From positions 318,691 through 382,690 of the forward strand of contig NW_004797289.1 in the NCBI RefSeq assembly GCF_000002075.1: a stretch of DNA of 64,000 bases, in the 5' to 3' direction. A program made the position numbers and the translations under genes. Below the pieces are notes generated by a model that was not told the DNA's origin, made no database searches, and saw nothing but the letters and a program-made list of their open reading frames with translations. Shown piece by piece: positions 1 to 64,000 of the stretch. Source of the stretch: Aplysia californica. Its lineage: Eukaryota. Positions within the stretch are counted from its first letter, which is position 1, and the number at the start of each line of letters is the position of its first letter.

Positions 1-13200: not shown

Positions 13201-14924
13201 ACACACCAATATACTTGCTTACAGACATAACCAGCAGACCACAGAGTGGAGATAGCGCAGAGGGTATGGACACAGTAAAACAAGTAAGACTGAGAGACCC
13301 ACTAAATACTTTTTTTAAAGAGGAAAAAAAAACTGAGAGAAAGAAAAGAAAAGAAAAGAGAAGAAAATAGAAATAGAAAGACGTAGAAAACAGAAAGAAA
13401 AAAAAGGGGAAAAAATGCAGAGTAGACATAGAAAGACGAAGAAAACAGAAAGAAAAAAAAGAAAAAAAATGCAGAGTAGACATAGAAAGAGAGAATGCAT
13501 ATCCCACAGATGTACACACTGACAGACACACACAGGCATAATGAGGGACAAATGGTGTGGCCGCGTAGCCTGCCCCTTCATGCCACCATCTACTGACCTT
13601 CTGCACCAACAACATGGACAAGTGACTGGCTGCCACATACTCCTCATGCCAGCTCTGAAACAAGGATTATGGCCACTCAGCTCACGTATCACTTACCAGG
13701 TACATCACGTATGGTATAGTACCAGGCTCGCAGGTATGGAAAAAAGCTTCAGAGGCATCTATAAAGGCATATCTCACTACTGTCACCGTAAAAAAAAAGT
13801 TACCATCTAGATTTTTAAGTGCTTTAAAAAATAAATTGCAATGACATGATGATGATTTTCGATAAAGTGCTACCTTCCCCTGAGGATGAACTAACTAACA
13901 TACAGCACTCACCACTGGATGAAACCATTTATGAGTTGAATAACATTTGTGGGCAGGCACAGAGTAAAAACCGGTTCAATACTTTAATGATAAACTTGCG
14001 GTACAAGTCAGCATCAGACTAGTAAGCTAGTCCAAGGGGGGGAAGGGGGTTGTAGTTGTCACAGAGAAGCTAGACAGTTCAGGAGTCAGCAAAAGCAAGA
14101 CAATAACAGTAGGGGAAAGAGGCTCCAGGTAGGAAATAGAATAGTAGGGAAAAAATAAAAGCCCCCATCCTTCCTGTCAAATTGCTTGACCTTATACACA
14201 ACTATCGACGTTGCCATGGGGGTCACAGTGGAGTCACAGTTAAGTCTCACAGGAGCAGGAAACAGCCTGCTGTGATTGTCGCGATCCCCAAAGACAGGAG
14301 TAAAGGCTAAACTTGTTTTTTACCTAGTAGTTATAGTAGTACACTCAAGCAAGGCAGAACACCAATAAACAACAATAGGCAGTAGTCTTGCAGGTTTTCA
14401 GTACAGAAGCAGCCGAGAGCACAACCTCGAAATGATAGGACACAGTAACAAAAGTCTTTAAAGCATGGGAACCACAACTGCTGCAGTAAGAAGGTCAATA
14501 ACCCCTGAAGAAGTAAGGCCAGTTAAATACATTTTCACAGGAGGCAGGGATCCAATAACCTTTGCTAAGGAAAGCTGAACAAAATAAAAATTCGCAAGTG
14601 ATTCTTCGTGCATATGTTCTTGTGTGTGTGAACTAGGCGTTAGTAGGGATTGGGACATATGCGCACATCTCTTTATATAAGTTTAAAAAACACATATACA
14701 GAGGTGATTATGAGAAAAAGAAATACCTAAACACACTATACATCTTCTTTCTTGACGAAAAGATATAGGCAATGGTTATTTTCAATCTTTAAAAAAGGCA
14801 TATCACAAACAGCCAAGCTAAAAAATTATATTGAAAAAGAACAAATAAACAAAAACAAAAATACAGCGACAAGAAGGCATGACGCAGTCTTCTTTTTCCT
14901 GAGACTCTTTTGTTTGTTTTTCTT

Positions 14925-15091
14925 TTAGGAGAGGTTTTACGGCGCTCGCAACTGCATAAGGTCATATGAGGGCCAGAAGATTAGAGGTGTTACAAGAGAG
15001 TAACAAAGATAAAAAAGGAGGGGAGATAAGGACGACAGATGTTGGATAGGAAAGAAGAAGCAAACCACACCAAACACCCGCCAACCACTCA
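14925..15091 (-). mobile_element. ~175-bp retroposon, subfamily A
   Basis: consensus match; GAGA(C/T)TCTTT on both flanks as possible TSD. Confidence 0.85.
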
Positions 15092-15607
15092 CCCCGAGAT
15101 TCTTTAGAGAAATGTTGGAAACAGAAATATTTCAAAGACACACTGACCACAATCCTTTTAATCCCTTCTCTCCTAACATATTCCAGGACAAACAAATATA
15201 TTGACTATTTTGACCAGTAATATAGATTTACATGCTTTCAGCTGAGTGTTCAGGTATAACTTAGCCTACAACTCTCAGTACAGATGACTGTGGGAGAAAC
15301 AAGAGCAGCCTCTCTCTCTCAAATATTCACCATGTACAGCTAGATTTATTTCATTAGAACATTTGGTCTACAGTCAGGAGACAGCATTTAAACTTCAGTG
15401 AAATTTTCACTACAGTTACTGAGAATCTGTAAAACTCAGTACTTGTATGTACAAAAATTGTGTATGTTAAGAGAAGCAAAATGGTGAAGGCTATTTCCAG
15501 CCTCACATCTCAACAGTATATATTCACATTGCTGCCAACTTTTCAAAACCAAAATACAGAATCTATCCAGCGGTAAGACGGTGGGCACTGGCCATGAAAC
15601 TTCCTCC

Positions 15608-15835
15608 AAGTGTTTCATACACACTTTTCTGAATTCAATAAAATCAAGCTATTCAAAGTACACCTACAGCAACAGATCTCAGCAACTGAATTGTGGGCTT
15701 CTTTCTCATTATCATTTGCATATCCAGTCTTGAAAGTTCGGAAAACAGATAATAGGCCTTCAAGACAAAAACGGACTTCCATACTCAGACCCTGAAATAA
15801 ACGTATTAAATACATTTTTTACGTACTGGTTGGCG
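15608..15835. repeat. Dispersed ~240-bp repeat, second copy ~24840-25106
   Basis: Shared TTCAATAAA..CACCTACAGC..TTTGCA.ATCC.GTCTTGAAAG..TACTCAGACCCT. Confidence 0.75.
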
Positions 15836-16399
15836 TCTAAGTATTCCGATAACATGAACTTGGTGGCGGCATAGCACTAAACAGTGGAAGTAATTTTTTT
15901 TTTTCAACCCTAAGACTTTACACTCTTTCCTTGATATGTGTTGGCCAAAGGAATTACACAACCCTCACCCAAGCTATGTATATCAAAAATCATAGTCATT
16001 AGCTTATATCTAAAGGAAAATGCAATCGGAAACTTTTTTTAAAAAGCTATAAGAAAGCTTGAAGCATCAAAAACTGTTTTGAAAGCAAAATGGAGAAGGG
16101 CTTTAAAGAGAAGGGAAAAAATATCACAAACAGACCAAAAAAAACAAACTACTGCAGCTGAGAGTTCCCACCTGAACAGACCTCTGGGCTATGCCAGACA
16201 AAAATGGTTACACACAACAATAAAGGATTCACTTAGTCATTTTGTCAACATAACAACAACTCAATACAACTATATTAAGAAGTCAATTATCAATCAGAGG
16301 CAGGGTATATCGATAAACAAACCTGAACAATTCCACTTCATCATAAGAAAGTTGTAACATCCAACAACAGTGGGGGTTGATAACCAGAGAAAAACAGAA

Positions 16400-16556
16400 A
16401 ATGTAAAGTAACTCCCAACCTCCCCCCCTCATTTTAATATACTGCACAACCCACAGGGTCACAGTGGGGTTACAGTTTTGTCTGACAGGAACAGGAAACA
16501 GCAGACTGTGATCATCGTGACACTTGAAGCTATAGGAGGTTATACTTTACTTTTAC
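16400..16556. mobile_element. Old MITE-like family with AAAAGTAAAG/CTTTACTTTT ends; related copies ~11259-11440, 14150-14320, 31100-31245, 32897-33070
   Basis: Shared GGGTCACAGTGG / AGCAGTTCAAAATAG internal motifs and short inverted ends. Confidence 0.55.
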
Positions 16557-16648
16557 TGCAAAGCTCAACTCATAACAAATGAATGCGAAAATGCTGCTCC
16601 TGCAGAGCAGTCCAGACGGTCGAACAAACGAGCAGGTTGTGAACTCAC

Positions 16649-16845
16649 CCTCTGCTGTATGTCCACTAGCTCAATCACTTGGATGGGACCGTCCATGATG
16701 ACACGCACAGACACACAGCCCGAGCCCGGCCGCAACTTCTGCCTTGACACCATGGTGTGTCTCTGTGGTGGGGCTGTCGGCTGTATCTGGGGGTCGGTGG
16801 GTGCCGGGTCTTGACTGTGTCCAGGTCCCAGCACTGCGATAGCAC
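16649..16845 (-). CDS. VPS13D: VPS13D exon (GAIAVLGPG..QKLRPGSGCVSVRVIMDGPIQVIELVDIQQR)
   Basis: tag| ... |gtgag, phase 1 to 0. Confidence 0.92.
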
Positions 16846-17666
16846 CTACGACGATAAGGCAGTTTGTTTGAGCAAAGAAATGCATATCGACACAGTAAAA
16901 GTCATTTTGTGCAACAAAAGGCAAGACAGACAAACAGAAACAACAGAGGGGAAAAAACTATAAAAAATAAATGGGATCTCTACCGCTGGCATCTCCAACA
17001 TCTTCGATACATCAAAGATAAGACATAGAATAAAACACTTTATCAATCCCTCAAGGGAAAAAACTTCAAACAACTTTTCTAGATGTAAAAAAAATAGATT
17101 TAGATCAATGTATTCTCTTGCTCATTCCTTTCCAATCATTTGTGTTTTACCTTTATATATGTAGGAAACAGGAGTCTCAACTCTGTAAAAAGGTCGAATT
17201 AGATCTAAAGCTATCCTTTTATTCATCACCGGCTTTAGATTTATTGTGGTCACAGACTGTTATAAAAAATACTACGATCAACACTAAACTCTGAAGTATC
17301 ATTATCTTCACTGTCAAGCACAGAAAGACACAGTCGGTCTAGATAAGATACATACTATTCTTTACTACAAAGGATTACCCTCAATGTCTACTGAGTAGAC
17401 ATGCCGGCTTCAAAGAAATAAAGACCCTTGGCAATCTTGAAAAAAAAAATGCGTCCATTTCTAAACAAATTTATTTACATTGAGATTCATAATGTATGTT
17501 ATTTTCTCTTACACAAATGCAAAATTCGAAGAATAAATCTCATTTTGATGACACACTTCTCTCAATACAACTTAACAAAGAAATCAACTGTCAATCAGAA
17601 GCAGGGTAATTTAACAAATAAACCTAACATCATTAACATAACAATAGTTCTCATTTGTGGTCGTAC

Positions 17667-17739
17667 CATCTTGTAAAGCCTTGACTCCTCCCACTGCTTG
17701 CACACACATCAGTCCCGCATGACAACACAACTGGCCTTG
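17667..17739 (-). CDS. VPS13D: VPS13D exon (QGQLCCHAGLMCVQAVGGVKALQDG)
   Basis: ttccag| ... |gtacg, phase 0 to 1. Confidence 0.88.
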
Positions 17740-18405
17740 CTGGAAACAAAGAGGTACAATAATAAATAAAAAGAAATCTGCATTATGTCCTCCACCTCCT
17801 CCTCTGTCTGTTGTAGAGCCATGCTTTAAATTTAGTCAGCACAACTAACCATCAGCTTCTCAGTTTACCCCCCCCCCCCTCCCCCCTTTTTCTTTTTTCA
17901 ACACCCATATTAATAAATACAACCACATCTCATATAAGACAATAGAAACTGGATCAGGAAAACGTTTACTTACCAACTCACAAACAGAGAACCTTGTGCC
18001 CTTTCCTTTTCATAATTTTCCCAAATATCAAAGTTATACAAGTCTGGATGTAAATTTAAGCAAAATAGAAATCTCTTTGAGTTAAGACCTGAAAGCATCT
18101 TTCAGCAATAGAAAGCAAAATGAATTATTTAAAAAAACTATTTAGGAGATAAAACAAAAGACAGCATTAGTACTTAACACTTTATGAGAATCACTCATGA
18201 GTACTAAAGCCTAGAAATGTACTCGATACCAATTGCTTGGTATTGATAAGAGCAAAGTTCTACTTACAAACATTCTTTTCAGTCTTAATCAGAGCCAACA
18301 ATACCATGTCATTTATATCAGAACCACTTATTACAACACAGACACTTCAAAAGCTGATTTTTCAACAGTGTCATTGTAAGGATTTTACAGCCCCAGCAAC
18401 ACTAT

Positions 18406-18844
18406 TTGTGTCATGACGTGGTGGAATCAGGCGCTCGTCAATTTTTGGGCATGTAGAGTTATTAGAATCATCTCAAAGCTTATTTATTCGCCTCGCTTCT
18501 AATGAAACAAATATCGATTTATCTTGGATAGAACTCAAGATATTTGCGATTGAAGGAAGTGAGGTCGCCTGGTGTAAGTGGTGAAATTAGCGAGTAAATG
18601 GCCGCCAAAGGTTGGTAAGTCCAATAGCTAAAGAGTCTTTGAAAACTGAAAGATGACATATTTTGTGCCTTTAATAAATGTTTTAAAGTAAAATTCACAT
18701 GGAAATGTGTTTTTAAATGGATGTAAAAGAGGTTAAGCCAAAAAAAAAAAATTCGATAAAAATGTCCAAACTGGCGGAATAACGCCCGTTTCTCCGATTT
18801 TGTTATTTTGATGAGCGCCTGATTTCACCGCGCTGCCTCACATT
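18406..18844. mobile_element. MITE with ~30-bp TIRs (GGTG.AATCAGGCGCTC.TCAA); second copy 39845-40248
   Basis: Inverted termini; two copies in window. Confidence 0.85.
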
Positions 18845-18963
18845 TAGACAATTTTCACAGCCGGTTTCTTAGAATATTCAACGGTAAAATTGTCCTCAGA
18901 TAAACTCTAGCTAGAATACAAACGAAAAAGCCCCATGCTCCGTATATCTGAACCCTTGAGTAC

Positions 18964-19188
18964 CTCTGTGAATCTCCACGTCTGTGTCGATCGGCGCCTT
19001 ACGTCCGGTTTCCTCAGGACCAGCGGCACCGACTGACCTGGCCTCGGGGCAATGTCAGCAATGTCCAGGACAAGTCCTGGCTCACTTGCAGTGGCCGAGC
19101 TGCGTGGGTCGCGGGGTGGCATGGAACCCTCATGCTCCAACATGCCTGAGCCCGTCATACGCCACAGCTGGGACCTCTTACTCTTCTC
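18964..19188 (-). CDS. VPS13D: VPS13D exon, ricin-B-like segment (EKSKRSQLWRMTGSGMLEHEGS..RRSTQTWRFTE)
   Basis: gacag| ... |gtact, 225 nt; QxW motifs. Confidence 0.93.
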
Positions 19189-19212
19189 CTGTCACAGTAG
19201 AGAATCCAAGGT

Positions 19213-19422
19213 TATAATAATAATAATAATAACAACAACAGTAATAATAAAACTAGTAATGATTTCAACCACAATTGAAACCAGAAATAACAATAGTACA
19301 ATTGTGACGTTCCTATCAATACTTCCATTAATAATAATAACAAAAACAATAACAAAAATAATGATAATAATATAACTACAACTACTACAACTAATATGAC
19401 AACAACACTAATAATAATAAAA
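19213..19422. repeat. (AAT/AAC)n low-complexity tract
   Basis: direct inspection. Confidence 0.85.
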
Positions 19423-19597
19423 ACATCCTCACAGTAATGGCTATTTAAAGCAGGGAAAAAGTAAAACATACAGACAGAAATAACAGAAAGGAAGAAAATA
19501 GTGAGAACCACCAATGGTGCCTTCAAACCACTTACATAAAACACTCACGCAAAAGACTCACAGAGACAATAGCAGAGCATTATGGTCCACTACTCAC

Positions 19598-19670
19598 CTT
19601 CTTTTTAAACACAATGTTGTTGTTGTGGACACAGTCCAACACCAGCTCATGGCACGCTCCCTCCCAGTTT
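19598..19670 (-). CDS. VPS13D: VPS13D exon (NWEGACHELVLDCVHNNNIVFKKK)
   Basis: ccccag| ... |gtgag, phase 2 to 0. Confidence 0.88.
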
Positions 19671-20043
19671 CTGGGGAGGGCACAATCATTGTTTCTCAGC
19701 ATATAAACAATGACAGAAAATTAAGCAATTATGCTTTTTTTTAGGGGGGGGGGGGGTGCATATTTTCTTGGCCCATGTTGTTGTTGTTTTCAATCCCTTA
19801 AGTTGCGAGCATTTCGCACTAAACTAAATTCTTGGCACATAAACACAGACAGAAGAATATAATAGTAAACAAACTCTCATCAGAAAAAATTATTACCATC
19901 TTGAACATCTCAAACATAGTCCACAGTTAATGAGTTACATACGCGATTGTAACCATGAGACCAGAGTCTAAACCATACAAATACCCGGCTTAAATCGAAA
20001 AGCGTCTTGTAAGGAGGCGAATATTGACACACTTCACAAATAA

Positions 20044-20210
20044 CCAGTTATGACCCCAATGATGACTTCCAAAATGACCACTTATGACATGACCACGATG
20101 ATAATCATAATTATGACCTTAGAGGACCATAGTTATGACCACAATGATGACCGTTGATGACCATAGTTATGTCAATAGCACAATGATGACCATAGTTATG
20201 ACCACAATGG
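20044..20210. repeat. Degenerate tandem repeat (ATGACCATAGTTATGACCACAATG)
   Basis: recurring ATGACC motif. Confidence 0.75.
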
Positions 20211-20341
20211 GGGACCTCGGCAAACCCTGAAGAAAACGAAATCAACGACAGGCAAAACTCTCAGCAAACGAGAAGAAATAAAAATAGCCAAACGTTTTCG
20301 ACCATTTTCTGTCCTCATTCACACACAGCACCATCCCCCAC

Positions 20342-20501
20342 CTGTCAAAAGTAGCTGTGGCAGCTAAGTAGATAAAGTTCTCGTAGTGGAGCTGTGCTCC
20401 CTCCTCCAGCTTGTCCAGGGCGTACTTGGCAGAGGTTCCGCCCATCACACTCAGGGTCAGCATGAGGGGGCGGAGCGTCGGCTCATCCCAGGCATATGGA
20501 A
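20342..20501 (-). CDS. VPS13D: VPS13D exon (PYAWDEPTLRP..LHYENFIYLAATATFD)
   Basis: ttgtag| ... |gtggg, phase 1 to 2; YAWDEP motif. Confidence 0.93.
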
Positions 20502-21179
20502 CTACAAGAACAACAAGAAGATCCAGTAAGGCATTTTTTTTTTTTTTAAATCCCTTGCCCATTTATATTTGACGCCATCTGATTAGTAGAAAAAAATGCA
20601 TATCTCAGTGTCTAGTAGTGTATTACGTGCATAATTAGTATGACATGTAACTGTTACAGATAGAGATTCAAGGATTATAGATGTAAGTTAATCATCTGCG
20701 AGCAATGATGAATTTAGAAATAATGGTGGTGATGAGGTGGTAAGGCTTCATATTATCATCCACTTGTGCAGGAAAAGAGAAACAAATGAATTATAACTAT
20801 TTGGGAAAAAAAAAAACTTTCACAAATCATACCTAATTCACTTCTTTCACTTGGGGCGTGAGGCTAGAAACTGAAACATTTCATTCGACCTGAGACAAAT
20901 GGCCTTACAAATTTTGCTGATTAAAGACGGTGAAGTCAACAAAGTCCATGTAAAATTAACCCTTCATCAGATCTTGTTGGAGAATTAAAAAGAAAAAAAA
21001 AGACATTTTAATTTACTGATCTGTGTATATAGACTTTTTAAAACAGTATCTGTTCCCATCAAAATGCTCATAGGACCATGTGTCAGGGGTATGCCACCTC
21101 CCAGTACCCCTGGTCTTCCCCCTAACTGTCGTAAATAATACAGCGTTCATGTAGTTGCTTATGACAAAAACAAACTCAC

Positions 21180-21252
21180 TTGAGGTCTGGGGCTGTATGA
21201 AAGTTTTCAGTTTCTCTTCCTGGGCTCCAGTCTGGTAGTAGAGAACTGGCAC
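21180..21252 (-). CDS. VPS13D: VPS13D exon (VPVLYYQTGAQEEKLKTFIQPQTS)
   Basis: tttag| ... |gtgag, phase 0 to 1. Confidence 0.9.
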
Positions 21253-21995
21253 CTAAACAAAGAGATAGTGAGTGAATGAGTGAGTGAGTGAGCAAGCAAG
21301 CACAGGAGTGGGTGGGTAGGTGTGAGTGTGCAAGCGCATGTGAGAAAGAAGGGCTGGGGTGGGGTACAATGGGATGGGAGGAGGAAATAAAGGCGAAAAT
21401 GAGAGACAGAAAAACAGAGACTGCCAAACACACAGAAAACGAAAATGAGCCCTAAAATCTCTCCATAAATAATAATATAAGAAAAGCAAGAACAAAAAAA
21501 GAAGTAGGAGAAGAAAAAGAATTTTAAACATAATAGATATGATGACTATTAAAATTTTAAAAATTTACTAATTATAAAACAGCATTATTAACGATAATGA
21601 TGGAGATGAAAATCATAATTATAAACAAAGCACCCTTTAAAAAAAGAATACTGTGCATCCACAAAAAAGAGCGAGTAGTAAAATGAATTTCAGCTGAAAT
21701 TATATATTTTCCCATCAAAGCAGTTTAAAGATTAAATGTAGAATGAAGTCCTCCTCATTCCATTACTACTTCTTTTCTTTCCTTCTGTTATTCCGGTCTT
21801 TTGGCTTTGCACAATCAGCAAGCAGACCCTTTCATGGATCCTAAAGAGGAGGGAGGAGCAGCTATGGCATGTGCCACCTGCAATGATGCCTATTCTCCAA
21901 CCAAGTAAGTAAACAAGGCTTTACTTTCTCCTTGCGCGGAACAACTTTTACTGTGTCACTGTGCTTCTCTTTACTTAAACTTAAACAAAGCTCAC

Positions 21996-22119
21996 ATCAC
22001 TGAGGTTATCAATCCGGAAAGGAGGCGGCATCACATCGGCATCAGCAAACACAATGAAGAAGGTTGGCCCTTGTTGGACGACCTCCACCTTGAGCAGGTG
22101 ACACTTTCCTGTGTTGTCC
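21996..22119 (-). CDS. VPS13D: VPS13D exon (DNTGKCHLLKVEVVQQGPTFFIVF..PPPFRIDNLSD)
   Basis: ttccag| ... |gtgag, phase 2 to 0. Confidence 0.93.
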
Positions 22120-22321
22120 CTGGAATGAAAGTTGTTTGTTAGTTTGTTTGAGTAAACAGAAGCACATCAAAACAATAATGGTCTTGTTACTGCAGGGAAG
22201 GAGCCAGATAGACAGACAGAAAAAATAGAGGGAAAAAATAGAAGTAGAACCAATCAGTGGCTCCCTCCAATCAGCGAATAAAAAATTTAGAGATTTTGAG
22301 CCAAAAAGTCATTAGCTACTT

Positions 22322-22447
22322 TAGTTTAGTTTTAGTAAGAGTTTTACGGCACTTGCCACACAATAAGGTCATATAACTGCTGAAGCCGATAGATGTTTGA
22401 TAAGAAAGAAGGAGCGAACCACACCAGAGCAAACCCCAACCACCCAC
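22322..22447 (-). mobile_element. ~175-bp retroposon, subfamily B, internally deleted
   Basis: consensus match; ATT(A/C)GCTACTTTA on both flanks (TSD). Confidence 0.85.
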
Positions 22448-22928
22448 ATTCGCTACTTTAAATGGGATTTGTAAATAAATTTCCTGTACAAATACAAATA
22501 TTATTACATTTTTTTCAGTATTTGTTATGTTCTCTCATTATCGTTTATTCATGCTGCTCTGTTCTGTAACAATTTTATAACTGTGTGATGTCACCAATGT
22601 GTACAAGGGTGTCTGGGTAAGTTTTGTGGGATTGTCTTTACTCAAGGATGTACTTGGGAGAGAGAGAGAGCTAGANNNNNNNNNNNNNNNNNNNNNNNNN
22701 NNNNNNNNNNNNNNNNNNNNNNNNNNNNNNNNNNNNNNNNNNNNNNNNNNNNNNNNNNNNNNNNNNNNNNNNNNNNNNNNNNNNNNNNNNNNNNNNNNNN
22801 NNNNNNNNNNNNNNNNNNNNNNNNNNNNNNNNNNNNNNNNNNNNNNNNNNNNNNNNNNNNNNNNNNNNNNNNNNNNNNNNNNNNNNNNNNNNNNNNNNNN
22901 NNNNNNNNNNNNNNNNNNNNNNNNNNNN

Positions 22929-23012
22929 GCTGTGCGTTGCATATTGTTCTTTGTTTGTATTATTGTACAGCGCATTGAGCACTTCTTTGTGGAAATGCGC
23001 TATATAAATGCA

Positions 23013-23044
<32 letters not shown>
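22929..23044 (+). mobile_element. L2/CR1-type LINE or SINE 3' end with (TTA)n tail
   Basis: TGTACAGCGCATTGAG..GCGCTATATAAATGC then (TTA)n. Confidence 0.75.
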
Positions 23045-23451
23045 GGAAGAGGTGAAAAAGGGAAACCAAGTTTACCAGGCTTTTTATTCATTTTGAGGTA
23101 TCTTTCTCTCAGAGAGAAATTCCGACCAAGAAACACCCGAGAAAGAGATCTGGAGGTAGATCTTAGGCATAAACGGTACAGCAGGAAGGTGGAGAACCCA
23201 ACACCAGGGTGAAAGAAGCAGAGGATAATAAACTATTGACAAAGAACACTATATCAGCATTGCACATATATATAAAACACAAACTACAACTAAGAAAGTT
23301 AGCTTCATTTGCACAATTTCTACTCATACCTCAAATCTGTTGGACTCTTTACAAGTAAAAAAAAAACATTGTGACGAAGACAACGACACAAAATGCAAAC
23401 TAAATAATGTGTCTAAGATGGCTGTATGAAATGCCTGATCTTGTCACCCAC

Positions 23452-23621
23452 CTCATATTGATGTGGAACGAGTCGATGCGGTCAATGTGAAACCCGCCCG
23501 ACCAGTGGCACTGCGGCAGGTCCAGATTTTTCACACACAGCAGTTGGTCCAGGTCAACCCGAGGCCAGTGGAAAGGCAGCTTGCAGTGAGGAAGTGCAGT
23601 CAGGTAGTCGGGTTTGATTGC
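23452..23621 (-). CDS. VPS13D: VPS13D exon (..PFHWPRVDLDQLLCVK..CHWSGGFHIDRIDSFHINMR)
   Basis: cacag| ... |gtggg, phase 0 to 2; VAB/SHR-BD repeat motif. Confidence 0.93.
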
Positions 23622-23740
23622 CTGTGGCAGGGTAAAACATTTAGGTATTTCACTTCTTTCAACATTTGCGTTAAATCTGAACGTCTTTTTTTTTTTCTTC
23701 ATTGTAAAAAGGTCGAGTCATATCACTTCATTTTCTGACT

Positions 23741-24024
23741 TTGTTTTGTTTTAGTAGAGGTTTACGGTGCTTGCAACTGCATAAGGTCGTATGAGCGCCA
23801 ATTTCCTGACTTTGTGTTACATCTAAATAGTGTTTTAATAATACCCATCCAAAATTCTTAGTTCACTGTGTACATTTCATGTCTCTTTCAACACAATTCA
23901 CATATTTACTAGAAAGTGAGCTGTTTCGACCCTACCACTCAGGGCCAACCCGGACAGAGTTATATTTTTTTTATAGTAGAGGGTTTTACGACGCTCGCAA
24001 CTGCAAAAGGTCATATGAGCGCCA
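23741..24024 (-). mobile_element. Two 5'-truncated retroposon A copies (23741-23800; 23965-24024) retaining only the 3' hairpin and tail
   Basis: consensus match; first copy flanked by TTT(T/C)CTGACTTTGT. Confidence 0.8.
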
Positions 24025-24599
24025 AGGGGTGAGTGTCAACAGAGAAGTCTTTACAGGGAATCAGACTTAGACTGCTCACCTCTCTAGCTTCAACAGCACA
24101 AGGTCTGCTTCGACTATCAAGGCACTCCAAAATAGCAGGTCACAAGAGAGTGACAAACATACAAAAGAAGTAGAGGAAAATGATAATAGTAAGGATCAGG
24201 AAAGAAAAAGCAGCAGTTCCCTGTTGTAGACCAGGCACAGTTATGAGCGTGACATGAGTCAGCCCATTTACAATTCTACTATGCTTGAACGAGAAATGTC
24301 CCCCCTTTGGTAATGGCCCAAAGACACTACAGTCAGTGGCACTGCCCCATGGGAACCAGACAGAGTGAGAAACAACATCCAAGCAGACGGACAGAGATTA
24401 TTAATAAAACAAAAATATTGAAAAAATTCCCACTCCGGAACCATAATCCATTCTTTTGCATCCAGCATTCATTCCACCACGGTCACAAGTCGAAATGTTC
24501 ACGAATGGTTTCTAAAACAGATAAACAACCAAGCAGTTGACCTTTCTCTCGTAAGAATGTTCGCAATTGGTTTCTTAAATAAACATCCCAGCAACTGAC

Positions 24600-24744
24600 C
24601 TCTCTCTTGCTCATGAACTGCTGGGCGATGGCCAGCTTGAAGCTTGACTGGTTGTCTAGTTCAAACCGGGGAGCAAAGGTCACGATGTTCGTGCCTCGAT
24701 ACCGACCTCTCCCTGGGGTTACCTGGATGCCAATGGTGTAGACC
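24600..24744 (-). CDS. VPS13D: VPS13D exon (VYTIGIQVTPGRGRYRGTNIVTFAPRFELDN..)
   Basis: cacag| ... |gtcag, phase 2 to 0. Confidence 0.93.
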
Positions 24745-25280
24745 CTGTGAACACACCAGGCAGACAAAATGGTGCAAAGGCATAAAGGAGGATGAGCAAA
24801 ATGAAGATAAAATTGGCCGCGTAATTCTCCCTCCATACCCTTCATACACTCTTTTCTCCATTCAATAAATTCAAGCTTCAAAGCGCACCTACAGCGAAAC
24901 ATGTCTCCAGTTACCTAATGACCTTCATTCTCATTGCTATTTGCAAATCCGGTCTTGAAAGTTCCTAATTTTTTACCAACATCGGAAAGTTCGAGAGGAG
25001 CAGTACTAGAAACACATATGATATGTAGTTTGCGATAAGAAAACTGACATGTGTACTCAGACCCTAAAAAAAAATATTAAATACGTTTTTTACACACTAG
25101 TTGGCAGCTATGTGATATTAAGAAGGCAAGATTTTTCATTCAGTGTCCATCTCTGATACGACTGAGCCGTGGAAACCCTCAAACAACCCAAACTCAAGAA
25201 CACTCCACTGAGGACTATGGTCGCAGTCATCCCTACTGTAGTCCACCTGAATACCAACTGAGCTATCTGTGTCCTTGTAA

Positions 25281-27303
25281 AAAGAAGTAATAATAATAAT
25301 AATAATAAATAGCATTTGTATAGCACATACCCCCGCTCAACAGCAAGCTCTATGTGCTTTACACTATACTGGCCCCGCGGAAAATTGCATTTTTGAAATA
25401 GAAAAATTGCAAAAAATTGCAAGGTAAACTGCCTAAAAATTGCAAAAAATTGCAACCTTCCCATCCCAGGCGCATTAATACGGGCTTAACATTTTTTAAA
25501 AACATGACAATTTTGAGTACCGGTAGCATAAAAGCAGCACAGCCTTTTCAAAAATCATGACCCACAATACAAATTCATCAAATGTTATTAACAACATTTA
25601 CTAGTAACAACACACGAGTACGTTAACAATAAAGTTATCAACCAAATATAATATGATAACGCGTGACACAAAAAAACGGAATCCTCGGTTTTCTTAATAA
25701 CTTTTAAATGAAGGCATAAAATCTGACCAAATTTAGTACATACAGGGTACTTGGTTCATGCAAAAATCTAGAAGTGTATGAGGTTTAGTCTATAAAAAAC
25801 AAAAAAATTGACAAGGGATTATCGAAACAACCTCTAAATACAAAATAAGCTTATGCTCCAATCAAATCAGATCCTATTCTATTTTTCTCTTGAAACCTTT
25901 GATACACTCGTAATCTGTATTTAGATCTATTTCAGATATTTTCTGTTTTAAAACCGGCATGGTATTGTTTTAACACTAAGTCAAATCGTAAAATACAGCA
26001 AAGTTTTTATAACATTTATAAACAATAGTAATACATGTACTAATATAGATCTAGATCATTTCTGTAGCACCCATTCCCGTGTGAACGCAGCTTAAGGCGT
26101 TTTACATAACAGGGTGTTTACGTACACGGTACGCAGACACCTAGCCTCAGTGTCTACGTACACAGTAACCGGCAACCGGGCACGTAGTCTCAGTGTCACG
26201 TGCACGGTAACCGGGCAGTTAAGAATTTCAAGTTCAGTTTTTGTCATCCGGCGTTGCCTTCAGCTCCAGCCCTCCCCCGACTATACCTTTTTTTAAAAAA
26301 AATCGATAATTCCCCCATTCCGGAGCTCTATACTTCGTAGCGCACAGACTTTGAATGAACTTTGGTGACCCCAACCGGTACTCACAGTGTGATGCGAAAG
26401 CACAGGTTCACTGACCGGTAACGATGGCGAGCCCGACAAGACGCGTGTATAACTTTCTTTTTTTATTTTAACAAGTGACAGCACAGGACAAATATTGGTT
26501 TATTTTCATTCCGGTTACCGTGTACGTAGATACTGAGACTACGTGCCCGGTTACCGTGTATGTAGACACATGCATCATGTACGAACAATATTCACGCGCG
26601 CTCACACACTCACGTACACCTCACTGAGGCACACACCTACTTTCTTGTCACACGCGCACGCTTACACACATTAGATAAAGGCCTAGCCCAGAGAAGGCCA
26701 CCTTCTCGGCCTAGCCTATACCTCAGTTTATGTTGTACATGCATTCCGGCCTGAATTTCCGGTAAATAGCTTTTACGCTCAATGGGCTTGAGCTGGGTTG
26801 ATACCATGATTTACGTAGGCCTATCCGCTCTGTACTCGAACCATTTCGTATTAAAAATTCTGTTCAAATCAAAGCGTTGATGTATTTTTGCCTAAAATTA
26901 CAAGAAATTGCGAAAATTGCAAAAAATTGTGGGTTTATTGCGGAACTCGACGAAAAACGCGGCCGCAAGACCGCGATTTTCTGGGGGGCCAGACTATATT
27001 ATTACCCTAGCAGACCACAGAACTCTCAGAAACGTGCTCAGCTTCCCTGGGGAAAAAATGGTGAAATGGCGTAGGTTTAACAGCCCTATCAACACTATTA
27101 GGTTATTTAAGAGGGGGAACCTCAGAGTTTAACATCCATCTCAGAAAGGAACGACTCTGAATGAACCAAGCCAAAATGGGAAAGTCATGAAAAAGTGCCT
27201 TTCCCAAGGACACAATGGTGGACTGAGCTGAAGTTCGAACCCTGGAACCCACAATCTCACGACTGCGGATCTGGTAGCTTAACCACAAGGCTACCAATGT
27301 CAC
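25281..27303 (-). mobile_element. tRNA-SINE (A box TAGCCTTGTGG, B box GGTTCGAAC, L2-like tail) interrupted by a DNA transposon
   Basis: TSD TGTCCTTGTAA at 25270-25280 and 27304-27314; the two halves rejoin to resemble the 7533-7880 copy. Confidence 0.8.
25369..26992. mobile_element. Non-autonomous DNA transposon, 1624 bp, 20-bp imperfect TIRs, 6-bp TSD ACTATA
   Basis: Left CTGGCCCCGCGGAAAATTGC vs reverse-complemented right CTGGCCCCCCAGAAAATCGC; ACTATA at 25363-25368 and 26993-26998. Confidence 0.85.
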
Positions 27304-29025
27304 TGTCCTTGTAAGTTCAGCGAGGTAGGCAGATATCTTAAGAGCAATGCTAGTACAGCAACTATCAAAGAGATAGCGTCAGGTGCTCCATTGAGATCTT
27401 TTTTTAAACAATGTAATTGAAAAGGGTTTAACAAGAATCACATTGAAATAACAGAAGGAAAGAAAATGAATTCCCCATGCAAGAATGAAATGAAAAGAAC
27501 AAGGGAGTTCAAATGAAAAGAGGCAAGTGGAGAAAATAGCAATGTGAACTCCCCACTCTCTACAGGATAAAGTAATCAGCAGTAATTAACTCTTACACCC
27601 CACGCTGTCCATCATGACCCAGCCTTCATTGAAACAGGCATTGTAGACACAGTCCATGAAAGTGCTGATGCCGATTGGGGATCCTCTTCCCACTTTAAAA
27701 AACAAAATGAGACTTTTGGTACCATACCATGAAATACAAATTAAATTAATTTACTATCAATTAAAAAGTTCTGGTAAACATCTCTGTCCAGAGTTTGAGA
27801 TTCCTCTTATCTACTGAACAGCCTTCTCATGATGCGAAGACAGCCTTTTAATGGCGAAAGCAGCAATCATCGCAAAGAGGAGAATTTCCCCAAGACTCAA
27901 GCACCAAAGCAAAAACGTACACCTTCAAAATGAAACTTTGACGGAAATACTGACAAGGAGGTTGCAGTTGGAAACGACAAGAAAGACAGAAGAAGCAGGT
28001 GTTTCATTAGGTGTGTGCTTGTGAGCCAAATGTATGCATCTGCGCCCACGTGTATACATGTCCATAGGCATCTTAATATAAGACAATGTTGGACACGATG
28101 ACTTAGCACAAAAATGGCCACATTGTACTAAAAACAGACTAGGGTCTTAGTCAAAACATTTTTAAAAAGTCAAAGCAAAAGCTTTGGGTTCTGCTCTGAA
28201 AAATTTTATCTGCGAATAGATGAGCACTCGTTTCTAATGCCTGCAAATAACTAGCGAATTAACAAATCACTTGCTGTATCGGACTTTGTGCAGGCTGAGT
28301 TGATCAGTACACAGCAAAGATTCATTATTCACTGCTCAAGCACGACGCTGCTTGTTTGTGACACCATGAGCCAGCGACGCTTATCTTTCCTTACTCATTT
28401 ATGACGTAAGTCACAATGTCAATGCAGTCCCGCCAGAGCCTCGCACATCCATTGTCAAGAAATAATGCACATTTCAAGCAAATACTGATTCTACCACCTT
28501 GGCGTCCAATGTCCGCAACCCATTTCTCGATTCTGTAATGAATCAGTAAGCCTAGATCTAGGTACACTGAGAAATAGTTCCAACACTATGATATATAGCT
28601 ATTCCATCTTTAGGTCTAGCCTGTCATGCAGCCACTTCTTGTCTACGAATTTCTATCCCAGTCCGCTCATTTTTTGACTGCACTCTCTGTGCTTGCATGT
28701 AACGAATCAGTAGCGAGCGCTTACTACACCACTGCAAAGCAGACCATACTAAAGCACCCACCATTTTGTATCACAAGAGGGGAGTAAAAATGCCAGCAGG
28801 TGAGGAACCAAACATGCCCAGAAGAGAACAGTGATGTTGAAGAACAGAACCACAGACTCCCATGTCATGCCAAGATGAGGAGTAGAATTGAGACTGGTCA
28901 CCGGGTCCTCCGCGGGAGCTAAAAAGCCCACATGATAACTGAGAAAGTGCATGACTTACGACATGTTTCTAGAGCCTTTGATTTGGCCAAAGGCTTTCTT
29001 CAAGCGAAACTCTGAGGTTACTAAC

Positions 29026-29106
29026 CAATCAGGGCGATTCTCTTGGTGGTGAACCACGTGCAGTGTGCGCTTAGATGTGCCACCCTCCAGGGAGAACCGG
29101 TTGCTC
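29026..29106 (-). CDS. VPS13D: VPS13D exon (SNRFSLEGGTSKRTLHVVHHQENRPD)
   Basis: tttgcag| ... |gttag, 81 nt, phase 2. Confidence 0.9.
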
Positions 29107-29492
29107 CTGCAAAGGAGGAAAAAAAGAAAACTCATTTGATCAGCAGCAATTCATCCCTCCATTAATGCAAAACAGCTAAGAAAAGATATTTTTTCCTCTT
29201 ATTATTATTTGCCATCACATGCACCAATACTTTTCTTCAAAAACCTCTACATTCTTTAGTCTAATGCAGTTTTGTCCCTTTCAGCCCCTGCCATTTGTGA
29301 GTAAGCACTGAACAGACTCAGTATAAAAGATGATATGAATTGAGAACTGTTCTGCTTTCCAGAATGACACCCATATGTCCAGAAGAGAACCTTTTTTTTA
29401 AGAAACTGTCTGTATAACAACACCCCCCCCCCCTCCCCGTTTACATTGGCATGCCACAAACAGACAGATTAAGGAATCAATAACCCTATTAC

Positions 29493-29546
29493 CATTGAGG
29501 TCGTCCTTCCAACCTATGAACAGCATTTCCCACTCGCATCTGACAC
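29493..29546 (-). CDS. VPS13D: VPS13D small exon (CQMRVGNAVHRLEGRPQW)
   Basis: ttctcag| ... |gtaat, 54 nt, phase 2. Confidence 0.88.
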
Positions 29547-30463
29547 CTGAGAAAAGAAAAGAAAAAAGCTCTTTGAGAACACAGCACATCAACTGACGTC
29601 AAACATGGCACTTTTTTCCACAATATTGGCTCTGGAACACACTAAAACCATACATATTAACTTTTCGTTCATTTCACAAAAGCACATCCAGGTGTTGAAA
29701 TCTACAAAAATTTCATTTCACTTCTTCTTTTCTTCTTCACCACACCAGAGACCATGCCAACCACCTGCTCTTTCCGCTTTGTTGTGTTGTTCATCTGTTG
29801 TAGTTGATGAAGACCGGGAAATAATGTAGGGAGGTGCAGATATGTGTGTTTAACACCTTTCCACTCCACTAAGTTCACAACAACAGCATAAACACTCACA
29901 AGTTCAAACTCTTCAGCCTCGGAAAAACTGAGCAACGGAGTCAACACTCACAATTTCAATACCATTCCACTCCACTTACACAATTGGTCCATTTTATGGA
30001 CAAGCGGGCTAACCCAGGTTTCGGGGATTTCCAGAAATCTTGACCTACATCAAAAATGCGCATTGCCCTACCTATAGGAGAAGTCTGGTTTCCTTGGTGG
30101 GTATATTTGTTTGGTTATAGAGAAAACTCTCATTGTCTTTTGAAAAAACTGAACAAGGATTCAGAAACTTTACCTTCGATTTCTCAAAACAGCATTTTTC
30201 GGGACAGCCCCCTTGTGCTTAAAAGCAACCAATTACAATTAATAACAACAACAACACCTACACTCACAATTTCAGCTTGTACACTCAACTAAAACAGGCA
30301 ACAACAATGTCTACACTCATAAATTTTCACTCTTCAGGTTCGGAGAAACTGAATAACAGTATCAAAACTCACAAGTTCGATAACTTTCGGCTCCACTTAC
30401 GAAACAATAACAACTTTTCCAAACACAAGTTTAACAAACAGCCACAACAATGTCTCCACTCAC

Positions 30464-30630
30464 AAGTTCAACTCTTCAGCCTCGGAGAAACTAAACAACA
30501 GCGGCGTGACACTACGGGCCTGCTCGTGCTCCTCAAACTGGCCGGCAGCTGTGACCTTTGACCCATCCTGTCTGAAGACCAGGGGCAGACCCGACTTGTT
30601 GACCAGCCAAAACTGCGCTGCGATGGTCAG
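30464..30630 (-). CDS. VPS13D: VPS13D exon (LTIAAQFWLVNKSGLPLVFRQ..AGQFEEHEQARSVTPLLFSF..)
   Basis: cttag| ... |gtgagt, phase 0 to 2. Confidence 0.94.
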
Positions 30631-30712
30631 CTAAGCAGGGAAAAGAGGAACAAAATTCAATAAGGATAAAGACATGAGTACCAGTAGAGAATTGTTTGTT
30701 TTAGTAGGAGTT

Positions 30713-31088
30713 CTTTTGGTTTGTTTTTTTAGTAGAGGTTTTACGGCGCTCGTAACTGCATAAGGTCATATGAGCGCCAGAAGATAAGAGGTGTTACAAG
30801 AGAGTAAAAAAAAAAAAAAAAAAGAAGGGGAGATAAGGACGATAGGTGTTCGATAGGAAAGAAGGAGCAAACCACACCACAGCACCCGCAAACCACACCA
30901 GAGCACCCGCCAACCACCCACTAGTAGGAGTTTTACGGCACTTGCAATACAATAAGGTTATATAAGTGCTGAAGATTAGAGGTGTTACAAGAGAGTAACA
31001 AACATAAAAAAAGAGGGGAGGTAAGAACAATAGATGTTTGATTGGAAAGAAGGAACAAACCACACCAGAGCACCCACCAACCACCCAC
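30713..31088 (-). mobile_element. Retroposon A (30713-30921) inserted in the tail of retroposon B (30922-31088)
   Basis: TSD TAGTAGGAGTT at 30702-30712 and 30922-30932. Confidence 0.85.
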
Positions 31089-31988
31089 CATGTAGAGAAG
31101 AACCCCTCACATCTTCGTAAATTACGACAATCACAACCCCCCTTATTTCCAGTTTCTGTAAGTCATAGCTGCAACCCCACTGTGACCTCAGTTTTTCTGG
31201 ACTAGGTCAAGCAGTTCAAAATAGAGGGCTATACTTTACTTTTACTGATAACACATAGTGCAGTTCTTTGCTGCTTCTTCTTTTTCTCTTTCACACTTCA
31301 ACTCAAGGGCAGTTCAAGTTGGGGTATTCATCCAACAAATCAACAGATTGTTATATATAACTTTACATATCGTGGAGGTCATCTAAAAATTATGCAACTC
31401 AAATATTTGTTGCTCACCTAATAAAGCAGGTTCAAACGGAGATCACTCATTCTTCTTGTTATAATGACCAATTACAACACTACAACAGCCAAGTCCAGTT
31501 TTTTAAAGCTACTATCAAGCATATATAACCTCAGTATGCGGTGGTGTAAATCAAATCATCCACCAGCCATGAGAAAGCTCCGACCCACATGCCCTGCAGG
31601 CTCATGAGGCCAGAACTGAAAGAATTCAGTTTGGACAAGTCTCCTCTGTTCCTCTTTATCATCCACCCCATGCCAGTATTTTCATTCACAGATCTATTTT
31701 TGTTTAGTAATCCTACCTCCAACTTTCTTCAGAAACCAGAACAAATGGACAGCAAACCAGAAAACAAGTCAGTGAAAGAATTGGATGACTTCCCTTTCAG
31801 CAAAACAAATACAACGTCATCACATGCAAAGACTGCAGGGGAAAGAAAGGCACAATCACACAATGGTAATTTTGACAAATCTCATATTTCACATTTGGAA
31901 CCTCTTAAAGAAGGATACACAATTTTCTGTGTTCATTTTTACAAGTACCCCACCGCTTTTTTCCTTTTAAAATATCATGTCATGTTAA

Positions 31989-32148
31989 CACTGTGTAGTG
32001 ACACAGCAAGCGGTACAAAATACCCCATCTTGTCAACCAGCCAGGAGAGAGACTGCAACGGACTTCTCCGTCTGGCGCAGAACTGCGCCAGTTGACCAGA
32101 ACGTATAATTTTCACAGGCGCATTATTGCACCGAGTGACCACAAAGTG
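31989..32148. mobile_element. 160-bp TTAA-flanked MITE (piggyBac-like); inverted second copy ~44941-45098
   Basis: TTAA-CACTGTGTAGTGAC ... GTGACCACAAAGTG-TTAA. Confidence 0.85.
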
Positions 32149-32300
32149 TTAAACTGTAGAGTTAGGAAGCAGCCCTTTGCGAGCATAACTCAATATCATG
32201 AAAGCTGTGTAGTGGCTTATTTTTAAAACATATTCTTCATATCCAAAGCCTGAATGCCAACAGATGAAACAGTAAAATCAACCACCTCCACCAGTCTCAC

Positions 32301-32480
32301 CTTCATAGATCCCCCTTTGACCAGGCGTATCTTGACCACCAGCTTGAGCATGCGCTTATTGTTATCGTAGATACGCAGGAGAACTTTCTGGTTGCTGCTG
32401 TTGGGCGGGATGCTCAGCTCCTTACAGCTCTGGAAATTCTCCAGGTGAATACCCAGCTCCAGGTTCTGGGACACATCCAC
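32301..32480 (-). CDS. VPS13D: VPS13D exon (VDVSQNLELGIHLENF..GGSMK)
   Basis: ccccag| ... |gtgag, 180 nt. Confidence 0.92.
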
Positions 32481-33089
32481 CTGGGGGAGGGGTGGAGTGC
32501 GTTGCATGAGATGAACAGAAAGGGGAATGTGGGGGAGAGAGGAATGCAGTGTGGAAGAAAACGAGGGAAAGGAGCCAAAATGAAGGAAGAGACAGATGGG
32601 ACTGTCAAAATAGAAAAGGTACCATGGAGTAACAAGAGGCAATGATATTAGGTAAAAACCTTTTTCATTTTAAAGTCTTAGGTACAAGTAGAAATATAAA
32701 AAGGAAAAAGAGCTGCGGTAAGCAAAGAGTTTAGTCCTGTAGGGGGATCATATGGCTTACTAAAAGTACCAAGAAAAGATAAAACAGTCCACTTAGCCCT
32801 TGGTGGTCAGATCTATTCTGTTTTCTTCGGTAAGATCAAGGTCGAAAACAATTATATCAGAGCATCAATCAGTTCCCAAAGCAAGAAAAAAAATGCAAAA
32901 GTAAAGACTAACCTTCTGCTTGTTTTCCCATCATGACAACCAAGGCCTGCTGATTCCTGTCCCTGTGAAATGTTATTGCTACCCAGTCAAGGCTCTAGGT
33001 GACCCTAGATGTTACACATAAGGATAAGCAGTTCAAAATAGAGAGGGGGAGGGGGCAAAACTTTACTTTTACAAACAGACAAGTCTTAC

Positions 33090-33312
33090 CCCATGAAGAA
33101 AAGCCTCTTTGCCAGCCTTGAGGTTCCCAGAAGCCCCGGTGCCACGGAGGTAGTAGTGCAGCTCTAGAGGCAACAGGTTACACACGGTGATGGGCGGTAG
33201 GAGGGTGAGGACGTGACCGGGAAGCGTCGGGTGAATCACTCCGTAGCCCTGGTACTGGGACGATGACATCACTTCTTCCGGAAACTTTAGGCGAGTCACG
33301 CACACAAAGAAC
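33090..33312 (-). CDS. VPS13D: VPS13D exon (FFVCVTRLKFP..PGHVLTLLPPITVCNLLPLEL..)
   Basis: aaacag| ... |gtaag, phase 2 to 0; NLLP motif. Confidence 0.92.
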
Positions 33313-33345
33313 CTGTTTGTTTGAATTTGTTTGCGTAATAAGCGC

Positions 33346-33520
33346 TTTTGTTTTTGTAAGCGTTATACGGCACTTGCAACACAATAAGGTCATAAAAGTG
33401 CCGAAGATTAGAGGGGTTACAAGAGTGTAACAAACACAAAAAAGGAGGGGAGATAAGAACGATAGATGTTTGATAAGAAAGAAGGAGCAAATCACACCAG
33501 AGCACCCGCCAACGACCCAC
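33346..33520 (-). mobile_element. ~175-bp retroposon, subfamily B
   Basis: consensus match. Confidence 0.88.
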
Positions 33521-33635
33521 TGTTTGAGTACAGAGTAGCACATTGACACAGTAACAGTCAATAAGTGGAAAAAATTCAGACAAATAGTCATAAATGAGAG
33601 AGGGAAAGAAAAGAAGAAAAGTTTGACTTACTAGT

Positions 33636-33818
33636 TAGTTTTAGTTTTAGTAGAGGTTTTACGGCACTCGCAACTGCATAAGGTCATATGAGCGCCAGAA
33701 GATTAGAGGTGTTACAAGAGAGTAACAAACATAAAAAAGAAGGAGGGGAGATAAGGACAATAGATGTTTGATAGGAAAGAAGAAGCAAACCACACCAGAG
33801 CACCCACCAACCACCCAC
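33636..33818 (-). mobile_element. ~175-bp retroposon, subfamily A, full length
   Basis: 13-bp TSD TTGACTTACTAGT at 33623-33635 and 33819-33831. Confidence 0.92.
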
Positions 33819-33987
33819 TTGACTTACTAGTGGTGTCCTTTAACCAGACCACAAAGAATCTGTTAAACACAAATACAAAACAGGTGATTTGTTCTTAATA
33901 TTACTTTTCCTCTGTTTATATAATTTAGAAAAAATAGGTACAAGTTATCAGTAACTGAATAAATTGGGTAAAACATGACATGGGCTG

Positions 33988-36193
33988 CACGGCGGGTTTG
34001 GAGCGCCCATTTAGTTTCGGCTGGCGCGAGGCAAGCAAGCCCGCGCTTCCCCAGGTCACGGGGTCATTTACCTGCGCCACCGGGGATTTCCCTTATCAGC
34101 CAAACACCGGCAGCGCTCTTGTATTTTTTGCAAAGTTTACCAACACAGTGAGCCAAAGCTAATGTAAGATGAACATTTTAATTAAGACAACGTAAATATT
34201 CAACATATTAAGGAAGAAATGAAGAAAATCGGAAGCCCATGGTACATTACACTTAAAAGCTGTGAAGTTCTCAAAAAGGGGACTTAATTTGATAAATGTG
34301 TCATGGGTAATCAATTATAAACTTCAATTTAAATGTGATTGCCCCCAACGAATTCAATCAAATTTGCACACAGGACTGAGAACATAATGGAAATTTGTAC
34401 TCACAAAGGGGCATATACAAGAAGCTTCTGGATCCGTAATTATTCAGGTTTGAAGTAGATTTTTTGCAATACTCTTGCTTTGCGACCTTGATCTTTCATA
34501 GCGATATCCACGGTACATGTAACTACAGTACAGATCTTTCCTTGCCGATACACTTATGAAAACACAACCTAAACACAAAATACAAAAAGAACACAATATT
34601 GCGGGACTGGAGGACGCTGTAAGCTTTCGTCTTTTGATGGGTGGTGCACACGACAGAGTAGCTTAAGGTGGGTTTGGACGTGTTGTGACTGCATGATTGT
34701 TTTGACGTGTTTTTGTTTGTCTTTTATTGCTGCTACTCGTTTTTCCAGCTTGGCCACGGTTGCATGAATGAGCTCAGCCCCTTGCTCACCATGGAAGGCC
34801 ATTCCAAATCCATATTTTTGTATCCAAGGGATGCAGTGTTTCTCAAGGATGTGTTGTGATGTAGCACATGTTTTACGGCACTATCCACTCAAGACCTTTT
34901 ATTTGCCAAATATGTTTCTGTATAAAGACATATATCGTGTGATGCATGACTGAATATGTGGCATTCTCTCTATAGTGATTGGCTTTCCATGTGCTATTAT
35001 TGTGTGGATATCTTTGAAGGTGACTTTTACTTGAACAAATTTCTCTCTCAGAACAATTAATGCAGTGTCTATTATGCTTTGATTTCGTGTACATGCAACT
35101 GTTCTTTTTGTTAAAAATGATGTTAGCTGTCTGTACACATGGGCTGTGATTTATTTTTGGCAGTGGTTTCCTATAAATGAACGGCTGTGGTAGGCCTGTG
35201 GTGTGACGTGTTGTTTGAGGATGTTATCAAATTCAGAGCAGGCAGGACTTGACCTTGGAATAAGCTCCTCAAACTCTTAACTCTGACAGCTGATCATGTA
35301 CACTAGAACCCTCCCTCTCAAATCTCTCTGCTTCTCGTGGATTATCTGACAAAACCTGACAGCCCTGTAACAATTGAATGTCCCCCTCGTTTTTTTCAGC
35401 CCTCTTTCATTTTTTGCCGTAGATATGCACATTTTGTCCTATTCCAGGCCTGCAATTCTCCATAGATTGATGGACCAGCTGTACATCTATATCATGTGCA
35501 GCCTCCTCAAGAAGGCCATGATGTTTGAGCACAATGCCCACCATATGATCATGTTGTGTGGCATTCCATGACAAAAATATTGTTAAAAATGACAACGAAA
35601 ATCAGATGTAGCAGAGGCAAGAAAACTAAAAACAGTAAGGATGAATGTTCAGAGTGGTGGGTTGGGGTTTTTTTTTAATCACCGAAAATCATAGAATAAC
35701 TTAGTGCACTTGAAACTTGCACATGTAAATGAAAATTGTCACCACAGTTGATACATAAATTTCTGTTTAAATCGTTGGGGGCCGGATTGAAATATTTAAA
35801 TTCAAACTGAAAAAGTTCTGAGCATTGAAGATGCCAGTTTGAAAATCACAGACTTACTTAAATCCCTTGTAAAACTGATATAATCGGACTTGCAAGAAAA
35901 CAAGTTATATCGGCTTACAGGTCAAACATAGCACGTTACAATGAAATCTCAATCGGCCTTGTAGCATTTATAGTTTCAGAGTTAGGAGGCTTTCAATTCG
36001 CACTAAAACGCCATATTTACTACTGCCCCGGCACAGGAGGAGTGGCGCTGCGGTCACCCCAATTAACCCCTCTGACAAGTGATTTATGATTACTGGGCTG
36101 TCGGGCGGGGCGGGCAGGGTGGTGAGGATGGTCGGGGAGGAACCGGGGAAGAAAAACTAAGTGAGCGGTCTGGATGGTATTTTATCCGCTGTG
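33988..36193 (-). mobile_element. Chapaev/Transib-type (CMC, RAG1-related) DNA transposon relic, 2206 bp
   Basis: Termini CACGGCGG.. and ..CCGCTGTG; 4-bp TSD GCTG (33984-33987, 36194-36197); internal transposase remnants. Confidence 0.8.
34600..35570 (-). pseudogene. Degenerate Chapaev/Transib/RAG1-like transposase, C-terminal part
   Basis: Minus-strand fragments HMVGIVLKHHGLLEEAAHDID; PQAYHSRSFIGNHCQK*; QHILEKHCIPWIQKYGFGMAFHGEQGAELIH (H-x4-H followed by catalytic-E region); stops and frameshifts. Confidence 0.75.
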
Positions 36194-36234
36194 GCTGACT
36201 AAGGGTCAGGAAACAAAAAAAATATTTACTGTAC

Positions 36235-36442
36235 CTGTAGGTGCCATCGCCTGGACCTATCACGTCACAGCAGCGAATGCCGTCGGGCTTCTCCCCAGGC
36301 CGCCTCACATGCTGCCAGTCCAGGGGTTTGCTGCAGAAGTGGACTGGCCAGTCCACAGGACGTACTCGCATGCGCATGTGTACGCAAGACAGGGGGACGG
36401 GCAGGGCGCTGCCCACAGGGACCTTCATGCACTGGTAGTGGC
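36235..36442 (-). CDS. VPS13D: VPS13D exon (HYQCMKVPVGSALPVPL..GDGTYR)
   Basis: ctccag| ... |gtaca, phase 1 to 2. Confidence 0.9.
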
Positions 36443-36469
36443 CTGGAGGGGGACATATGGAGTAGGTAT

Positions 36470-38129
36470 TTTTTGTTGTTGTTGTTTTACAGCACTTGCA
36501 ACATAATTAGGTCATACAACTGCCGAAGATAAGAGGTGTTACAAGGGAGTAACAAACACAAAAACAACCACACANNNNNNNNNNNNNNNNNNNNNNNNNN
36601 NNNNNNNNNNNNNNNNNNNNNNNNNNNNNNNNNNNNNNNNNNNNNNNNNNNNNNNNNNNNNNNNNNNNNNNNNNNNNNNNNNNNNNNNNNNNNNNNNNNN
36701 NNNNNNNNNNNNNNNNNNNNNNNNNNNNNNNNNNNNNNNNNNNNNNNNNNNNNNNNNNNNNNNNNNNNNNNGGAGGGTGGGATGTTATAAGATAACATGA
36801 TATGTTTACTGTTTGAATAAAGAGAGGCACATTAACACAACTATTGTCATTTAAGGGAAGGAAAATTACCCCCCAAAAAGACAGACAAGGGAGAGAAATA
36901 AAAGGTGTTGGATTTACGAGGGAAATCCTTCAACTACTCATGTTAAAAATGTGAAATAAAAAGAGCCATACTATTCCGTTAAATAAACTGCATGACGTAA
37001 AAAAAACTTCAGGGTGGGGAAATCGGAGCAATATGAAATTTGTACTAATCCAAATCTGACAAGGGCAGCCTTGTCTAAAAGTCAAGGTGTTGGGTTGGGA
37101 GTTTGATTCCAAACTGCACAAAGCTGAACAGTAAATTTTTACCAGAAGTTCTTTACCCTATCTTCCTTAATTTATGTCACCCCATATGGGTTATGTAAAT
37201 CAGTATGACAGCGGCAAAAAATCCAGTGCCACAGTTGCTAGCACTTAACAGGCTGCTACACTATGTATCCTAAAAAAGCATGAATCCAAAAGAATTATTA
37301 CAAAGTTGCATGAGCATTTGGGTGGAAAGGATACAATATAATCATGACTCCAATCGTATTTAAAAAAAACAAAAATACACCTTTTAACTGTTATGCTTAA
37401 ACGAAAACTTTGAGAAGCAGTAGCTCAAACAAAACCTGTCCACTGACAACAGACATCAAAAGCATCAAGAGACAAGACACAGATGGGAGGGTGAAGGCTG
37501 CCAGTCATGTTACGGTAACAGTTTTACAGCACTTTCAACACAATTAGATAATAGAGTGCCGAAGATTAGGGGTGTTACGAGAGAGCAACCAACATAAAAA
37601 AAGAAGGAGAGATAAGGACGATAGATGTTTGACAGGACAGAAGGAGCAAACCACACCAGAGCACCCGTCAACCACTCTCTCTCTTTGCCAGTCAAACACT
37701 GACGGGTAACACAAACTGACACAAGGCAGCAAGCACAACATAGGCAACACACATAACTTCGTCTCACCCGTCTCATCAGTGGACTCCAATTTGAGCTCCA
37801 GTGGACTGTCCAGCCTGTTGTGGATGACCAGAGCTGACCGGATGATGATGAGTTTGCGGGCACCGCCCTCTTGCTGGACCTCCACCACAATCCGTGCCGG
37901 GGACACGTGGGGCTGAGGACAGCACACAGTAATAAGGGAAAGTGTTAGCAGTGGTGAGCAGCACAAGGCACAGTTAGGTACAAGCAAATGTGTTTGTAAG
38001 TTTAGTTTTAGTTGTAGTAAGAGTTTTACGGCATTTGCAACACAATAAGGCCATATAAGTGCTGAAAAGAGGTGTTACAAAGAGGGTAACAAAGACAAAA
38101 AAGAAAGAGGGGCAATAAGGATGTTAGAT
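36470..38129 (-). mobile_element. Three retroposon B copies (36470-36573, 37513-37676, 37999-38129)
   Basis: consensus match; span also contains the exon at 37768-37912. Confidence 0.8.
37768..37912 (-). CDS. VPS13D: VPS13D exon (PHVSPARIVVEVQQEGGARKLIIIRSALVIHNRL..)
   Basis: cctcag| ... |gtgag, phase 0 to 1. Confidence 0.93.
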
Positions 38130-38242
38130 GTGGTTGTAAGTGTTTTGCTAAGGGAAGGTGGTGTCTCTAGAGGGTCCGGAAGAGACAGAAACATGTGTGG
38201 AAAAGCCAGAAGAATATCCAACAAGACGTTAACTGGCACGAT

Positions 38243-38337
38243 CAGCAGGCAGACCCTTTCATGGATCCTGGAGAGGAGGGAGGAGCAGCTATGGCATTGT
38301 GCCGCCTGCAGTAATACCTATTCTCCAACCAAGTAAG
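38243..38337. repeat. Dispersed ~95-bp repeat, second copy ~21817-21908
   Basis: GCAGACCCTTTCATGGATCCT..TATTCTCCAACCAAGTAAG in both. Confidence 0.8.
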
Positions 38338-38876
38338 AAAATAAGTGTTTTTGGAACAGTTAGGTGCAAGCAATTGTGGTTATAAGTGTTTGGGTACAGT
38401 TACATAGTAAAAAATTATAACTGTAAAATTTGACTCCCCTCACCCACGCCCGAACAATAGAATTAAAAAATTAAGATTATATAGAAGGTTGCCTTCAATT
38501 CTTCTAATGACAACAAGGCCTTTATGTTGATTCAATTGTCCGCTTACGCTAGAAGAATACAATCTTCATTGTAACCTAGAGAACAACTATTCGGCTGAAG
38601 TCGCTGGAAGACACAAAAAAATCTTATCTAGGAATTTTTGGGCATAATCTTGAGCTAAAAACTACCAGCAGAGCCATCAGTGAGAAGAGAGAAGCACACC
38701 TTCAATGTTTGTATAAATATGAGACCACACATATCACCATGACGGGATTATTTTCTTGTAAACTTCTTTAGTCAAATTTTGAAATAGAGTTTTACAAAAG
38801 ATGCATTACATTCCTAAACACTAAGGTAAAACATGGAAGACATTTTAACACAAAGAAGATATCTGGTTCCACTTAC

Positions 38877-39002
38877 AGGTGCCTTTAGCTCAGGATCAGC
38901 ATGTCGGAAATACACTCCTACTTTGTCCACTGTGACAGGGGACAGCCTCTGCCAACCTTCCACAGTCACCAGCAACTGATTCACGTGCATGGCATGAGAT
39001 TT
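38877..39002 (-). CDS. VPS13D: VPS13D exon (KSHAMHVNQLLVTVEGW..PVTVDKVGVYFR..)
   Basis: ctccag| ... |gtaagt, 126 nt. Confidence 0.93.
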
Positions 39003-39532
39003 CTGGAGGGACACAAGAATAAGTGTCAAATAGAAAAATGAGAGACAATATACTGAAAAAGCCTGCATAATATAGGTTTTTCGGAGAGAAGAGATTTAAA
39101 CTCCCTATTTCTTGGGTTGAGAAATGAGAGGGAAAACAGGATCATCGAGGGCTGAACATTTCAGACCAAGCACTCAATGAAAAAGAAGAGAAATTCATTC
39201 ATTTGACCGATTTAATTTTATGCATATCTAGAGGTCTTTGGGATATGCATCAAGATTGTAAATGACTAGCAAATAACTGGATAGGTGTGAAATGCTGAAT
39301 GGGTGCAAGACACATATTTGTAAGGTGGAAAAAGAAAATGATTACTTTTCAAGCACCAAAATTACACTATCAATTCTATGCTCAAAACTGAAAGTCACTC
39401 TTCAATGAGTTTAGTCATTTGGTAAGAAAGTAACTCAAAAACCAATTGGGAAACCAATTACCTGAGCCCATAACAGAGCCCATGAATCATTACACACATT
39501 ACGGCACTAACAGCCTACAAAGAAAACAGCAC

Positions 39533-39662
39533 CTGGTGTCTGAGTTTTTCCCGCCGGTGGAAATGGAAGGGTTTTGTCTCTGATGGGCCAACCCTCTTCC
39601 AGTCAGAGGCTTGGATATAGGCTGACTCTAGCGTCTGTGAGCTGTGACCATCACCAGCAAGA
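39533..39662 (-). CDS. VPS13D: VPS13D exon (LAGDGHS..DWKRVGPSETKPFHFHRREKLRHQ)
   Basis: ccccag| ... |gtgct, phase 2 to 0. Confidence 0.88.
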
Positions 39663-39844
39663 CTGGGGAACAGGACCAGTTGATTTATGAAAAAATGAAG
39701 GTTGCAACGGAAAAAAACAAGCAATTATTGCAGTTAGCATGTGCACCACTTCTAAATTCCACTCTCGTCAATACCAAACAAGACCCTTTTGAAAGTGGGA
39801 ATGATGAAAAAAAGATCAAAGTACAGTGTGTTTTGACCATTAAC

Positions 39845-40248
39845 ATGCAGTGGAATCAGGCGCCCGTCAATTTTTGGGCATACAGAGTTATTGGTATCAT
39901 CTTAAGGCCTGTTCATTTGCCTTACTTTGAATGAAAAAAATATTGTTTTATCTTGAATAGAAGTTGAGATATTTGCGATTGAATGACCTGGGGGTCACCG
40001 GAGGTTGTCAAAGTTTGGTGACTTCCATAACTTGAGAGTCCTTGAAAACTAAAAATTTACAGTTTTTGTCCCTTTAATCAACGTTTTTAGGAAAAATCCA
40101 CATGGAAAAGTGTTTTCCAGTGGACTTAAAAGATGTTGGGGTAAAAAAAAAAAATTCGATATAAATTGCCAAACCAGCATCAAAATGCCGGTTTCTTTGA
40201 TTTCAGTATTTTGACGAGCGCCTGATTTCACCACGCTGCCTCACATTC
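39845..40248. mobile_element. MITE, second copy of 18406-18844
   Basis: GTGGAATCAGGCGCCCGTCAA ... TTGACGAGCGCCTGATTTCAC. Confidence 0.85.
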
Positions 40249-40440
40249 CATTTTCTCTCAGCCTAAAAAAGTGACTGATTGTTTTCCCATTGTTCAAATA
40301 ATTACAGCATAATGTTAATGAACATTAATGTGTAACAAGCATAGAGGTCAAAAGGTAGGTGATAAGTCCTTCAGAAAGTCATCGAGCCACATTATCTGTG
40401 AGAAATAGAATTACCAGTGATCAATCCATGAATGCATTAA

Positions 40441-40522
40441 CACTTTGCCACCTCATTTTGCCCACTGGCGATGTTAACCACCCAGTTTCTTTGGATTTTC
40501 CTCAAAATGTGATGGCAAAGTG
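40441..40522. mobile_element. 82-bp TTAA-flanked mini-MITE
   Basis: TTAA-CACTTTGCCACCTCATTTT ... AAAATGTGATGGCAAAGTG-TTAA. Confidence 0.8.
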
Positions 40523-40938
40523 TTAATCTGGGTATGGGAAAGACAGGGCCTTTTTGCCTTGAGGTAACACATGCCTCTTCAGCTTAAGTCTCTGGTTTGA
40601 TTCCTGCTTCATGCAGGCACTGCCTCTTCAGCATTAGTCTGTTTGATTCCTGCTTCATGCAGGCACTATCTGTGGCTCAATTTCTTTTTCTCTTTTTGTA
40701 TCCCTGAACCTAAGGAAGATAATATCAGGCACTAAGCCTTCTTAATAAAGACAACTAACAACATGTGGGATAAACAATAGTAATGTTTTCCTTCGTTTCT
40801 CTAGAAAACATAGCAATTTGCACCATGTCAATACATTCTTACGTAACCAACAAATACGGGCATCAAAATCAGGACATGAGACAAACAAACAAAAAAAAGT
40901 AATGTTTTCCATTTCCCCATTTTGTTTAACTTGTTTTT

Positions 40939-41421
40939 CACTTATTGTAAGGGTGTGGTGGTAGCAGTAGTTGTTTTTGCACTTACTTTGAGGGTGTGGT
41001 GGTAGCGGTACTCGTTTTTGCACTTACTTTGAGGGTGTGGTGGTCGCAGTACTTTCTTTTTGCACTTACTTTGAGGGTGTGGTGGTTGCGGTACTTTGTA
41101 TTTGCACTTACTTTGAGGGTGTGATGGTCGCAGTGTTTGTTTTTGCACTTACTTTGAGGGTGTGGTGGTAGGGGTACTCGTTTTTGCACTTACTTTGAGG
41201 GTGTGGTGGTCGCGGTACTTTCTTTTTGCACTTACTCTGAGGGTGTGGTGGTCGCAGTGTTTGTTTTTGCACTTACTTTGAGGGTGTGATGGTCGCAGTG
41301 TTTGTTTTTGCACTTACTTTGAGGGTGTGGTGGTCGCAGTGTTTGTTTTTGCACTTACTTTGAGGGTGTGGTGGTAGCGGTACTTGTTTTTGCACTTACT
41401 TTGAGGGTGTGGTGGTCGCGG
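40939..41421 (-). repeat. 12 x 41-42-bp tandem repeat of exon end plus 5' splice site
   Basis: Plus-strand CACTTA at 40939, 40980, 41021, 41063, 41105, 41146, 41187, 41229, 41270, 41311, 41352, 41393. Confidence 0.95.
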
Positions 41422-41637
41422 TGAGAAACCACAAGTTGCTGCCTGTGTCATTCCGAATGACGTAGGGGATGAACGGTGAACGCTTGTGCTGGGAACGTTC
41501 CGTCCCCGTGCGGGCCAAAAGGTGGGAGGAACCCGTGCCACGCTGCTGGGTGCGGTAGTCCTCCGTCCAGTTGCCGCTGGTCTGACGGTACAGGTCGATG
41601 AGTGTGGAGGTCAGGTTAAGGTTCAGCACATCAGAGG
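41400..41637 (-). CDS. VPS13D: VPS13D exon (SDVLNLNLTSTLIDLY..PFIPYVIRNDTGSNLWFLTATTTPS)
   Basis: cccag| ... |gtaagt, phase 1 to 2; PYxIxNxTG motif. Confidence 0.93.
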
Positions 41638-42105
41638 CTGGGAGCATGGGAAGAAACATAGGAGTTGAAACACTTTACGACCGTTATGTAATGACATGTT
41701 CCTATCAATGTTTGCCGTATCTGTGTACAGCCCAGCCAAGCTCTCCTGTTCGAAGCCTCTTCATTACAGTCATAACTCCATCATTCAAGTCATTTTTTTC
41801 CCAAGTTATAGGTTATTAGTATGGTAAAAATGCATTATTTACTTTTTTGTATCCACAATATAGAAGCGTTCTGTTTTGTATGCCAAAAATCCAATTATTG
41901 AGGCACCTTTCTTCTGCTCAAGTCAAAACTTTGACTTAACTAACAACTGTTTGTTTATGTTTTCTCAAAACAGCACAAAAAATGACTAAGGTAATCATAG
42001 AGATGATATGTGTTTGATACGAGTAAAACATCTGGGGGGTGGGGGGGAGGTATCTCTATACAGAACATTTAAGGCGTATAAGAACAAAACTAAAAAATAC
42101 TGTAC

Positions 42106-42167
42106 CAGCAATCTGCACGGCCAGTCGTTTCTCTGGCTTGGAGTACTGCTTCCACTCAGTCAAACAT
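42106..42167 (-). CDS. VPS13D: VPS13D exon (CLTEWKQYSKPEKRLAVQIA)
   Basis: ccccag| ... |gtaca, phase 2 to 1. Confidence 0.88.
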
Positions 42168-42921
42168 CTGGGGACAGGCAAAAATGGTAACCATGATATC
42201 ACGTTACTAAAGATCTGATGTATGTCACTGAGAAATAAACCCTTCGGTATAAACAAATCATTTTTTCTACCTTTAGTATGCATTTTTCAACCCAAAAAAT
42301 AAGGAGTTTAAATCTCTTCTAGTAATCTCTCACTACAAAGCCTGGGAAATACAATGGCAGATTTGCTACAACATTCAAAATAAAATAGATTTAAATCTTT
42401 CTATAAAACTGTGGCTGAAGGCTGCTATGTGGTTTCTCTTCAGGAGCAAAAGAGAAATTATAAGTGGGTCACCATAAAAAAAACCTGTTTTGAGTTATAA
42501 GAAACAAATTGACACAATGAAGGCCATTCAATGCAAGGAAAAGGTAAGACAGACAGACAGGCAGAGAAGAACAACAGAAGGAAAGAAGAGAAGTAGGACC
42601 TTAGTAAAAGAGTTCAACACTCTCTTCTAACGACTCTACAAGCAGGACCTACTGCTAAAACTTCTGCCTTTCACTCTCCAACCAAGGCAACTACCTGTAC
42701 TGCAATAAGGAACAATTTATCATAAGCACTTGCACTGCAAACTATACAAAGCTGGCCCAAAGAGTATAAGCAGAGACAAACAACACCAAGCATAAATCAG
42801 AAACTCCCTGTTCTGAAATAAGGAACAACTTTTAAGCACTTCCACTGTGAACTATGCAGAGCTGGCCCAAAGAGAATGAGCACAGAGACAAACACCACCA
42901 AGCATGAAACAAACAGCTTAC

Positions 42922-43039
42922 CTCCAGGGCTCAAGGCAAGGCTCCCATCCAGAGAGTTTTCTGTTGTAGTATTCAGACACCAACTGGAATGATGCTTTGC
43001 CCTCAATGCTTGGCTCAAGGTCTTGCTTGATGCTCAGAC
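42922..43039 (-). CDS. VPS13D: VPS13D exon (..EYYNRKLSGWEPCLEPW)
   Basis: ctctag| ... |gtaag, phase 1 to 2; hallmark VPS13 YYN..WEP.EPW motif. Confidence 0.95.
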
Positions 43040-43376
43040 CTAGAGATACGTCATAAATTCATTTAAACATATAAAAAATCTTGTGTTTTCAGGAAAATTC
43101 TGTGTGGAAAAAAGTTGTACCTTCAACGATTTAATCATGAATCACACTTACATTCTGGAATTAAGATAGGGAGGTTTATTATCATGCATATTCATCTGTC
43201 TGCTGGGAGAAGAAATCCCTCTCAGCTTCATTTGGCTCCGACAGGCTGAATCAAAGAAGAATGCCTCCTACATAGTCTGAATTATGCTGATGACGGCGCA
43301 AAACACTTACAATTATACATACATCAAATTTTGAAGACTGATCAAACATCTCTAAGGAGAAAAATTTTGGCAGTGA

Positions 43377-43558
43377 GTTTTAGTTTTAGTAGAGGTTATT
43401 CGGCGCTCGCAACTGCATAAGGTCATATGAGCGCCAGAAGATTAGAAGTATCACAAGAGAGTAACAAACATAAAAAAAGAAAAAGGGGAGATAAGGACGA
43501 TAGATGTTTGGTAGGAAAGAAGGAGCAAACCACACCAGAGCACCCGCCAACCACCCAC
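43377..43558 (-). mobile_element. ~175-bp retroposon, subfamily A, full length
   Basis: 12-bp TSD TTTTGGCAGTGA at 43365-43376 and 43559-43570. Confidence 0.92.
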
Positions 43559-43601
43559 TTTTGGCAGTGAACGAAGAGCAATACATCTGGGCACTACTCA
43601 C

Positions 43602-43683
43602 CATTACAAGAGACTTCAACCAAGGGGATATCTGCATCGCCACAGTCATCAATAAGACAGAGGCTGATACTGTCCGCATTCAG
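43602..43683 (-). CDS. VPS13D: VPS13D exon (LNADSISLCLIDDCGDADIPLVEVSCN)
   Basis: ttccag| ... |gtgagt, phase 0 to 1. Confidence 0.93.
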
Positions 43684-44031
43684 CTGGAACAAGAGAACAT
43701 GAACCTTGATCACAACACAGACACAGACTTAGTCTACAGACCTTTGACAAAGCATTCCTGGTCAATATTGGTGAGTAAACACTAACCTCTCAAATGTTTT
43801 ATTCACCAATATATGCCAAAAAGAATTTATCCTGACTTTGTTTCAAAAGAACAGTTAAAAATGAGTCACGGTGTTGTTTTATAAGTAACTTTAATATTTG
43901 AACACAGATTTCTTCCAAATTTTCACACAAGGTAGATAAATGGACTGGCTACCCCTGCACACACAAATTAGTAAAAAAGTAGGTCAAGGTGACCTTGAGA
44001 GTGAGCACTGTTGATCAAACAACAAAATTTA

Positions 44032-44640
44032 CCCTCGTTGTTCATGGCTGACAAGCAGGATCAATTGTCACATAATTGTGGTAGGCCTCAAAACAGTCTT
44101 TACAGCATCCCTTGTTGCAAGCAGGGCAGTAGGTTGTTGTTTGCACTGGTTTGCCTGGCTTTGTGCTATTTCCTTGCTTCTTACACTGAGCGCAGTCACA
44201 TGCGGCTAAACCCTTATCAAGATATTCGTGTCTCCTTTGCCCAGCGTACAAATTGGTTTAGTTAGCTAATGTCACAAAAAATTTTGCAGAAAATATTCAA
44301 TAGGTTCTGAGTTTAGATCTAATATTTTAAAGAGATCATACATCTCTGTGAATGGCAAAACATTTCGCCAAGAGCCTGTGCAGTCATGACTCCACCTATC
44401 AGCGGGCGTGGCACAAGCACTACCTTCAGCTGTGAATGTGCGCACGTTCTCAAAACTAGATATAGGCCTAGCCCCATTGCTCTTTTCACTATCATCATCT
44501 GAATCACAAATTCCCATCAACTGTTGCGCATCAAAATCATCTTCAATAAAGATATCTGACTGATTATCTTCAACATCAGTCAGGAATGTGAAATAACTCA
44601 AAACAGATTTTTCTCTGAAGGACAAGGCAACTCATCTTCA
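44032..44640 (-). pseudogene. Internally deleted piggyBac-like transposase relic
   Basis: Acidic N-terminus ending EPIEYFLQNF, joined to Cys-rich C-terminus CAQC..TTTYCPACNKGCCKDCFEAYH. Confidence 0.7.
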
Positions 44641-45248
44641 GATAAATCACTCATCTTTCTTCTTCAAAGCCACTAGCTCTTTCAACTCCATTATCAAAAC
44701 TTTCTACTGGGCAAACAAACTTTAACACAGTTGTTTCCCCTGACACAGGCAGCAGAAAGTAGTGATAACTGGAGTCAATTCAGAGCAGCGGTTTTCAGCG
44801 GTATAGGATTCTAGGGCAGCAGCGGATAGCAGCAGTAAAGGAAGCTGAAGGTAAAGAGATAAAAATATATCAGGAATAACAAAGTGTAACGTTTGATACA
44901 GCTGGCATACTTTCTCGTGTTTGTCTTTGGAGTTTGCCAAAAACTTTGCAGTAACTTGGCTCAATAATGTACCAGTGAAAATTATCTCTTCCGGTCTCTT
45001 CTGCACAGCGCCAGACCTGAGAAGTCCATTGCAGTCCCTCTCCTGGCTGGGTGACCAGATGGGGTACTTTGCACTGCTGGCTGTTTGACTGAAAAGTGTT
45101 AAATTCAGGCAGTACACCTTCATTTTTGCATTTTACATGAATCAATTAAGTTAATGTTTTCTTGCTGCAGGGACAATAAAGTTAATCATGTCTTTCTTCA
45201 AGGATCAGTTGGGAAAATTTTTTTTTGTTTGCACAAAGAATCCCTCAC

Positions 45249-45442
45249 CTCTAGAGCAGTAACCATGAAATCTGACTGCGTCTCTGAACCCAGAGCGCCA
45301 TCAGAAGCACCCGACTTCCTGTGAGAAGCATTCTGGGACAGCCACAGCGAAGCTTCCTCCACATTCCAGCTACATGCTGCCAGAGCACGCCGCACATCCT
45401 GTTCCACAAAGCCCAGGGTCGTCAACTGCTCCACCTCTTCTT
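45249..45442 (-). CDS. VPS13D: VPS13D exon encoding UBA domain (VEQLTTLGFVEQDVRRALAACSWNVEEASLWL)
   Basis: gacag| ... |gtgag; LGF..AL....NVEEA..WL UBA signature. Confidence 0.93.
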
Positions 45443-45909
45443 CTGTCCGGACAAAATAATGACGTGGAAATGAGTACACATTTGTTTGCAGAAAGACAAG
45501 CACATTGATGTTATAATGGTCATTTAGTGCAGAGGCCGGAAGGGAGAAGGTAGACAGACAAACAGAAACAATGGAAAGAAAGAAAAGGAGGACCTACCAC
45601 ACATGCCCTCCTGGCATCTGCTTGAATTACAAATGTTCTGTTTGAGTGAACAAAAGCACATTCACACAACAACAATCATTTAGAAGCGGGGGGGGGAGTA
45701 AGGTAGACATGCAGACAGACACACAACGGAGAAAAAGAGAAGAAATAGGACCTACAAGAGACACTGTGGGGGGGAGTAAGGTAGACAGGCAGACAGACAC
45801 ACAACAGAGGAAAAGAGAAGAAATAAGACCTACAAGAGGCATCCTCCAACTACCCACCCACCCACTACTGCCGCCATGTCCATGGTAAAAGATAGGAGCA
45901 GCCACCAAC

Positions 45910-46261
45910 CTGTAGTGGATTTACTGCTGCTGCCACAGGGCAAGGAGAACCCCGCCATGGACGGAAGCATGCTCTTTGTGAGGTTGTCTTCAGGAACCAT
46001 CGTCTCCTTAGCTCCACTCTGTTGTGCCACCTGGGACGAAGCACATTTCTTGGTCGCTGTTGCTGCTGTGGTTGCTGTTCTTGTCGCTGAGGAGGTTGAG
46101 GTTGAGGCTGTTGTCGCTGCTGCAGTCGCTGTAGTCTGCTGCTGTTGCTGCTGTTGTTGCTGATGCGCCTGGAGGGCTTGCTGTGGCAGGGAGTTGGCGA
46201 TGGCCAAAAACATCACCATGTCATGGTAGGACACACGCATGTTCAGATTCTTCAGTAGAAT
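45910..46261 (-). CDS. VPS13D: VPS13D exon (ILLKNLNMRVSYHDMVMFLAIANSLP + polyQ/T/A tract)
   Basis: tttcag| ... |gttgg, phase 0 to 1; donor less certain. Confidence 0.85.
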
Positions 46262-46609
46262 CTGAAAACAAAGGCAAAAAAGGGAGGGGAAGATGACCAA
46301 CAGGACTGGTGATAAATACCAATAACATCTGTTCCTGTCTAAAGGAGGAAGAGGAGGAGGAGGAGAACAAAAAAAAAAAATCTCCCACACATCGTTCCCT
46401 CTAAAAAAGTTCTCTTTCTCTCTCTCCGACACATTGGTCACATAAAATAAAGCTATCTGTCTGTCTCTCTATCTTGTCTGTCTTTCTGTCTCTCTCACAC
46501 ACACTCTCACACACACATACATAAACACTGGTGACAACAAATGTGGTTCTTCTCTCTTATGGTTCGTAAAATTGTAAAGAACAGATACAAGACATCAAGC
46601 ACATCTGAC

Positions 46610-46846
46610 CTCCAGCACCAAATGCCTCCTCTGTGTGTCTCTGAGCCCCAACAAGCCAGAGGCCTGGGGGTTGGGCTGAGGCAAAGGGTTAGCATTGAGC
46701 TCCACACTAATGGAGGTGGGGTCGATGATGGATAGAGCCGTGTCTTCCTCAGCCATGAGACAGCAGGAGAACAACTCCACACTCTGCAACGAGCACGTCA
46801 GAACTTTGTCCTGGGCCTGAGGCTTGAAGATGATCACCGCAGAGTT
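46610..46846 (-). CDS. VPS13D: VPS13D exon (NSAVIIFKP..VELFSCC..EEDTALSIIDP..)
   Basis: gtccag| ... |gtcag, 237 nt. Confidence 0.93.
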
Positions 46847-47253
46847 CTGGACAGGATACACACAGATATGTTACAGTTTATTTGTTTCCTGAGTAAGAAG
46901 AACATTTTCACACAATTTATTCATTTATCTAGTTAAAAGAAACACAACAACACATTAATGGTCATTTAGTATACCGAAAAAGAAAAGTGACACATACATA
47001 AACAACAAAGGGAAAGACAAAAAGCCTATGCTTCGTACAACAAACCCACCACAACAATAAAAACAACACGAAAACAGCAAAATATGAAAAAAGTAAAATG
47101 AATTTTTTTATGAGTACAGAACAATCAGCACAAAATTAGCAGAACTGTAAAACTTATCTACACCGCTCCATCAACAGACAGTTTGACAATGGAATAATTA
47201 AGAGAAAGTTAGTGTATCTGATTAGTGTCACATGTCTCCTTGTCTGTGATTAC

Positions 47254-47352
47254 CTTTAGGATGACAGCGTTGGTGTCCAAAGACGTGGAGTCCTCCACCA
47301 CAACAAACTGGGTGTCAGCAAAGTTCAGCACCAGCTCAAAAGGAACTTTGGT
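47254..47352 (-). CDS. VPS13D: VPS13D exon (TKVPFELVLNFADTQFVVVEDSTSLDTNAVILK)
   Basis: cctcag| ... |gtaat, 99 nt. Confidence 0.93.
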
Positions 47353-47813
47353 CTGAGGGAGAAATAATTAGATATTTTTTTGTCCCTCACAGACAAACAA
47401 CGTGAGAATGTGTCTGGACATAACAAACAAGAAAAATAAAAGATCCACTCCATTCCCTGCCCCCCTCCCATCCTCTCCAAGAAATGCAATGGAAAACATG
47501 AGGAGCAACAAATATCAGAGATACACTCTTTAATTTGCTTCAGTAAAAAATATATCACTCCTCATTTTGTACAAGATCTCAAAAGCCCTCCCTTTTAGTT
47601 ATCATTTTTTCCTCTTATTGTCATTATGCAACTACCATAGAAAAACATCCAGGTCTATTCTGAACCACAGAAAAGACAAAACCATAACTAGTTTAACCGA
47701 ATGAATTGAACAAATATACCATCTTCATATATATATCTACCACTGCCTGAAAAATCCAGGTTCATTTGGCACTACTCCATAGCTGACAAAACTATAATCA
47801 AAATTTGGCTGAC

Positions 47814-47947
47814 CTCTTCGACCAGGGGTCCTCTCTTCGTGATGATGCCTCTGGAGACAGTGAGAGGGCTCTGATTTCGGCTGGATGGTCGCTGTACCAG
47901 TTCTGTCATAGTCTCTGACAGGTGAGTGCTAGGGCTGACATGACCCA
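47814..47947 (-). CDS. VPS13D: VPS13D exon (GHVSPSTH..GIITKRGPLVEE)
   Basis: cctcag| ... |gtcag, phase 1 to 0. Confidence 0.87.
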
Positions 47948-48325
47948 CTGAGGGGACAAGCAACAAAGATGTTTACATAGAATAAACTTGACGGAGAAGA
48001 AGAATGTTTACATAGAACAAACTTGACGGAGAAGAAGAATGTTTACAAGGAACAAACTTATCAGCTATGAGCTGGCAACAACTTATCTTCAGATATTTGG
48101 AATTGACCATGATTCTTCATCTGAGAATATCACTCACACAACTGAACATTTTTTACTGCTGTTTATTATTTTTATTTCACAAAATAGAGAAATAAAGACT
48201 TTTTTTCTGTTGATCTCATTTACCTTTTTTTTTTAAAGAAAAGAAAAAGACATCACTTTCATTTATCCCCACGGGAAAGCATGGGTCGAAGGGTAAATCA
48301 TCACTTAAATAAAACGTCCTCTCAC

Positions 48326-48550
48326 TTTTGACAAAGGGGTCTGGAGGCTCTTTGGAGAGATATTCCCTCATGGCCAGCAGCCAATCAAACACACACATGA
48401 GTCGCATGTTGTTGAGCAGCACAGTGAAGTGAGTGCTGTCTGGCGCAGCTCTCAGGTGCATCTCCATCTGTAGACCTTTGAGATCCTTGGAGCCTGGAGA
48501 CGGCTGTAGGATGCTGGTGAACACGTTGGGGCGCGCATTCACAGGCTCGT
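48326..48550 (-). CDS. VPS13D: VPS13D exon (EPVNARPNVFTSILQP..FTVLLNNMRLMCVFDWLL..)
   Basis: actag| ... |gtgag, 225 nt, phase 1. Confidence 0.92.
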
Positions 48551-49048
48551 CTAGTTAACAAAACAAAACAGCACATCAGCGTGGTCCGATGTGGTACATG
48601 GCATGGTTATGTATATAATATGATATGGTGCTGCATGGCATCAAATGGCATCATATGATATGCCTGCATCTAACACAGTAATGTTGACTCAGTGCTGGGA
48701 CCAAATTTAATTTGTTTTCAACAGGACTGAATCAGGTGCATGTACACATTAAAGACACACAGAGCAACCAAAGTTCAAGAACGCCCCCATCAGGACTTAA
48801 ACAGCACAATAGTTCAGCTACACATTGCATGACCTATCAGCAAGCCCAAGAACATTTGCAAAAAAAGAAAGATCAGATAAGACCCAGAGCTAATTCATCA
48901 ACAAGGGAAATTTGTTTTCCAGTTGCTGCCAATGACGATAGAGAAACAATGAAGTCAAATGAGATAAACATTCAAGCCTAAAAATGTATACAAGGAATAC
49001 TTATCACGACTATTCAGTTCTACTATCCTTGCTGAGCACTTAGTTTAA

Positions 49049-51121
49049 CCCGTCCGCTGACCTCCGGGGGTCATAAATCCCACTTGACAGTCAGGCCGCG
49101 CATCTTTTCCTGGGTGATAGCGCTGTTAGCCGATTTCGGTTAGAAAGTCTGTAATTTTCACTTGATTTAGACCCCTGTAAATGTCCTCTCTTATCTGTCA
49201 CTATGGGTGTGTGAGGTATCAAATGAAAGCTCGGATTCTCCCCAATAACCCGCATCCTTTAGTTTGGTTCTAGTTCTAATCGAGTACACACACTGCCTCT
49301 GTACTTAACCCTACCTTGTTGTGCACGTATTTCTCGGAATCCTCCAAAATCAGCGGTTTTTTTCCATTCGTGAACTTCAGATTGTAACCAGTTTTTTATC
49401 TGTTGTATTAAGAGTCAGTAAGGAGGTTATTTGTGAAAAATTGTTTTGATTGGTTGGAAACCTTTAGCAGGATGGCGAGTTTTGTTACTTCACCCCGTAA
49501 TATTTTCCCGGCCACAGCACTGCCCGTGTGGTATTCACCCCGTGGTCCCGCTTTCACTTTCTGGGATTCTGTGTCGACACGTGTTACGAGAGTCTGCTAC
49601 CAGAGTGAAAATGGAACACACGCGGGAACTACACCTTGAGTGTTTAAAAAATTGTGTAGAACGTGCGGGGCCAAGTCAAAAGGTTAAGAAGGCAAACTAT
49701 GAGCAAATATTTTTGTGTAAATTTTAAGAATAACGTACTCGTTCTCTATCATGTGAACATGGAGTGGGATAGTGCAGACACACATCCTGTACACTGTGCA
49801 ACAAATGTGTAGGCCTACAGCGCATATACACCTTAAAAATTTGAGAAGCAACCCTAGCTACTGCACAAAAACGTATTGAAGAAAATTCACACCTAGGGAC
49901 ACCTTTCGATCAAAATAAAACAGTAGATGCTTGCCCTGTGTGTTCCCTTTGCACACTTCAAAACTGTATTAGAAAAGTACATCAAACACCGTCTTGCTCA
50001 AAAGACCCACCAGAGCCTCCATCTGTTGAAACACCGACCCATGTAATTGTAGCAGACAAACAATCACATGAAAGTACTCAACAGACATCCATAGTAGATC
50101 ACTAGAAATATCACCAGTGAACTCCCAACACAGAGATCTAACCCTTGAGACACCAGCCGCGACTTCAACACCCAAACGTAAACAGAAAGAGTTCAAAGAC
50201 AGTTTGAAGACACATCACTAGAGCATGCACTTCAGAGACCTATTACACAACTATTGTCTCATTTAGAAGAAACACCCGCTACACAAATGATACGCAGAAA
50301 ACGTTACTCCTGGGCAGAGAAAAGGAAGGAACAGTTGATATGGAATTGGCCTAGATCTAGGTTTAATGAGCGAGGAGGATGACGAACTTGTTCATCTCAG
50401 CTTCGCAAAACGGGAGAAGATGACAGTGGGAATTAAGGGAAAAGGGAAGCAGTTGAAATCTGTTACTGAAGGGAAAGAAGAGGAAGACAACTAGCCTTTG
50501 AACTCAAAGACACTTTTGCATTTCTTGTTATAAGTATTCATATAAAATTTGTGTTTGTGAAAGTGAAAGCAGCTCTAGCTGTGAAAAGACAAAGCGGATA
50601 CTCTTGTTTCATGAATTGGATAGCAGTGAACCTTCTACAAGTTAACTATTTCTGCTTGAACTGTGAGGAGACAATGAAAAAATCTCTCGTTTCATGAACT
50701 GGACAGTGGTAAATCTTCTTCAATTTCTCCATTTCTCAACCAATCGAACCAAAAGTAAGTGTTTCTGAAAGCTCATCATGTCACTGTTGTATACCACTGA
50801 TTGTTTCATAGATCTGAGGTTCACATTTTAAAATATCGTAATTTTAAAAAGTAGACTCACGAAAAAATTTCTCTCAAAGTTGCCCTCATTTGCGCCGTGT
50901 TGTAAAGGGTGCCCAGTTATGAAAATCAATAAAAAGTTATTTGCTGTTGAGTCCAAGAATGCCTCTATCTTTTGATAGTATTTTGACTTTGATTTGTCTG
51001 TGGGCAAAGCCACAATGACAATGTGAAACTGTATAAAAATTGTTAAGTCACAACAGTTCACTCGCTGAGCAAAGGTCAAAGTGACCTCCCTGACCACCCG
51101 GGCGCAGCAAGGATGACTGGG
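49049..51121. mobile_element. Probable non-autonomous piggyBac-like element (~2.07 kb)
   Basis: TTAA-CCC left end, GGG-TCAA right end, GGTCA-rich subterminal motifs; TIR match is poor. Confidence 0.5.
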
Positions 51122-51527
51122 TCAATTACTCAGGTAACTAAGTGCTCCGCTCAGGAACAGCCGTGTTATAATATTATCCTGACTAATTTGAAACTGTTTT
51201 CTCCATTAGAATGCATTTCTTTCCAATGTGTGTACATGTCAAAAGCTTATGTGTGCTCAGTGAGTGTTAGGATCTATACAAATATAATAGTCGACTGGGG
51301 TCTGTGGTGTGGCAGTCAGACTCTATATATGACAATTTACCAAGTTGCATTCGGGAACAAAAAGAAAGTTAACAAACACATCTAATATGAGGTTAAGCAG
51401 AAAACAAATGTTTGGAACAATTACTGTTCTTCTAGTGGGGAAAAAAACGGAAATGACTCGGGGGGGGGGGGAATGTCAAAATATCCTTAATACATAAGAC
51501 AAAAAGGACAAACTAATAAATGCATAC

Positions 51528-51756
51528 TTTTAAAGCGAGTGTCATAGATGCATATCTGGTTGGACACGAGGTCCACCTCCTTCAGCTGGTTGGAGTAGCT
51601 GGAAAAGGACAGTTGGGAGCGGATGAAGTCCAAGCGAGCCAGCGACTTCTCCGCCACATCTGGCGACATCTCATGAGAGTGCAGCAATTCCACGGTCACG
51701 TTGCGGAGGTCGATAACCAGACTAATGCTTTTCCATGGCCGACCACTCAGAACAGT
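51528..51756 (-). CDS. VPS13D: VPS13D exon (TVLSGRPWKSISLVIDLRNV..SLARLDF..DTRFK)
   Basis: ttctag| ... |gtatg, phase 0 to 1. Confidence 0.92.
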
Positions 51757-52030
51757 CTAGAAGATTAGAGAGAGGGGATTCATGTTAGCAAATGTCATTT
51801 TAAGCCTTACAAGCCGTTATTGATGTCATTTTTTAAAATGAAAACTTTTAAAACTAAAACAACAGCTCAACTTGCAGGGATAGAGGACTCAGAAAGGTCT
51901 GGAAGATTAGAGAGAGGGGATTCATGTTAGCAAATGTCATTTTGAGCCTTACTAGTCATTATTGACGTCATTTTAAAAAAATGAAAACATTTAAAACTAA
52001 AACAACAGCTGAACTAGCAGTGATAGAGGA
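51746..52030. repeat. 142-bp tandem duplication spanning a 3' splice site
   Basis: CTCAGAA..GTCT.GAAGATTAGAGAGAGGGGATT at 51746 and 51888. Confidence 0.9.
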
Positions 52031-52251
52031 TTAGTTTGAGTATGTTTTTAAAACATTTTCTTCAAGTTAAATGTGCAGCTCCCCATCTCCTTAAAGAGTG
52101 GATTCTTTTTTTTTTTTCTGAGCCTTGCCATGAATTATGTAAGCGGTAAACAATTCAATCCACACTGTACAGTACACATGTGTCTTTATGCAACATGTAT
52201 CATAAAACACAATTTACAAAAATAAAACCTAACGAACTTTCAAGTTCCTAC

Positions 52252-52491
52252 CTGTATCTTGGGGTCTTGTAGATGGGTCATCATGGGCCTCTGAAACTCC
52301 TCCAGCTTCTCCCCCAGGTTATGGCTCAGCACACCTCGGACCAGCTCATACTGACCACCGTCCAGCCGGCAGTCCACCGAGGACAGCTTGCCGCTGATGC
52401 CAAAGTCGGGAGCGCTGTGGCTGATGTCGCCCTCCAGGTTGTGCTCGATGTGCAGCTCCAGCAGGCACTTGTCATTGAGCAGCCGCCCGTG
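52252..52491 (-). CDS. VPS13D: VPS13D exon (HGRLLNDKCLLELHIEHNLEGDISHSAPD..QYELVRGVLSHNLGE..)
   Basis: ccccag| ... |gtagg, 240 nt. Confidence 0.92.
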
Positions 52492-52642
52492 CTGGGGAGG
52501 GTGGTAGAGAACGGCCTGTCAGAACCATACCATAAAGGCTACGTTTTGCCTGGAACACGCTTATTTTGATTTGCTGCTTGCTTAAGTAAAGAGAGGGACT
52601 TCGATACACAATAACCATCATTTTGTTGGGGGGGGGGGGGGT

Positions 52643-52783
52643 TGTTTTAATAAGTTTTCATGCACTTGCAACACAATTAGGTCATATAAGTGCCAAAGAT
52701 TAGAGGTATTACAAGACAGCAACACATTTAAAAAATAGAGGAGAGATAAGGATGATAGATGTTTGATAGAAAAGCAGGAGCAA
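52643..52783 (-). mobile_element. Retroposon B, diverged (another diverged copy 63503-63575)
   Basis: consensus match. Confidence 0.75.
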
Positions 52784-53439
52784 AGAAACAACAGAGAGAA
52801 AAAGGGAAGTAAGATCAACCAGTGGCGTCCTCCAGTCACCATAAGAACAGATTAGAAACATAGTAGCAATATCAAAAAGTAGAAGCAGCAGATGACATCA
52901 GAGCATCCACAAACCACCCACTGGCTCTCATGATATGGACAGGACATTCAATGGAGGGTAACACAAATATGGATACATGTATGATGGTTATGGTAGAAAA
53001 ACAAGCTGTATGTGAAGACTCAAGCAGTATAGAAAATGAGTAAAATATACCCCAAAGAAGCATATTCTTAGTATCTGAAAACCCCCCCACCAAAATGAGC
53101 TATAGTCACTAATGTCATTTAGTGGCACAGGACAAGCAAAATCATCAGTTTCCACTGAAAACCATTTAGTAGTTAGAGATCAAATGACCAGGCTAGATCT
53201 TGCATGAACTTCAAAAAGGAGAGGGGAGTTCAAACAACTGTAATACTCCCAACACACACTTTGCCATTATACATGCTACATCATTTCAGTCTCTCTTTCT
53301 TCAGTCTCACCCTACCCACCACTAGAATGCAAAGTTCATTATCTGTGAATCAAAAGACCTCATGACAACACTAACCACCCTCTCATGGACTCACAAAAGA
53401 TGGAAATCTTTCATCGAGGAAAATAAGCAGTCACAGTAC

Positions 53440-53671
53440 CTCTCTCTCCACAATAAAGGTAGAAAACTCCATGTCTCTAGAGAGATCTCCACGGCTATAG
53501 TCGGACTTCCAAACTCTGCGAGCGGTGAACAGATCTATGTCCGACAAGGTAACAGAGATGACATCCAGCAGGCAGCGATGGTCCTCATCATCCTCATCAA
53601 TAGCCAGCCTAGTCCCTGTGGCAGAACCAGGACTTTTGCCAGCAGTTCCGGGGACGCTCTGCTTGTAAGCC
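53440..53671 (-). CDS. VPS13D: VPS13D exon (..HRCLLDVISVTLSDIDLFTARRV..)
   Basis: gacag| ... |gtact, phase 2 to 0. Confidence 0.9.
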
Positions 53672-54247
53672 CTGTCAAGACAAAAGTTGGTTCAGACTAC
53701 AGATAGAAAAAAGGTTCCTCACATACAGTCAGGCATGGAAAACTCAAACACATCGGGGATTAATGAATGTGTTTGACAAATCCATAATTTGAGTTAAGCG
53801 ATAAAGGAAAATTAAAGAGATAGCAGTTGCCGAGTGGACAGGGAAAGTTTTGCAACGACCCAACCCCCTTGCCCCTCACTATAAGAGGTGGAGATAGCTA
53901 GTGTAGTGTTCTGCAATGCAGCGTCCCCAAGAACCCGCGAAGGGTTAAGGGACTATCGATCGTGATAAAAGTAGTAGAAATATACAAATATATTAGAAGT
54001 TAAAAAAATGTTCAAAAGTAATAGGAATACACAATAGGAATAGAAATATACAAATGCAATAGAAATGTATGAAAGTACTAGAAATATGTGAAAATAATAA
54101 TAGAATTACATTAAAACACACTCACTTTTTCTGATATCAAAGATAAAGACCTAATCCGACCCTGATATAATTCAGTTCACAAGTGTATGTCCACTTTACT
54201 GCATTAAAATGCTACAACCGACAACCTGATAATACACCAAAGCTGAC

Positions 54248-54528
54248 CTGGACATCAGATAAGAGTCGCTGGTATGTCTTTTCATCTTGGGCCTCGCTCC
54301 CCCATCACCGTGAACAGAAGACGCAGGCATGTCCAGCCCCAAGGGCTCCAGTCCCTCAAGACGAAGGTCACGATCGATGCTGCCATAGACACTCTGTGCC
54401 ATGGGGTCAATAGGTCGTGTAGGGGGGAACGACTCATTCAGCTGGCTCTCTGTCATGCCGCGATGCACAATACCCTTCTGGAGTATGGTGGGCTCTACTC
54501 CAGGACTGCTCTGACCAGGACTCTGGGG
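54248..54528 (-). CDS. VPS13D: VPS13D exon (PQSPGQSSPG..DPMAQSVYGSIDRDLR..)
   Basis: ttctag| ... |gtcag, phase 0 to 2. Confidence 0.85.
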
Positions 54529-55161
54529 CTAGAAACAAACATTCCACCTCAAGATACAGCAAAATATCACAAACAATGACACACAATTTCCAGACACCTC
54601 AAGATATAGCAAATATTTAAAATGTAACAACATTTCCAGACCCCTCAAAGTACGGCAAATATCACAATGTTACATAATTTTTCAGACGCTTTAAGGTGTG
54701 GCAAAAGTCACAGTGTTACATAATAGCCAGACAGCTCGAAGTACGGCAAACATCTCAAACAATGTTTTCTAGTATGTCCAAAGACCTGAAGATACAGCAA
54801 AATATCTTAAACAATATTTCTTTCCCAATACCCAAACACGAAATTTCAATAACTTTCCAATTCAGTCAGCAAAATTCATCTTTCAAATAACTTCACAAAC
54901 ATAGCACATAGCAGGTCCCATAAGTCTGCTCGTCTCACTGACAGTACCTATTCCTTCAAAAAATTTTCAGGTACACTGATTATTAGGAATGCTTACTATA
55001 TATTGCTATACTTCTAAAACCTTCCAGGAACTCAGGGAGAAACAGGGCCAATGACGTAAAAATCTGTTGCTTTGCAGTTTGAAAAAACTATAGCCAAATA
55101 TTCCTGCAATCTAGCTGACGAAGAATGGAAAAAAAAAGAGTCCTGAGTGAGGAGCGGGTAC

Positions 55162-55359
55162 CTTGAAGCTCTTTGTCTCCAAGTGGGCCTTCAGCGTGCC
55201 TGGGTCACCGTCCACTGTAAAAGTATTCCGGAGTCTCAGGTTGCCCAGATCAGCACCCAGCACGGCATGGGTCTGGGAGCTATGGGGAAATAGCAGGATG
55301 GGTGAAGCCGCCTCAATGTCCAGCTGGATGCGGGCTCCACGGGTCGCTTTCTCATTGAT
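55162..55359 (-). CDS. VPS13D: VPS13D exon (INEKATRGARIQLDIEAASPILLFP..ADLGNLRLRN..)
   Basis: cacag| ... |gtacc (weak donor), 198 nt. Confidence 0.88.
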
Positions 55360-55658
55360 CTGTGGACCAGATACAAAACGGACAGATGAGGCAGACACAA
55401 GGTGCTTAAAAAAAAAGAGGGACACAAGACACAAAGAAGGAAGATACTAGCTCAGTGTTTTGTTCGAGTGAAGAAAGCAAGCTCTGCACCCTTGCACCCA
55501 CAAGCCATGGGAAAGTTTTTTAATTGAACATCTCCGCCTATCAGCTGGGATGCTTTATCCCACTAAGCCCGAGCTGGCCTTAACAAGCATCTCATCTCCC
55601 AAGCCATCACATTTGTTCGATAGGGGTGTAAAACACAATTACAATTACAACTACAAAC

Positions 55659-55839
55659 CTTCTTGCCCGCGGAGGCAGCCCTCATGCGTCCCAGAATGTC
55701 CTGGAGTTGTAAAAAGTTCTGTACAAAGGCCACCAACTCCATCTGGAAGCGCTGAGTGTGGACGTAACGCACTGAGGACATGCGTAGCTTGAGGCTGATG
55801 TCAAATGCTCTCTTCATGTCAAAGTCAGGAAGACCATAT
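55659..55839 (-). CDS. VPS13D: VPS13D exon (YGLPDFDMKR..MSSVRYVHTQRFQMELVAF..)
   Basis: cttag| ... |gtttg, phase 2 to 0. Confidence 0.92.
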
Positions 55840-56089
55840 CTAAGGAAAAACAAGCATGGAATAAGACTCACTTAAGCCAAGCCCCCTGCCCTCCCCCTTT
55901 CCCCCTAAAAAAAACCCAACAAACCTGGAGATAATTTACAACAGACAAGCCTTGACTCTTTTCAAAAGACAGAAATTACATTGTCTACATTTTTTAAATA
56001 AATCTAAATCCATCAACATAGTTTCAATAAAATGAGCCCAATCCTGAAAAACAAACATTTCAATGAATATGAAAATGAAAGTTCAGACA

Positions 56090-56435
56090 TGCTATATGTA
56101 GTCAACCCTTCTATACGGCAGTGAATGTTGGACAATCACTAAAGAGAATGATAAAAAAATAGAAGCAACAGAAATGTTGCAACAGAAGACGATGAAGAAA
56201 AGACAAGTGCAGTTTCTGGGACACTTGAATAGACATAAAGCCCCTGAACATCTAGCTCTCACTGGCAAATTTGAAAGTACATGAGGCAGGGGAAGACCCA
56301 CAGAAACCTATTTGGAGATCCTATACAGGTGGGTGAAGGGGGGGAATTCAGGATAATGAAACTTTTTTGAGAGCACTAAAGCAAAGGAATGAATGGAGAA
56401 GCACGATCGTCAATGTCTGTCGCAAATCTGGCACT

Positions 56436-56489
<54 letters not shown>

Positions 56490-56490
56490 C
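56090..56490 (+). mobile_element. RTE-clade LINE 3' fragment with (GAT)n tail
   Basis: Translation STLLYGSECWTITKENDKKIEATEM..KRQVQFLGHL..LTGKFES.*GRGRP, then (GAT)n at 56436-56488. Confidence 0.85.
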
Positions 56491-56825
56491 ATCAACATAT
56501 CAATCATTTGGGGTATAACACCAGCGTGTGCATTTGTTTGTTCATACATCAAGTATGTGTGGTTGTGTTGAGGTGACACAATGTATCGACATTCCGTGTT
56601 GCAAAAGCTGGTGAACGCAAACTGCAATTTTTTTCAAGTAATGGATCAATAAACAGTTCTTGTCATAGCTTAATTTTATTAAAAACCCTCTAAATAAAAA
56701 AAGATTCACTTACAGATTTCAGAATCATAAAAGAAAAGCCATTTACCCAAGTTCAGCACCACTAACAATGTGCAAAAAGTTTTTCTCACATACATATCTG
56801 TGGTGTTATGCTCCATGTTATTTAA

Positions 56826-57244
56826 CACATAACACTCTAACTTGGCCGGGATCGTCTGGGAATTTCCTTATGCGCACCACCCTAACACGCCCAGAATCGT
56901 GCGCGCCGACCAAGCGTCTTTAGAAACGAAATCTCGCCTTGAGGCCGAGATTTTGTTTTACATAGTTATTGCAAAATGTTTCTTCTTACGTTTGATACTG
57001 AAACAAAATTTTGCGGACCAGTAATTTTAGTATTAGAGCCGATCGAAGTGCAATCGCGTTTCCAACAATTCAAAGGTTAAAAAGCATTCATTTTTCTAAC
57101 TTTTATTTTTTCTGGATTTTTAAAATTTGTTTAGTATTTTTAAGATGTGTTTTCTAAACGTTTGTATTCAAGGGGGGAGGGTTCCTTCCCCTTGCTTAGG
57201 ATCTAGGAATGGACTTCCCGTCCAGACCCTTAGGGTGTAATATG
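56826..57244. mobile_element. 419-bp TTAA-flanked MITE
   Basis: TTAA-CACATAACACTCTAA ... TTAGGGTGTAATATG-TTAA. Confidence 0.75.
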
Positions 57245-57521
57245 TTAAGAAATAGGTCAACCTTTTCCCTGAAACTATTGCAAAGGTCAGTCTGCTGGTC
57301 CTCAGTAAAACTTTGTGGTCAGCATGTTCTATGAATTGGACATAAGTACTCTGGGATAACTTTCATGTCTTTTTACATCATTTACATCAGAAGGGTTTTT
57401 ATAAAGCCTGTTGAAATATGTACAAGTGACCAGTTACATGATTACAGAATAACGGCATTGATATAACACCACCAAGTTGCTTTCTTGAACTCAAAATCCC
57501 ATAATAAGAATCCCGGCTTAC

Positions 57522-57633
57522 TTGAAGAAGTCAAACTCCACCAGCTGACGTCCAGTGGAGACAAATCTCTGTCGATACAGGCGCCCATGTGGAGACTGGT
57601 CTAACAAGGACAGGCTGCCCAACTGCCCTGAGG
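57522..57633 (-). CDS. VPS13D: VPS13D exon (SGQLGSLSLLDQSPHGRLYRQRFVSTG..)
   Basis: cttcag| ... |gtaag, phase 1 to 2. Confidence 0.92.
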
Positions 57634-58095
57634 CTGAAGCCAAAGAGAGAATATGGAGTTAGCAACAGAATCATAAAGAAAAAAACAAAAAAAACAAGAA
57701 CAAACCAAAAATAAGGCTACTGCAATCTTGTTTTAAAGCAGCAGAAAATGGAGTGTTCTGGGTAGCCGGTTGGGAGAACCGGAATCAGTAAGAATTTAAC
57801 CATCGCAAAATCAAGCTCTAAAGGTCATACAATTAAGGTAGTAAATATATTAACTTCTCAGTGTCAATATGGTCAGATCATGTTTTATGACAGCATGCAA
57901 TCACTTTGATTTTATTAGAATTTTTTGTCATACATCAAAATGGGCTGCAAATGAACTTTCTACCCTTAACAAGTCTGAATTTTTTTCCAATGATATTCCT
58001 GGAATTGATGTTGATTTTGTTTATCTTGAATTTTCAGTATTACTATTTGTAAGAGGATATTGGTCACATAAATGTCAAAAGCATGAAATACTTAC

Positions 58096-58239
58096 CAGAT
58101 AAATTCCCATCTCGTAATGATATGTGCGTCTGTAGGTTGGAGGCAGTGGCGTGAGCAAGCTCATACTCTGGCTTGTTCAGAATGAGGGTAAAACTCTCCA
58201 CATTGAAGTTGATCTCCGAGTTCACATCCTCTTTCTCAT
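58096..58239 (-). CDS. VPS13D: VPS13D exon (EKEDVNSEINFNVESFTLILNKPEYELAHA..)
   Basis: ccccaag| (AAG acceptor, 5' edge less certain) ... |gtaag, phase 1. Confidence 0.85.
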
Positions 58240-59470
58240 CTTGGGGTTAAAATAATTATTTCATTTAACTTTCCGAAAACATACTTTTAAACACATAGAT
58301 ATAACATAGTGAAAAGTAACTTTTGACACAACGCGTCAAATGTTCTCGAGACATAACTTTCTATCACTCTGCAGGCTAGTTTAAACATTTCTGAACTCTA
58401 AATACACAAATTCTTACACGTCTTACTTTTCCTGTAGACAATCCAGATTGTTGTTTCTATCATCGATCCAGTCCCTTTAGACCATTAACACTTGTCGGGA
58501 GCTAACAGTCATATCCTTTATGGTTTCTAAAACAATGTCTCCAAAAGCTATACGTTGCCATCTGCACATCAGAAGGCCTTTTCATAAGAAACCCTTGAAG
58601 CTCAAGGATTGATGAGAGAGGAGAAAGTGCATATTGTCCGTATCGCAAGCAATCCACTTAAGTCTATTTGGGTACTTTTTTACACCAGGGACTAGATTTT
58701 GTTGAGTTGTTCTTAGAAATCATGAAAGGCAAGAAAACTGAAAGCAGAAATGCAAGTGGCCCTAAAAAAATGGCCTGAAAATCAGAAGGGGCATACGAGC
58801 ACCGCAGGCGCGAGGCCTAGCTAGGGTGGGCCGCGGACAATATTTTGAACAATTGAGGCTTCTAAACAGCCATCTGGAGGCATTTTCAGCTTTGAAAAGT
58901 AAAATATCAGACCAAAAAGAATATCTATATTGTCTATTGAAAACAGAGAGTAAATCAACTGGGTATCACTTAGACCTACTCAGATATTGAGATCCACGAG
59001 AATCAGGATTGCGAGGCATCTTTTCGGGACAAAAAACCTAGATCTAGCTCCAGGTCCAGACTCGTAAGGTCACCACATCAATCACTGACCCAGTCACAAT
59101 GAAATAAACAAATAGATCTAGATCTAGTCTTGTTCTAATAAAAAAACCTTTCCCCAGCAGAAACAAAAGTCAAACTGAAACAGCACTAAATAAACTAAAT
59201 ATCTACATTCTAGCTTGCCAAAAAAAAACTTTTCCGGCAGAGAGAAGAGCTCTTCTTTGAAAGAGCACTCACAAGGACTGTAACCGCGCACAACAGTACA
59301 CCAGTGACACGATGTTCGGCTCATCTAGTTGGGAACATTTACTATTTTGGCAACATACGAACGGAAATGCGAACTAGGAAAAAGACGATGCATTCCCGGC
59401 CGCCATTTGCATCCCAAGGCTCGGTTTGCTCAGTTCATTTGATGCGTACACCTTCATTTATAGCCGTATA

Positions 59471-59626
59471 CGGGGTGCCCATTACAGATGGGATCCGTGG
59501 GTGGTGAAAACAAATGCGTTTGTTTTTTTGGCAACATTGTGCCCGACTCGCCGATTCAAAAACAAACGCGTTTGTTTTCAGGCGACGGTCAGGTGATCGG
59601 CCTGACCCGCCGTAATGGGCACCCCG
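59471..59626. mobile_element. 156-bp Tc1/mariner-type MITE (TA TSD, CGGGGTGCCCATTAC TIR)
   Basis: Perfect 15-bp TIRs flanked by TA; internal inverted AAACAAA.GCGTTTGTTT blocks. Confidence 0.85.
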
Positions 59627-60190
59627 TATTAGGGAAATGCAAATAGTGGCAGGAAAAGCGTCGTCTTTTTCCTCATTCGCATTTCCGCTCTTGCATTGCC
59701 ATAATAGTAAATTTCGCCTGAAAATGTTTGCCGGCCGGAGACCTTTGGTCAGAAACCCGGCCGGTCGACCGAGGTGGAAAAATATGAGTCAGAGCCAAAA
59801 TTGCCAAACACTTACACATCTGTGAAAGTTTAACCATAGCATTGAACTACATTTTGGTGGTGTTGAAAGGTGCATCTTTGACAAGAGCTTTGGGAGGGCG
59901 TAAAAATAATTTAAAAATCCAAATTTAGACTTAAATGAATTGCTTGCAACAGCAATGATATTTACCACTGTCCCAATTATGTCTGACCAAAACACTGCTG
60001 ACCTACATGTTTGACTTTCAGCTACCTCACACCCAGACTGTACAATACCAAGTGTACCATCTGAGGCCTTCTCAACCTCTCCCATCGTTATCTTGACACC
60101 TTTGGTATCCATTACAACTTTCTGATGTTTTTTAATTTTCCAAATGTTACCATTAACCATAAACCAGTGCTTGACTTCTGTCCACCTCAC

Positions 60191-60359
60191 CTTGAGCTCT
60201 GTTTAGCTGTGATGGTTGTGCCTCCCCTGTGGCCTCCTGGGAGTCACTGAGGTCATGAACTTTGGCCCCGAGGCCCAGGAAGTCCAGGAGAACAACCCAG
60301 GTCTGAAGGTTGATGGTCGCATCCAGACAAGCAAAGTCAATATCCACATAGCGGTTGGT
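60191..60359 (-). CDS. VPS13D: VPS13D exon (TNRYVDIDFACLDATINLQTWVVLLDFLG..)
   Basis: ttctag| ... |gtgag, phase 0 to 1. Confidence 0.93.
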
Positions 60360-60661
60360 CTAGAAAGAAACAGCAACAGCATATTGATCATAGTAGGGTT
60401 AATGAGTGATGCATTCATAAAACACATTGACTAATGAATAGATGATATAAGGAAAATATTTCATGAGATCAATCCAAGTAAGTTAATTATTGTAGAATTC
60501 TACATTCCCTTAAATAAGTATTCATTAAAACACACGCCAACTATTATACAAGCTTCCTAAATTAGTCAAGTTACAAAATAATTCATTGTTGTTTATAAGT
60601 GAGTCAAAATGTGGGTACAGTGTAGAAGGTTCTATGACAACTGCTCTTTGAAACACGTCAC

Positions 60662-60809
60662 CTTGTTGTATTTGCTGACATATTCCGGCCTCTTCTTGTC
60701 CACTAGGGTGATGTCAATGCGCACAAGGTCATCACTGCGCCTCTCTTGAGGGGTCAGAAGGTCATGCGCTGCAGGGCTGGGTGGTGGAGTGTAAGGACAC
60801 TGAGCCATG
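60662..60809 (-). CDS. VPS13D: VPS13D exon (MAQCPYTPPPSP..LVRIDITLVDKK..)
   Basis: ttttag| ... |gtgac, phase 2 to 0. Confidence 0.9.
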
Positions 60810-60937
60810 CTAAAAGGAAACAAAAAATAGTGTTCAACTGCAAGAACTTTCTACCACCAACCAGACAATGACAGATAGAACTAGTTTTGTGTTCACCACA
60901 ATTGACTACTGTTTACAAAAGCGCAGTTAAAACCTAC

Positions 60938-61027
60938 TTCTCCTTCTGTCTCCGTGACGATGAGGCAAACATCTGCGGCAACTTCTGCTGCTGCTGTGAC
61001 TGTTCTTTCAGCCTTTGAGGAGGATGT
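60938..61027 (-). CDS. VPS13D: Probable VPS13D exon (HPPQRLKEQSQQQQKLPQMFASSSRRQKE)
   Basis: ttcttag| ... |gtagg, 90 nt symmetric phase 2, open; low-complexity and skippable without frameshift. Confidence 0.7.
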
Positions 61028-61667
61028 CTAAGAAAATGAGAGAAAAGAAAAAGCAAAAAAAAAAGTTACTACTTTCACTTTGCCTAATGGGAGGAATTTC
61101 ATTAAGATTGCTTTTATAATATACTGATAAAATTATCTACAGATTACACTAATACACACAATAGCCACAAATGTGGACAATATTGCTATAGATGGTTGTC
61201 ACAGTGCAGCGCCCTGTACCTCAGCATAGGTGATTGTGTATTGCTCAAGGACACACCTCTGGGATCACCCACCTAACAGCCACATAATTGGCATTGCTTG
61301 ACATTATTTGCAAGCCTGGGCACAGTAACCATTTGACCACTGACCAAGTCAACAAGCTACACAACGGGAAAAGAATAAGAATGGGGATAAAAGTCTAGCA
61401 GACATAAAACAGGAAAGGAAGAACAACACATGTACAACATTTCTCCATGGTTCACAAACTCGACCGAAAGCATTGTCTCTTGAGCAAACAGAACACAAAG
61501 ATGTGGTCAAATTGACAGAAACACCCATGAAAGTCTAGCAAATCAACTAATGCCAAATGCATAATTCAAAGATTAGAGAATCGGAGTAATGGAAATTATG
61601 AAAATGAATGAAACAGTGGTGACACAATAATACACAAAGACAAGCACAATGAGAGAAAGTGACTCAC

Positions 61668-61784
61668 CGATTGACAAAGCTGCTAGGTAGAGACGGGGGC
61701 ATCTGTGGCACAGGGGCCACAATGGTGCTGTCTGGGCATGATCGGGACATCATGTTCTTGGGCTGGTTATGCACACGCTGTAGC
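61668..61784 (-). CDS. VPS13D: VPS13D exon (..MMSRSCPDSTIVAPVPQMPPSLPSSF..)
   Basis: ctcag| ... |gtgagt, 117 nt, phase 2. Confidence 0.88.
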
Positions 61785-62137
61785 CTGAGCAATGGGGAGC
61801 AGAGACAGTTTTATAGACACAAACCTCGTTCCAATGGGAAAACCCAGCAGGTACAGGAAATCTGATTTACTTGGATAAATTCAGTTGCTGTCTTACTATA
61901 AATTTTGATGGGAAATTAAGATAGCAGTAATAATTCAATTCTCTTCTTAGAAAATTTTTAAGTTGTGGAGTGAACAGTTTGGGTAATCCAGCACACAAGT
62001 TTCTATAGAAACATATAAGTGGATATGGTAAGAACAAAAGTAGAACACATAAAGATATCTAATATATTACTGCCTGATTCAAACAAGATGGCTTGAGTTC
62101 ATTTCAATCACACTACACACACACAACAACGACTTAC

Positions 62138-63108
62138 ATGTCTTTATTCTTGGAAGCCCGAGACACAATGATCTGCCTGTGTTTAGAATCCGGTGGCTCC
62201 AGCAAGTCATCCATCTGTAAAGAGTTGAGGTGGAGCATAATCCTGGTGCTGGCCTTGTCGTTTTTCTCGTAGCGCACGGAGAAGTCGTAGAGCTTGAGGT
62301 CCACCAAACCCTGCTCTCCCTCACCAAAATCTCCACGGAGCTCCACCTCAAACAGAGGAACTTCAAACCGCACATGCTTGGCCAGGAAACTTTCATTCAC
62401 ACTAGTCGAGTCTTGATCTGGTCCCGATGTCGAGCTCTGTCGGTGGTCTAGAGGACTGGCGGCACGCTGCTCTGTCTTTGATTGTCCAGGATCAAGATGG
62501 AAAGGGACATTAATCACAATATCTGGAGAAGCCGGCCGCAAGACTTTTGACGTTTCTGCATCATAGGTGAGATTGTCTGTTGTCTGAAGGATTTGCTCAT
62601 AAACTTCTTTGGACAGTCCCAGTTTGACTTGGGAGGGGATTTTGGCTTTTACGTCGAGCACTGAGGAAGCAATGCTGTTCGTTGAGTCTGGAGGCCCACA
62701 GGAATCGACACTACCTTTTCTCTGCTTCTGAGGTGAGCTTTGACCGAGATTGCGCGGCATTCCTTCGATGCCAGATGAAACATCTGGGTTGATATAGGGC
62801 ACATCTACATCCCGTTTACCCAGGGCCAACTCCACACATGTGTCGTACAAGATTGGGATCCCAAAGTCCTGGGTCAGCTCGGACAGACCTGGACTACACA
62901 GACCCTCTGCTCTCAGCCTGGCCGACTGCTGACCTTGACCCTTGCTCAGGTCCACGGAGTACAAGTTCATGTTGGTCAGGGAGAGAGAGACCAGCTCTTC
63001 CATGGGGTCACTTGATGCATTGAAGTCAGTATTACTCTCGCTGTCGCCACGGCGACGAGACGGGCTTGAGTTACTCACAACAATCTCTCCGAGGTGAGCC
63101 AACAATAC
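62138..63108 (-). CDS. VPS13D: VPS13D large exon (VLLAHLGEIVV..KEVYEQILQTTDNL..SLQMDDLL..)
   Basis: 971-nt open exon, tttgcag| ... |gtaag; matches ORF 62134..63114. Confidence 0.94.
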
Positions 63109-63749
63109 CTGCAAAACAAAAACAAATCACACCTGTTTTATGCTTCTATCCACACAGTTTAGATCATTAAGGTGATGGCAACAAGACAAGTTGAGATGTT
63201 CTTTATGGAGAGCCAGCGAGACAACAGTCACATTTCCTTGAGAAATAAATTGGATAACAACAGCATGGACATGTAACAGAAAGTGAAGACCATATAAGGA
63301 CACCCATTAACCACTCACAGTAAAAAAAACCCCTCTTGTTCTAAGTTTCAAAGACATGGCAATCGACATGATGACAACATGGTGAACAACATAGTGGATC
63401 TTTTGTGACAGGGACAAAATGTCTGTACAGTGATACTGCTACAAATTTAATCATAATTATGCGTTTACAGAAAATACAACAAAAACATTTACAAATCTAC
63501 TTCTTTGTTTTAGTCGAAGTTTTACGGCAATTGCAGTTCAATTAGGTAATACAAATGCCGGTGATTAAAGGTGATACTTCATTACAAGTGGGCATTTTAG
63601 TTTTTGGGGGGATTTGCTCAATTTTTTGTGGACAGCTTCATTACTGTTAAATGTTTAACTTTTTCATTCATTCACCAATTTGTGCCATTTCACTGTCAGT
63701 GAGTGTAACTTCTTTGATGTATTCAGATGTTTGTGGACTATTTCATTAC

Positions 63750-64000
63750 CTGTGGGCTGTTGGGAGTGCGAGGCACAACTAGTATTGGTGATTCCATTCG
63801 GGCGTTGATGATGATTATTCGCTTACCAGCCTCGTGGGCTGGGCTGGGAAACTGTTGTTGACCTATAGGTAGACTCGTCATGTCTTCCAAGAGAATACTC
63901 TCCGTGATATCCCCTAGAGACTGGTCTCTCCGCATGGAAAACTTTCCTCGCAAGTCTTCTTCCATCGGCGTGGTGAGATCAGAATGAGCACGGGTGCCGG
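63750..64000 (-). CDS. VPS13D: VPS13D exon, 5' part outside window (..IIINARMESPILVVPRTPNSPQ)
   Basis: open frame to |gtaat donor at 63749, phase 0. Confidence 0.88.

What the first reader, a model, noticed from the sequence alone, without database searches (positions are those of the whole stretch)
33988..36193. RAG1-related (Chapaev/Transib-type) transposon with RSS-like asymmetric bipartite ends
Seen: left end CACGGCG-GGTTTG-GAGCGCCCATTTAGTTT; right end (reverse complement) CACAGCG-GATAAAATACCATCCA-GACCGCTCACTTAGTTT. The terminal heptamers match 6/7, and the right one is 6/7 to the RSS heptamer CACAGTG. A second 17-bp block matches 14/17 but starts at position 14 on one end and 24 on the other, an offset of exactly 10 bp or about one helical turn. 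A 4-bp TSD (GCTG) flanks the element, and it contains transposase remnants (YHSRSFIGNHC; HILEKH..GEQGAELIH). Established: Chapaev elements have CAC ends and 4-bp TSDs; CMC/Transib transposases share an H-x3/4-H motif before the catalytic E and are related to RAG1; V(D)J RSSs differ by about one turn (12/23). Inference: this family may use a short/long end-pairing rule analogous to 12/23 without evident RAG2. This single copy is decayed and internally deleted.
Basis: partly seen in the sequence, partly recalled or inferred. Interest (0 to 1): 0.8.

Follow-up and report, generated by a model that had tools for sequence, protein, structure and literature searches.

The report
Chapaev transposon with unequal RSS-like ends
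This is a gutted copy of a known cut-and-paste jumping gene (Chapaev group) whose intact relatives encode an enzyme built like RAG1. Its two ends carry the same inner signal one DNA turn deeper at one end than at the other, as in the 12/23 signals that RAG1 reads.

Summary
Window 33988-36193 is one of at least 30 full-length copies of a 2.2-kb non-autonomous transposon family. All 29 copies whose ends I read have 4-bp target-site duplications.

The 10-bp offset is not a private indel. In 11 lineages, TTAGTT starts 34-36 bp from the terminus at the end upstream of the transposase gene and 24-25 bp at the downstream end. The mean offset is 10.2 bp (sd 0.7). Seven lineages come from this genome and four from other assemblies. 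Their transposases are only 33-54% identical to the reference one, and their spacers cannot be aligned.

Intact relatives encode a single 937-aa protein and no RAG2-like gene. [quoted passage not shown] Its modelled core matches RAG1 (Z 26), BbRAGL (23) and HzTransib (22).

The element is therefore a Chapaev (CMC) transposon, a known kind. I found no paper describing the conserved one-turn asymmetry in Chapaev, though it is known for some Transib and RAG-like transposons. A long/short pairing rule is plausible but untested.

This scan has already recorded the same conclusion on other pieces of this genome.

The parts
33984..33987 (.). Left copy of the 4-bp target-site duplication, GCTG
   Evidence: All 29 family copies examined have matching 4-bp flanks.
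33988..33994 (+). Terminal heptamer CACGGCG of the short end, which lies downstream of the transposase remnants. The main subfamily has CACAGCG.
   Evidence: CAC-G-C at positions 1-6 is the conserved core across 22 ends.
33995..34000 (+).
34001..34017 (+). Inner block GAGCGCCCATTTAGTTT. The conserved TTAGTT starts at 34011, position 24 from the terminus.
   Evidence: TTAGT scores 2.0 bits at all five positions in 22 ends, and the sixth base T is present in 21 of 22.
34054..34066 (+). Two subterminal GGTCA repeats (34054-34058 and 34062-34066)
   Evidence: Read. GGTCA/TGACC is about 9-fold enriched at 41-260 bp from the ends and occurs in 21 of 22 ends.
34572..35544 (-). Frameshifted remnants of the C-terminal third of the transposase. 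They include GNHC, H-x4-H (HILEKH) and the catalytic-E motif GEQGAE. The N-terminal two thirds are deleted.
   Evidence: translations; tblastn matches to aa 640-919 of the intact 937-aa L031 transposase at 31-42% identity; an ORF in L034 carries the same motifs (YHSRSFIGNHC, HILEKHC...GEQGGELIH), and one search gives 67% identity between the C-terminal remnant and that locus.
36154..36170 (-). Inner block of the long end, GACCGCTCACTTAGTTT as reverse complement. TTAGTT starts at position 34 from the terminus.
36171..36186 (-). Long spacer, 16 bp
36187..36193 (-). Terminal heptamer CACAGCG of the long end, which lies upstream of the transposase remnants
36194..36197 (.). Right copy of the 4-bp target-site duplication, GCTG

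Best explanation
Window 33988-36193 is an internally deleted, non-autonomous Chapaev (CMC superfamily) DNA transposon. It moved by cut-and-paste and created a 4-bp duplication. It must have been mobilised in trans by a full-length Chapaev transposase.

That enzyme is a single protein with four parts:
- a RAG1-type N-terminal zinc finger (Chapa domain);
- a disordered linker;
- a segment collinear with the RAG1 NBD, DDBD and pre-RNase-H region;
- a RAG1/Transib-type catalytic core. The core has D-D-E, a C-x2-C and an H-x4-H zinc module.

Each transposon end is bipartite. It has a terminal CAC(A/G)G(C/T)G plus a few more shared bases, and an inner block ending in TTAGTT. The inner block sits about one helical turn further in at the end upstream of the gene (position 34-36) than at the downstream end (24-25).

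Most likely mechanism (inferred, not shown): the catalytic core engages the heptamers. A dimeric NBD-like module reads the two TTAGTT blocks. The one-turn offset produces an asymmetric synapse that favours one long and one short end, as the RAG1 NBD dimer does with 12/23 RSSs, but without RAG2.
For: Family and boundaries:
- At least 30 copies match to both ends, and 29 of 29 have 4-bp TSDs.

Conserved asymmetry:
- 11 lineages with TSD-verified ends all have the long end 5' of the gene. Nine TSDs are perfect and two match 3/4.
- Long position 34.6 (sd 0.9), short position 24.5 (sd 0.5), offset 10.2 (sd 0.7).
- These transposases are 33-54% identical to the L031 enzyme.
- Genome-wide, CACGGCTGTT..TTAGTT gives 189 hits against 13 in the control. 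Of the 100 hits listed, about 95 have a canonical length (29/30 or 39/41 bp, placing TTAGT at 24/25 or 34/36) and the five exceptions are single sequences.
- All 53 paired ends I tallied by eye from the two listings are short plus long.

Protein:
- D480, C570 and C573 are invariant. D551, H859, H864 and E881 are nearly invariant.
- A profile of the N-terminus hits the mouse RAG1 NZD structure 21WB at E 2.4e-6.
- One lineage (L049) passes Pfam cut-offs for RAG1_imp_bd and for RING.
- The AF2 core model has pLDDT 95. All Foldseek hits with E below 0.001 (49) are RAG1, BbRAGL or HzTransib.
- VIA Z scores: 26.0 to RAG1 residues 555-1008, 23.2 to BbRAGL, 22.4 to HzTransib, then 12.1 to P element transposase.
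- Upstream segment: model residues 48-265 align collinearly with RAG1 392-669.
- Single ORF and no RAG2-like gene.
Against: - The pairing rule is untested. Every derivative inherits one long and one short end from its parent, so 53 of 53 mixed pairs is not an independent test.
- The NBD equivalence rests on collinear alignments with Z of only 7.2-7.7 and high rmsd. RAG1 chains without the NBD score the same.
- No sequence-level match to the RAG1 core or NBD was found.
- The inner block (TTAGTT) has no sequence similarity to the A-rich RSS nonamer.
- Ends could not be resolved in the most distant relatives tried, including Hydra. How deep the trait goes in Chapaev is therefore unknown.
Confidence: 0.75

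Rival explanations
1. The two geometries are conserved because the ends have different jobs, not because a mixed pair is required. The upstream end would also carry promoter or host-factor sites, or would set the order of cleavage. Synapsis would tolerate any pair because the second DNA-binding module sits on a flexible linker. Comparable cases, from my memory, are the P element and the Mu and Tn7 ends.
For: - The long end is always the one upstream of the gene.
- In one subgroup the long spacers share an A-rich stretch and a GAAA motif, which suggests an extra site rather than a pure spacer.
- P element transposase is the next-best structural relative after the RAG1 group, at Z 12.1. From memory, the P element also has unequal spacing between its terminal repeat and its transposase-binding site.
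Against: - The offset stays within 9-11 bp, about one turn, in every lineage. This fits a same-face geometric constraint better than an arbitrary inserted site.
- The extra-site motifs are absent from the other subgroup (L041, L042, L047), which still keeps the offset.
Confidence: 0.3
2. The offset is a frozen accident: one ancestral 10-bp indel inherited by all sampled lineages and functionally neutral.
For: All sampled lineages are related. Most come from gastropod-like genomes, so the trait could have a single origin.
Against: - Spacer sequences have diverged beyond alignment, yet each length class has an sd below 1 bp.
- A control distance in the same ends varies from 16 to 123 bp.
- Off-length variants in the genome are single sequences, whereas canonical lengths are multi-copy.
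- Together these show purifying selection on both lengths.
Confidence: 0.05
3. The apparent bipartite ends of the window copy are a chance inverted repeat, and the element is not a transposon.
For: Within the window alone, the 17-nt inverted repeat is no better than many others nearby.
Against: At least 30 copies share exact boundaries, and 29 of 29 have TSDs.
Confidence: 0.01

Closest known systems
Chapaev transposons (CMC superfamily), including N-RAG-TP of the sea slug Aplysia californica
   Same: - CAC termini and a 4-bp TSD.
- A single transposase with an N-terminal Chapa zinc finger related to the RAG1 N-terminus, with a RING finger in some subgroups, and a distantly RAG1/Transib-like core (PMC4411706; bioRxiv 10.64898/2026.01.24.700457; PMC8355894).
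- All of these features were found here.
   Different: Nothing defining differs. What appears to be new is the description of a conserved long/short end geometry. I found no paper linking Chapaev with asymmetric ends or heptamers. The original Repbase Reports were not readable here.
Transib transposons with 12/23-like TIRs, and HzTransib
   Same: - RAG1-like core fold (Z 22.4).
- CAC heptamer.
- Some members have 5' and 3' TIRs whose spacers differ by about 11 bp (PMC8355894, citing Kapitonov and Jurka 2005).
- No RAG2.
   Different: - Transib makes 5-bp TSDs; these elements make 4-bp TSDs.
- Transib lacks the N-terminal zinc finger domain.
- Its second motif is an A-rich nonamer, whereas here it is TTAGTT.
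- Asymmetry occurs in only some Transibs, whereas here it occurs in all 11 resolved lineages.
RAGL-A transposon TIRs of Ptychodera flava (heptamer, TR2, asymmetric spacer, nonamer), and ProtoRAG 27/31 TIRs
   Same: - Bipartite ends in which extra bases next to the heptamer are conserved.
- A 10-bp length asymmetry in PflRAGL-A (bioRxiv 10.1101/2023.08.20.553239).
- ProtoRAG prefers the 5'/3' TIR pair in assays (PMC8289069).
   Different: - Those elements encode RAG2L and make 5-bp TSDs.
- The ProtoRAG offset is 4 bp, not one helical turn.
V(D)J recombination signal sequences (12/23 RSS)
   Same: - Heptamer CACAGTG: identical in lineage L049 and 6/7 in the window copy.
- A second conserved element in two spacer classes about one turn apart.
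- TTAGTT occupies 24-30 and 34-41. By arithmetic from the RSS definition, the nonamers occupy 20-28 and 31-39.
   Different: - There is no nonamer sequence similarity.
- The offset is 10, not 11.
- These are transposon ends with TSDs, not signals in a host locus.
- No RAG2 is involved.

Membership tests
Chapaev (CMC superfamily) | 4-bp target-site duplication | tested here: met
   29 of 29 copies of the window family. Nine of 11 lineages have a perfect TSD and two match 3/4.
Chapaev (CMC superfamily) | Termini beginning 5'-CAC | tested here: met
   All 22 ends
Chapaev (CMC superfamily) | N-terminal Chapa zinc-finger domain related to the RAG1 N-terminus, in autonomous copies | tested here: met
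   A profile of 38 homologues hits the mouse RAG1 NZD structure 21WB at E 2.4e-6 and RAG1 residues 98-336 at E 3.8e-5. The L049 N-terminal ORF scores 29.8 bits on PF12560 against a cut-off of 23.3, and also passes for RING. The window copy itself has lost this part.
Chapaev (CMC superfamily) | DDE core with C-x2-C after the second D and H-x3/4-H before the E | tested here: met
   D480, D551, C570, C573, H859, H864 and E881 are invariant or nearly so. HILEKH...GEQGAE is present in the window remnant.
Chapaev (CMC superfamily) | Phylogenetic placement with reference Chapaev transposases from Repbase | not testable with these tools
   No Repbase sequences were available. Pfam gives only DUF1280.
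Transib | 5-bp target-site duplication | tested here: not met
   The TSD is 4 bp in all copies.
Transib | RAG1-core-like transposase fold | tested here: met
   Z 22.4 to HzTransib and Z 26.0 to RAG1
RAG-like (RAGL / ProtoRAG) transposon | A RAG2-like gene next to the RAG1-like gene, inside the TIRs | tested here: not met
   Each element carries one transposase gene. The elements are 3.9-5.2 kb (L049 is 8.9 kb). In the intact copies the next ORF is 71-127 aa (89 aa in L031).
12/23-type bipartite recombination signals | CAC heptamer plus a second conserved element | tested here: met
   CAC-G-C and TTAGTT carry the information; the spacer carries little.
12/23-type bipartite recombination signals | Two spacer classes about one helical turn apart, one at each end | tested here: met
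   Offset 10.2 (sd 0.7) in 11 lineages. Spacing is bimodal genome-wide.
12/23-type bipartite recombination signals | A-rich nonamer (ACAAAAACC-like) | tested here: not met
   The inner block ends in TTAGTT.
12/23-type bipartite recombination signals | Functional requirement for a mixed (short plus long) pair | not testable with these tools
   All 53 natural pairs tallied are mixed, but the ends are inherited together, so this is not a test.
RAG1-like domain architecture | Nonamer-binding-domain equivalent upstream of the core | tested here: inconclusive
   Model residues 48-112 (protein aa about 303-367, three helices) align collinearly with RAG1 392-460. Z is only 7.2-7.7, rmsd is high, and NBD-less chains score the same.

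The most novel reading that the evidence does not exclude
A one-helical-turn difference between the two ends, read by an NBD-like dimer and favouring a long-plus-short synapse, is ancestral to the whole RAG1, Transib and Chapaev clade and needs no RAG2. Chapaev would then be a single-protein natural model of the 12/23 rule, and the rule would predate the capture of RAG2.
Probability: 0.35. Interest if true: 0.8.

Novelty: new member of a known kind. Interest (0 to 1): 0.6.

Why it matters
The origin of the 12/23 rule is an open point in RAG evolution.
- One review proposes that RSSs came from a Transib with asymmetric TIRs (PMC8355894).
- Another group argues that asymmetric TIRs were already present in the first RAG-like transposon (bioRxiv 10.1101/2023.08.20.553239).
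- Both treat asymmetry as patchy among relatives.

[quoted passage not shown] In every Chapaev lineage whose ends I could resolve, the ends have two fixed geometries one turn apart, at RSS-like distances, and there is no RAG2-like gene.

If the asymmetry is functional, heterologous end pairing is older than RAG2 capture. It could then be studied in a one-protein system. This genome holds intact, nearly identical 937-aa transposase genes with matching ends, so natural material for the experiment exists.

Tried and rejected
- **Pfam on the window's own ORF fragments:** nothing.
- **Single-sequence phmmer of the intact transposase against PDB:** nothing meaningful. Only the profile and the fold searches showed the RAG1 link.
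- **DNA-level similarity between the window family's ends and other families:** none. Ends had to be defined family by family from copy boundaries, TSDs and motifs.
- **Ends not resolved:**
  - L034/L038: the 5' end is missing.
  - L039: the 3' end was not found, and the copy has a 3-bp deletion in its long end.
  - L046.
  - The Hydra locus L048, whose gene has introns.
  - L050-L053, which are short contigs.
- **Proteins that gave no usable DNA:**
  - P0063 and P0110 were not on record.
- **Rfam on 30-40 kb of the window:** no RNA family.
- **ORFs just right of the element (36093-36503):** no Pfam match. I did not establish whether the insertion lies in an intron.
- **Consensus:** I did not build a consensus or repaired transposase. 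All comparisons use natural copies.

Full report
**1. The observation**

- The left end starts at 33988 with CACGGCG, then GGTTTG, then GAGCGCCCATTTAGTTT.
- The reverse complement of the right end, ending at 36193, reads CACAGCG, then a 16-bp spacer, then GACCGCTCACTTAGTTT.
- GCTG flanks both ends.
- The minus strand carries frameshifted pieces of a transposase C-terminus: YHSRSFIGNHC, then HILEKHCIPWIQKYGFGMAFHGEQGAELIH.

Taken alone, the inverted repeat is not remarkable. One search lists 71 inverted pairs in 2.8 kb, and this one ranks seventh.

**2. It is a real, multi-copy transposon with exact boundaries**

A search of the window's own genome (927 Mb, 4332 contigs) with bases 33988-36193 found 48 matches. 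At least 30 of them cover query bases 1-2206 end to end.
- I extracted both ends of 29 copies. All 29 have a perfect 4-bp duplication of different sequence.
- All 29 have TTAGTTT at positions 24-30 of one end and 34-40 of the other.
- The offset is therefore a property of the family, not a private indel.
- The other copies are 97.4% identical to each other at the median. The window copy is about 94.6% identical to them and belongs to an older variant with GGGTTTGG after the heptamer.
- All copies are about 2.2-2.3 kb and keep only the C-terminal third of the transposase. This is a deletion-derivative, non-autonomous family.

**3. The asymmetry is conserved far beyond this family**

A protein search of the genome with the C-terminal remnant found 150 related places at 33-100% identity. 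Some lie in long open frames. I defined element ends from copy-to-copy boundaries, terminal matches and TSDs.

Positions below give the start of TTAGT from the terminal C, upstream end then downstream end:

| Family in this genome | Upstream end | Downstream end |
|---|---|---|
| Window family | 34 | 24 |
| L031 (4.1 kb, intact 937-aa ORF, three copies 98.5-99.3% alike) | 34 | 24 |
| L035 | 34 | 25 |
| L036 | 34 | 24 |
| L040 | 34 | 24 |
| L041 (with deletion derivative L037) | 36 | 25 |
| L042 | 36 | 25 |

Four elements from other assemblies, reached through protein homologues, give the same picture:

| Element from another assembly | Upstream end | Downstream end |
|---|---|---|
| Elysia marginata | 35 | 24 |
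| ENA assembly, L044 | 34 | 24 |
| ENA assembly, L047 | 36 | 25 |
| ENA assembly, L049 (RING-bearing, heptamer exactly CACAGTG) | 34 | 25 |

- In all 11 lineages the long end lies upstream of the transposase gene.
- The long position averages 34.6 (sd 0.9), the short 24.5 (sd 0.5) and the offset 10.2 (sd 0.7).
- These transposases are only 33-54% identical to the L031 enzyme.
- Information content is concentrated in CAC-G-C at positions 1-6 and in TTAGTT. The bases between carry little.
- As a control for indel drift, the distance from TTAGT to the next recurrent motif (GGTCA) ranges from 16 to 123 bp, sd 34.

Genome-wide counts agree.
- The pattern CACGGCTGTT, a gap of 6-32, then TTAGTT has 189 matches against 13 for the reversed control.
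- About 95 of the 100 listed matches have a canonical length, placing TTAGT at 24/25 or 34/36. The five off-length matches are single sequences.
- By my own tally from that listing and the one, all 53 properly paired ends combine one short and one long end. They belong to derivative families of many sizes (1.2 to 6.2 kb).
- Because deletion derivatives inherit both ends, this shows retention, not a requirement.

**4. What the transposase is**

Pfam finds only DUF1280 (E 5e-15), plus sub-threshold hits to zf-AD and RAG1_imp_bd at residues 5-79.

A word search found 114 homologues. The named ones are from gastropods (Plakobranchus, Elysia, Littorina, Nucella) and Hydra. Some carry RING or RAG1_imp_bd domains.

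In an alignment of 38 homologues, D480, C570 and C573 are invariant. D551, H859, H864 and E881 are nearly invariant.

[quoted passage not shown] The N-terminal ORF of L049 passes Pfam's own thresholds for RAG1_imp_bd and for RING. This is the Chapa domain described for Chapaev transposons (PMC4411706; bioRxiv 10.64898/2026.01.24.700457).

*Catalytic core.* An AlphaFold2 model of residues 440-937 has mean pLDDT 95.
- All Foldseek hits with E below 0.001 (49) are RAG1, BbRAGL or HzTransib, with best E 9e-12.
- VIA-align gives Z 26.0 to RAG1 residues 555-1008 (rmsd 3.0 over 384 residues), 23.2 to BbRAGL and 22.4 to HzTransib.
- The next family is P element transposase at 12.1, then Hermes at 7.8.

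*Upstream segment.* A second model (residues 256-520, pLDDT 93) again finds only RAG1 and HzTransib above background.
- Model residues 48-265 align collinearly with RAG1 392-669. That places three helices (protein aa about 303-367) opposite the RAG1 nonamer-binding domain.
- Z is only 7.2-7.7, and NBD-less chains score equally. I call this suggestive only.

*No RAG2.* The elements hold one transposase gene and nothing resembling RAG2.

**5. Classification**

The 4-bp TSDs, CAC termini, Chapa domain and CMC-type DDE core with its zinc module meet every Chapaev feature I could test. The 5-bp TSD of Transib and RAGL elements, and the RAG2L gene of RAGL elements, are not met.

The N-RAG-TP element was described in that species (summarised in PMC8355894). 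I could not verify the organism with a tool.

**6. How it most likely works**

*Shown:* cut-and-paste insertion with a 4-bp duplication; bipartite ends with two conserved geometries; a RAG1-like enzyme.

*Inferred from fold homology:* DDE chemistry at the CAC boundary as in RAG1 and Transib; recognition of TTAGTT by the NBD-like segment; a synapse that accommodates, and probably prefers, one long and one short end, because the two inner sites lie on the same helical face one turn apart.

TTAGTT occupies 24-30 and 34-41. By arithmetic from the RSS definition, this overlaps where the RSS nonamers sit (20-28 and 31-39). The sequence is unrelated to the nonamer.

I put the identity and the conserved asymmetry above 0.9, and the pairing rule at about 0.5.

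*Rivals:*
- The ends are functionally distinct without a pairing requirement (0.3).
- The offset is a neutral frozen indel (0.05, disfavoured by the length constraint).
- The inverted repeat is chance (refuted).

**7. Comparison with the literature**

Asymmetric TIRs are known for several relatives:
- some Transibs (12/23, plus or minus 1 bp);
- a hemichordate RAGL-A element (10-bp asymmetry, heptamer-TR2-spacer-nonamer);
- ProtoRAG (27/31, with an experimentally preferred 5'/3' pair).

Sources: PMC8355894; bioRxiv 10.1101/2023.08.20.553239; PMC8289069.

Full-text searches for Chapaev with 'heptamer' or 'asymmetric' returned nothing on Chapaev ends. The original Repbase Reports are not in the library, so prior description cannot be excluded.

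**8. Earlier notes of this scan**

After my own analysis I looked up the scan's notes. Several first readers and follow-up agents recorded the same kind of element and the same long/short layout on other pieces of this genome. They agree with my result. They are AI notes on the same data, not independent evidence.

**9. Verdict**

The element is an ordinary dead copy of a known transposon kind. The family-wide, lineage-wide one-turn asymmetry of its ends, together with the near-complete RAG1-like architecture of its transposase and the absence of RAG2, is a worthwhile and testable lead on the origin of the 12/23 rule.

Noticed in passing
window 49005-51165: A second, unrelated Chapaev deletion derivative (L042 family, about 87% identical) lies in the same window. 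It has TSD TTAT. Its long end is on the left with TTAGT at position 36, and its short end is on the right with TTAGT at position 25.
   Followed up: yes
window 34054-34066; positions 41-260 from both ends of L031, L035, L036, L040-L044, L047: GGTCA/TGACC is about 9-fold enriched in the subterminal regions: 55 observed against 6 expected from the elements' interiors, in 21 of 22 ends. This may be a third class of binding site, as in CACTA-type subterminal repeats. Part of the enrichment may reflect the higher GC content of the subterminal regions.
   Followed up: partly
L031:2268-6372, L032, L033: Three copies of a 4.1-kb autonomous Chapaev element are 98.5-99.3% identical. L031 and L032 carry intact 937- and 938-aa ORFs (L033 was not checked), and L031 has a perfect TSD. 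The family may be recently or currently active.
   Followed up: partly
G000:C88:1122854-1127187 (locus L026): A copy of the window's family (C88:1123430-1125714) sits between the long and short ends of an L036-like Chapaev element. It looks like a nested insertion.
   Followed up: no
G000:C65:197123-197368 and G000:C45:54648-57069: Two odd arrangements appear. On C65, two short ends of the L041 family point away from each other 186 bp apart. On C45, a short and a long end lie on the same strand 2.4 kb apart. They may be adjacent insertions or rearrangements.
   Followed up: no
L044:1-12182 and L045: In an ENA assembly of unknown organism, the Chapaev element (TSD CGCT) is embedded in a long array of repeats that are about 84-90% identical to each other.
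   Followed up: no
L031 protein aa 291-320: Just upstream of the NBD-like helices there is a conserved KTGGQP, followed by a basic PRK...KRRR stretch (family consensus CKTGGQP...PRKxS). This recalls, by position only, the GRPR motif at the start of the RAG1 NBD.
   Followed up: no

What the first reader, a model, noticed from the sequence alone, without database searches (positions are those of the whole stretch)
40939..41421. Twelve-copy tandem array of an exon end plus consensus 5' splice site
The minus-strand unit ACCGCGACCACCACACCCTCAAA|GTAAGTGCAAAAACAAGT is the last ~22 coding nt of exon 41400-41637 plus the first ~19 intron nt. Eleven units keep an intact GTAAGT: the real donor and 10 decoys at 41-42-nt spacing. 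Only the most distal unit has lost it. Reading past the first donor gives TCA AAG TAA, so every downstream donor yields a premature stop. The gene must therefore pick the first of 11 near-identical donors, or lose output to nonsense-mediated decay. Inference: copy number could act as a heritable expression rheostat or U1 snRNP sink, and the array is a natural test of first-come co-transcriptional donor choice.
Basis: partly seen in the sequence, partly recalled or inferred. Interest (0 to 1): 0.7.

Follow-up and report, generated by a model that had tools for sequence, protein, structure and literature searches.

The report
Splice-donor minisatellite in gastropod VPS13D intron
In a gastropod's VPS13D gene the end of one exon and its splice signal are repeated 12 times into the next intron, the transcripts seen use the first signal, and similar repeats sit at other exon ends in this genome, so this is likely a tolerated repeat of a kind already known from human and lancelet genes rather than a gene-specific dial.

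Summary
The array is real: 12 units of 41-42 nt (40929-41422, minus strand), each 23 exon nt plus 18-19 intron nt; 11 keep GTAAGT and any downstream donor gives TCA AAG TAA. The host is VPS13D of a gastropod. Transcript contigs of 4 of 4 runs (4 studies) join donor 1 to the acceptor at 39662; none shows another donor, but contigs drop rare forms. The arrangement is known: human F7, CBS, IFI6, LMNB2, PDGF minisatellites and lancelet 'mirages'. In F7 minigenes 1-12 units did not change first-site use (PMC1557585). It is common here: 27 of 50 donor-motif arrays begin behind a coding-like frame, against 2 of 30 control arrays. This scan found the same class before, in this genome (RCBTB1) and in several others. 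No sign of a rheostat or of selection on the decoys. The one open point is a genome-wide excess of arrays at donor motifs (654 vs 101 and 74 control matches; weaker for a second motif, 57 vs 44) with none at an acceptor motif (602 vs 578). Verdict: new member of a known kind, low interest.

The parts
41400..41637 (-). VPS13D coding exon whose last 23 nt are the head of repeat unit 1
   Evidence: RNA contigs of 4 of 4 runs cover exactly 41400-41637; aligns to VPS13D-like proteins P0050, P0058, P0030
41391..41402 (-). Authentic 5' splice site AAA|GTAAGT, first intron base 41399, phase 2
   Evidence: Loose ends at 41400 in 4 of 4 runs read the exon that starts at 39662; frame continuous across the junction
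40929..41422 (-). 12-unit minisatellite, 41-42 nt, unit = 23 exon nt + 18-19 intron nt
40981..41358 (-). Ten reiterated intact donors (units 2-11) at 41358, 41317, 41276, 41235, 41193, 41152, 41111, 41069, 41027, 40986
   Evidence: no contig spliced from them
40929..40968 (-). Degenerate last unit, donor changed to ATAAGT, 5-7 differences from the other units
41395..41397 (-). In-frame TAA reached by every transcript that reads past donor 1
39533..39662 (-). Next VPS13D exon; acceptor CAG before 39662
   Evidence: loose-end letters, protein alignment; 3' end inferred from sequence
42106..42169 (-). Previous VPS13D exon
   Evidence: joint 41637-42106 with GT..AG ends in 4 of 4 runs

Best explanation
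This is a minisatellite whose unit spans the exon-intron junction of a VPS13D donor; the spliced transcripts seen use the first donor, and the ten downstream copies are likely ignored, so the array is likely a tolerated, near-neutral repeat. Shown: the array, the exon, dominant use of donor 1, the stop behind it, the lack of RNA structure over the copies, and the commonness of such arrays in this genome. Inferred: a 41-nt duplication across the junction left the exon and its donor intact, slippage or unequal crossing-over multiplied it into the intron, the spliceosome takes the most upstream of identical donors as in human F7 (exon definition or oriented scanning), and any leak would be removed by nonsense-mediated decay.
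For:: contigs of 4 of 4 runs from 4 studies (depth 89, 29, 5, 11) end the exon at 41400 and go on at 39662, none at another donor. (PMC1557585): same architecture in F7, only the most upstream site used, unchanged with 1-12 units; lancelet mirages do not disturb splicing; the array RNA folds worse than 100 of 100 shuffles (z +3.95), so the copies are not hidden in hairpins and position is the likely rule; no extra conservation of GTAAGT; the last unit has decayed; 27 of 50 donor-motif arrays elsewhere start behind a coding-like frame vs 2 of 30 controls (p 1e-5); Pfam hits at E <= 1e-3 for 9 of 50 vs 0 of 30; the same gene holds an older, decayed copy set at another donor.
Against: Contigs show presence, not absence, and decay would hide leaked forms, so exclusive first-donor use is not shown. 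In CBS and IFI6 two pseudo-sites are used. Units 1-11 all keep the hexamer (0 of 6 variable columns vs 6 of 29, p 0.56). Donor-motif arrays outnumber controls 2- to 6-fold, which mere tolerance does not explain. The F7 rule was shown in mammalian cells, not in a mollusc.
Confidence: 0.8

Rival explanations
1. Copy-number rheostat: longer alleles leak more splicing to donors 2-11, the products are destroyed by nonsense-mediated decay, and VPS13D output falls with repeat length.
For: All downstream donors give a stop. Leak to nearby pseudo-sites is reported for CBS and IFI6. Repeat length associates with splicing at thousands of human repeats (PMC10078293, abstract start and passages). One depth-2 contig hints at another allele.
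Against: No leaked form in 4 of 4 runs. F7 minigenes with 1-12 units gave the same pattern. No excess conservation of the donors. Such arrays are spread over unrelated genes.
Confidence: 0.08
2. U1 snRNP sink or protective U1 landing strip: the copies bind U1 without being spliced and so affect nearby splicing or guard the intron against early cleavage and polyadenylation, and are kept for that.
For: Ten exposed sites that each match U1 at seven of nine positions (U1 sequence recalled) in unstructured RNA. Genome-wide excess of arrays at donor motifs but not at the acceptor motif tested.
Against: The intron is only 1.7 kb. Ten sites on one moderately expressed pre-mRNA cannot deplete an abundant snRNP (established knowledge). 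Older copies at another donor of the gene have decayed. No test of binding was possible.
Confidence: 0.07
3. Assembly artefact: the array or its copy number comes from mis-joined reads.
For: Several similar arrays in this assembly abut N runs, so repeat lengths are not always resolved.
Against: Units differ in a patterned way. Contigs of another run carry the units at raised depth, and an intronic contig of X4 runs from the distal units into unique intron.
Confidence: 0.03

Closest known systems
Human F7 intron 7 VNTR (37 bp, 5-9 copies; Borensztajn et al. 2006, PMC1557585; read: abstract, Introduction, one Results section, Discussion, passages)
   Same: First monomer spans the exon-intron boundary; identical donors repeat down the intron; the most upstream is used; similar unit length and copy number.
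   Different: Here 23 of 41 nt are exonic (4 of 37 in F7); the donor core is GTAAGT; every downstream choice gives a stop (two F7 pseudo-sites do not); polymorphism and back-up use of donor 2 are shown for F7, not here.
Human CBS intron 13, IFI6 (6-16) intron 2, LMNB2 and PDGF intron 4 minisatellites (seen only as described in the Introduction of PMC1557585)
   Same: Donor reiterated 10-25 times in the intron.
   Different: CBS and IFI6 also use two pseudo-sites; no such form was seen here. LMNB2 and PDGF use only the authentic site and have longer units (100, 81 bp).
Lancelet 'mirages' (Adh3, globins BflGb6 and BflGb9, troponin C, PGBD5; passages of PMC3087553 and PMC3902484; the original Adh3 paper was not held)
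   Same: Invertebrate tandem repeats that duplicate an exon-intron boundary, common in the genome, unstable in length, no aberrant mRNA reported.
   Different: Mirages are reported at both boundary types; here a donor-motif excess and no acceptor-motif excess was counted, although this gene has one two-copy acceptor duplication. Host is a gastropod.
Splicing-associated tandem repeats (spl-TRs, PMC10078293; start of abstract and passages)
   Same: A repeat at a splice site that could act on splicing by its length.
   Different: Those are defined by a length-splicing association, which could not be tested here.

Membership tests
Junction-spanning minisatellite (F7 IVS7 type, lancelet mirage) | Head-to-tail array of minisatellite-size units | tested here: met
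   41-42 nt, 11.9 copies, 89%
Junction-spanning minisatellite (F7 IVS7 type, lancelet mirage) | First unit spans a real exon-intron boundary | tested here: met
   RNA contigs end the exon at 41400, inside unit 1
Junction-spanning minisatellite (F7 IVS7 type, lancelet mirage) | Splice site reiterated intact in the intron | tested here: met
   10 further GTAAGT donors
Junction-spanning minisatellite (F7 IVS7 type, lancelet mirage) | Normal mRNA made from the authentic, most upstream donor | tested here: met
   Dominant form in 4 of 4 runs; exclusivity not shown
Junction-spanning minisatellite (F7 IVS7 type, lancelet mirage) | Length or unit-order polymorphism | tested here: inconclusive
   One depth-2 contig of X4 has 5 substitutions and 1 insertion at the unit 10/11 junction, all to letters found in other units, in a combination absent from the window
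Junction-spanning minisatellite (F7 IVS7 type, lancelet mirage) | Pseudo-sites take over when the first donor is mutated | not testable with these tools
   Needs a minigene
Splicing-regulatory VNTR (spl-TR) | Repeat length correlates with isoform ratio or expression | not testable with these tools
   No paired genotype and raw RNA for the locus
Splicing-regulatory VNTR (spl-TR) | An alternative junction exists | tested here: inconclusive
   None in contigs of 4 of 4 runs; contigs drop rare forms
Intron gain by tandem duplication of an AG|GT site | Unit carries AG|GT so that a later copy serves as acceptor of a new intron | tested here: not met
   Junction is AAA|GT (AGA|GT in unit 5); splicing goes to the old acceptor at 39662

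The most novel reading that the evidence does not exclude
In this gastropod genome 5' splice sites are preferred birthplaces or refuges of minisatellites: hundreds, perhaps more than a thousand, donors carry reiterated copies, well above the background for equally specific motifs and with no matching excess at acceptors. That would point to a mutational bias at exon ends or to selection for extra U1 sites, and would give a genome-wide natural panel for testing first-donor choice against unit length, copy number and donor strength.
Probability: 0.3. Interest if true: 0.55.

Novelty: new member of a known kind. Interest (0 to 1): 0.22.

Why it matters
The single array matters little: the architecture, the first-site rule and the copy-number minigene are in print for human F7, and lancelet mirages show the same in an invertebrate. 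It is one more case that first-donor choice holds outside chordates, and a caution for gene prediction and read mapping. What could matter is the population of such arrays in this genome. If the donor-side excess holds up against an annotation, one genome offers hundreds of natural splice-site competition experiments and a lead on where minisatellites are born.

Tried and rejected
1) Raw polyA reads X21-X23 on 36800-46000: near-zero depth on the VPS13D exons, only dispersed repeats were hit; no information on donor use. No holder was on record as RNA; the four runs are RNA by guess and behave as RNA, since they join exons at GT..AG. 2) Pfam on the array exon alone: 0 families; identity came from other exons and orthologues. 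3) Homologue search with a 77-aa exon: nothing. 4) Triple GTAAGT pattern: 5254 vs 4833 reversed, swamped by (GTAA)n microsatellites, uninformative. 5) MAGGTRAG triple: 2902 vs 394, but inflated by one dispersed repeat family and (AAGGT)n, not used. Eight arrays picked by hand (L037-L039, L041, L044-L047) were left out of the counts, except L037, which belongs to the AAGGTRAGT set; L039 and L041 have weak Pfam hints, L038 and L044-L047 show no evident exon end. 6) RNA structure masking the decoys: rejected. 7) Selection on GTAAGT: not detected. 8) General clustering of repeats near exon edges in this gene: 7 of 18 arrays within 100 nt vs 3.7 simulated, p 0.058, on a hand-made, incomplete list of 44 exons: inconclusive. 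9) PDB check of three upstream frames: 1 clear (L053), 1 weak (L051), 1 none (L056). 10) A supposed exon at 30070-29980 was dropped: the orthologous exon is 29546-29493. 11) The original mirage paper was not held. 12) Conservation of the array in other species could not be tested: no related genome is held.

Full report
1. Observation. Tandem Repeats Finder reports 40931-41419, period 41, 11.9 copies, 89% matches. Splitting the minus strand by unit gives 12 units from 41422 to about 40929, 41 or 42 nt each, made of 23 exon nt and 18-19 intron nt. Units 1-11 carry GTAAGT (41399 to 40986); unit 12 reads ATAAGT. Ten donors are AAA|GTAAGT and unit 5 is AGA|GTAAGT. Units 1-11 differ by 0-5 of 35 aligned positions, unit 12 by 5-7. 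The unit was found only here in the genome (5 of 5 matches).

2. Host gene. The window's minus strand holds about 44 exons of VPS13D. A large exon matches Haliotis rubra VPS13D-like (46%) and Patella vulgata VPS13D (38%); other exons hit VPS13_M, UBA and VPS13_VAB (5 of 16 frames scanned had a hit); long relatives align in order along the window. The array exon and the next one align to three such proteins. The host is thus a mollusc, nearest named hits gastropods; earlier scan notes call it the sea hare Aplysia (not tested here).

3. Which donor is used. Three raw polyA runs had no reads on the exons. Contigs of X4, X5, X9 and X13 (4 of 4 laid, 4 studies, depth 89, 29, 5, 11) cover exactly 41400-41637, join upstream to 42106 at GT..AG, and continue at 41400 with the letters of the exon that starts at 39662. 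No contig leaves the array at another donor. Contigs drop rare forms and nonsense-mediated decay would thin them further, so this shows the dominant form only. Each of donors 2-11 gives the same stop right behind the exon (10 of 10); this follows from a phase-2 intron that starts GTAA. The array RNA folds worse than 100 of 100 shuffles (z +3.95), so the copies are not hidden by structure. The hexamer is not more conserved than the rest of the unit (1 of 6 vs 8 of 29 variable columns; units 1-11: 0 of 6 vs 6 of 29, p 0.56). One intronic contig of X4 (depth 2, 40900-41044) carries a unit combination absent from the window, a weak hint of another allele.

4. How common it is. A pattern of three CAGGTRAGH 33-59 nt apart gives 654 matches in the 927-Mb genome against 101 for the reversed pattern and 74 for a GT-to-CT near miss (its reverse 20), while single motifs differ only 1.2-fold (28,990 vs 23,987). 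Matches overlap, so I counted distinct arrays by eye: in contigs C1-C156 (the first 100 of 654 matches) 20 donor arrays against 6 reversed and 7 near-miss (p 0.017 and 0.010). A second motif, AAGGTRAGT, gave a weaker excess: 57 vs 44 matches, 30 vs 16 arrays; 8 of those 16 control arrays themselves contain GTGAGT. An acceptor pattern showed no excess (602 vs 578), but it is looser and I did not inspect its arrays. I fetched the 20 and the 30 donor arrays, 24 of about 25-28 near-miss arrays and the 6 reversed ones. A fixed filter (open frame of 25 or more codons with GC3 of 0.6 or more ending at the first motif copy, not low in complexity) passed 14 of 20 and 13 of 30 donor arrays against 2 of 24 and 0 of 6 controls (27 of 50 vs 2 of 30, p 1e-5). 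Pfam hits at E <= 1e-3 run up to the first donor in 9 of 50 (laminin G, ETF, ACE, EF-hand, ABC membrane, AAA, GCP5, WD40, dynamin) and in 0 of 30 controls (22 scanned, 8 had no frame of 20 aa); one more matched hexosaminidase in the PDB. Frames of the first set were chosen by hand, and none of these other donors was checked with RNA. The two motifs cover only a small share of donors, so hundreds of such arrays, perhaps more than a thousand, is an extrapolation. In VPS13D itself another donor (30463) has two older, decayed copies and one acceptor (51756) has a 142-nt two-copy duplication.

5. Mechanism. Inferred: a short duplication across a donor leaves the exon and the first donor intact, so it costs nothing if the spliceosome takes the most upstream site; slippage or unequal crossing-over then adds units, the edge unit escapes homogenisation and decays, and rare leaks would be degraded. 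The same event across an acceptor can put a decoy AG ahead of the true one, which may explain why acceptors show no excess. Tolerance alone does not explain an excess over background at donors; that needs a mutational bias near exon ends, longer survival of repeats next to exons, or weak selection. The window hints at general crowding of repeats near exon edges (7 of 18 within 100 nt vs 3.7 expected, p 0.058).

6. Known systems. PMC1557585 (abstract, Introduction, one Results section, Discussion and passages read) describes the human F7 intron 7 VNTR with the same layout, lists IFI6, CBS, LMNB2 and PDGF, shows that pseudo-sites work but do not compete, and reports that constructs with 1-6 and 8-12 units all use the most upstream site. 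PMC3087553 and PMC3902484 (passages) describe lancelet mirages, length-unstable and without aberrant mRNA. PMC10078293 (start of abstract and passages) catalogues human repeats whose length tracks splicing. Ten literature searches listed no paper on this VPS13D array or on a genome-wide donor-versus-acceptor count in a mollusc; the library lacks most subscription papers, and no supplements were read. This scan has noted the class before: once in this genome (RCBTB1) and in the 8 findings listed from other genomes; these are unchecked notes, not support.

7. Verdict. Observation confirmed; interpretation partly supported. It works like, and on the features testable here is a member of, the junction-spanning minisatellites. 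Tolerated repeat 0.8, rheostat 0.08, U1 strip 0.07, artefact 0.03. Interest 0.22; the genome-wide donor bias is the only part worth a follow-up.

Noticed in passing
window 30501-29854 (minus strand): Older mirage at another VPS13D donor (30463): exon tail plus donor copied at 30359-30292 (donor decayed to ATGAGT) and at 29936-29893 (intact TT|GTGAGT at 29899); the segments 30400-30273 and 29979-29854 are homologous and each opens with a further GTAAGT.
   Followed up: partly
window 51972-51745 (minus strand): 142-nt two-copy duplication across the acceptor at 51756; the upstream copy keeps a polypyrimidine tract and CAG, a decoy acceptor ahead of the true TAG. Use not checked.
   Followed up: partly
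window 42689-42905, 45690-45838, 47969-48059, 54573-54758, 4272-4389: Tandem repeats that lie within 100 nt of an exon edge without crossing it.
   Followed up: partly
window 43390-43560, 37550-37700, 38000-38070, 2250-2600, 30730-31084: A high-copy dispersed short element, heavily hit by RNA reads and DNA contigs from elsewhere, in places tandemly amplified (61-nt unit at 2250-2600); it makes up nearly all read depth.
   Followed up: no
L041, L051, L052: Three fibrinogen-domain-like genes carry arrays of different sequence at the same exon end (WIVIQ, weak Pfam and PDB hints); L051 and L052 may share one origin, L041 looks independent, which would be recurrence at one homologous donor.
   Followed up: no
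L060 (G000:C144:1117800-1118860): About 52 donor copies of a 15/22-nt unit over 1 kb behind a coding-like exon, the longest among those inspected.
   Followed up: no
G000, many contigs: A dispersed family of about 51-nt tandem units with an AAGGTAAGG motif and an internal palindrome recurs on many contigs, probably part of a mobile element.
   Followed up: no
window 41235-41245 (unit 5): The A-to-G change in unit 5 creates CCCTCAG, a weak acceptor-like site just before its donor; no use seen.
   Followed up: no
window 44045-44631 and 34572-35150: Open frames inside VPS13D introns that look like transposase remnants by eye; not searched.
   Followed up: no
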